Shown: positions 1-64,000 of the stretch, piece by piece | How the letters are laid out: each line of letters starts with the position of its first letter | How positions within the stretch are numbered: position 1 is the first letter of the stretch | Origin: Octopus vulgaris | Taxonomy: Eukaryota | Direction: 5' to 3' | Length of the DNA: 64,000 nt | NCBI GenBank assembly: GCA_951406725.2 | Contig: OX597815.1 | Location: forward strand, 34,534,001 to 34,598,000 | Position numbers and translations under genes: made by a program | The notes under the pieces: model-generated | Database searches by the model: none | The model's input: the letters and a program-made list of their open reading frames with translations, nothing else | Told to the model about the DNA's origin: nothing

Positions 1-290
1 GGGATTAACGACCAGGTAGCAGTTCTATCTATCTATCTATCTATCTCCATCTTTTCCTCTTTAATGAGGCTCTACACACTTCACAGCAATAGTTTGCCTT
101 ACTAGTATTGAATTACAATGTATATGAAATAATAGGCATTGACGATGCACAAAATGGTTGACTGCATTTAAAATGAGAGGGCTTGCTCATTAGATATGAA
201 TTCCTAAAAGCGACAGAAGTTTGGTTATGTTAATGATGCGAAAACGTGTAAATTTCAACTTAGCTCTGAGTAATATGTTTTATAGCTTTT

Positions 291-579
291 ATCACGTGAC
301 CGACCAGTCCATCAGATGTAGTTACACATCGCTGGTCACAATGCGTTCGCATTGTTTTAGCCTTCGAATGACGCCACCCCGCTGGCTAAGCGAGCAGGCC
401 AACAGAAGAAAGAGTGGGAGAAAGAGTACAGCAGGGATCACCACCCCCTGCTGGAGCCTCGTGGAGCTTCTAGGTGTTTTCGCTCAATAAACACTCACAA
501 CGCCCGGTCTGGGAATCGAAACCGCGATCGTACGACCGCGAGTCCGCTGCCCTAACCACTGGGCCATTGCGGATCCACA
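291..579 (-). mobile_element. tRNA-derived SINE (family C), full length, 12-bp TSD
   Basis: Minus-strand head TGGCCCAGTGGTTAGG...GGTTTCGATTCCC gives A and B boxes. TSD tatagcttttat at 281-292 and 580-591. Head shared with 38568; tail shared with 54125, 54348 and the RTE end at 57521. Confidence 0.85.
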
Positions 580-1741
580 TATAGCTTTTATACTATGAGT
601 AATATAGCTCTTATAAGTAATATGCACTGTTGCTCTTATAATATGAATATTATGCGCTGCGTCAATAATACCATAGATAATATCAGCTATATCACTCATA
701 GTATAGGTAAGATGTCTTGTTTCTGATAATATGAATAATATTAATCCTCATCATCATTAACAGCAATAACAACAACAAAGACCGTTTTGTCTTACTCCAT
801 GCTACCAATCTTTTTAAAATTTGGATTTCAGACTTGTGCCCCATGTCCTTCTAGAAAAGATTTAATAAAGCTAATGCATTTTTAAAGATATTCATGACGA
901 GGGTAATTGAAATTAACTAAATATATTTTGACTCCCGTAGTATATTGGCCATAGCCCTTTAACTATAATCAACAGTAAGCTTCACGGGACCAATACAGTT
1001 ACCAGCTTGGTACCTGACGCGAATGAGATCAGCAAAAGCTGCAACAGCAAAAAAGGTTCAAAAGAATAGCCAGGAAGCATCGTACGTAGAGCAGGCTAAC
1101 AAGGGATGAGTTAGGATCTTATGTAGAAGTGTCCGTTAAAAAAATATATTGCAGTGTCCACCTAATACCAGTAAAACTAGCAATAAGCCTGCAACTTATT
1201 CTGGGAGGCGCGAGGTGGGAATACGGAGTATGTATGTCCTGAGATCCCGAGGTGGGTCCAGTAGGTAACAGCTGTTGATTGCTTTTGATAGGATCCTATG
1301 AATGATGTAGCAACGGACCCTACTTCCACGAACCCCTCAGAAGCAGTAAGATTTGTCTTGTATTCTATTAATATAATGGACTAAGAAACAGCTTCAAGAA
1401 CTATCTATATGCAAAGCACATACATATGGTTTTTTCATGAATGTTGCCTTCCCGCCTACCTAAAAAGTCAAAACACGAGGCAATATTCATGAGACTTCAC
1501 AAGGCGTCTGAGATATGCGAGAGGATGGAAGGATGCTTTTTTTCAAATCGGAGATCTAGACTGAATGCTTACAAGGGAGTGGATTTTGTAAAAGGCACTC
1601 ACGGTGCCAGGTTGTGGTGGCAAAGGTGCAACGGATGGAATACGGTAAGATTTGAACTCAGGGCGCCTAGAATTAGAACACATATGTATGTGCCTTTCCA
1701 GCATTATAAAATAGACTAATAAATATTACTTGCAAGATCTC

Positions 1742-2503
1742 CACATACATACATACATACATACATACATACATACATACATACATACATACATACATAC
1801 ATGCATACATACATACATACATGCATACATACATACATACATACGTACATACATACGTACATACATACATACATACATACATACATACATACATACATGC
1901 ATACATTCATACATACATACATACATACATACATACATACATACACATACATACATACATACATACATACATGCATGCATACATACATACATCCATACAT
2001 AGATACATACATGCATACATACATGCATACATACATACATACATACATGCATGCATACATACATACATAGATACATACATACATACATACATACATACAT
2101 ACATACATACATGCATACATACATACATACATCCATACAATACATACATACATACATACATACATACATACATACATACATACATACATACATACATACA
2201 TACATACATACATACATAAATACATACATACATACGTAATTATGTACATGCATATATGCATACTTACAAACAAAAATTCCTTGTTGGTGTTGCTCAAATT
2301 CCAACGAAGAAGCCTTGGATCTAGGTTAGAAACCGGCTCTTTCTCTAATAGCTAGGAATCTGGAAATAAAACTGAATAATCACATACACACGCACATACA
2401 CACACACACACTCACATACATACATACATACATACATACATACATACATACATACATACATACATACATACATACATACATACACTCGCACATACATACA
2501 CAC

Positions 2504-2535
<32 letters not shown>

Positions 2536-3410
2536 TCACATACATACATACATACATACATACATACATACATACACTCGCACATACATACACACACACA
2601 TACATACATACATACACACACACATACACACACACACATACATACATACATACATACATACATACACACATACGTACATACATACATACATACATACATA
2701 CATACACTCGCACAAACACACACATACATACATACACATATACATACATACACCCACACAAACATACACACACATACATACATACATACACACACACATA
2801 CATACATACATACATACATACATACATACATACATACATACACACATGCATACACACATACATACATACATACATACATACATACATACATACATACATA
2901 CATACATACATACATACATACATACATGCATACATACATACATACATACGTACGTACGTACATACATACATACATACATACATACATACATACATACATA
3001 CATACATAATTCATACATACGTACGTACATACATACATACATACATACATACATACATACATACATACATACATACATACATACATACATACATACATAC
3101 ATACATACATACATACATACATACATACATACATACATACATACATGCATGCATACATACATACGCAATTACGTACAAGCATATATGCATACTTACAAAC
3201 AAAAATTCCTGTTAGTGTTGCTCAAATTCCAACGAAGAAGCCTTGGATCTAGGTTAGAAACCAGCTCTTTCTCTAATAGCTAGAAATCTTGAAATATAAC
3301 TGAATAATCACATACACACGCACATACACGCACACACACACACACATACATATATACTTACATACACACACACACAAACATACACACATGCATATATACA
3401 TATATATATA
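1742..3410. repeat. (ACAT)n/(AC)n compound microsatellite containing a duplicated ~150-bp unique unit
   Basis: Long tetranucleotide arrays. The unique block at about 2235-2390 recurs at about 3165-3315; its 3' part recurs at about 34340-34430. Confidence 0.95.
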
Positions 3411-3412
3411 TA

Positions 3413-3625
3413 AAATGTGACCTCGTGCGTACCGTTGGCGATTTTTTTCCCTCTGTCTTCCCTTCTCTGGATCTTTCCTTCTCCTATGTTTTCGACGAAG
3501 AGCTCCGCTCGAAACGTTAAACCCTCCTTCTTTCCTTCTTTCCTGAGCGTCCAATAATACTTTATTTGTTCCACGTCCTCGCATTGTTGTGTTCTTTTGT
3601 GCTTTCTTGTTTGGATTAACTTTAT
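3413..3625 (+). mobile_element. Short PLE-terminal-repeat-like element (family HH1) with a degenerate hammerhead core
   Basis: tcGACGAaGAGCtccGCTCGAAACGTT at about 3492-3518; homologous to copies at 10120 and 35945; flanked by (AT)n. Confidence 0.65.
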
Positions 3626-4114
3626 ATATATATCCATACATACATACATACATACATACATACATACATACATACATACATACATACATACATACATACG
3701 TACATTGTAATTACGTTGAATGATTGTCAGGGGAAAATGGTACGTCTGACGACGTGTACATCACTTCATTCTGTTTACCAGTTTCAGACATTGCACTACA
3801 GCAGTTCGAGCAACAGAAGTTTATTTATGCATTTATTTATTTATTCATCTATTTATTTGTTAATGGATTATAATAACGCCAGTGCATATTTCTGTTTATT
3901 ACATATTTTATCATTCTGTATTTTCCCTTTATTGACGAAGTTACCTTTGACTTAACCAAACACCACTGCGTGACGACGGTATTAAGTTATTGCATATGAG
4001 ATTGACGACCGATGGTTGGTCAGTACTATCATCATAATGTACTTGCCGGTTAATTAGAAATTTTCTTTTGATTCCTCAAGGCCTAATATTTTTCCCTGTC
4101 CTCACAAACACGCA

Positions 4115-4376
4115 AATATTATATATATATGTATATGTGTGTGTGTGTGTACACATATACATAAAGGCAAGTATTTAATATATATAGATATATATATATG
4201 GTACATATACATGAGGCAAGTATTTAATATATATAGATATATATATATATGGTACATATACATGAGGCAAGTATTATATACATACATGTATATATATATA
4301 TGTATTTTGTCTATTATATATATGTATATATATACACATATATATACATATATGTATATATATATACATATATATT

Positions 4377-4432
<56 letters not shown>

Positions 4433-4464
4433 TATTTGTATATATATATACATATATATATTTG

Positions 4465-4496
<32 letters not shown>

Positions 4497-4760
4497 CATG
4501 TATATTTATGTATATATGTGTGTGTATATACATATATACATGCGCAGATATATTAACACATGCGTGCATATATACATGCATAATCTATTCATACAAACAT
4601 ACATACATACATGCACACATACTTGCATCTATACATATACATACATACATACATTAAATACATACATACATACATACATACATACATACATACATACATA
4701 CATACATACATACATACGTGCCAGCATGCATGCATGCCAGCTTGCATGCATATATACATA
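4115..4760. repeat. (AT)n/(ACAT)n compound microsatellite with a ~50-bp unit repeated about 2.5 times (4165-4275)
   Basis: Directly visible; aggcaagtatt recurs three times. Confidence 0.9.
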
Positions 4761-6004
4761 CATGAATACTTGCATAACTGTCGCGTGTGACATGGTAAAA
4801 GGGAAAGATGTTTCAAGTGCTTAATGTAACAAACCCAAAGCGAAATTATCCTCATTAACATATGCATAAGGCACTGGATTTCTTCCGTGTTTTGAACACG
4901 TGAAATAAATTCTCTTGAATCACCCGTTTAGTAACCAGGCTCTCCACTACGAAGATATTCACGATGGAATATTTAAAAAAAAAGGCATTACGTTAGGAAA
5001 TATACCACTTTGACAATTCTTTTTGACATGGCTATGGAAACGATCCTTTAGTAACGCAAGGAAAAGCTCACAAGGAATAAAGACAAAAGGAAGTTTTTAT
5101 GCAGCCATCACTTAAACCACAAGAGAGAACATTATCACTGTTCCGTAAAGTAGAAGAAAAGAAAAAAATCCACCTCACTCAAGTTGCCGATCATTTTAAG
5201 AAATAGGGATTTGTGGATCAAAGCTATTTAAGTGTCTAGTTTCTCCATGCACAAGACTAGCCTTGAATATTTTTGCTTTAAAATTCAAGAAGGAATGATT
5301 ATCACCATTAAGAACGACCCTATAAAGGGTATTGGTTATATCTATGCACAGCTCTTTTATGATGCAAAGAAATATGCTAAGATCTTTGGTTAGTTGAGGA
5401 AGGAACTAACCATTATTGACAAGTAAGTTGAGGATGCGGCAGATCAGCACGCTCTTATACAACTCTTATAGCATCTAATTCCTCTGGATTAAAGTACTCT
5501 CCTCTAAGAATATAAAAACATTTAGATCAAGCAATTAAAATCGATAATGTTTTCTAAGCTATGAAAACAAGTCTTTTCTTGTATGAAAACCAATAAATAC
5601 ATAAGGAAAGCGAGAAATATTCAAGCAAATTCTTACGAAATTGAGTAAATTTTGTTACATTATTTACGAGAGCGCAGTGTTGCGTTATATTAAACTTTCA
5701 GCGACCAATAAATATCTCAGACAAAACACTTTAATTAAGCGAATTCCCAACTTCACATGTTGCTGAAGAATTCTGGGAATCCCAATATTTTTGAAACCAT
5801 ACGAGAACACCAGCAAAAAGAAAATGGCATCTGAGATATGTATTTGTACAGCAGAGCATGTCCTGAAACTAAAAAGAACCTTCATTGTTATATGAGACAT
5901 AAAAGCAGATGTGTATCTGTTGAGGAACAAGCAGGCATCTTTGCACAATATCAATAACGGGAGTTAATTTCAAGTTAAGGAAGATTTGTTAAAATTTTAA
6001 CCTA

Positions 6005-6177
6005 TAGGCCTAGGAGTGGCTGTGTGGTAAGTAGCTTGCTTACGAACCACATGGTTCCAGGTTCAGTCCCACTGCGTGGCACCTTGAGCATGTGTCTTCT
6101 ACTATAGCCTCAGGCCGACCAAAGCCTTGTGAGTGGATTTGATAGACGGAAACTGAAAGAAGCCCGTCGTATATATG

Positions 6178-6233
<56 letters not shown>

Positions 6234-6443
6234 TGTGCCTGTGTTTGTCCTCCCAACATCGCATGACAACCAATGGTGGTGTGTTTACGTCCTCGTAACT
6301 TAGCGGTTCAGCGAAAGAGAATGATAGATTAAGTACTAGGCTTACAAAGAATAAGTCCTGTGGTCGTTTTGCTCGACTAAAGGCGGTGCTCCAGCATGAC
6401 CACAGTCAAATGGCTGAAACAACTAAAAGAGTAAAGAGAGAGT
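6005..6443 (+). mobile_element. tRNA-derived SINE family A with internal (GT)n; empty target site
   Basis: Head GGAGTGGCTGTGTGGTAAGTAGCTTGC...GGTTCAGTCCC; internal microsatellite; tail ...GAAACAACTAAAAGAGTAAAGAG; many homologous copies in the window. Confidence 0.9.
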
Positions 6444-7246
6444 ATGCCAGGCAGACATTTGTCACACACTTCTCGCATGCCAATCATTTCTCATAGAACA
6501 TGCATGATGCTGCAAAAATGTTCTCATGCTATTGCTGGGGCATTAAGACTGGAATATCATGAAGTAAATGTGAATGATGTCATCAACATGGGGCATGCGG
6601 TGGTAATCGTCCAATGGGAAAATGACACCGTATCATGTAGAGGAATGCGTGGAGGGGAAGCAAAAGTTCACAGAGATATGAATGGCTTGAAAGATTGAGA
6701 CGATTCAATTAGACTTTGTGGAAGCTCTCGGGCTTCTGTAAAATATTGCTGTCACCGCTGTCTAGAACACATTAAATTTTCTCATTTAACAAAGAAAGGG
6801 TGAGTTTATCCGGTTGGATAAAATCAATATAACGTGCACTCATGAAATGAAATTCCGGCAGTTTAAAAGACTTCAAAGGTTCAGTCAGAGCAACAAAAAG
6901 AATGGGTACAAGGTATGGATTTCTGTTGATGAAGGTTACAATAAGTTTGCATTTAAATCTCAGAGGCGTAGCAGAGTGATGACGAGTAAGGTGCGAAGAT
7001 ACCAAAGAAAACCTGATCGAAGATTTCTGGTCACAGTTTCATGAAGGTATTTTAATAATTTGAAAGGGACTGAGAAAAAAAGAGTACATTTCCATAATTC
7101 CTTCCGTTCCTTCACTGAACATTGGTACTGTTGAAAGATATGATAATGCATCAAGTACTGAAATCATGTTGATTTTCAATCGACTAGTGATGAACGGAGT
7201 TTCCTGCAGGTACTTAGATTTGAATGTAGATAATTATTTTTTCACA

Positions 7247-7347
<101 letters not shown>

Positions 7348-7496
7348 CATTATTTATATTATTATTTAATTGAACGCCACGCATCCATTTCCAAGTAAGT
7401 TTATCTTAATCTTTTTGATACGACTCTATTCTATACTGCTTTCTCTCCCATCCTTTTTTCTAAATACCTTTTTCTCCCCTTCACTGTTCTCTATCT

Positions 7497-7559
<63 letters not shown>

Positions 7560-7689
7560 GCTCACACGTCATCATCGTCCATCTTTCTTTTCCTCACGTG
7601 ATCATCTTTCTTTTCCTTCAGGACTGTCCTAAGGACTAGAGGTATGTAGTATCTCTCTCATCTATCTTTCCTCTTTTCAAAGAAAATAA

Positions 7690-7918
7690 TCCTCCAGCGT
7701 TCGCTATTTTTAACTCGTTTTGTTCAAACGACCCTCCATTTTTGTTTTCGTTCGGTTTTCTCGAAATGAGTAGATAGACAGCCGACAACTGATGAAGGGT
7801 CGTTCTTTGTGTTACTTGTCCTGTTTTCCATTTTTCTCTCGTTGTTTGCGTATTAAACTAATCTATTTTCGTATTTTATGTTGTTTACTGTTGGTGATGT
7901 CATGTACCCATATATGCA

Positions 7919-7920
<2 letters not shown>
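7690..7920 (+). mobile_element. Short repeat homologous to 57560-57900, with GAAA...CTGATGA motifs
   Basis: Both copies contain cGAAA..gagtagata..CTGAnGAAGGG and end in tgtacccat. Confidence 0.5.
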
Positions 7921-7967
<47 letters not shown>

Positions 7968-8095
7968 CCCGACATCCTATCCAAAACCCGGAGTTTTATC
8001 ATGGCTACCGAATAATTATCACATATATTTACAGATAAACTCCTGTATTTACATAATATCGAGGTATCTTTCATTCTTTTGCTGTCTTACCATTT

Positions 8096-8157
<62 letters not shown>

Positions 8158-8210
8158 TATATACTTTATTATTAAAGCTGCAAAAACATCACAGAATTAT
8201 CACAAACATT

Positions 8211-8244
8211 GCTACTCAGAGTTTCACGTTGCCGTTCATCGGGC
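8211..8244 (-). ncRNA. Minimal hammerhead-ribozyme-like motif (U4C variant)
   Basis: Minus strand reads gc-CCGATGA-ACG-gcaa-CGT-GAAAC-tctga-GTA-gc. Confidence 0.55.
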
Positions 8245-8267
8245 CGTTGTGATCAAGATTATATACA

Positions 8268-8780
8268 TATATATACTGTTGTATTTTGGGGTGGTCATTT
8301 TTTTTTTTCAAATAAACACATGCACTATATTTTCGTTTTTCACTCGTTTATTACTGTGCTTATTCTAACTCATGTCTATTGTCCGGAAATCTTTCGTCAC
8401 ACAGCTGTGACATTTTCTATCTTCGTGTGTGCTCTTGCTCTGCATATTCCATTCTGATCTTCTATGGAATAAGCAGAGGAAGAGCACACACGAAGACGGA
8501 AAGTGTCGCTGCGGAGGTCAGAGATGTGTGACGAAAGATTTCCGGACAAGACATGAGTTAGAATAAGGAAAGTAATAAACGAGTGAAGAACGAATGTATT
8601 GTGTATGTGTTTATTTGACAAAAAACAAGAGTAGCTGTATGGTAAGTAGCTTGCTTACGAACCACATGGTTCCGAGTTCATAAATACTGCTTGACATCTT
8701 GGGCAAGTATCTTCTACTCTAGCCTCGGTCCGAACAAAGCTTGTGAGTGGATCTGGGAAACGGAAACTGAAAGAAGACCG

Positions 8781-8845
<65 letters not shown>

Positions 8846-9115
8846 TGTGTGTGTGTGTGTGTTTGTATGTCTGTGTTTGTTCCCCCACCATCGCTTGACA
8901 ATCGATGTTGGTGTGCTTACGTTCCCGTAACTTAGCGGTTCGGCAAAAAGAGACCGATAGAATAAGTACTAGGCTTACAAAGAATGAGTCCTGAAGTCGA
9001 TTTGTTCGACTAAAGGCGGTGCTCCAGCATGGCCGCCGACAAATGACTGAAACAACTAAAAGAATACAAAAAGAATAAAAAAAGAAAAATAGAATCCCGA
9101 AATACAACAATATCT
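8268..9115. repeat. Long imperfect inverted repeat centred near 8458; right arm interrupted by a SINE A
   Basis: 8300-8453 pairs with 8463-8620; 8270-8300 pairs with 9085-9115; the right arm is homologous to 33450-33720. Confidence 0.85.
8626..9075 (+). mobile_element. SINE family A
   Basis: Same head, (GT)n core and tail as 6005-6443. Confidence 0.9.
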
Positions 9116-9159
9116 GTTTCAACAAACGACTTTACATTAGGAATCTTGTAACACAAATT

Positions 9160-9220
<61 letters not shown>

Positions 9221-9235
9221 GCATTATATACATAT

Positions 9236-9266
<31 letters not shown>

Positions 9267-9584
9267 CAGCAGTTTTTCCAAAACAGCATCAATGCCATCA
9301 CTCACTGAGTAATGTTCTTCGATTAAATAAAGTCAGTGGAAGGCAACTTAAACTCTTTGATAGCAGAATTGCAGGCATTTCGCGTGACAGTGGCGCTTTA
9401 TGGAGCAAATGGATGCCATAAATCTATGAAATCATACCTCGTGGGTTTCATTTTTGGTGAGATTAGAAATAACTAATAAAATACAATTACATTTGTATTG
9501 CGCTTTGTATATAATACGGAAATTTCTTGTCTGCTTCCATGCAGGCGATTGTTCTTCTCGTGTTAGAACTGTGGTTTCTAGTGC

Positions 9585-9763
9585 GTTGCTGTTGTTGTTG
9601 TCACTGTCGTGGTAGTTTGTCGTGATTTCCGTGGTTCTTGTTTTTGTTGTTGAGGATGTTGCTGATGAAGTTGCTTTTATTGTTGTTGTTTGTTGTTGCT
9701 GTTCTTACTGTTATCGCTGCTCTTTTTTGTTATTTTTGTTGTTGTTGCTGCTGCTGCTGCTGC

Positions 9764-9842
<79 letters not shown>

Positions 9843-9859
9843 GCTGCTGCTGCTGCTGC

Positions 9860-9908
<49 letters not shown>

Positions 9909-9915
9909 GCCGTTG
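9585..9915. repeat. (GTT)n/(GCT)n triplet microsatellite
   Basis: Directly visible. Confidence 0.95.
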
Positions 9916-10119
9916 TTTAGTCAAGGTCAACCATGATCAAACCGACATATAATCAGAGGTATCCCAGCTTTGACTATTCCTACCCCTTTTAAGGGACTGG
10001 AGAACTACATTATCGTATATATTAGTCATGAGCCAACTGCAGCCCGCACGACTTTCTGAATGGCACGCTAAATTAAAAAAATCAAGATTTTTTTTTAATG
10101 GTGCCGTCCACGTGATGAT

Positions 10120-10382
10120 GAACAATGTATCGTGCGGCCCGCTTCTACCATGCCTGGTGTCTTATTTACAACGACAGAGTGTGAACTATAGGAGAGAGCG
10201 ATTTCCTCCGTCTTCCCTTCTCTGGATCTTTCCTTTTCCTATGTTTCTGACGAAGAGCTCCGCTCGAAACGTAAAACCCTCCTTCTTCCCTTCCTTCCTG
10301 AGCGTCCAATAATACTATATTTATTCCACGTCCTCGCGTTGTTGTGTTTTCTCTTTGTGCTTTCATGTTTAGATTAACTTTA
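10120..10382 (+). mobile_element. HH1 short element with an intact minimal hammerhead core (10243-10277)
   Basis: gttt-CTGACGA-a-GAGC-tcc-GCTC-GAAAC-GTA-aaac. Confidence 0.7.
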
Positions 10383-11719
10383 TATATACATATATATATA
10401 TATATACGTAAAGAGTTAAAGGGAGATAGTTAAGGTCAGAGAGACAAAAATATACAGAGAGAGACAACGAGAGATAGAGAAGAAGAAAGAGGTATCTTAT
10501 TCATTTCAGCAGTTTGCGCAGCTATATTGAAGTTCTCATGTAGACCAATCAAGAATTTCTGGATACAATTATATTCCTGAAACACCATTCCGTGTGTAGC
10601 AAGGTTCTTGATTTTCTTTAATACTGATTACCCATAAATTAATATATGTCATTATAAGTACAAATTCAAAAACAAACAGAATAAGGTTTTTTTTTCGATC
10701 TTCATTACTTGCAAAGCAATGATCGTCAGCCCGACACCTTAACCACAGACGTATGTATGTGTGTATGTGAGTGTATATACGTATGTGTTTGCATGCATGC
10801 ATTTATATATGTATGTATATATGTATATATATATGTATGTGTGTGTGTGTGTATACATATATATATATGCACATGTGCATGTGTATATATCTATGTATAT
10901 ATAGATACATATATACGTTCATATGTACACATGTACATATATATATATATACTTATAGTGATTTTATATAAGGCGGTGTTCCAGCATGGCCGCAGTCAAA
11001 TGACTGAAACAAGTCAAAGAAATAAACACATGCATACATACATATGCATGCATATGTGCATACTACGAATTTACATATGTGTGCGAGTGTATGTTCGCGT
11101 GCGTTTGTGTGTGTGACTGTGGGTGTATATATATATAAATATATATATACATATAGATCAATAAATGGTGGGGTTGTGTTGACCGCACGTGGAGAAATAT
11201 ATATATATAGGGAGAATTCACACACACGCGTACATACATACACACACATATAAACACACACATACGCACATGCACGCACACACACACACGCGCACACATA
11301 CACACACGCACGCACGTGTTGGCCTACATCTCTAAGAATTACTTCATAGGAGTGTTGCTATTAGTTCGGTCGGTTCAATTATTGTAGCTCAGTGAAGAAT
11401 TTAACTGTTTTGAGGTGTAGCAGTTTCTTTGAAAGTGGAAGACAGAGAGAGAGATGGTGTGAGGAGAGGCTTGTCTCTTCGGTTATGGGCAAGTAAAAAT
11501 GACGAAATAATGGAAGTGTATGTAAGGATGCCGGAGGGCAATATGGAAATTGAGAGGAAAAGGTTTGGAGAAATGTGTGTGCGAGAGGTCGGGAGCCTAC
11601 CGTATGAGACGAAGCAAAGGAGAAGAAGCTGGAATTGTTGAGGGAAAGGCAGAATGCGTCAGTATTACCTCTGGCCAAGCAGACAGATTATGGTGGGACT
11701 CAAGTAAGTGGGAGAATAT

Positions 11720-12155
11720 TTGTGGTGTAAGAAGCTTGCTTCCCAACCTCACGGTTCTAGGTTCAAGCCCACACCATGGCATTTTTGGTAAGTGTCTTCT
11801 ACTATAAGCTCGGGCCGACCAAAGCCTTGTGAATGGATTTGGTAGTGGAAACTGAAAGAAGTCCGCCGCCCGCGCGTGTGTGTGTGTGTCTGTGTGTCTG
11901 TGTGTGCGTGTTTATGTGTGTGTGTGTATGTGTGTGTGTGTGGTTGTATATGTGTGTGTATATGTCCCTCTTTCACAGCCTGACAACCGGGGCTAGCATG
12001 CTTACGTCCTCGTAACATAGCCGTTCGGCAAAAGACACCGACCGAATAAGTACTAGGCTTAAAAAATAAGTCGTGGGGTTGATTTGTTCAACTAAAATCA
12101 TTCAAGCCGGTGCTCCTGTATGGCTTCGGCCAAATGGCAGAAACAAAGAAAAGAA
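11720..12155 (+). mobile_element. SINE family A, diverged, followed by (AGAT)n
   Basis: Homology to 6005-6443. Confidence 0.85.
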
Positions 12156-12156
12156 T

Positions 12157-12234
<78 letters not shown>

Positions 12235-12244
12235 GCGAGTATAT

Positions 12245-12465
12245 ACGGGATGATGCTGAAAAGTTCTTGCCATTAAGGGAATCGCGAAAGACCTGGGTGG
12301 AGGCCCAACCTTCCGAGTTCTTTGACAGGTCTTAGAAAAACTGAAGGACTGCTGTAATAAGTATGTAAATCTGAGAGGGGAATATGTTGAATAAAATCAT
12401 ATTTAACTAATCTTCCTGCCTTTCCTTTACCCAAAGCCGGGTACTTTTCAGCACCCCAGCTTGTA
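12245..12465. mobile_element. Tc1/mariner-type MITE
   Basis: TIRs gatgctgaaaagt and acttttcagcacc with TA ends; homologues at 35729 and 37888. Confidence 0.75.
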
Positions 12466-12521
12466 CGTCTGTCAGTGTATGTGTGTGAATTTGTCATTGT
12501 GTGTATGAGTATAATTGTATT

Positions 12522-12557
<36 letters not shown>

Positions 12558-13829
12558 GACGCAATCATCACGTATAGAAAGTCAAAATCACCAGCAATGG
12601 AAAATAAGTTTGTAGACAACTATTAGTCGTTAGGCCAAGTCTTTGAGAAAATCGCCAGATGTGTTTTTATACTTCCCATTGGATCACATTAGTGGAGTTG
12701 GTGTGATAGGAATATTTCAGTGTAAAACAACATTTGTGATTTAATCTCAAGTGGAAAGCAACATCGGTTTTTATTACTGACGAAACTGCTCTTGGCAAAA
12801 TATTATTATAAGCAACAAACCACCTGGGATGAGTTTTAATATTGCAAACACGGTGGCTCTTTTATGGCGAACCTTTGATATCGAGAAACCATAGAGCTTT
12901 GAATCATGCAGCTGTGAGGATTGAGCAACAGAATGTATCATTATGAAGAATTCTTAGTCGTCATCCAATAATTATTATTTTCTTAGAGACAAAATCAATT
13001 TTTGCAACAAAGGGAGTGGCTGGAACTGCTATAATCGAAGCAATCAATATCAGTATATTGTTGATCATTATTATGTTTTATCTACGCTCGAAGAGTTATT
13101 GAGAACATTGATATCGATGAGATTTGAACTCGGAGTTTTAGAACGTAGAGTTCTTAGGCGGCACCTCGCAACTCACTAGTGCGCCGTGGCACACTTATGA
13201 ATCACGAGATGTAGCTAAGTTCCATGATAAAATAATGGGATTACATTATAGAACGACGTAAGGGGTATCAGCCATCTGAATGTGGCTAGGCACTGGGGGG
13301 GGGGGAGGGTGTTACTGATGCTTTTAGCCCCAGGCGATCAACGTCACCAGAAGGACTTTAGACACTATCTCAGTGTCCTTGTGTTGTTTGTAAAGGGAGG
13401 TCATCCTCTCTCGAAGATCCGGGTACTACATACGGACTATAGTTTCGAGGTCATTGCCTCTTGTCAACGCATGGTAAGCACCGGCCTTCGATGAAGGATT
13501 ATAGAACGGAAAATTGGAAAATACAAACAGAAATTTTATGCTTCATTTATTCAATAGAGAAATAAGAATTAGATATTTTCTACTGTCTGAATCATATACA
13601 GGCTAAAAGATGTAAATAACTGTATCGTTTATCTTTTATCATTTATCTTTTATTATCGTTTATCTTTTATTAATATTATGCATTTAGTCCATAACTTCTC
13701 TCTCTCTCTCTCTTGGCCATCTATTTTTTCTCTTCGAATCAACAAGTCAGACTTTATGTAGTCGATTAGCCTATTAGCCTAGTAGTCAACTATTCCTCAA
13801 AACACAAGAATGTTAGGTGATGCCCGAAA

Positions 13830-14560
13830 GAGTGTGATCGCGATTACAAGCGGCCGAAATGGTATTCCACCGAAGTTTCTCTGAAGTAACGTTAATCGAC
13901 AGGGCACATAGCTCGGAGATCTGGAAGCCTCTCCAGATTGAGTCGCTACTTCTCTGCGTTGCGAGGTCACAATTTTGATACTTCGTGCATATGATTAAAA
14001 TGTTGCAGGAAAGAATCGCAAGACGAATTTTTCAAGCCGAGCCAACCAGTAGAAGAGCTAGATGGTTGGATAATACCCGTAGTCCCAGCTAGTCAAGCTT
14101 GGGAGTCCATCCTAGTTAAGTTAAGTTAATTTTGGCTCAAAAAGCAAAAAGCAAGGCCATGTAGGGGGACATGGAGTTATGTACAGGGTGGTGTTCATCC
14201 AAAAAGTTCACGCCATTTGTGGTCAAGGGAGACTTTGAACCGAGCGGCATCTTCACTATTTCGTCCGGCAGCTTATTCCACGGATCCGCAACCCGGATGG
14301 AGAAAGCCCCTCTCCTTCGATTGAGGTGAACTCGTCGCAGATAGAGCTTTCCGGAGTGCCCCCGCAGCCGACACTCTGGAGCAGGAGTGAAGAACAGCTC
14401 TTTCGAGAGGTTACACTTTCCGCTTATGATGTTGTGAGCAAGAATGAGATCACCACGGCGTCGTCGTTTTTCTAGAGAATAAAGGTCGAGCGTCTTCAGC
14501 CTTTCTTCATAAGACAAATGTTTGAAAGTCTAATGACGGCTGCTGTTGATAAGACTCTAT
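13830..14560 (+). pseudogene. Old RTE-clade LINE 3' fragment, interrupted by a CR1 fragment
   Basis: Manual translation SSEIWKPLQIESLLLCVARSQF*YFVHMIKMLQERIARRIFQAEPTSRRARWLDN resembles the RTE/Expander C-terminus; it appears to resume after 14527. Confidence 0.55.
14114..14527 (-). mobile_element. 5'-truncated CR1-clade LINE (ORF2 C-terminus plus (TAACT)n tail)
   Basis: ORF 14137-14517 SYEERLKTLDLYSLEKRRRRGDLI...LRGHSGKL...FSIRVADPWNKLP is the typical CR1 3' end; short tandem tail at 14114-14130. Confidence 0.9.
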
Positions 14561-14899
14561 GGAGGAGGTGCCCGGGGATTCATTAGACCTAATAAGGTTT
14601 TCTGTTACACCTAAGTATATTACTAGTACTTATAGAATCATAGAGGAAGATGAAAATAGAAATCGCTTCCCAGAATCTGACTCTGTTGCCCAATTTTGAT
14701 TCTAATCAAGAATTCGTTTAATTAGGTCACAAACGCCTTTAGAAAATCTATGATGCTTTCAATTCCGTACACCAACTCCTCATATATCCATAGATGTGCA
14801 TTTGTATGACTTGCCTTCGTATTTGTATTGTGTGTGTGGGAATATATGTGTGTATGTTTATATGTGTTGCATATGTATAAGAGTATAATTGATATATGC

Positions 14900-14970
<71 letters not shown>

Positions 14971-15179
14971 TGTGTCTGTGTGAGTCTGTGTGTGTGTGAC
15001 TGTATGTATGTTGTATGTTTGTATGTACGTACATATGTTGTACGTATGAATACATGTATGTATGATTGTATGTCTTAACGCATGCATATATATGTAAATT
15101 CTATGTAAGGAATTGTAATTTTCATACACTGAGTATGTGACTAGTTTTTGGGAGACCCGGAGAAAACGACAGTGAAAGA

Positions 15180-15575
15180 CAGAGAGAGGGAGGGGAATAG
15201 AGTGAGTGAGTGAGTGAGTGAGTGAGAGAGTGAGTTGGGGGGGGTAGAGTGAGTGAGTGAGTGAGTGAGTGAGTGGGGGAATAGAGTGAGTGAGTGAGTG
15301 AGGGAGGGAGGGAGGGGGTGGGGAAATAAAGTGAGTGAGTGAGTGAGTGAGTGAGAGAGAGAGTGGGGGAATAGAGTGAGTGAGTGAGTGAGTGAGTGGG
15401 GGAATAGAGTGAGTGAGTGAGTGAGTGAGTGAGTGAGAGAGTGGGGGGAATAGAGGGAGGGGAATAGAGTGAGTGAGTGAGTGAGTGAATGAGTGAGTGA
15501 GTGAGTGAATGAGTGGGGGGAATAGAGTGAGTGAGTGAGAGAGTGGGGGGAATAGAGTGAGTGAGTGAGAGTCGA
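15180..15575. repeat. (GAGT)n minisatellite punctuated by GGGGGAATA units
   Basis: Directly visible; strongly purine/G-rich strand bias. Confidence 0.9.
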
Positions 15576-15811
15576 AGGAAAATTTTGCTTGGCAGTGGGG
15601 ATTATCAGGCAACTAATGACAAATGATTCATCATCTATTCATATCAAACTCACAAAAAAAAAAAAACAAACTATAATTTAATCCACATCAAAACCATTTG
15701 CCATAAACCGGAAAGATCTATGCAAGGTCAATCAATGACTGCATGTTACATAAGAGGTTACGCAAGAGTTCACGGTTTGGTAAAATACAACAGACAGGAG
15801 AGTTTATATAT

Positions 15812-15873
<62 letters not shown>

Positions 15874-17423
15874 GTACGTTTGTGCATTTTATCCACATGA
15901 AGTAAAAAAGCAAATGGAGAACACATCACATAAACACATCTATAAGTAAACAAACCTATATACTTACATATAAGCATATAAACGCACACATATACATACA
16001 TACATACATACATACATACATACATACACGCACGCATGCATACATACATACATACATACATACATACATACATACATACATACATACATACATACATACA
16101 TACTTACATACACGGATGCATTATGCATGCAGGCATACATACATTTATACATACATATAAAAATTAATGCCAGGAAGGCATTTCACAATGAATATTCCAA
16201 AGAGACAGTCTGTCTGAACTTCAATTTATATTAGCACTAATTCCATTGTCATTTCTTTAACAAATATCCGGCAGTTATGTGTTAGGGTCTACAACAGCAA
16301 AGACATCAATGTAATCCATAATTTCTTTGTGAATAATTCGGAGATATATACAGAAAACATTTATAATGCCGAGAAACAGCTGTATTTACTAACATTTTAG
16401 CTGATCCAGCTGTATTTACTAACATTTTCTGGGATTGGAATTTTGCCAAAAGAATAGCTGAACGAAAAAAAAAATGCTTCCTAAACCCCAAATCCCTTAC
16501 ATTAATGGAATATCTCTTCTTTTCACTCAATGATTATTACAATTACCGACGCTTTGACAAAAGTGTACCACACAAAGGTGTTCTGAAATCCCAGTGAATA
16601 TTATAACGGAACATAGAATAAAATGACAGTCAAAATTTTCTTCTCGCAACAGAAAAATATTTTATAATGCATTTTCAGGACCAATACTAGTGCCAAAACC
16701 TGAAATGGTTCACTGATCTATATAGTAAAACCACTCCAGGGCTATCAAGATCTGCAAGATCTTCATACCAACTGCAACCCTCCCGTGTGCTAGTGATATT
16801 GACAAATTCTATCTCAAAAGAAGATTGTAAATGAATAGTTTAAAATTAGTGTCGTATTGCACATACAGCCTCAGCCCAACAGTAGCTGCAAAAATAAATA
16901 TAACAACTAAGTGCTGAGAACTAAGTGAAGTACTACGGGTAGGTAATATTCACAAGAAGTATTCCCTTTCCGATGGTCTCCATGCAACCACAGAATTTAT
17001 TGGAATAGTGTATCTTAACTAAACTTAGACGTGAATCCTTCTGCATAGTACCCCAAAAGAGGATCCGCAAGGGATTTGCATAGGTATTCTCTCGTAACTT
17101 TAGTATGATACGAGAAATATTGCTTTTTGTTAAACTGGTCTGTTACACTAACGTCACGTTTAGAAGATTATGCTCTTGTAATTCAGGAGCAGGAGATAAC
17201 TGCAAAATAATTCATGGACAATAGAGACAGTGAAGCTTATAAATCCTCGAGACGAGAGCGAAAATATCGATTATGTGATATATATTTTGAGTAAAATATT
17301 ACACGTATTAGCAGCTGCCCAAAAGTGCTATTAAAATAGTACATCCTATTGCGACATGATGGTAAAATAATATACAAAGCTGACTGCAGAAAAGAATGCT
17401 CTGGTCTACATAGACATAATACT

Positions 17424-17484
<61 letters not shown>

Positions 17485-18804
17485 TATCGACACAAGAGGT
17501 TTAGGTGGAAATTTCCAATCAAAACTTCTACTAGGTGTAAATACAAGAGGTTTGTTGTTTGTAACAGAGGAAAATAATTATGTACATGTCTATGTCTGTG
17601 TATACGCATGTAGGAGGAGGATGGGGGTATATGCGTACATAATGGATCGTTCAATATAATTTAGACAGATTTTGGTGACCATTTTTAATATCATCCTGCT
17701 TATATATTATATGTGTGCGGGGTATCTATGTGTGTGCATGTATGTGTGTGAGTGCATGCGTGTGTGCATCTTCTGCGGATAAAGTGTACTCTTCAAACGC
17801 AGTTCACATCCTATAGCAAATTATTTACTAGTGACTTGTCGTTTGCATAAGCTTTCTTCAAAACATAAAGTCAATAATTTTTGTTCACTTCATTGCCTTT
17901 CATCAGTTACTATACCTAGAAACAAACTAATCTCCATTTCTTTATGTATTTATTGGTTCTTACCGGTTAACAAGCTGATCTCAGCTTGTTAACACTGACT
18001 CAAAATCAATAACCTAAAACCAGCAACCTCAGGCAGTTAGCTTTTTATATCAGTATATCAACATAACTGTTGATACCATGTACGAGAGGAAATGTCATTT
18101 AACCGTTGATAGCATAAAGAGAAGAGAAAATAAAATAAAACGAATTCTAAAATATAATATATTTTACTTCTGGTTTCACATATGTATAAACTTATCGGTT
18201 CAACAGTAAATATCACCGTTGGAACATTTCAGTATTTTGGATTTTTTTTTTTTTTTTTTTCTGAAAATACTCCAATGTTAGGATTAATATCAGATGGTGG
18301 AGTAGCTGAATTGATTCAACGACAGACTAAACGGCCTGCTATATTTGTCTTCTTCTCTTACATCCTGGTTTCAAATCTCGCAAAAAACCGACTTATTTTA
18401 TCAAACCTTTTGGGGGTATTCTGGAGCTGATCAAAGTAACACTAAACATAGATTTGATTCACTTAGCCATGTCCTAAATTTGAAATGTGGCAATGTGGAA
18501 AATTATTTCTGGAATTATTAATGACCTCGAGAAAGGCGTGGACATCACAGCATCCTCTGCATCTCATCTAAAAATCTGAGGCATTTGACTACATAGGAAA
18601 TCATTATTAGATATGTGTTATGACTTCCGTTGAGTAGAGGTCAGACTTTCTTCCACAGTGAGCTGAGTCCTTGTTTATTGCTTTTAATGTTGAAAAATCC
18701 ATAATGATCTCGAGGAATTCAAAAATGCATCAGGCTATTTCGATGGTCTAGGGTGTAATTCCTATTTTCCAAGCAACGATAGAAAAGCTGAAACCAATGT
18801 TTCG

Positions 18805-19228
18805 TAGGTGTGTCTGCGTGGTTAAGAAGCTTGCTTCCTAACCATGCCGCCTTGGGTTCTGTCCTATTACGCGGCATCTTGGGCAAGTATGGAATGGTTT
18901 TGATAGGCAAAAACTAAAAGAAGACCATCGACATAATATATGTGTGTGAGCGTGTGCGTGTGTATCTGTGTGTGCGTCAATGTGTGTGAGTGTGTATTTA
19001 TATGTGTGTCTGTGTTTGTGTTTGTTCCCTTGCCACCGCTCGACAACCGATGTTGGTTTGTGTACGTCCCCGTAAATTAGTGGTTCGGCAAAAAGAGTCG
19101 GAGAGATTAAGTACCAGACTTTAAAAAATAAGTACTGGTGTCTATTTGTTCGACCAAACCCTTCAAAGTGATGCCCCAGCATGGCCGCACTCCAATGACT
19201 GAAACAATCAAAACATAAAAAATAAAAG
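18805..19228 (+). mobile_element. SINE family A, diverged
   Basis: Homology to other family A copies. Confidence 0.85.
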
Positions 19229-19389
19229 AAAGAATGTCAAAGACATATCAAGAATTTAAATTCCATTGCAATGGCTTATAGTATATTAGGGCATAAAGTC
19301 CCCATCATTCCGATCCCTGTGTTAAACATCTGAACTATATTTGAACTCTAAGACACTGTAAGCATAATGGAGCTGCCAAAGATTATGTG

Positions 19390-20162
19390 CAGGGGTTCTC
19401 AACCATTTTTTATCCATATTTTATTCTGGTGAACCCCCATAACCATTCGATGTTTGAAAACTAGTTTCATGGAAACCTCTTTCAAAATTCCTATTTTGTT
19501 CTTCACACATTAACTTGTGTATGTTGAACTATGTAAAATGTTAGGGGAAAAAAACCTAGCTGTTTCTTGCAATGCATTCCAATACATATATCTAAAGTGA
19601 AATCGAATCTTTTCGGTTTGAACGGCAGTTTTTTCTAGCGGTGTCATATGAAATTGTCACCCATAATTATGACCCTAGTATCGATCTATTGCATTTCAAT
19701 CTGTTTTAGGGCTAGGGTTAGTTAGGGTTAGTTAGGATTAGGGTTAAGATTAAGGGTGTGGGAAAGGCTATCTTTTTTTCTTCACAAATGTAAGTAAACC
19801 CAATCTGTTTCTTAAACGAGGGACATATTCATAGGGAACAGAATGTTTTCACCTCAATAGACGTCATTGATTAGTTGAAATTGTAGAAATTGAAGAAAAA
19901 AAACAACAAATATCTTACAAACTATAGAATTTTCTCAATAAAGCCAAGAGAAAAAGATGTTTTATAAACACATTCTACCAGTATACGAAGTTTAAAAGTG
20001 TTTAGTTACGTGGAAATTATTTTAAAAAACTGCCGTTCAAACCGAAAAGATCCGCGAAATCTTTTCAGGGGCTCTTAAAGCACTATTGTGGATCGCCAAT
20101 TTATCATTTTGTTGCGTGGGCCCTCCAGAAATCTTACATAGACCCTCAGTTAAGAACCACTG
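19390..20162. mobile_element. hAT-type MITE (CAGGGGTTCTCAAC...GTTAAGAACCACTG) with a nested MITE
   Basis: CAG-terminated TIRs; homologous in reverse to 22778-23401; no convincing TSD. Confidence 0.75.
19605..20053. mobile_element. GGATC-ended MITE (possibly Merlin-like), ~30-bp TIR, 8-bp TSD
   Basis: TIRs gaatcttttcggtttgaacggcagtttttt and aaaaaactgccgttcaaaccgaaaagatcc; TSD gtgaaatc/gcgaaatc; internal TTAGGG-like repeats at 19706-19756. Confidence 0.85.
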
Positions 20163-20497
20163 AGCTAGTTGTACCATGATCTAGCGTTTCCAGCAGTTGT
20201 TGCTTATGTTTGCTAGTAGCGAAAGTTTTCATCCAATTTCTTCAGGTTCAGCGACTCACGCCTATGAACATTAAGAACATTTAGAGCAAGCTAGTGAAAT
20301 CGGTAATAATGTTTTCTAAGCGATAAACACTTCCTTTCTTGCGCGCAGACGTAAATAAACCGGCTGCTGTAATTCATCACTTTTCCATCTTTTAACAATT
20401 TCTTCTTTGTTTGTTGATTTGAGTGGTTTTTCTGAATGAATTTCTTCTTGAATGAATAACAGCGGGAGATTTTGGAGTAAGGATGGTAATGCTAGAT

Positions 20498-20580
<83 letters not shown>

Positions 20581-20779
20581 AGAAAGTGTGACCTGAAGGA
20601 GAGAGAAAGAGAAAAGAAAGACGAAAAGCTGTATAAAACTCGTGGAAATGCTGCTGAGAAAAATATGTAAAATGTCAACTTCAGCTTTCTGTAAATCGTA
20701 TTCTTCCTGTCTAGTGATTTAAATAATGTTGAGGATTGGTTCTTGGAATCGGTTTCAAGTTCGTTGGATGGGCTACACT

Positions 20780-21365
20780 AATGATGTTTATGATGATGAT
20801 GATGATGATAGTGGTGGTGGTGGTGATGGTGATGGTGATGGAGATAGTATTTTTATTGTCGTTACTGGTGATGCTGGGAGCAGTGTTGGTGGTGGTGGTT
20901 AGTGGCCGAGGTAATGATTCAGAGAAAGAAGAGTGGAAGGAATTGCGGATATAAACTGTGGATGTGGGGTTAATGGACGCAGTGGCGGCGCTGAAAGTGG
21001 AAGTAACGTTTATGTTACTAATGAAGCTGCTGTTGCTGGAGGCGGTGGATTCGGTGGTAGTGCTGGTGGTAGTAGTAGTAGTAGTAGTTTTGATAGTTGT
21101 GGTTGTAACGATGGTTGTTGTTGCTGTGGTGGTGGTGGTGGTGGTGGTGGTCGTCGTCGTCGTCGTCGTGACGATAATGAAAACTTGAACAATGAAGGTA
21201 GTATTGGTGAGAATGGTGCTGATAATGAGAATGGCAGTGAGAGTGTTAATGGCAGTCTTGTTGATATCAATACTGATAGTGATAGTGATGGCGATGGTGG
21301 TGGTAGCGGTGGTGGTGGTGGTGGTGGAGATGGTGGTGCTATTGTTGGTGATAGTGTGTGATGGC
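20780..21365. repeat. Degenerate mixed triplet array (GGT/GAT/AGT/CGT/GTT)
   Basis: Directly visible; open in several frames only because of low complexity. Confidence 0.85.
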
Positions 21366-21704
21366 CATGAAAGTGTGGATCTATTCCATCTCAATCACAG
21401 ATTTTTTTAAATTAATTTTTTTTCAACTAAACAGTTTGAAACTTCGAATACTGGTAGAATTTCTCATGTAGAACACGGTTAACTCTGAACGTTTTTGACA
21501 AAATTTCGTATTTTAGAAGTTATTTCGTGTTAAAGTTGTCGTATTTGGGTAATCAACAACGTGTATTCGGTTGAAGAAAGCTACTGCTGCTTGCGATAGC
21601 AATCGAAGAGGTGGTGGTAAAACAGCAACAATAATGGTGTTGATAATGTTATTTAACTCCAGGTCATCTCTAAGCAAGCAGACCTATAATCAAAGATAAT
21701 CCGG

Positions 21705-22491
21705 GGATCTTTTCTGCTTGGTTGCCAGCGGTTCCAAAAATTAAAGTGTACCGAATTTTTTTTAATTTGGTACAATAATACACTTGCCCAAACTGAAATG
21801 CTGGAGTTATTTTATTTTTTCCAGAAAAATATTTTAAAAAAGTTATAGAGGCTTAAATTTTGATCATTTTCACCCAGTCAGGAAACAGGATTTGAAAGCT
21901 GTCACTTTGTGCGTGACTGCACATTTTGTCGTCAATGTCCTGAAAATAGCACGTGTTGTCAATATTTGTCAACACGTGTTATGTCTCCGATAATTTTCTT
22001 GCATGTAAATAAATGTTTATGTCAATTTAAAAGAGAAAAGCAGGTTTAAATCTCTAAGCGAGATGTTGGCAAATAAACTTTCATTTAAAAGATTTATCGA
22101 AAAAAGTCTTATTTAGCTGTTATTTTTAGCACACCTCACAACCACCTCAATGCTCAATGACAAGAAGAAACGAGTAAACAAGACTGCTGTCAACACGTGC
22201 TTTCTCGCAGACTTTTCAAAGACTATTACTATGGCAACAGGCAAAAGAGTTCTCATGTTTCAGCTTGTTACTATCGAAACAGACATGAATGCGTCTGTGG
22301 CTTACGATTGGCTAAAATTGCCAAAATGTTCAAACTTTAATTACTAATAACTCTTTATTTATTGATTTATAGCGAAAATTACTTTCACGTCATTGATTAA
22401 CCTATAAAAGTGTATCAATACACTGAATATAGAACCAATTCGAACAGAAACTTGACGCTGGCAACTGCTAGCAACCAAACGGAAAAGATTC
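21705..22491. mobile_element. GGATC-ended MITE, second family
   Basis: TIRs ggatcttttctgcttggttgccagcggtt and aactgctagcaaccaaacggaaaagattc; decayed 8-bp TSD taatccgg/tagtctgg. Confidence 0.75.
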
Positions 22492-22777
22492 TAGTCTGGC
22501 TGCGACCATTTTGGTCACAAGTGTTGTATCCAAGACTTGACAAAGCAATGGGTTCTTTTAATTTTAATACAATAGAAAGTTTTGTTTTGTATTAGGTTTT
22601 GCAGCTATTCCGAGCATGTAGAGCAGAATAGACCGATCGAGGTGGAGAGATTACTGTATAACCACTTAATATGATGAGGATAGGTTTCATAAGACAATGA
22701 AACAATGTTCCTGGTATAGCTAACACCATATTATATACACAACATTTTACAGGGATATTTACACGGTTACTCTACAT

Positions 22778-23401
22778 CAGGGGTTCTCAATCAATTTTTA
22801 CCTATGGACCCTTTAATTACTATTTTATTCTGGTGGGGTCTGTATGACTTCTGAAGATCCATATAAGATTTTTGAGGGATCCACGTAACAAAATGGTAAA
22901 TTGGAGATCCACAATAGTATTTTAAAGGCCCCTGGGAAAATGTTGCTTTAGATGTATGTATGGGTATGTATTGCAAGAAACAGCTAGCTGGCAGAATCGT
23001 TAGCACGCCGGGCGAAATGCTTAGCAGTATTTCGTCTGCCGTTACGTTCTGAGTTTAAATTCCGCCGAGGTCGCCTTTGCCTTTCATCCTTTCGGGGTCG
23101 ATTAAATAAGTACCAGTTACGCACTGGGCTCGATGTAATCGACTTAATCCGTTTGTCTGTTCTTGTTTGTACCCTCTATGTTTAGCCCCTTGTAGGCAAT
23201 AAAGGAATAAGAAACAGCCAGGTTTCTTTCCCTAACATTTTATATACTTCAACCTACACAAGTTAATATGTGAAGAACAAAATATGAATTGCAAGAAGTT
23301 TCTATGAAACTAGTTTTTAAACATCGGATGGCTATCGGGGTTCACCAGAATAAAATAGTGATCAAAGGGGTCCATGGATAAAAAATTATTGAGAACCCCT
23401 G
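22778..23401. mobile_element. hAT-type MITE copy with a nested SINE B, inside a larger inverted duplication
   Basis: caggggttctcaat...attgagaacccctg; body is the reverse homologue of 19390-20162. Confidence 0.8.
22986..23208 (+). mobile_element. SINE family B, monomer
   Basis: tRNA-like head (GCTGGCAGAA...GAGTTtAAATTCC), central GCCTTTCATCCTTTCGGGGTCGAT module; TSD aagaaacagc(t/c)ag. Confidence 0.9.
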
Positions 23402-23519
23402 ATGTAGAGTAACCATGTAAACATTCCTTTAGAATGTATATATGGTGCTGTTAATGTAGCTATACCAGGAGCATTCTTTCATTACCTTATCAAGTCAATC
23501 TTCACCAAGTCTATCTTCA

Positions 23520-23938
23520 AGGCGGCGAACTGGCAGCAACGCTAGCAGGCCGGGCGAAATGCTTAGCGGTATTTCGTCTCCCGCTACGTTCTGAGTTCAA
23601 ATTCCGCCGAGGTCGACTTTGCTTTTCATCCTTTCGAGGTCGATAAATTAAATACCAGTTACGCACTGGGGTCGATATAATCGACTTAATCCGTTTGTCT
23701 GTCCTTGTTTGTCCTCTCTGTGTTTAGCCCCTTGTGGGTAGTAAAGAAATAGGTATTTCGTCTGTCGTTACGTTCTGAGTTTAAATTCCGCCGAGGTCGA
23801 CTTTACCTTTCATCCTTTTGGGGTCGATAAATAAAGTACCAGTTTCGCACTGGGGTCGATGTAATCGACTTAATCCCTTTGTCTGTCCTTGTTTGTCCCC
23901 TCTATGTTTAGCCCCTTGTGGGTAATAAAGAAATATAT
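23520..23938 (+). mobile_element. SINE family B, dimeric form, 14-bp TSD
   Basis: TSD caagtctatcttca at 23506-23519 and 23939-23952; second unit starts at GTATTTCGTCTG. Confidence 0.9.
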
Positions 23939-24604
23939 CAAGTCTATCTTCACCATATTAAGTGATCATACAGTAACCTCTCCATCTTGATCGATCTATT
24001 CTGCTAATTGGTCAAAACTCCGCCAATCATTCGCTGATAACCCTTAGCACTAAATCGATTTTTTTCTGACGTATTTAAAACTATTAACCATGTGACCAAT
24101 GCTGTCATCCTTAGTATACCTTTCTACATCTCTTATACAATCTTTCGATTCTTCCATAACTTTTCGCTGATAATCATCATTTAGATGCAATCGACACATC
24201 ACCGCACACTTCTATGAGCAAAGATCTTCATAACATCCTTCGGTGGAGATATGTTCATCTGCTCTTCATCAACCGCACCACTGAACATCCCAAGAAAATA
24301 AACTTTAGATCATTTCACCCTCACTGCTTATGATCAACTCATAGCTTAAGCCTTCACAAGTTTTACAAAGAACAGGTACAACATCGATTTTTCCGAAGCC
24401 CTTCCGCATTGCTGATTTTTCCAAACCATGGATGGTCACATTCTAAATCAAACAAATATTAAATTTACTTAAATGAGCGAAGTACATCCAACTTAACGTA
24501 AGTGTATTGTTAAAGCGCCGAATACTGCGTTAATTACCTTAAAAAGATCTCTCAAATAGACGCACGGTACATAAAGCACATATTAATATCGCTTGCAGTC
24601 GAGT

Positions 24605-25080
24605 TCTGGCACCCGTAGAAGATGATTCTCATCTGGCAGCGATATAAATATGTGACTTTTTATGACCCATGCGTCCATTTGGGAGGTCCTCTCAAGGTTA
24701 TAACGCAATATTCCGCTCTTTAACAATACGTCTGCGTTAAGTTGAATATAAAGATTTTCTTTTGATGTCAATACTTCTGTCGCTAATAATTATTTTTCAA
24801 TACGCCTTCTAGCTATTTGCGACATCAGTGTCACTGAAATTCAATATATCGCTGACAGTGAGATTTCACTGGTATGCGGCAACCAAATATCTGGCACGGA
24901 GGAGACGGGGTACGTCGAACAGACGATTCTCGTCTGCCAGCGATATAAATATGAATGCTTTTATTACCATTCGTCCACTTGAGAGATCATCTCAAGGTAA
25001 ATAACAATATATCCGCGTTAAGTTGAATATAAAAGTTGCCGTTTGGTATTTATACTACTACTGTCATTAATAATTATATT
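24605..25080. repeat. Diverged direct duplication (~190-bp units at 24605-24795 and 24890-25080)
   Basis: Shared blocks cagcgatataaatatg, ctcaaggt, gcgttaagttgaatataaa, taataattat. Confidence 0.8.
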
Positions 25081-26198
25081 TAGTATAAATGTTACAAGTT
25101 TATTTTAAAACAAGGTACCCGTAAACTGGTCTGACGGCCGCCAGAATTTGAAGTTCCTGCTCGTAAAACAGTTCGGATTATAAGTGGTTCCGGATCATCA
25201 GTGTTTGAAAAGTAGGTGTTGTACCGGTACTTCACCTCACAATCATCCAGAGCGAATACATACCTATGACATTGTCAGATCTGCATCTCAAAAACTAGGG
25301 GTCTCTTTCAGGAGCTGTAATCTCTTCAACTCGAAGCACAACTTCTAGGTTGTTTTCAGAAATGGTCCATCGGATAGATTGACTGACAAGCAAGGTTTTC
25401 TCTCACTAAAACCATTTGTACTCTTATACGCAATAAACTTTTGGCTTCTTCTATCGTTATTATACGGTTTCTGTTCTCTGAAGTAGCAAGTTGTTTACTA
25501 TCTCATCTAGGACCACCTAAGAAGCTTTCACTTCTGTGTCACAAGAATCCTAAAAGAAACCATTATTTTTTCACATCATCATAGAAAGTATCCTAACAAG
25601 ATACTTTACATAAACGTTCAATCCAAGTAAGCAACTTTCTGGAACTCACACGGACCGCAGCCATCTACAGATATTCAAACTGAAAGTGATGCACTGAATG
25701 CCCGTGCTTTGGGTAAATAAATAAAGTTTATTGAAGTTTCTCTTTTAGTTGAATGTAATCGTTAGCGACTTCCAAAGAAAAGGGAAGATAATAAAAGAAA
25801 AGTTTAGAGCTCTTTACTCTTTTACTCTTTTACTTGTTTCAGTCATTTGACTGCGGCCATGCTGGAGCACCGCCTTTAATTGAGCAACTCGACCCTGGGA
25901 CTTATTCTTTTGTAAGCCCAGTACTTATTCTATCGGTCTCTTTTGCCGAACCGCTAAGTGACGGGAACATAAACACACCAGCATCGGTTGCCAAGCAATG
26001 CTAGGGGGACAAACACAGACACACAAGCACACACACACATATATATATATATATATACGATGGGCTTCTTTCAGTTTCCGTCTACCAAATCCACTCACAA
26101 GGCTTTGGTCGGCCCGAGGCTATAGTAGAAGACACTTGCCCAAGGTGCCACGCAGTGGGACTGAACCCAGATCCATGTGGTTGGTAAACAAGCTACTT

Positions 26199-28396
26199 TA
26201 TTTCAAAACATTTGCCATAAAGGCAGTACACAGATTAAGTTAGCTTTGCGGGCTGGACGAGGACATTAATGAAGTGAATGATAATGAAAGAAAGATGATA
26301 AGGATGGGAGAAGACAGAAAGCGCCCGCCGACTTTTGCTTCTCTAAAACATTGTTCTTTTTAAAAAGATAAACACAAACGAGGTATAAAACCTCTTACAA
26401 TTTTTCCCAATTTTTGGGCTTAGCAGTCCATTATTAATACAAAACGAGGTATTAATCCTCTTACAATTTTTCAATTTTTGGACTTAAGTCCATTACTAAT
26501 AATACATATCGTCCTCGAAATAGCTTGTGCCCGCGCCCTCCACCATCAACCACGCCTCCCTCAGAACGTAGTCAAGTTCCGAGTTCGCGTCGCCCGGGAC
26601 CAAGTTATAATCTTCGTTGAGCTCCTTTAGCCCTAGCGTCACGTCGAACGCCACGGCCTCCACAGCTACCTGCGGAGGCCATTCGGGGTCCTGTGTGAAG
26701 GCTAAAGGTGCTCCCTTGTAGTGCTCTTCCATCACTTTTTCAATTTCTCCTCCTCTATAGAAGAGGACCAACACATTTAGTTCTTTCGTTGGCGGCACAG
26801 TTTCCGCCAACGGTATTCCTTCTCTTGTCGGTGGCACAACCCCAACCGACGTAGTTCCGCGACATTCCGGTGCTACACTGACAGCCGGTAATGTCCCGTT
26901 TTTCTTCCTCTTTTTCTTTTTTTTTCCCTTTTCAACTGAGGGGGGTGCGTCTCCTCCGTGGCTGGAAGATTCGCCTTCCTCTCCTCATCCCTATTATCCT
27001 TTGGTGAGCACCCATTGTTGCTCACCTTCCTCTTTCGGCCTCTGTTTGAGGAGTCCTCTGCTTTCTCGGCCGTTATCGTTCCCTCTTCTAGAGGGGTTTT
27101 ACTTAACTGTTCCGGGATCCTATTTTGTTCCCGAGGACAGTTCTTCTTTATGTGGCCGGACTCCAAGCACCGATGACACTTAGGGGGGCGACCCTCAAGC
27201 ATCACCGGGTACCTGCACCCGGCCATTTTCAAAAAATCTGGAAGAACCAGATTGGCTGATTGTGTCCACAGAGTCAAAATTGCTTTCGACCCAACCCAAG
27301 CAGCCGCAGGAAGAACTTTTACATTGAGGAGCTTAGTTTCGCTGTCACCCAGACCCCGGCGGATAGTCTCCTCTATCCACTCGGGTTCTATGTCGGGTGG
27401 CAGTCCGCAGATCCAAGCTTTCATCAATTTCTTTTTTTGTACGTGGGCAGGAATAAGATTTCCTTACCCTCCAAGGGTTTGCTAGCAAATATGCAAGCCT
27501 CTTCAGGGGTGTCAAATAGCAACCACACCGTTGCATATTTGACACCCCTGAAATGAATTTAATTGTTGGCAAATACTCTTCCAACTCCTCCTCAATTGCC
27601 GTCTTTTCGAATAGGGCGATGGTGTCAAGTGCCTTGGAGTAGGTTCTCAACACCACCGTCCTATCTTCACGGTCTTTTAACCACTTTTTGGGTGGTATGA
27701 TTTCCCACTCCAAAATTTTGTTATTTTTCATTGCCATGTTTTTTTAAAAATATATTCAAATTAAACTCAAAAGCAGGAAGAAAAAAGTTCAAAAGTCTAA
27801 ATAAAATTTGATAGATTTTTGAAAAAACAAAAAGGAGAAAGTACAACAGAAGGGAAGAAATTAACGGAAAGTCGCAATAAAGAAAAAAAAACAAAGGGGG
27901 GGGGGGGTTAAATGAAGTTCAAAAGAAAGTTAATAAACAGAAAAAACACAGCAAAAATATTCTGGCCTTGCGGTACTCCAGGCCTGGGTTGAACCTGGAA
28001 CGCCGCAACTGCAACACAACCTCCACAAAAATGGGTCCGAAAGGTAATCCAATAGTGGCTTATTTTTATAATTTTCTTGCGAAGTAGTAAAACACAAGCA
28101 AACAAATTAATTTTTGCGGAGGGGCTACGCCTCCTCAAAAAGCACAATTCTCACTAAAGAGTGAGACCTTAGACACGACAACAGGCAGAGAAATATATCT
28201 GAAGTAAAGTGAAGTCTATTACCCGCAAAAAAATATTAATGCTAGATAACGTTAACTGCTAAATAACATTAAGCAAGCAATAAACTTCACTATGCTTCCA
28301 AAAATACAGAACGTCTTACCTGTCACCGAGTCAAAAGTTCAACATTTCACGTTCAAACACGTGACATTTGCAGGAGCAAAAAACAACACGTCTGTC
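26199..28396 (-). mobile_element. ORF1-only non-autonomous non-LTR retroelement (Tx1-like), inserted in a SINE A head
   Basis: 16-17-bp TSD (26182-26198 and 28397-28412); ~660-bp leader; one disrupted ORF with a CCHC knuckle; ~300-bp 3' UTR ending at AATAAA; no RT, endonuclease, LTR or TIR visible. Confidence 0.8.
26496..27737 (-). pseudogene. Gag-like/ORF1 nucleic-acid-binding protein (~410 aa once three frameshifts are repaired): probable RRM-like region plus CX2CX4HX4C knuckle
   Basis: Track ORFs 27345-27737, 26873-27427 (GRPPKCHRCLESGHIKKNCP) and 26496-26837 are joined by a bridging frame RGVKYATVWLLFDTPEEACIFASKPLEGKEILFLPTYKK. Layout resembles Tx1-clade ORF1. Confidence 0.75.
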
Positions 28397-29203
28397 TGGT
28401 AAGAAGCTACTTACTACACAGCCACTCCTGCGCCTATTTAAGAAGACTGGTTTGCAGTCATGTAATTTTAAGTTCAGTCCCATTTCACCCAATACTTTTA
28501 GCAAGTATCTTCCACTATAGCCCCAGGCCGGTCAATGTCTTGTGAGTGAATTTGGTGGACGGCGTTCATAAACACTGGAAAAAATCTGGATAAAATATTA
28601 CACTTCTTGCCAAATTTGTAGAAAAATTTTTCAATGACAGACCATAGATCACATGATTCTTGTGGTTGTGCGTTAATTGACTTACAAGAAAGGGAACAAT
28701 AAGAGGCTGGATGACTCAGTCTCTAATCCTTCTTTGAAGAAAACCTCTCTCTGCAGAAAACTATTCATCGCTATACTATCCATGCCGTAAGACCCATATC
28801 AACTTCTCTCAAGTACTGCTCACAAGTTCCTATAAGTTTAAAAAAAGTCACGTACAAACTTGTATTTAAATTAACAATTAGACGTCAGAGCAGATGACAT
28901 TCGCCTTATTAATGCTAGCAGTAGTTGTGGGATAATGGGACATTTCGGTTTTTTTTTTGGTTTTTTTTTTTTAGTAACGTTTCTCTTAAGTTTGAAACAG
29001 AAATCGTGCAATAACGAACATTTATCATTCAATACAATTGCTACATGTACATATTGGTATACACACACAGACACAGGCACACACACACTAACACACACAC
29101 ACACACAAAAATACACACCATCACACACAAACAGACGGTATATATGTATACATGGGTGCATGTTTGTATGTGCCAATGTACTCATTCAGACGTGTGTATG
29201 TAT

Positions 29204-29271
<68 letters not shown>

Positions 29272-29286
29272 ATATGTATATATGTG

Positions 29287-29330
<44 letters not shown>

Positions 29331-29346
29331 CATGTATGTAAATATG

Positions 29347-29428
<82 letters not shown>

Positions 29429-30117
29429 AGTATATTTTTTGTATGTACACATGAATACGGACATACATATTTACATGTGTTTGTGTGTGTGTGTGTGTAC
29501 GACTGTATATGTGTATGTGTATGTATGTATGTATGTAGGCAGAACAGAATCAATGATTTATAGAATGTAATTAGAAGTTCTTTAATAGTTATCAAAATAC
29601 CGCATTTGAAGAAACCACCTGACCAATCGCCTGCAATTGCAAGCAATCTTGGGAAACTTTTGGTCTGAATCAGCACGTTTCATCCAATTCTGAAGAATCG
29701 TGTTTTAATTTCTCTGATCTGTGACTTCTCTGCAAAAAAAGGCAAGCGCGAAACACCACAATCAATATTGTTACTGTTGATTATGTCTACTTCTGTCATC
29801 TCAGTTTTTCTACTTTTATTTAATCGTTTATTATTATTGTTTTCCTTTTCTTTATATGCGTGTGTGTATCAATGCGCATGAGCCTGTGTGCACGTGTTTT
29901 TAAGATGGAACGTCAAGAAAGATAAAAAAAAACAACAACACAGTGAAAACAAAATACCTTATGAAAAATACTAGTTTGATGTTTAAATAGAATAGAAATG
30001 GTTTTAAAGTTTTGGGTTAATATCATTCATCTAAAAGAGAAGAAAAGAGAACAAGGAATAAAAATAAAACGGTCAGAGAAAACACAAAGGGTTAAAAAAG
30101 TAATGTGTTGCCTAAAG

Positions 30118-31068
30118 TACCGTCTGCCAGCGCGCTGTGGACCAGTTTGACTTTTCCAGGCGTCCCCGACATCTGAGATTCTCCCCAGCCAAACTCTCGG
30201 CTCTTCGATGTCTCCGATGCCGCAAAGACATCACCATAAAACCGACTGACAAGGGTGGAGCCGTGGTGGTGAGGCGCGCGGACCTCTGCAAGGCCGAAGC
30301 TCTCCGCCAACTTCAAGACACCTTCGTCTACTGCCCTCCAACCTAACGCCTAGCTACCAACAGACGGTGTCCTCCACTATCCACGACCTCATCTCCTTCT
30401 CCCATCTCTCCCATCGCCTCCAACCTCAATGTCCACACCCCTCACACCACCACTATTTACTTCCTCCCCCAAATCCACAAACCTAACAACCCTGGCCGCC
30501 CTATCGTCTCCGTCTGCAACTGCCCCACGGAACTCATCTCCAGATATCTTGACCGTGTCCTTGCCCCACTAGTGGCTTCCCTCCCCTCTCACATCCATGA
30601 CACTAGCCATGCTCTGCGTCTGTTCAATTCTTTCTTCTTCCCTCCTGGCCCCTCTATAAACTTCTCTTCACTTTTGACATCAAGAGCCTTTACACGGTGA
30701 TCCCACACCACGAGGGGCTTCTTGTCCTCAAACACTACCTTAACCTTACACCTAACCCCCCCAATCTGATACATCCACACTTCTTCATCTGGCCGAACTT
30801 CTCTCCCTTAAATGCTTCTCGTTCATGGGTGATTTTTACCAACATGTCTCAGGAGTGGCCATGGAAATAAGAATGGGTCCCAACTATACGAACCTGTTCG
30901 TTGGCTACGTTGAGGCCCAAACAGCCTCAAGATTCACTGGCCCCACTTCCGAACTATACGGTCATTATATTGACGACTGTATCGGTGCGAGTTCGCCCTC
31001 CCGTGAACAACTAGGCTCTTTTTTTTCTCTTTTGTTAAATCTTTCCATCCTGCCCTCGAATTCTCCTG

Positions 31069-31070
<2 letters not shown>
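30118..31070 (+). pseudogene. Penelope-like element reverse transcriptase, N-terminal and core part, frameshifted
   Basis: Motifs DITIKPTDKGGAVVV, YFLPQIHKPNNPGRPIVS, GVAMEIRMGPNYTNLFVGYVE and YIDD. Confidence 0.9.
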
Positions 31071-31105
<35 letters not shown>

Positions 31106-31235
31106 TTGAGTTGTGGGGTATCGCACGAGTGGGATTATATAAGAAAAAAGGTTTGAAAATGCAATTTAAACGATGTTTATTTACTTAACCGGTTTCACTC
31201 TTTGGTAAAAGATTGTCAAAAGTTACATTTAAGGA

Positions 31236-31466
31236 AACATTGAATAATATGGGTTCAAAAAAGTTTTTTACATAATTGTCACATTGAATATTATGCATTC
31301 AAAAAAGTTTTTTACATAATTGTCACATTGGATATTATGGGTTCAAAAAAAGTTTTTTACATAATTGTCACATTGGATATTATGAATTCAAAAATGTTTT
31401 TTACATAATTGTCACATTGGATATTATGAATTCAAAAATGTTTTTTTATACATAATTGTCACATTA
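31236..31466. repeat. ~43-bp minisatellite, about 5 copies (tttttacataattgtcacattggatattatgaattcaaaaa)
   Basis: Directly visible tandem units. Confidence 0.9.
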
Positions 31467-31962
31467 TTTGGGAAAATTTGGCAGAAAAGGATAAAACAAA
31501 TATATTATTGGGAATTGGTTGCGTTAATTATTGGTTGTCGCAAATTGTCACATTACATGTATATATATACAATCTTTGGTATATATATACAGCGTTTTGA
31601 CAGCAAAAATTAAAATGGCTTTTTTGTACATCTCAGAATATTTTAAGTATGTTTTTACTGACCTGTCAGTATTAGCAGAAAGGCTGAACTGAGAGAACAG
31701 AAGAAGTAGCCAATGTGGTGTATACTTCCCCTTTATGCATGAATGATTTTGGGGTTATCAGGAGGTTAGTATGCGGGTGTGAATAGATGTGTCCGTGCCT
31801 GCTGGTCAGACAGCATCTGTTTGTCACACACATATATATACACACAAACACACACACACACAACAACACACACACACACACACATAGTATCCAAACACAC
31901 ACCACATACAAACAACACACACACACACAGAACACACACCCACACACAATTGCATTTTCAAA

Positions 31963-32012
<50 letters not shown>

Positions 32013-32073
32013 CATACATATATATACACAGAACACACACACCCACACACAATTGCATTTTCAAACCTTTTTT

Positions 32074-32109
<36 letters not shown>

Positions 32110-32620
32110 TATATACATATATATATATATACATACATATATATATTTATTATGGTAGTTTTGACTTTAGGAGGCCCTCCTAGCGTGAGGCATTTATGTA
32201 TAGTAATGCCCTTAATATAAATATATTTAAGAGGAATAATTGATGGATTTTTCCCTTATGAGGTTTTTCACGCTAACTACTTGATAAATTCTTATAAAGA
32301 TTTTATCCTATTCTTCAATTGTATATATAAATATACATATGCATGTGTGTATGTGTGTGTGCGTGTGTGTGTGTGTGTGTGTGCATGTTCATATATATAT
32401 CAAAAGGATGTGTTATAATACTATTCTACAGCCATACCAACAATCCGACATACCTCCATCATCAGCTGCCCCATGGATATCAATATGGTTTCGACACCTG
32501 GGCAGTACCATTCAATCCGGCGGTGTCAACAGCACTGAAATAAGTGTTGTTTGAGAACAAACAAACCACAGAAACCACAACTTTAAAACACATTTATGTG
32601 CAACCGTATCGGTAAATGTG

Positions 32621-32699
<79 letters not shown>

Positions 32700-32734
32700 T
32701 CATCTAAAAGTTTTTGTTCGTCATGATGCTGACA

Positions 32735-32842
32735 TAAGTTCCTTGACTTTCCTGATGAGAAGACGGCATAATGCACCCTTCATTCCTTCGGAATTAAGAA
32801 TATGCAGTCTTCGAAACATATGTCGGGAATAAAGGAATTTTG
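32735..32842 (+). ncRNA. Type I minimal hammerhead ribozyme with a canonical core
   Basis: CTGATGA at 32752-32758; stem II GAAGAC...GTCTTC; GAAA at 32813-32816; palindromic stem III ACATATGT; GTC triplet ending at 32824; stem I extends through aagttcctt/aaggaattt. Confidence 0.8.
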
Positions 32843-32872
32843 TTAAATCGTTGTTCGACTCCATTCTTTCAT

Positions 32873-32940
<68 letters not shown>

Positions 32941-33174
32941 ATATATATATATATATATGTGTATATATATATATATATTGCTTTAATATTTCGTTTAAGC
33001 ATTGCGAGACTATCAACCTGGTGTCAAGATACATATGCTTCAGAACGATGGGTTAGATGCGTATAGACAGGTTATAAAAATAATGAGATGACAAAGGAAT
33101 AAATGGTTATCTTAAGAACTCCATTAGCTTCCAGCTGTTTTTGCTAAAGATGCAGTGGATTGTGGTCTGTATAT

Positions 33175-33239
<65 letters not shown>

Positions 33240-33449
33240 CATACGTATGTGTGTGTGTGTGTGTGTGTGATTTTCCACCACATAAATTGCACTCCATATT
33301 TGAGGGTCCGATGAATCTATAAGGTGTTATTCTTAGGTACACTACTAAGATGCTGCTGCAACCCATACCAGAAACTGCTGTAAGCTAATGCAGTTCATAA
33401 GATTAAACATTTATTCCTTTGTCATCTCGTATATGCATATATATATATA

Positions 33450-33831
<382 letters not shown>

Positions 33832-33844
33832 GAGAGAGATAGAG

Positions 33845-33920
<76 letters not shown>

Positions 33921-35239
33921 GCAACTCGATTTTCAGTCAGTTGTTCTCTTACATATGAACGGTACGAACAATATGGCTCTTCAGTTCTTTTCGGGACTTG
34001 CACACTTTTGTACAAGTGTGACAGTGATAGATGCCTCTTGCAGTAGATGCTACAATATTGCTTTGGTAAACATTCATAATTGCGTTTCACCCAGCCTCTT
34101 GACGCATGTCCTTTTTAATACCTCCTGCAAGTAGTGGTGGCATATAATGCATAGTTAATAACTACCTTTATGTGGCTTTTCTGATGCCTTCTAAAGCCTT
34201 CCTTTCTTAGATACGCCCACTCTCGTCACATGTCAAACTAGGCTTTGTGCTAACATACATGCTAACATATATAAATATACGTGCGCATATATATTCTTGC
34301 AACAACAAACACACACACATACACACACACATACATGATGTTGAAACTCCAATGAAGGAGCCTTGGATCTAGGTTAGAAACCGTCTCGTTTTCTATTAGC
34401 AAGAAATCTTGAAAGAAAACTGAATAATGACATACATACATACATACATACATACATACACATACATACATACATACATACATACATACATACATACATA
34501 CATACATACATACATACATTATGGCTGCCCCCTCGTTATCGAGTATGGCCATTGCACGAAGCTTAACTGTTACTGGTGCTGTGATCGAATGCGACTTTTA
34601 TTTGCTTTTTAAGGCTACAGCCAGCCATTCAGTTGAGACTCACAGCACCATCAATAATCATGAACAATGTTGTTATCGTGCAATGCCTGTACAAGAAGAC
34701 TTTTTTTAAAGTGAGGAAAGGCTGTGCACTGAGTCAATTCCACTCACTAAGCAACAGCAGCTTTAATCCGAAAAGAAGAACAAGTCAACATCATCGGTAA
34801 CCACTGAGCCGCAGGTTTTATGCCGGAGTTATCTCAGTTACCTGTGTTACCTTCTCCTAGAAGGATGCCCTAACAAAGGCTAGGAGTCCTTCACTCCTAA
34901 TGGTTTAACTGCGCGATCGGGTATTCAGTCCGATTATTTCTATGTCCCTGCGCATGATACAGCCTTAAGCCTTAAGAAACAAAAATTACACATTTATTGG
35001 ATGGCCGTTGACTCTCAAGAGTTCCTCCGCCCTTTGACAGGTTTTGTTTCACATCCCGCAGGGTGTCCAATAAACACCCTCCTCACCAAGCAAGCTTGGT
35101 GGGGTTGCCGGTTTAGTCGCCGACGGCCCGACCATGCAACAGGTTGTACTGGATTACATTTTACCAGTAGCACTCGAAAGTGACCTGACTGACATACATA
35201 CATACATACATACATACATACATACATACATACAATAAA

Positions 35240-35488
35240 TGCACCCTTTTAAAGCTTAGCCAGGCTCATGGGCCCGGCTTCCCGGTTTCAATGGCGTGTG
35301 CGTTCCCCAGCTGGACGGGACGCCAGTCTATCGCAGGGTTACTCATTTTTGCCAGCTGAGTAGACTGGAGCAATGTGAAATGAAGTGTTTTGCTCAAGAA
35401 CACAACGCGTCGCCCGGTCCAGGAATCGAAACCACAATCTTACGATCATGATACTAACACCCTAACCACTGAGCCACGCACCTCCACA
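35240..35488 (-). mobile_element. tRNA-derived SINE family D (CORE-like centre)
   Basis: Minus-strand TGGCTCAGTGGTTAGG...GGTTTCGATTCC head, then CTTGAGCAAAACACTT; degenerate plus-strand copy at about 43405-43640. Confidence 0.8.
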
Positions 35489-35694
35489 CATACATACATA
35501 CATACATACATACATACATACATACATACATACATGTATGTATGGTGTGAAACTGAGTATAACCAATTGGTTGATAACTGATAAAGAATTAGGGACTTTC
35601 TGAGTTTGTCCCGCGCCCGGTTGTAAACTCAGTATATGTTATGTCTTTCGTTCATTTACCATACGTCTTCTTTTTTCATTTATATACGTATGTA

Positions 35695-35728
<34 letters not shown>

Positions 35729-35731
<3 letters not shown>

Positions 35732-35942
35732 AAGGGGATGCTGAAAAGTTCCTGGTTTTAAAGGTGCCATGAAAGGCCTGGTTTGGAGGCCCATCCTTCC
35801 GAGTTCTTAAACAAGGTTTTAGAAAAACTGAAGGACAGCTACAATAAATGTATGAATCTGAGAGGGGAATAAAATCATAATTAACTGATCTTCCTGCATT
35901 TTCTTTTACCCAAAGTCAGGAACTTTTCAACACCCACTCGTA
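35729..35942. mobile_element. Tc1/mariner-type MITE
   Basis: tacaaggggatgctgaaaagttcctg...caggaacttttcaacacccactcgta. Confidence 0.8.
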
Positions 35943-35944
35943 TA

Positions 35945-36265
<321 letters not shown>

Positions 36266-36373
36266 GTAGATAGATAATGTGCATATATAGGTATGTATAT
36301 TGATCTTTTTATGAATATGTATAATTGTGTGTGTGCGTGCGTGCGTTTGTGTGCGTGTGTGTGTGTGTGTGTA

Positions 36374-36419
<46 letters not shown>

Positions 36420-36987
36420 CGCATTTGTAGATATATAATGTTGATGGCACTCAACTCGTGTCTGTGTTCGATTACCTCATAAAAAGCTGTACATGTGTAA
36501 ACTGTTAAAACGGAAGCCCGCAAAGAGTTGTCAACAGCCTACAGCGGCTTCCTGACCAATTCTAGAGTCAGGCAATCTCTGTTTAACTCACTTTTTGTAG
36601 GTACTTCCAGTTTAACATGTATGCAGTACTTTCTCTGGAATGGATTGCTCAGACACTCCAAATGCGGCCGAATCTTTCCTTCGCTGTAGTATGGAAAGAA
36701 TGCGACCAATATCCCATGCCACCGCTGTACGCGTTTGCAATGACATACTTTCGCTGGTCAAGCTTGTATGTTCCACTACTTCTCATCGCCACAAGAATTT
36801 CTTTAATAGTGTAATTTTCCGAGAACTCCCTGTGCGTGAAATGGTTACTGTAAGTGAAGCGTGCACAGAACTGCTTACTTTTCGGATAATACGACCATCA
36901 TCACAATCTCTCGGCATTGGCTGTACACACTCGTACACATATTCACAGACATGCATATATATATGTATGTGCATGTATGTATACGTG

Positions 36988-37025
<38 letters not shown>

Positions 37026-37049
37026 CCCATATATATATAAAGACTATAT

Positions 37050-37469
37050 TAGGCGCAGGAGTGGCTGTGTGGTAAGTAGCTTGCCTACCAACCACATGGT
37101 TCTGGGTTCAGTCCCACTGCGTGGCATCTTGGGCAAGTGTCTTCTGCTATAGCTTCGGGCCGACCAATGCCTTGTGAGTGGATTTGGTAGACGGAAACTG
37201 AAAGAAGCCTGTCGTATATATGTATATATATATGTATGTATGTGTATGTATATGTTTGTGTGTCCGTGTTTGTCCCTCTAGCATTGCTAGTGACAACCGA
37301 TGCTGGTGTGTTTACGTCCCCGTCACTTAGCGGTTCGGCAAAAGAGACCGATAGAATAAGTACTGGGCTTACAAAGAATAAGTCCCGGGGTCGATTTGCT
37401 CGACTAAAGGCGGTGCTCCAGCATGGCCGCAGTCAAATGACTGAAACAAGTAAAAGAGAGTAAAGAGTA
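37050..37469 (+). mobile_element. SINE family A, full length; empty target site
   Basis: Intact head TAGGCGCAGGAGTGGCTGTGTGGTAAGTAGCTTGCCTACCAACC. Confidence 0.92.
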
Positions 37470-37504
37470 TACCCATATATGTACCTATATATATATAAAG
37501 ACTA

Positions 37505-37736
37505 AAGGCGGCGAGCTGGCAGAAACGTTCGCCCGCCGGGCGATATGCTTAGCCGTATTTCGTCTGTCGTTACGTTCTGAGTTCAAATTCCGCCGAGGTC
37601 GACTTTTCCTTTCATCCTTTCGGGGTCGATAAATAAAGTACCAGATTCGCACTGGGATCGATGTAATCGATTTAATCCCTTTGTCTGTCCTTGTTTGTCC
37701 CCTCTATGTTTAGCCCCTTGTGGGTAGTAAAGAAAT
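37505..37736 (+). mobile_element. SINE family B, monomer
   Basis: Homology to family B; flanked by atatataaagacta on both sides. Confidence 0.9.
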
Positions 37737-37887
37737 ATATATAAAGACTATACGGACATAATTCATGAGTTTTTAACTAAATGTTGGGGTGAGGTGCTTC
37801 CTTTGTTAAACGTCTTTACATTTGCCAAGTTCGAAAATGGAAAAATAAAAATAGAAGTTAAAATTAGATGTAACATTTAAAAATTGT

Positions 37888-38055
37888 GTACGGGGGAGGG
37901 TGATTTTATTCAACATATTCTCCCTCAGATTCACTCACTTATTGCGGAAGTTCTTCAGTTTTTCTTAGCCCTGTAAAAGAGCCCAGAAGGTTGGGCCTCC
38001 GTCCAGGCCTTTCGCGACACCCTTAAAGCCAGGAACTTTTCAGTAGCCCCTCGTA
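37888..38055. mobile_element. Tc1/mariner-type MITE, partial, reverse orientation
   Basis: Ends gccaggaacttttcagtagcccctcgta; reverse homologue of 35729. Confidence 0.7.
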
Positions 38056-38059
38056 TATA

Positions 38060-38420
38060 TCCTTCCAAGAAACGCTACAAGGAGTCCCTGAAATCGAACC
38101 TCAAAAAGTGTGACATTGACTTCACCAACTGGGAGGAAACGGCAAAAAAACAGACCACTCTGGAAAACCACCATCCATGAGGCAACGGCGAATTTCGAGT
38201 CGAAAAAGGTCTGCAGAGCTGGAGGAGAAAAGACGACGACGGAAGGAGCGCCAACAACAACCACGTGCGACTCTCCCTTCCGGCACTAGATGTCCACACT
38301 GTGACCGATCTTTTCGAGCAAGAATTGGTCTTATCAGTCACCTGCGGACTCACCAATAAATTTGCGCGAAGACCATCATCCTTGACCTTGAGGGATTGCC
38401 ATAGATAGATAGATAGATGA
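38060..38420 (+). mobile_element. 5'-truncated RTE (BovB-like) LINE 3' end with an (ATAG)n tail
   Basis: KRYKESLKSNLKKCDID..WEETAK, then CPHCDRSFRARIGLISHLRTHQ* (terminal C2H2 motif of RTE elements). Confidence 0.85.
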
Positions 38421-38567
38421 TATATAACTATGTTAGATCTCTGCAGTCAGTTGGTCATGCGTTTTCTGTTTAGAATGAACTTTCCAAAATGTTTGTACTT
38501 AGTGAAAATATGTTACCTACCAACTAAATAATCAAAATTGATATTAAATATCTAATTATTTACGTCC

Positions 38568-39075
38568 ATGTGGAGGCACATTGGCCCAGTGGTTTGAGCA
38601 GCGGACTCGCGGTCGTAGGATCGCGGTTTCGATTCCCAGACCGCGCAATGTTTATTGAGCAAAAACATCTAAAGCTCCACGAGGCTCCGGCAGTGGGTGG
38701 TGGTGAACCCTGCTGTACTCTTTCACCACAACTTTCTCTCACTCTTTCTTCCTTTTTCTGTTGTACCTGTATTTCAAAGGGCCAGCTTTGTCACACTCTG
38801 TTTCATGCTGAATCTCCCCGAGAACTACGTTAAGGGTACACGTGTTTGTGGAGTGCTCGGCCACTTGCACGTTAATAAATGAGCTGCGACGTCACTGGTG
38901 CCAAGCTGTATCCGCCTTTGCCTTTCCCTTGGATAACATTGGTGGCGTGGAGAGGGGAGGCCGGTATGCGTGGGTGACTGCTGGTCTTCCATAAACAACC
39001 TTGCCCGGACTTGTACTTCAGAGGGTAACTTTCTAGGTGCAATCCCATGGTCATTCAAGACCGAAGTGGGGTCAC
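38568..39075 (+). mobile_element. tRNA-derived SINE with the family C head and a different body/tail
   Basis: About the first 170 nt match the reverse complement of 410-579, then the sequences diverge. Confidence 0.8.
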
Positions 39076-39180
39076 AAAAATTTACTGCCTTCAGTGAATG
39101 TTCTAATATCTTGCTTGAGAAAATATTGTATCTGTTTCACTCTATACTAATTTCATTCCCTCTTTCTTTCTTTCTTTCCC

Positions 39181-39212
<32 letters not shown>

Positions 39213-39274
39213 TATTTCTATCTTTCATTCTTTCTTTCTTCATTTTTTTTTCTTTCTTCATTTATCTATTCTTT

Positions 39275-39350
<76 letters not shown>

Positions 39351-40339
39351 TCTCTCACACGCTTATTCTCTTTTACTTTCCATCATTTCAATCCCCTCTT
39401 CTACTATTACATATAAACTACCTTTATCTTTCATACATGTTGGCAAACTTCTTTAACATTGCATGCGCGCGCATGTGTGTATGTGAGTGTGTGTGTGTGT
39501 CTGTCTGTGTGCGCGCGCGCATTGCAAGAGCTATTTCGAATGTCACAAGGTCATGGTGATCTGTGTCTGCGACCTAGGTTCAATATACAGCCGAGAGCTC
39601 TGCTAGAGTGCCCTAAGGAAAAAAGCATTAGCGATATATCCGCCATGCGTTGATTGATATGGGTGTATATGTATGCATGTATGTATGTATGTATGTATGT
39701 ATGTATGTATGTATGTATGTATGTATGTTTGTATGTATGTATGCAAGCATGTATGTGTGTGTGTGTGTGTGTATATTAGTGAGTGTATGTATGTATGGAT
39801 GGATGGATGAATGGATAGATGGACACTGCATGTGTTCCTTTGATTAGATATCTGGTTCTTGTATACGGAATAAATATTTATATTACATATACGCACGTAT
39901 TGCATATCTGCTTGCGAAAATACGACCTGTGTATGTATGCACGTATGCAGATAGAGAGACAGAGATGGAGATAAAAGGTGGAGAAGAAAGAGAAAAATAT
40001 ACTCAGTGTGGTCTTTGTAGCAATTCATACATCTAGGGAAGTCGAACTGTGTCACCTTCGGCGATAACCAGCAGAATACGAACAAAGCTAATCAAAGTTT
40101 TTGAAAAATGATTCACGTTTTGATCCTTCTTGATATGCAGGTTACCCATAATGCTACCCTCTCTCTCGCTCTCTCTCCCTATCTCTCTCTCTCTCTCTTT
40201 ATCTCTCTTTCTTTCTCTTTTTCTCTCTCCTTCCGGGATCGATAAAATAAAGTACTAGATCGATTTATCAAAATTTTCCTCCCAAAACCGAGTTGTTTTG
40301 CACCATGTCAACAAATCAATATCATTGATTTCAAATTTT

Positions 40340-40520
40340 AGCACAAGGCCAGCAATTTCGAGGAGCGGTTAAGTCGATTACATCGATCCCAGTGATTAAC
40401 TGGTATTTATTTTATCGACTCTGAAAGGATAAAAGGCAAAGTCAACCTCGGTGGAATGTGAACTCACAATGTAAAACGGACGAAATGCCGCTAAGCATTT
40501 TGTCCGGCGTGCAAACGATT
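40340..40520 (-). mobile_element. Older SINE B-related copy
   Basis: aaggataaaaggcaaagtcaacctcggtggaatgtgaactc. Confidence 0.7.
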
Positions 40521-41854
40521 CTGCGAGTCCCTCTGCCTTGGAAATCGAAATTATTTCTAGAATTTATGCACCTTTTTCCATATTCATCAGAAATAATATT
40601 GGGTTTACTACGTAGACCCATTACTATTAAAGCAGGGATTATTAAATTCAATATAAAAATTAAAGAATAAAATAAAGCTGCTAAATTTATTTAAAGTTAC
40701 TGAAAACAGCATTTTTTAAATTTTTATAAATAGTATTTTTAAAATAGTTTTAGAGATTCTATATTAGCTTTTCGGCAAGGTTGCTAAGTTCCAGAGCATT
40801 TTCCCTGTACTCCCTACATTTCTCTTGTTTTTATTATTTTTCTTTCTTTCTGTGTTTTTAGGGCAATTTTAAAATTCTCTTTAGAAACGGGTGAACGAAA
40901 TTCCTGATGGCGTAGTAACGAGAATGCTATGACCACGGTCAAGTAAGATGAGATCCTTTGGGTTAGAGAGCAAAACACATAACAATAATTTAAGGAAGAG
41001 AGAGAGAGAGCCTGTGAACATTTGTTTGCACGGAAGTATCCCTTGCTTCATTTATATTCAGCTTGCTAAAATTGTTGTTGTTGTTGTTATCGTCATCGTA
41101 ATCGTCGTTGTTGTTGCTATCATAAAGAAATACGTTTTAGACGTAACCAGCAGCACATATTCAACGCATTCTTCTTCACTTTACGACAATATAATGTGAT
41201 TTGAGGGAGATTTAGCTATTATTTTTAACATGTCGCACAATAGCACGGAGTCTCCCTCCATGACTCATATTAGCAAGCGTTTCATTTAAAAACGATTATC
41301 GCAGTTGTTGGTGTGGAAAAATTCCCGCTTGGAAGTTAAATTAACTGTCTGATTTCGATCCCAGTATAGGATGATGCTATCTTTTACACAACCTTATGAT
41401 TCTGTGGTTATTAATTTTGATTTGCAACTACAGGTTTCCCGGTTTGATCCTAGTGTGCGGCACATTGAATAAATAGCATTTTCCATTGCTTCACGTCGAT
41501 TAAATCATGAAAGTGAAATTTGGTGGATGGAAACTGTGAAAGTCTGGCGAGGGAATCTTTCTTTTTCGGAGATGTTAAACATAATCTGACTCTTGGTTTA
41601 ACAACACCATTAGGCCATTGATCCAGTGCTCCGATGGTGGTGTTTAGCAGATTTCACATACCTTTAGCAGAACTCCACCCACCTTTAGCAGAATTCCATC
41701 CGCCTTTAGCGGACACGACCAACTTGCATACATTCGTTTCAGGATTGCGGCTTGAAAAAAACCTCCTTTTTTTGCTCCTATCAAGTTTCGGAGGCCATGA
41801 AAAAAGTCTTTAAGTATACTACCCTTTTTTCTTGGAACTGAAGCCTTTAATATC

Positions 41855-42262
41855 TATTTCTTTATTACCCACAAGGGGCTAAACACAGAGGGGACAAACA
41901 AGGACAGGCATAGGTATTAAGTCGAATACATCGACCCCAGTGCGTAACTGGTACTTAATTTATCGAAAGGATGAAAGGCAAAGTCGACCTCGGTGGATTT
42001 GAACTCACACCGTAACAGCAGACGAAATACCTATTTCTTTATTACCCACAAGGGGCTAAACACAGAGGGGACAAACAAGGACAGACATAGGTATTAAGTC
42101 GAATACATCGACCCCAGTGCGTAACTGGTACTTATTTAATCGACCCCGAAAAGATGAAAGGCAAAGTCGACCTCGGCGGAATTTGAACTCAGAACGTAGC
42201 GATAGACGAAATACCGCTAAGCATTTCGCCCGGCGTGCTAACGTTTCTGCCAGCTCGCCGCC
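41855..42262 (-). mobile_element. SINE family B, dimeric form
   Basis: Same internal junction as 23520. Confidence 0.9.
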
Positions 42263-45200
42263 TTCAATACCAACATCAATAATAGCAACAAAACTACAAC
42301 AAAACAACAACAGTGGTAATTACGGCTAACATTTATGCCGGAGGAAAGGCAATACCCATAACCCAATTAAAGTGCTTCCAATGATAGAAATGATTTCTAT
42401 CGTGGATTCAGAACCACAAATTTGATGGAGATCTGTAGTCGATTTCTTCCTTGAAGCTAGCTGGTCTCATGCCTCCTCTACTCATGCGCGCGAGTCACTT
42501 TTCGCTATCCTTGTTGTATCCACTTTCCTCAGGCCTTATCTACATTCCCGGAACATCGACTTTCTGGAATCTCCTCCCTGATGCATGTCTTTTCAGCAGT
42601 TAACACGGAACATAAGCGGCATTATGCCCACGGGTCTCGGACGTTCTGCAAAGATCGTGAGTACTTCCTCCTCCTCCAGACTAAACAAATAAATACATTT
42701 TAAAAATTCATCGACGCGTGGGTTTGACTGATTTATTTTACCGACCTTTGATAGATAAAGTCACCTTTGCAGAGTTTGAACCCAGAACGAATTAAGTTCT
42801 AAGTAAATACCGCAAGAGACATAACTCAGTGCTCTAACACTTTAAAAGCCACTTGGTGAATATTAATCTCAAAGAAAACCGAATGTAATGCCTTCTAACT
42901 CAAACAAATAATTACACGGTGTTGATGCCTTTGAATCATTACTGTTGACAAATTCAAGACTAAATTTAGCAACCCATCTGAGGTGAGTTCTTTGAAGTTA
43001 ATTAATAAACTTAGCAACCCCATCAATGCCACGCCTCTTAAACATTTTAAACCCCAGCAAAATCCGTTACTAGCAAACCTTATAAAGAATCTTCTCAAGT
43101 ATTCAACAAGATGCATCCTGTCTTTTGAATAAACTGGATAAAATCGTTGGTTTTTTTTTTTTTAATAAAATATAATATTGAAAATTTTCTCAGCTTATTT
43201 TTTCCTCTCCAGTACATAACACCTGAAGAAATCATTTTCTACACAAGATGCACACAAGTTAATATGCATACACCTACGTATTCTCACTTGATATACGAAA
43301 GCAAAACAAAGCAAAGCGAAGGGAAGCCACATATGTTAGTATAGTTCCAATTGGTACTTGACACTGGAAACTTAATTAATACATAGTGCACTAGTTTGAG
43401 CAGTAAAGGCACGTGACCCAGTGCTTAGAGTGTTGCACGCATGATCGTGATTTCGATTTCAGGACAGAGTGGTGCGTTATGTTCTTAAGCAAAACACTTC
43501 ATTTCACGTTGTTTCGATCATCTCACTTGCAAATTAGTAACCCTAAGACAGATTGGTGTCCCGTTCAGGGGTAATATCGTGATCTCGATCACTAATACAC
43601 CATGGAAACCGGGTAACCGGACCTATGACACTTAGAACTCAAGATAATAGAGTCCATGAGTTGCTGATGACTAATCTGAGTATGGGGGTGATTTCAAATG
43701 TAACCTATGCATTTCAAAATAACTTCATAATTTTAGCCTCGTTGTGAAATGTAAAAAAAGTTATTACATCATAGGATTAATCTCTTGGTGCGGAGAAAAA
43801 TATCGGGTGGATCTGATTAGTTTCTAGTCATTTATAGGCGAAGAATATCGATCTTAGGTCCACAGAGAGAGATTAATAACTTATAACTATTTGCACCGTA
43901 TACAATCTAGGAATCAACAAAATAGTCGTTCTAATTTGTAGAACAACGCAAGTGTTGTCAACGTGGATTAATTCATAAACATTCAATTTTAAAGTCACTG
44001 CGAAAAATAATAAATGTGATTACATCCACATGGTTTATTTCACTGTGGGCTATGAATAAATTAATTTTATCTGTCTGTATGTTATGAATGAATTAATTAA
44101 GTTACTTTATCAGTGCATGTACTGTTTTGCAAATTAGACAGACCAGTTCAGCTGTCTCCTAATTTGTATGCACTGTATAAAGCTATGAGCTACTAAACTG
44201 TATAGAACATAGGTATTCTTTCTTTCATAAAGAAAGACCTAACAAGTTTAGAAACTAGTCGAAATTAATCCATTTTTTTACTGCGAAAGTTGTGATGTAA
44301 CCATTTCGTTTTCTTTTTACAGAAATTCTAAAACTATATATTTATAATTTTAAAAATTCATGTAATTCATATTTCAAATTATCCAGGGACGCTCTAAAGT
44401 ACACTAATAATGAATGAATGAATGAATGAATGAATTAATTAATTAATCAATTAACTAAACTGTCTCTGTTGCCAGCACATGCACTGTTAGGCAAATTAGA
44501 CAAACCATCTTAGTTAAATCCTAGATCGAATACAAACTACTATTTTTTCAGGAAACAAAAGATATGTAGACTTTCTATTAAAAAGGTCTAAGAAACTAGT
44601 AACTAATCATCGATCTCCCTTTTTCTACCCAAGAAGAGATAAAATACAGTAGTATGGTCACTTTATTTACTTCTCACAGTGATGTTTAAAATAACATGTT
44701 TATTAAAATGTGTTCAGCAAGCAAGCCAAAACCAATACGAAACGCTTGTACTTACTCGTAAGTTCTTCATTGTCCAGGATTTTAACTCCGCTCGATACTA
44801 CACTTTCAAAGTAATCTGCTGTATAAATGCTCAGGGTTCCACCAAATAAAGTTTGGGTTTCTTATTATCTAAACATTAACCTTAATACTTTCAGTTGGAA
44901 ACAGCTGCTCCCTTCTACATCTTTTTCATAACAATTGGTGATGCAACTGAAATTATGTAATCAGAAACATACATTTTCCTTGTAGCATACTTTTTCGATA
45001 GGACATTGTTCAACAACAGGAATATATAAAGTTAAAAGTAACAGTATTAACAATGACCTACTGGAACTGTGAAGTGGACGAATTTCCTCCTGGATAAACT
45101 GCTGTATTTAAATAAAATGTCGAAGGGGTGTATAGTAAACTGCTTGCTCATAACCAATTGAAAACGTAAATGCAAACTCACTTCTCTTGCACTTCTAATA

Positions 45201-45759
45201 CTCATAGGAATGACTGTAAGATCTTCTGACTAAAAAAGAAGCAACTACACATTCTGTTCCCCATCGAGTCATGAGCGCTATCCCCGAGTAATTAATCTAT
45301 GTGACAGTGAACAAACTTTAAATTAATGAGAATTATAATTAACGTTAAAATATAAATTTAAATTTTGAAATGATTACCTTTTACTTGTTTCAATCATTGG
45401 ACTGCAACCATGCTGGAGCACCCTTTTGAGGGTTTAGCTGAACAAATTGAAGAAGCGCAGTATGCTGAAATCACGGAATATGGCTGTTCCAGTGCCCATC
45501 CCAGACAGTTCTGGTCTGCTAACTTAACTTATGTGTGCTCTTAGCATCGTGCGTCTGCATAAAAAGATTATCTTAGGACGAACATTGCAGTATTTGGCGT
45601 TCTAACTAGACATCTGCATTGAATAGGATACAGTGATTGCCATTCGATACCAATACTGCTTCTGTTGCTAAAATTTATATGCACACTTACACACAGACAC
45701 ACACACACACACACATACACACACACACAAACAAGCAAACAAACATACACATACATACA

Positions 45760-45790
<31 letters not shown>

Positions 45791-45791
<1 letters not shown>

Positions 45792-46164
45792 CTCTTTTAC
45801 TTTTTTACTTGTTTCAGTCATTTGACTGCGGCCATGCTGGAGCACCGCCTTTAGTCGAGCAAATCAACCCCAGTACTTATTCTATCGGTCTCTTTTGCCG
45901 AACCGCTAAGTGACGGGGACGTAAACACACCAGCATTGGTTGTCAAGCAATGCTAGGGGGACAAACACAGACACACAAACACACACATATATACATACAT
46001 ATATACGACAGGCTTCTTTCAGTTTCCGTCTACCAAATCCACTCACAAGGCATTGGTCGGCCCGGGGCTATAGCAGAAGACACTTGTCCAAGATGCCACG
46101 CAGTGGGACTGAACCCGGAACCATGTGGTTGGTTAGCAAGCTACTTACCACACAGCCACTCCTG
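45791..46164 (-). mobile_element. SINE family A; empty target site
   Basis: Uninterrupted ggttagcaagctacttaccacacagccactcc. Confidence 0.9.
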
Positions 46165-46189
46165 TATATATATATAAAATATATATAAA

Positions 46190-46305
46190 AATGGGACAAG
46201 AACGCAAAACATTCAAATAGACGACACAAAAAAACGGACGGGTCATTCGAGGCCTCTAATCTTCAGTCAAGAACCGGATCATCCTCGCAATTTCAGCTGA
46301 TTAAT
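46190..46305 (-). mobile_element. Short repeat; reverse homologue of 50558-50680
   Basis: Closely matching ~115 bp, flanked by (AT)n in both copies. Confidence 0.7.
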
Positions 46306-46453
46306 ATATATATACGAAGGGCATCTGCACAGCTCCCGTCTACCAAATTCACTCACAAGGCATTGGTTGATCCGGGACTATAATAGAAAACACTTGCCCA
46401 AAGTGCAGCACAGTGAGACAGAACCAGAAGCCAAATGGTTGTGAAGCGAGCTT

Positions 46454-47397
46454 GGATCTTTATGGTTTTCGTCACTATTTACAATTATCTTAAAAAAATT
46501 TTTTAAACGTATTATATAGCTGTAATTTTTGACGCTGAGTCCGAATTTGTTATTGATTTATTCCAGAAAACTTTTACAGGTGTTCAAAGTTTGATAATTT
46601 TCACAATTTTCAGCCAATCAGAAAACAGCGCGTTCGCTGCCTCGTCCATCATTGGGAGGTGGGGGGAGGAGCATTAGCGTATCAAAACATTAAACTAGCA
46701 AATTAAATATATTTAAAAGCTACGAAGAAGCAAACGAATAGAAATTGCTAGAAATAACAGTCAAAACATTAAAATATACACGAGCAGAGTTAATATTAAA
46801 ACATTCGCAGACAAATCAAATATTTAAAAGCCATGAACAAATCAACAGGAGTTGTTAGAAATAACAGTCAAAACATTGTTGAAAACATTTATTAGTTTAA
46901 AAAATTCAAAAACGAAAGTTTGCAATACACTCTAGGATTTTATAAAATAATCTTTCTCGTATCTCCTTCTCCACATAAATTCACAAGAGTCAACCATGCC
47001 CAGGTACTTTCAATTTGTTGGGTGTGAGTCCCATCTTTTATGGAAACAAACAATTATAAAACAAGTGGTGGTTATACTTCTTGTGCGCATGCGCAGCATC
47101 TTTGGTTACTATGAAAACAGAGTTCTTCGCAATCAGCTATGGAACACTTGGTGCTTCTTTGCTTTGGTTACTATAGATACAGTCTTCTTCGCCATGGTGA
47201 TGTCTAAGATACTCGTTTCTGATTGGCTGAAAATACCCAGACTTTGCAAATTTTAAAGGATAATAACTTTTTAATTATGGATTTATAGGAAAAATTAATT
47301 TAATTTTCATAATTAGTTATACAAAACTTAATCCATATGCCAAATTTGAAAACAACTGGAACAAAATTGCAAACAGTGACAAAAACCACGAAGATCA
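46454..47397. mobile_element. GGATC-ended MITE, third family, inserted in a SINE A fragment (46315-46453)
   Basis: TIRs ggatctttatggttttcgtcactatttacaatt and aattgcaaacagtgacaaaaaccacgaagatca; decayed TSD gcgagctt/gcgagata. Confidence 0.75.
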
Positions 47398-47580
47398 GCG
47401 AGATAACTATGCTTGCGCGTATAAATTGGATAATTGAACTAAAAATTGAATGCTGTATTTAAATGAAATTTCGAAGGGTTGCAAAGTAAAATGTATGCTC
47501 ATGACAATTGAAAACGTAAATGCAAATTCACTTCCCTTGCACTTCTAATACTTATAAGAATGACTATAACATCTTCCGGT

Positions 47581-47992
47581 GAGGCGGCGAGCTGGCAGAA
47601 ACGTTAGCGCGCCGGGCGAAATGCGTAACCGTATTTCGTCTGCCGTTACGTTCTGAGTTCAAATTCCGCCGAGGTCGACTTTGCCTTTCATCCTTTCGGG
47701 GTCGATAAATTAAGTACTAGTTAAGCACTGGGGTCGTTGTAATCGACTTAATCCCTTTGTATGCCCTTGTTTGTCCTCTCTGTGTTTAGCCCCTTGTGGG
47801 TAGTAAAGAAATAGGTATTTCGTCTGTCGCTACGTTCTCAGTTCAAGTTCCGCCGAGGTCGACTTTGCCTTCATCCTTTCGGGGTCGATAAATTAAGTAC
47901 CAGTTTCGCACTGGGGTCGATGTAATCGACTTAATCCCTTTGTCCTTGTTTGTTCCCTCTATGTTTAGCCCCCTGTGGTCAATAAAGAAATA
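47581..47992 (+). mobile_element. SINE family B, dimeric form, perfect 16-bp TSD
   Basis: tataacatcttccggt at 47565-47580 and 47993-48008. Confidence 0.92.
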
Positions 47993-48199
47993 TATAACAT
48001 CTTCCGGTTAAAAAAGAAGCAAGTTATCATATTGATAGCGGTAGGTACTGTGAAACCAAAGACAAGTTACGTTATGCTGGTCGAAGAACGAAAGAAAATT
48101 TGCCTTAGCTAGGAAGGATATCGTCTGCTTTGTTTGTTGTTTTTCTTAGTGCAGTCAACCTCTTTATGAACATACATGTTCTCGGTCTTCCCTTAAACC

Positions 48200-49560
48200 A
48201 CGTATCAACAATTCAACTAACATACAAACTACACATCTTGTTCCTCTCCTAGTCACGAGCGAGTAATTAATCTCAGCGATATATGACTTTTTAAAAATAA
48301 ACTGTCAATGACCTCTCCCTGCTGTCCAGGCTACACACTACATTCCAACTTTGCTCTGAAAGGTGGCGTCTGCACGTATGTTGATCCTTTCCCACCGACT
48401 CACCTCTTTCACCTTTGTACAGCAACAAACTCTTCCAGTTACTCTAACTCAAAACCGTCTCAACCCACTTCTCCAAATTCATCTGCTGCAACTACCATTC
48501 CCCTAACTCCTGCATCAACCAATAATTTATTCAACCATTTGTTATTCTGTACTAAGAATATTTATCTCACATCAAATCTATCCAAAGCTATCATCTTCGG
48601 TGATTTCAGCGTTCGCAACTGTTCCGAACTTTTGTACTCTTGCAATGCTAATACTAAGGCGGCCAGCAGATAGAATAGTTTAGCACGTCGGACAAAATGC
48701 TTAGTAGCATTTCTTCCGGATTTTTACGTATGGAATTGAAATCCTGCTGAGGTCACCTTTGCTTTTCATTCTTTCAACGTTGATAAAATAACTACCAGTC
48801 ATGTAGTGGGGTCGATGTAATCTACTTGTCCCTTCGTCTCAAAATTGTTGGCCTCGAACCGTGCAACGGATCGGTGTCCCCCTTGAGGGGAAACGTTGTG
48901 ATCTCGGCCACTTACACACTATGAAAACCGGGTCACCAACCTTGTAACTCCTAAGGCTCAAGTAAAAAATACGAATATAACTGGTGTAGAAGCCGCATCA
49001 TTTGTTGTCTGAAACTTTCTATAACAATTAATGGCATCACCCACTCATACTTCACTTATACACAGATTCCTGAAACTCCGCCTTTATCAAAGTATCACCG
49101 TGTATGTGTCTACTGAAATGTCCGACAACTGCTAGATGAAAGCCACCCACTTAACAACCGCGTACTTCATACAAATCCTTGCTTCCAGAATCATATGGCA
49201 TTAGAAGCCAGCTAACTGTTCGGTGATCCACAAGTTATTGCTGGTTATTTCTGATAGCAAATGTACTTCACGCTTGACCCTTTTAGAAACAACTAAGAAA
49301 TTGTCCAAAACAACCTTCCTAAGCGAGTCCATTCACATTACTCATGCAACCAAAGCTCATAACTTCAAGTTTCCCGAATCGTTCAGACGCAGCTGTTATA
49401 CAGCCGTATAGATGAAGAATACAGCTTACAAGAAAAAAAGGAACTTACCCACCTCGATCAAAACGGTGTCTTTTATTCACCAGAGGCAGCAATATAAGAA
49501 CCACTCAACTGTCGAAGTCTATGGCCTTATGCCTCCAGCAGAAATTATATTCTTTGCTGG
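48200..49560 (+). pseudogene. Highly decayed APE-endonuclease LINE ORF2 N-terminus, with SINE fragments inserted at 48655-48960
   Basis: PGYTLHSNFALKGGVCTYV and AIIFGDFSVRN resemble the APE GGV..YV and GDFN motifs. Confidence 0.55.
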
Positions 49561-50473
49561 AAGACGATGGTGCTGTGTAGACATGCTCGGACTACTTACG
49601 TAATAGCATTTAGTTCCGTTATTCTATGTTTTGTGTTCAGGCCTAGCACGCTGCTCTGCTTAATACTACAAGCAAGCGCTTGGGCGTCTTTAGTGGAGAT
49701 TCCTCTTCCCACCGACCCCTGTTCACTTTGACATTTACTAACGTATGTTCGGGGAAGAGCGTTGGCAGCATCAATCTCACTAATTTGGGAGTGCCTGAAA
49801 GGTCATGAGTACTACTCCACATTGCCTAATAGGCTTGTAAAAAGAAATCAAAGTTTTGTTTGCCTTTTATCCTTCCACAGTCAATAAAATAGTGGCAGTC
49901 ATCTACTGAGTCGATTAAATTGGCAAAACTTTACCCCTACGTCCCCACTCCCCAATAAATTCATGGCCTTGTGCCAATCTGTGAAATCAATATTTTTATT
50001 ATGGTATGGCGCGATTTTGATAGGAATTCAACGGTGAAAGCAAACAGGACATGGCACATCGCCACAACTGTAGATACAAAGGAAATCAGCAGCAGGGAAA
50101 TGCTCCCAGTTTTTTTTTTTTTCTGGTTTCTGTTTTGTTTTCATTTTGTTTCATTCTATCTTTTTTTATTCGAACATTTTATCCTGATGATGTAACTTCA
50201 TTGAATCAATTTATGACTGTACACTTAGCTAAAATATTCTTTTTTGAAATATTGCTTTGTAAAAAAACAAAAATGCCTCATGCTTTGTGCTACCCTTTGT
50301 AACACAAAATGAACTTTTCTTCACATGCATATCATGCCCATTCACTTTAATTAGCCTTCTTAAGACTTGCCTCCTAATTGTCTACGTGTGTGTATGCGCG
50401 TTCATTGTTTATATATATATATATATATATACATACATGCATTCATGCATACATACATACATACATACATACA

Positions 50474-50559
<86 letters not shown>

Positions 50560-50702
50560 TTAATCAGCCGAAATTGCGAGAATGATCCGGTTCTTGACTG
50601 AAGATTAAAGGCTTCGAATGACCCGTCCGTGTTTTTTATATCGTCTTCTGGATGTTTTGCGTTCTTGTCCCATTTTGTATTTATATATATATATATATAT
50701 AT

Positions 50703-50950
50703 ATTCTTTTATTCTTTTATTCTTTTATTCTGTTATTCTTTTACTTGTTTCAGTCATTTGACTGCGATCGTGCTGGAACACCGCCTTGAAGGGTTTTAGT
50801 CGAACAAATCGACCTCAGGACCATTTTTTTTTCAGCCTAGTAATTATCCTATCGTTCTCTTTTGCCCAGCCGCTAAGTTACGGGTACATAAACACCAGCA
50901 CCGGTCGTTAAGCGGTGATGGTGGTGGTGGTGGTGGAGGGACAAACACAA
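50703..50950 (-). mobile_element. SINE family A, 3' part
   Basis: Tail homology. Confidence 0.8.
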
Positions 50951-50954
50951 GACC

Positions 50955-51408
50955 TGTCACGGCGGTCATCCCCAGAAATGTGGTATTGTGCATCCATAAT
51001 TCGCCACCCATGGCCAGACCGTCAATCGACGTTTTGCGACGTCTTGAAGTGTTTGAGGGATGTCATTCGGCGAAAGCGACCGGAGCATGAAGAATTGGTT
51101 TCTTCACTGAGCTCTCCTCGTGAGTTACTCGCCAAAAACATGGTATAGCTTCTGAATCTGCCCTATTCGCCAGATTTTAGCACCTACAGACTTCCATCTC
51201 TTCTCCAAGATGGAAATGCAGCTCAAAGGTCGTCGTTTTAACACCGTTGTTGAGATCCAGAACGAATCGCAGAAGATCTTTGACTCGCGGAAAACAAGAT
51301 TCCAAAAGTGGCAGGAACACCAGGACCGATGTATTGTTGTGCAAGGTGACTATTTCGAAGGAGACCTTATGAAACATAACTAGTCCGGGAACATTTTGAT
51401 ACCACTTC

Positions 51409-51411
<3 letters not shown>
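50955..51411 (+). pseudogene. mariner transposase 3' remnant with the right TIR
   Basis: PYSPD/LAPTDFHLFSKMEMQLKGRRF and QGDYFEGD motifs; ends ccgggaacattttgataccacttcgTA. Confidence 0.8.
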
Positions 51412-51469
<58 letters not shown>

Positions 51470-51769
51470 TAAATTTTTACATATGTGTATGTTTGCATAT
51501 ATATATATGCAAACATACACATATGTAAAACTTTATATATGTATAGATATACATATACGTGAGTGAATATATGCATGCATGCATACACACACACATACAT
51601 ACAGGTATATATATATATATATATATATATGCATGCATGCATACATACATACATGCATACGTAGATACATACATACATACATACACTCATATACCCCTCA
51701 CGCGCTCACATGCATATATACATGTTTGTGTGTGCGCGTGTGTATGTGTGTGTGTTTGTGTGTGTTGGG

Positions 51770-52680
51770 TGCCATTAATTCAAATATATCAATTATCGGT
51801 TTATCTTCATGCAATATTATCGCGTTGGTAATCAAATGGTGGTAATAGCTGAGAGGATTAACATTACAAATCCACAAAATCCGACAGAGCGAAGTTTTAT
51901 ATCTTCACAACAAAACCTTTGCTTCTAAAACCTGTCGTTTTTAGTTTTCCATTTTTTGATATCCATGAAACTGATATCAATGTTATAATAACGAGAGTCA
52001 GTAGTTTTTCGTAATATTTCTTTTTCTTTCAAGAGCAATGGCGATTAGTTTTTCCAATAGGCTGTAACGATGAAGTGAATTTTGTAAGCATCAGAAAAAG
52101 TTCCCCATTTAGAGTTATGTCGATATAAAGAAGAAATACTGATCATACCACGTCTCTCTAATGCCTCCATCCAATGTAGATTCAGGAATTTTAAAAACGA
52201 ATTAATAAAACAAAAATAGTGTAAAATCACAGTCAAAACTAAAGTTGCTAATTGCCCAAATATTACATTCAATCTAAATGCAGGCAAATATTTTCCATAC
52301 AGAAAACCAGATTAAAAGCTCCTATTTATTAATATGCTATCATTTTTCAACCGCTATAAGCTTAAAGAACCTTATCAGCAACATTAATAATCGGATTTTC
52401 AAAAGCTCTTTCGATGAAGAGAATTTCAACAGTGCTTCTTATTATTATAAACAATAATGTTCTACTAAGAGAGCGAGCTTCAGAATAAAATACATGCAAA
52501 ATGCAAATAACACGAACATACGAATAGAATGAAAGCTATTAAATTCTTTTTAATAAAGTCAAAAATGTCCAGGCTTAGTACATAGTTACCTACTTAACTC
52601 ATACATATATTACATATCTTTAATAAAGAAGCAGTAAAAGTTAGCTATAGTTGCTCTCAGTTTCATACACATAAAGCGTA
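51770..52680 (+). pseudogene. Decayed Penelope-like RT from a second, AT-rich lineage
   Basis: Remnant motifs TFNLNAGKYFPYRKP and IFNKEAVKVSYSCS. Confidence 0.55.
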
Positions 52681-52904
52681 TGTGTGATCAATCAGATAAT
52701 ACATCAGGAATAATTGTGTATAATTAGACCAGTTCTCTTTGGTCAAATCATATCACGTTGTATCTTATGTTGCAAGCCGAAAATGAAAACATAACTGTGG
52801 CATAAGGGAGGATTCCAAGTTCAAGCTTGCAGTTGCTGAGAGCCGCTATTTTGCCAGGTTCATCAGATCCGATGTACAAAAATGCACACGTTAAGGTTCG
52901 ATAT

Positions 52905-53320
52905 TCTTATTGCTTTACTGCCCACAAGGGGCTACACACAGAGGGGACAAACAAGGACATACACACGGATTAAGTCGATTATATCGACCCCAGTGGGTAA
53001 CTGGTACTTATTTAATCGACCCCGAAAGGATGAAAGGCAAAGTCAACCTCGGCGGAATTTGAACTCAGAACGTAGCGATAGACGAAATACCTATTTCTTT
53101 TCTACCCACAAGGGGCTAAATACAGAGAGGACAAACAAGGACGGACAAACGGATTAAGTCGATTATATCGACCCCAGTGCGTAACTGGTACTTATTTAAT
53201 CGACCCCGAAAGGATGAAAGGCAAAGTCAACCTCGGTGGAATTTGAACTCAGAACGTAGCAGCTGACGAAATACCACTAAGCATTTCGCCCGGCGTGCTA
53301 ACGTTTCTGCCCACTCGCTA
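52905..53320 (-). mobile_element. SINE family B, dimeric form
   Basis: Same junction; flanked by cg(a/c)tattctt. Confidence 0.9.
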
Positions 53321-54065
53321 TTCTTGCCTGTACAACATTTCTTAGCGGAGCATCAACTGCACAAGAATAACATACGATTACAAAGCCTCCATCACATCAT
53401 CCAACTTGAAGCTATTGAAATCCAATTACCTGTGTATTCTTAAAATTCTGTCTCTCCAAAAAGCTGCACATCGATCATCCATAACACCCTTTGACATCGT
53501 CAAAAAGAATTACACGTCTCTCATTGCGGACTCATTCAAGGATAATATCCATCAGCATCTTTTTGTCAAGATCTTTTGGTCAAGAAGCATATTATATCTC
53601 TCCTCTAATACATTTGGAAGCGCAGTGACCAAGAATATATTTGGAAATTCTATATCCCTCGTCTAATATATTTGGAAGCGTAGTAATCAAGGATGTGAAC
53701 TTATGTTCACATCCAGTACAATAGGAAAGTATCAGATACGGAAGCAGCTAGTGATATCTATTAATCGAATGTCCGAAATATTATCTAAGGGAAGTATTAT
53801 CTAATGGAAAGAAAATACTCCATGTTTTTGACCCACTTGACTATTCTAGGTGACACCAATTTATAACTGTGTATGTTTGAAGGTGTATAGATATGGATAT
53901 GCTTATGCATATGTTCATATATGCACACATGTATGGAATATATATATATGCCTGTGAGTGCATATAGGTGTGTGTATGTGTCTGCATGTGTATATGCTTG
54001 TATAGATAAATAGATATACATATATGCATATGTGTACATATATGTATGTATATATTTATATTCAC

Positions 54066-54122
<57 letters not shown>

Positions 54123-54126
<4 letters not shown>

Positions 54127-54452
54127 GCTTAGCCAGCGGGGTGGCGTTATTTGAAGGCTAAAACAATGCGAAGCGCATTGTGACCAGCGATATGTAGCAA
54201 CATATGATAGCCTGGCCGGTCACGTGATATATATATGTGGGGTAGAAAGGGCTCCTTAGCCGTAGTGAAGGCAATCTATCTAGGAGATAACCTTACAATA
54301 AATCACTGGGTCCGTAGCTAGAAATACTGGTTGACGTCGTCGGAAACAATGCTTAGCCAGTGGGGTGGCGTTATTTGAAGGCTAAAACAATGCGAAGCGC
54401 ATTGTGACCAGCGATGTGTAGCAACATATGATAGCCTGGTCGGTCACGTGAT
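54123..54452 (+). mobile_element. Two tandem ~105-bp 3' tails of SINE C separated by a ~115-bp spacer
   Basis: aatgcttagccag(c/t)ggggtggcgttatttgaaggc...ggtcacgtgat at 54123-54228 and 54348-54452. Confidence 0.85.
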
Positions 54453-54547
54453 ATATGATATATATATATATATATATACGTGAATATAAATATATACATA
54501 CATATATGTACACATATGCATATATGTATATCTATCTACCTATACAA

Positions 54548-54606
<59 letters not shown>

Positions 54607-55475
54607 TGTACATACGCACAAACTCACACACACACACATATGTATATATATACAGAGAGAGAGAGAGAGAAAAGAGAAAGAGAAAGAGAGAGAGAGGGAG
54701 AAGAAAGAAAGGAAGGAAGAAGAAAGAGGGGCAGAAAGATAGAGAGAGAGAGAGTTATTTTTAATTCTTTTTATATGCTTATATTTTTCATTGACTGCCG
54801 CCGACTCAATATTTACTTTTTCTTTTTCTTTTTTTTTTTTTTTTGGTTATAAGTAGCATATTTTTAGATATCAGGAACCAGTTACGCGATCAGCGTTATT
54901 CGAAAATCTCTGAGTAGTATTAGAGATAATTTTAGTATTACAATATGTTTAAGCTTTTGTTTAGTATGACTAAATCTGCTCACTTTTATTTTTCTGATTC
55001 TTTGGGGGTTTTAATTGTTTTTAAAACTTTCCCTCCTCCTCCTCCTCCTCCTCCTCCTCTCCTCCTCTTCCCTCTCTCTCCCTCTCTTTTTATTTCTCTC
55101 TCATTGAATTTCATTCTTCAGTCGTTTCTTTTTCTCTCTCCCTCTCTTTCTCAATTTCTCTCACTCTCCCTTACTCTCTCTCTCTCTCACACACACACAC
55201 ACGCGCGCGCGCAAACACTTTCTCTCTCTGTTTTTTCTCCTTCCTCCTTCTTTTCATTCTTCCTTTCTTTCCATCTTTTTTTATTCCAACTGCTTATCTT
55301 TCTTACTGGATTTATTACTCCCATTCTTTCTTACTCTATCTTTTCCTTCACCTTTCTTACGTTCTTTCTTACTTTATTCCTTGGTTTTCCCTCACTTTCT
55401 TTCCTTTCTTTCTTTCTTCTTTACTCTATACTCGACAATATTTGCCCAAGATGCGGCATCTTGGACAAATATTTT

Positions 55476-55520
<45 letters not shown>

Positions 55521-55894
55521 TTTTTGCTGTACTTTTCAAACAGCGCACACAACTGCTGATGGAATCGTAGGAGCGCCGTCGGGATTTATGAAGGACCGTC
55601 TTAGCAATATTGTAGGCCTACGGACAAATCAATGTCCTGGGCCCTATAGTATTTCTTTGAAAACAATAAACCACAGTATACTAGATCAGAACTGGGCATC
55701 TACAACCGTGAGGACCCTGAGCAACTGTCGAGTGTACCTATGTCATAAGACATCGCAGGACATATATTCGTGACAGGTATATTTTAAAAGCCGGTGAATC
55801 CCATTTTTCTTCCCATATCTGACAACAACCGATTCGTTACTGAAAGTGTGTGTATATGTATGTGTGCGTGGTGTGTGTATATGTGTGTGTGTCT

Positions 55895-56019
<125 letters not shown>

Positions 56020-57220
56020 GTTCGCCCGGTATCTGACGAGGACCATCTAGTCAAGCTGAGATGAACAGGATGTTTGATACCTCCAATTGCTGCAGTGAAA
56101 GGTCGCTGTTTGTGGCTATCTGTGGCTCCAAGAAGTTTCGGCCATGAATGATCATTGAAAACTATGACTGTCTATACAGCATTTCAAGAAGTGATGCAGG
56201 CACACGGAGAACCATAGAAGTCAACTGCTCTCGTCCATATATTACACCTTCCGTACAGCTGAAACTACGCAATTGATGGTACATTGTCACAATTGTGCAG
56301 GGTTCTGTGAGTGCTACAAGACCTTTAGTTTGGAGGTATCTGTTGTGTACTACCACACAGCGTTACCCAAGTGGTGAGATGGAGGATTATTGATAACTTG
56401 TGTGACGTATTTGGTTAAAAAAAAGTAAGGAACCACTTTATACTGTCAAGTTCACTTTCTTCCTGGGTCCCATCTTGAAACAGTGGCAGGACAAACGTCG
56501 AGACAAGAGATAAAGCCAGACATGGTGGATCAACAAGGCGTAGTCTATGTCCTGCAGCACATAAAGTGCCATTTTGACCGTTTAGTCTACAGTTGAATTC
56601 TTCCGCTCAGTCAGCCCGAATCTGAATTCACATAATAGGATAGATAGCTCCCTGATGCACCGAAGGTTCGAGACTCGTCCGTTTTCCTCACCTTGTTTAA
56701 CCCGCCTGTCAGAGCCGTTACTTGGAGTAATGCTGCCGTCATATTAAAAGCTATGTGGAAGCGTAAAGTAAGAGCTGAGAGAGTGGTTGTAAGGAACAAT
56801 ATGTGAACTGCCCCTCGAAAGGGTACAATAAACACTTCGGTCAGAAGTATTAATCATCCAAGACAACGTTTTCCAGAAAGGGACAGAAAGAGGGTGAGAG
56901 GAGAGAGGAGGTGGGTGAAAGAGAGATATAGAAGAAGAAGAAGAAGAAGAAGAAGAAGAAGAAGAAGAAGAAGAAGAAGAAGAAGAAGAAGAAGAAGAAC
57001 AACAACAACAACAACAACAACAACAATACCAACAATTGACCACAACAACAACAACTGACCATAAAATAATAGAATTTCATTCATCAATCCAGAAAGGATG
57101 ACAGGCAAAGTTGACCTCGGAAGTATTTGAACATAGAGTGCAGAGAGCTGGAACGAATATAGCAAGAGAATATTATACGACGCTCTAACATGTCAACCAA
57201 TTCACCTCCTGTGTACAGAT

Positions 57221-57251
<31 letters not shown>

Positions 57252-57302
57252 CGCGCGCACAAACGCACTCATGCTCATTATTTGCAAGTTCTGCCGATTA
57301 AG

Positions 57303-57345
<43 letters not shown>

Positions 57346-57348
<3 letters not shown>

Positions 57349-57548
57349 TCTCTCACGCAGTTGTCGAGTGGTACTCGCACGAGCGGAAAATACCGCCCGG
57401 AAGACCTCCACGACGGTGGAGTTACGATTTCAGGAGAACGATTGGGATCACGTGGATGAGAAAGGCGCGATCCAGAGAGGAGTGGACAGCATGCTGTGAC
57501 TAGCAGTGTCAAATGGACGCCTGACGGACTGGTCGGTCAAGGTGATCA
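57346..57548 (+). mobile_element. RTE-clade LINE extreme 3' end
   Basis: HAVVEWYSHERKIPPGRPPRRWSYDFRRTIGITWMRKARSREEW matches the RTE C-terminal W..R..GRP..RW..W..A..R..W pattern. Confidence 0.8.
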
Positions 57549-57559
57549 GCGTTCGTAAA

Positions 57560-57900
57560 AATGTTTTATCTCGTTTGGCTTAACAGCCCTTCTTGTTTGT
57601 GTTACTGTTATTCTCTGTCCTGTCTTTTACTGTTTATATTTTGTACTGTCGTTACTGTCCTGTTTTCGTTACCATTTTTCCCCCTCCGCAAAAAAATCTC
57701 AAATTTTATTTAATTTGATTTTCGCGGGAAGGAAAATTTCATTGAAGTCATGTATCGCCTTGACCTTCGAAACGTGGAGTAGATAAAACTAAGGCGACTG
57801 AAGAAGGGGAATTTTCTTTGTTTTGTGTTTATGTTTTCGTTTCTCATTGTGTTCGACGTTTCTTTGGTGTCCTGTACCCATGCATGTATATATACATGTA
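57560..57900 (+). mobile_element. Short repeat homologous to 7690-7920
   Basis: cttcGAAACgtggaGTAgata...gaCTGAAGAagggg. Confidence 0.5.
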
Positions 57901-57972
57901 GAGGTAGGTACGTACATATATGTATGTATATATGCATATGTTTTATTTATTTATTAATTTATATATATATAT

Positions 57973-58064
<92 letters not shown>

Positions 58065-58164
58065 GAAGAAAATTGAGTTTTAACTGATAAAATTCAAGTT
58101 AACATACTATCAAAATTATCTGTTACCTACAATTGTTTCCATACTCAACTCATTCAATTACAAA

Positions 58165-58400
58165 TTACTCTTTTACCCTTTTACTTGTTTCAGTCATTTG
58201 ACTGCGGCCATGCTGGAGCACCGCCTTTAGTCGAGCAAATCGACCCCAGGACTTATTCTTTGTAAGCCTAGTACTTATTCTAATCAGTCTCTTTTTGCCG
58301 AACCGCTAAGTTACGGGGACGTAAACACACCAGCATCGGTTGTCAAGCGATGTTGGGGGGACAAACACAGACACACAAACATATACACACATATACATAC

Positions 58401-58467
<67 letters not shown>

Positions 58468-58740
58468 ACGGGCTTCTTTCAGTTTCTGTCTACCAAATCC
58501 ATTCACAAGGCTTTGCTCGGCCCGAGGCTATAGTAGAAGACACTTGCCCAAGGTGCCACGCAGTGGGACAGAATCCGGAACCATGTGGTTGGTAAGCAAG
58601 CTACTTTATTTCATATAAATTTGCCATAAAGGCGTTACATAGAGGAGTTGCTGCGGGCTGGACAAAAACATTAATGAGATGAAGATGATAATGATGAACA
58701 AAAATGGGAGCTACTTACCACACAGCCACTCCTACGCCTG
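58165..58740 (-). mobile_element. SINE family A split by a 102-bp insertion in its head
   Basis: Body to 58606, head 58709-58740; TSD agctactt. Confidence 0.9.
58607..58708 (-). mobile_element. 5'-truncated 3' end of a relative of the 26199-28396 element
   Basis: Shares tatttca, atttgccataaaggc, tgcgggctggac, acattaatga and atggg with 26199-26310; TSD at 58599-58606 and 58709-58716. Confidence 0.85.
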
Positions 58741-59207
58741 CACCAACAATTAATTAATTAATTAATTAATTAAAAATTAAAAATTGCATCTTGAAATAAG
58801 GGAGTTCAATATTTCCTTAAGGTGAGAGAATTAGACACGAAAAGAATCACAACATAATCGATCGGGTGATCACCAACAGACTCAACACGACAACAATGTG
58901 TGTGCGTGTGCATGTTAAAAATTTAAAACAAAAAAACGTTATATATTCATGTTCTTTGGTTCCATTTATTTGTGTGCGTGTGTGTGTTAAATTTATTTGC
59001 GCGCGTGTTTGCGTTGCCTGCGTATCTGCTTTTGTTTATATTTGATGTGTGCATATGTACGTTAATATGTTTGATCACGTGACAAAACAGGAAATTACAT
59101 AACTTACTGCAGTTATTGTATTTGTATTTTACGTCATCAAAATATGAGTTGGAAACATTTTTATCATTACGCAAAATATCGAAAGTGAATACACGGGAAA
59201 ACATATT

Positions 59208-59342
<135 letters not shown>

Positions 59343-60650
59343 GCCTTTGCACAGCTTCTAACGCTGGAGATGAACTGCGGTGTCAGCTGTTCACCACCAG
59401 TGAACTAAGGTAACACCTCTTATTTTTCGAGCACCTTCCGGAGTATTCGAGCGGTTCTAAGCAGTGCTGTTTTCTGGAAGTGCTCCACCCTTATTGTAGC
59501 CCCTATTTGTTCCACGTATTTCTCGAGATTGTTGCTCACTGTTCCCAGGGCTCCGACAATTATTGGTACAACTGCTACCTTTTTCATTGACCATAACTGC
59601 TTAACTTCCCAAGCTAACCTATCATATCTCGACTTTTCTTTCTTCCTTATCGCATATATTGTTGTCAAATGGGCATGCTATATCTATGATCCAGCATTGT
59701 TTGTTTTCTTTCTCAATTAAGACTTATGTCTGGCTTCCTATTCTCTATCTCATGGTCGCACTGAATCGTAAAATCCCATAGGATCTTTGCATTTTTATTT
59801 TCAACAATACCTTCGGGTTTGTGGTCGTACCAATTTTTTGCTCTGTCAAGTCCATACTTGTTGCAAGGTGTCCAATGGACAAGCCTGGCTATATTGTCGT
59901 GGCGTCTCTTATACTCCTTCTAGGCTAGTGGCGTATACTGGCTGGTAATATGCCATACGGTTTCACCATTTTGTCCACAGATTCTGCACTTATCACTTTC
60001 TGATGTGTTGTCTATTCTGTATTTTATGTAGTTTGTTCTTAGTGCTTGCTCTTGGGCAGCACAGATTAGAGCCTCCGTTTCCGGTTTTAAATCAATTTTA
60101 GTTATCCACAGCCATCTTTTTTCTCTGTCTATCTTATCTTCAACATCTCGATGAAATTAACAATGCATTCTTTACTTTACCCACCTATTTTCAGTTTCAT
60201 TTGTTTTCAATTGCTTGTACAGTGCTTTATTTTTGCAATCTTTCATCCTACACAAACCTGACCTTCTTACTTCTAATAATAGCTGTTGTGCGGCATTTTT
60301 TACATACCAGGCTATGTTGTTTTCTTCTGCTCTAATGCTGTGTTCGCATCCAATCAGTCCTCTCCCCGCTCTTTTTCTTTGTACATACAGTCTGTCTGTG
60401 TTTCTTTTTGGGTGAAGTGTCCCATATCTAGTTACCAGCTCCTTGTCTTTCTGTCCATGCTCTTGTCTTTCTGTCCATGCTCTTGTCTTTCTGTCCTTTG
60501 TTACATATCTAAGGAGTGAAACCGCCCGGGCGTTGATAACTTCTATTTTATTCCGCCCATTTAATTTCGACTTAAAGATCAGTCTCAGTCTGCGCAAGTA
60601 CTCTACCTTAAAATTTTATGTCATTTCTTTCTCCATCAACTTATCTATTT
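59343..60650 (-). mobile_element. 5'-truncated R4/Dong-like non-LTR retrotransposon (RT thumb, zinc finger, restriction-like endonuclease), decayed
   Basis: KSKLNGRNKIEVIN, LYVQRKRAGRGL, CRICGQNGETVWHI, YKRRHDNIA, KILWDFTIQCD, VVPIIVGALG...KTALLRTARILRKVL; abuts (TAA)n. Confidence 0.88.
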
Positions 60651-61618
60651 GGGTTGAAATGTTTGGGGGTGGGATAACGAGGGAGGGGAGGGGGAGCGTG
60701 GAAGGGAGAAGGTGGGTAGGAGTGAAAAGGGGAAGTAGGTGTCAGAGCAAGAGAGGAGAGGAAGGTGGGAGGAAGTAGGTGTGAGAGGAAGAGAAGAGAG
60801 AAGAGGGAGTTAGATGAAGAGGGGAGAAGAGTTGAGCCCATGTGGCGCAAAGGAGTGAAGAGAGAAGATTAATCCCTGTTCACGGCGAAGATGGGAGTCT
60901 GGATGGCCTCTGTGCAAGGACAATCCGAACGCAGGTGTTGAAAAGAATGACCGGTAGAGCAGAAATGGCGCGAGACCGGGGTGTCGCTGCCGATTTTGAT
61001 GTCTCGGATGTGTTCCGTGAACCGGTCAGCCAAGCGGCGTCCCGTTTGACCGATGTACAGAGAAAGACAGAGAGAGCAGGCGAGGCAGTAGATGACGTTG
61101 CTAGAAGTGCAGGTGAAGGAGTCAGTGATGATAGGGTCGATGATGGGTGCCTGTGAGGAGGGTGGTGATGGAGAGGTAAGGAGAAGTGCGGGAGCATGCG
61201 CAGGAACAGGGGAACGAGCTGGATTGGAAGGTTAGGTTAGGGAAGAAGCTATGGGCCAAGAGGTCTTGTAGGTTGTGGGCTCGTTTGAAGGAGGGAGAGG
61301 TCAGTTAGGGAAGATGTGCGAAATGGAGGGGTCGGACTGGAGTCGCCGGAAGGCTCGGAGAATGTAGGGTACTGGGGTGGTAGGTGAGGGGAAACGGGAG
61401 ACGAGTGACGGCGGGACGGGTGCGGGGGGAGAGAGAGCAGGTGCATGGTCCATGGAACGTGCTCTGGCAAGGGCAGTGTGGATAGCGGTGAGGGGATATC
61501 CTCGTAGGATATGAAGTGGTGAGCCATGAGTTGAGACTGAGTCTCAAAGTCATGGTCGTCACTGCAGAGCCTGCATAGACGGAGGAACTGGGAATAGGGG
61601 ATGGAGAGCTTGGTGTGT
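60650..61618 (-). pseudogene. Penelope-like element 3' half: RT thumb, GIY-YIG endonuclease and pyrimidine-rich trailer
   Basis: Manual translation HTKLSIPYSQFLRLCRLCS and SFTCTSSNVIYCLACSLCLSLYIGQTGRRLADRFTEHIRDI...VSRHF. Confidence 0.9.
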
Positions 61619-61647
61619 TAGTTCTATTTTCCTCTTCGTATTACCGT

Positions 61648-61747
<100 letters not shown>

Positions 61748-61974
61748 GTGTATGCTTGTGCGTCTGAACGCACGAGGGCGCGAGTGTATTACTTAAGAGA
61801 GTTTGATTCGGTAATCTAAGCCTGAAAGAGACGTGTTTCTGTTAGAGGTCCTCGAAACTTTAAGTAGGGTAGAGCCAAATCAAACTGGTTTAAATAATAC
61901 ATGTGACTCCTAATAAATGTGTTGTTTATCCACTAATTCGCGCTCGTGTGTGTGTCTGTGTGTGTACATGCGTG

Positions 61975-62158
61975 TATGATAGATCGTTAGCTACTACACG
62001 CATTTTTTTCTCTCCTTTTTTTCTGTGTATCTTTCTGTGGAAGAGCGTAGGCTCGAAACGTAAAAGACTTTTTCTATTCCTGAGCGCTATACTAATACAT
62101 TTGTTTATTTGTACACCACCTGCCTTCGTCTTTTGTTTATTTTCGTAAACTTTCTCTG

Positions 62159-62160
<2 letters not shown>
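61975..62160 (+). mobile_element. HH1-related short element with a hammerhead-like core (62030-62067)
   Basis: tcttt-CTGtgGA-a-GAGC-gtag-GCTC-GAAAC-GTA-aaaga, followed by ttcctgagcg as in HH1. Confidence 0.65.
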
Positions 62161-62191
<31 letters not shown>

Positions 62192-62409
62192 ATGTGTGTG
62201 TGTGTGTATGTGTGTGTGTGTGTATGTGTGTGTGTGTGTGTACGTGTTTCTGTATGCATATATCATGTATGAGCAACCAACAAACATTTTCTAAAGCAAG
62301 GACTCAATGCGTTTCTGTAGAGTCAAGCAAACACGGGCGATACTTAAAAGTCCCAGTCATACGAAGATGTGTGTCTGTATATGGAGTATGTGTACGTACA
62401 TACACTCTG

Positions 62410-64000
<1,591 letters not shown>

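Follow-up and report, generated by a model that had tools for sequence, protein, structure and literature searches.

The window, that is, the whole 64,000-nt stretch analysed here, is repeat-rich animal DNA. Its minus strand carries, at 26199..28403, an ORF1-only non-LTR element (the rider), counted with a 7-nt target-like 5′ extension. The rider is flanked by a target duplication, AAGTAGCTT, with the 5′ copy at 28404..28412 and the 3′ copy at 26190..26198 (both −), and no A-tail is present at the 3′ side. An AATAAA spans this junction, as the rider's last bases are completed by the 3′ target copy. A preliminary description of this DNA had the element start at 28396, about 7 bp short of the start at ~28403 found here, and gave it a 16-nt target duplication. 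The element is indeed flanked by a duplication, but part of the 16 nt is element-borne and the true length is ~9–10 nt. Where the 5′ and 3′ target copies differ, they agree over ~9–10 nt only, and the next 6–7 nt follow the element type, so these are carried by the element rather than by the target duplication. At the 5′ side, CTTAC(C/T)A follows AAGTA(G/A)CTT in 8 of 9 copies with the type A 5′ module, whatever the 3′ flank reads.

The AAGTAGCTT-flanked element sits inside the head of a SINE, and six further target-bearing copies of this SINE lie in the window. The 5′ part of the head, at 28413..28434 (−), has an A-box-like stretch. The remainder, with a simple-repeat middle and a tail, is at 25812..26189 (−; left end approximate), and contains a B-box-like motif (26157–26167, −) and a CORE-like CCTTGGG (26139–26145, −). 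The labels A-box-like and B-box-like follow the consensus sequences of these boxes, and neither ARAGORN nor Rfam gave a tRNA match for the host SINE. Each insertion splits the two box-like motifs and would silence that SINE copy. We call the host CORE-like on its CCTTGGG motif. In the available parts of the sources, CCTTGGG is a motif of CORE domains (PMC5786205) and OR2 is an octopus CORE-SINE (PMC4758252).

From 5′ to 3′ the rider consists of an exchangeable 5′ module of type A (28087..28403), a leader part common to all three 5′ types (27738..28086), ORF1 (26496..27737) and a 3′ UTR (26199..26495), all on the minus strand. ORF1 encodes 414 aa in intact copies. When aligned with a natural intact copy (L246), the copy in the window runs from an ATG at 27737 to a stop at 26496 with three 1-nt deletions (at 27551/27550, at 27439/27438 in an A-run, and at 26943/26942) and 26 substitutions. 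The three frameshifts described previously, one of them at the A-run, are exactly these deletions, which may be real or stem from assembly errors, and the ~660-bp leader and ~300-bp 3′ UTR of the same description measure 659 and 297 nt in this alignment. Within ORF1, an N-terminal region with homology to the ORF1 proteins of two-ORF LINEs (27200..27710, −; limits approximate) is followed by a CCHC zinc knuckle (27134..27181, −), a linker, and a C-terminal globular domain of ~90 aa with a WPPQ motif (26535..26807, −). A direct repeat of roughly 62 nt lies in the 3′ UTR region (26376–26501, −), and a hairpin with a 4-bp stem and a 5-nt loop, also found in the tail of the helper LINE presented below, is at 26213..26225 (−). 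A second rider, 5′-truncated and from a diverged subfamily (78% alike), is at 58607..58708 (−), inserted at the same base of another SINE copy.

The rider family is young and multi-copy, and the element at 26–28 kb is confirmed as one broken copy of it. The best 40 of 3319 candidates from a genome search are all collinear copies with 95–100% identity and without ORF2; 9 are full-length, the others run from ~base 311 on, and one is in two pieces. Two exact 24–25-nt patterns (108 and 40 matches) put the subfamily at 148 copies at least, which is a lower bound. Median pairwise identity among 30 rider copies is 97.8%. Selection by an internal motif gave 30 loci, 7 of them with an intact 414-aa ORF, in which the acidic C-terminal segment is in the same frame as the knuckle, as had been proposed from the broken copy. 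An apparent ban on intact copies (at least one A-run was out of frame in each of the top 30 copies by BLAST rank; Fisher p 0.002) was discarded as an ascertainment artefact, because 32 of the 100 listed A8 copies are paired with A9, compared with 7 of 33 A7 copies, and because of the 7 intact loci.

Encoding ORF1p without ORF2p is a family trait of the riders. The earlier statement that no ORF2 remnant exists is borne out, as the best match of 21 ORF2 proteins to the element had an E of 0.47. Between the last ORF codons and the 3′ end lie 317–335 nt in 29 of 30 copies (one was not measurable), and none of the close copies checked has ORF2 between the stop codon and the 3′ UTR.

The first 310 nt of the rider are exchangeable, with at least three types of unrelated 5′ modules occurring on the same body; types B and C replace type A in other copies. 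Whether many copies share the 2.2-kb structure and the 5′ end GACAGACGTGTTG had been proposed as a check. The structure does recur, but GACAGACGTGTTG is the 5′ end of module type A only, found in 9 of 30 copies. A splice-donor-like GGTAAG lies 60–105 nt from the start in all three rider modules and in the helper (L016, L017, L176), and is present in 49 of 55 rider 5′ ends; no spliced rider copy was found among these 55. Modules B and C and the helper have an RGACG motif with an AGT exactly 28 nt ahead of it, an arrangement that type A lacks. This spacing is initiator/DPE-like.

In the ORF1 protein, the zinc knuckle CHRCLESGHIKKNC named in the preliminary description matches zf-CCHC, though weakly (E 0.0044, short of the curated cut-off). 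Autonomous ORF1s can be aligned with the N-terminal half, whose Atlas (language-model) features score 0.90 to the ZCCHC3-RBD cluster, which has tandem RNA-binding domains plus CCHC, with no Pfam RRM match. ZCCHC3-type tandem RNA-binding domains are suggested for this region by the model, and with the CCHC knuckle they may make up a type I ORF1 (RRM-like domains plus CCHC) as in the Tx1 clade. The rider and helper ORF1s are 20% identical. In a tree of 39 ORF1 rows, from which near-duplicates and short frames had been removed, the riders form a clade (100/100, 20 rows) on a long stem, and the helper ORF1 falls outside it, with the sister group not resolved. The only named relatives of the rider protein are from Octopus sinensis, in which one protein, carrying a gene annotation, has 65% identity and nests in the rider clade.

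Rider ORF1 is under purifying selection. Between subfamilies, NG86 estimates for pairs of copies, which are related, in part decayed and close to saturation, give a dN/dS of 0.20 for the N-terminal region, 0.21 for the knuckle, 0.47 for the linker and 0.55 for the C-terminal domain. These values come from 30 of 45, 39 of 45, 23 of 36 and 80 of 120 pairs, respectively, kept after those with saturated or very low dS were dropped. All usable pairs are below 1 in the N-terminal region (30/30) and the knuckle (39/39), and constraint on the C-terminal domain does not exceed that on the linker.

Diverged riders also have the C-terminal domain, with a WP that hardly varies, and an HMM search over 5,811 frames found the domain in the rider clade only. 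No homolog was detected in Pfam, PDB sequences, Atlas or 1.84 billion proteins; a single match among the last was rejected, being a tandem-repeat protein scored over 7 stretches. The predicted fold has three strands and three main helices (pLDDT 72), and Foldseek gave no match to this model at E 0.001 in PDB or viral libraries. Its best VIA match (Z 4.9, rmsd 3.3, 68 aligned) is under the usual background. Single-sequence folding of the whole rider ORF1 was unusable, with a pLDDT of 40. This domain may be novel, as had been raised before, but autonomous ORF1s also end, after a linker and at the same place, in a globular-looking domain. Profile comparisons between the rider and autonomous C-terminal domains gave P of 0.2, 0.042 and 0.73 and so neither connect the two nor set them apart; two autonomous sets compared with each other gave 0.036 and barely see each other either. 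The rider domain may represent a rapidly evolving form of one that the whole lineage shares.

Insertion is directed to one base in the SINE head. The rider 3′ end adjoins the target in 30 of 30 copies, with no A-tail in any of the 30 junctions, and the same target base is used in 29 of 30 copies when they are picked by an internal motif with the flanks disregarded. A pattern of tail plus target has 758 exact matches, riders and helpers together, and the reversed pattern has none. Among copies, the SINE flanks are 92.3% identical and the adjoining element ends 99.2%, and 5′-truncated copies of several lengths, including that at 58607–58708, lie within intact SINE heads. The insertions are therefore independent. 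Target duplication, 5′ truncation and independent sites are all present as marks of retrotransposition.

A second SINE of 184 bp occurs in head-to-tail pairs in the window (23568–23935, 47631–47992 and 52908–53275). It shares ~30 nt at up to 97% with the helper 3′ UTR, and at several loci it is located at or beside the same SINE-head junction. Among 15 fetched loci with that tail type, 14 have a protein-free SINE at the junction or not more than 4 nt from it.

Three tiers had been predicted, namely a SINE host, an ORF1-only rider and an autonomous LINE at the same base, and all were found. When tail variants were sampled, ORF2 was directly upstream of the junction in 6 of 40 loci, and 10 of 20 longer loci chosen by tail variant hold a two-ORF LINE of 5.41–5.46 kb with the target on both sides, the candidate helper. 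In its copy L176 both ORFs are open, at 488 and 1150 codons, with EN, RT and zf-RVT scoring above Pfam cut-offs, and the nearest solved relative of the ORF2 is human L1 ORF2p (E 7e-67; R2 reaches only 6e-20). The helper has the features of the L1/Tx1 group (two ORFs, and an ORF2 with APE endonuclease, RT and C-terminal zinc finger) and the target-sequence preference, often for repeats, of the Tx1 clade. The label Tx1 fits by these features; a small RT tree, which held no named Tx1 reference elements and had unnamed outgroups only, groups the SINE-site ORF2s together with a support of 0.95. About 75 helper copies are at least 95% identical over a piece of L176 ORF1. The helper is equally young as the rider, with 10 copies 98.9% alike compared with 97.8% for the riders.

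Helper ORF1 frames break at recurring lengths of 114, 159, 164, 179 and 226 aa, and rider frames likewise break at A-runs; the helper breaks may come from polymerase slippage or assembly error. In the available part of PMC13282606, 13 recently active L1-Tx1 families are reported for O. vulgaris, and no mention of ORF1-only riders was found in that part of its main text; they may be held in its supplements or Zenodo library.

Rider and helper stand in tandem at L187 and L179. In head-to-tail arrays (L031–L035, L187, L179), rider subfamilies ~70% alike are mixed together and with the helper, and each joint rebuilds the target. Riders and helpers also have the same 5′-junction slips, on which the search pattern had no bearing. 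Twenty two-ORF elements were obtained from the best 150 of 25,803 candidates in a ranking by zf-RVT; none of the 20 is at the SINE site, and their ORF1s are 24–36% identical to a rider ORF1. When helpers were searched for via the rider 3′ UTR or the AATAAA pattern, ORF2 was at the junction in 0 of 60, and a rider-type ORF1 followed by ORF2 was found in 0 of 100 junction loci. At least three ORF2 tail types use the SINE site, so which LINE moves this rider subfamily is not fixed.

Elsewhere in the genome, two ORF1-only elements (L067:7187–8431 and L071:6739–8229, both −) lie directly upstream of two-ORF LINEs with other targets. They have Tx1-like tails and are not members of the rider clade, so this genome has probably seen several origins of ORF1-only forms. 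Other two-ORF families (L059–L061, L066/L067/L069, L070) apparently have their own fixed 3′ flanks, one of which is a (TTA)n microsatellite.

DNA likeness between rider and helper is confined to the last ~30 nt, and is partly built in, as the pattern that found the helpers demanded the rider's last ~22 nt and also covered the 3′ arm of the hairpin. All four positions of the hairpin pair in 46 of 56 tails. In a set of 26 distinct cores, pairing holds in 87.5% of cells, changes on both sides included; this level is reached by 0 of 500 shuffles and by no slid control, although relatedness among the tails inflates this statistic. As a whole, the 96-nt tail has no folding advantage over its shuffled versions (z 0.54 and 0.24). 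By eye, a hairpin of this sort can also be made out in LINEs that have other targets, so the hairpin alone cannot explain the choice of partner. Since the ORF1s are only 20% identical and the DNA is alike only in the last ~30 nt, the rider is old and not a recent deletion of the helper. The proposal of a HAL1-like Tx1 derivative therefore keeps its ORF1-only state and its helper at the same base, with the derivation placed far back.

We conclude with considerable confidence that the riders are an old ORF1-only lineage inserting at one SINE-head base, likely with the EN and RT of an L1/Tx1-type LINE that uses the same base. Mobilisation in trans by the helper is likely from their shared anatomy. 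Rider RNA would be made from its own exchangeable 5′ module, running on into the SINE, where the junction-completed AATAAA would end it. The 3′ hairpin would then be the recognition mark for helper ORF2p, which would nick the head of the SINE and use the RNA end that matches the target for priming. A 3′ junction that is exact and lacks an A-tail would be accounted for in this way; we infer such priming on read-through target sequence by analogy with SART1/R1Bm. Rider ORF1p would coat its own RNA in cis, and this, we propose, is why ORF1 is kept. Each insertion would rebuild the target, so that riders and helpers could stack head to tail. A bolder version, which we consider doubtful, is a satellite lineage older than any helper family, with its own ORF1p, swapped 5′ promoter modules, a 3′ tail that tracks the helper, and a lineage-specific C-terminal domain, its fold unmatched, acting as an adapter that captures helper ORF2p for rider RNA and overrides cis preference.

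Riders might instead be deletions of an autonomous element with a rider-type ORF1, unsampled or extinct, and the LINE at the same base a co-tenant rather than a helper. Such an origin would suit the low identity between the rider and helper ORF1s and the long stem of the rider clade, and the genome searches scored the best 40 of 3319 and the best 150 of 25,803 candidates. We nevertheless regard it as unlikely, because the 100 junction loci gave no rider-type ORF1 followed by ORF2, and because every rider subfamily whose dS is saturated has ORF1 alone and still keeps it under selection. In addition, the youngest riders depend on an enzyme that is active today, and young LINEs of that specificity are present.

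It is less probable still that the target is set by the rider protein, for instance via its C-terminal domain, and not by the helper endonuclease. Full-length LINEs without that domain sequence use the same base, as does, within 4 nt, the protein-free SINE in 14 of 15 loci of its tail type, even if confinement of the domain to the rider clade among 5,811 frames and the lack of a detected homolog would fit a role particular to riders. Target choice is mainly that of the endonuclease, according to the available part of PMC4494074. We give hardly any credence to copying of SINE and element as one unit, by hitch-hiking or segmental duplication, or to the ORF being a processed pseudogene of a spliced host gene. 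Every copy does share the same SINE context, but block copying is contradicted by flanks far more diverged than the elements and by variously 5′-truncated copies in intact SINE heads. The 65% identical O. sinensis protein, annotated as a gene, could speak for a host gene, but it lies inside the rider clade, and the ORF is homologous to LINE ORF1s of the same genome.

With the riders taken as an old lineage likely served by the same-base LINE, one genome supplies a complete, young and partly intact set of target, ORF1-only rider and autonomous LINE. With this set one can test why an ORF1-only element retains its ORF1 although a helper provides one, and by what means a LINE selects its partner RNA in trans, the single-base target serving as a clean read-out.

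HAL1 (half-L1) of mammals, reportedly treated by Bao and Jurka in 2010, is likewise a non-autonomous derivative, in its case of the L1 clade, that encodes only ORF1p and keeps multiplying. L1 has a poly(A) tail, in contrast to the 30 of 30 rider junctions without an A-tail. HAL1 has a Transposase_22 ORF1 and belongs to mammals, whereas the rider has an RNA-binding plus CCHC ORF1, belongs to a mollusc and is of independent origin; its insertion is moreover base-specific in a SINE, without a poly(A) tail. No mammalian L1-type ORF1 (Transposase_22) was found in the rider, for which Pfam gives the weak zf-CCHC only. HAL1 is described as a mammalian ORF1-only non-autonomous LINE in the accessible portions of PMC5753468 and PMC5786205, and the ORF1 types of L1 elements are taken from that of PMC5203782.

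HeT-A of Drosophila (with TART/TAHRE) resembles the rider in being ORF1-only and in standing head to tail in arrays together with partners that carry RT. Its destination is the chromosome end, and it serves the host; the destination of the rider is one base within a SINE that is itself dispersed. HeT-A and Ag-Sponge (Anopheles), which differ in belonging to the Jockey and CR1 clades, are listed as non-autonomous LINEs with ORF1 in the part of PMC5786205 at hand.

The crocodilian Tx1-Mar/SINEU-3/Mariner-N4_AMi system shares with the octopus a transposon as landing pad, a Tx1 LINE targeting it, a non-autonomous rider and tandems, to judge from the available part of PMC4494074. It differs in that its host is a DNA transposon and its rider non-coding, whereas the octopus has a SINE head as host and a rider with a selected ORF1 of its own; Tx1 in Tx1D of Xenopus is a comparable landing-pad case in the same part of that paper. 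For SART1/R1Bm, of the R1 clade, the proposal is that an RNA 3′ end matching the target pairs with it once it is nicked and makes the junction more accurate (PMC7265360, available part), whereas such priming in octopus would follow from the A-tail-free junction only. The combination of a coding, selected rider with a SINE head as target was not found in the open-access papers searched. As far as these papers go, it is this combination that is new, and with it the SINE head joins the known landing pads of sequence-specific LINEs.
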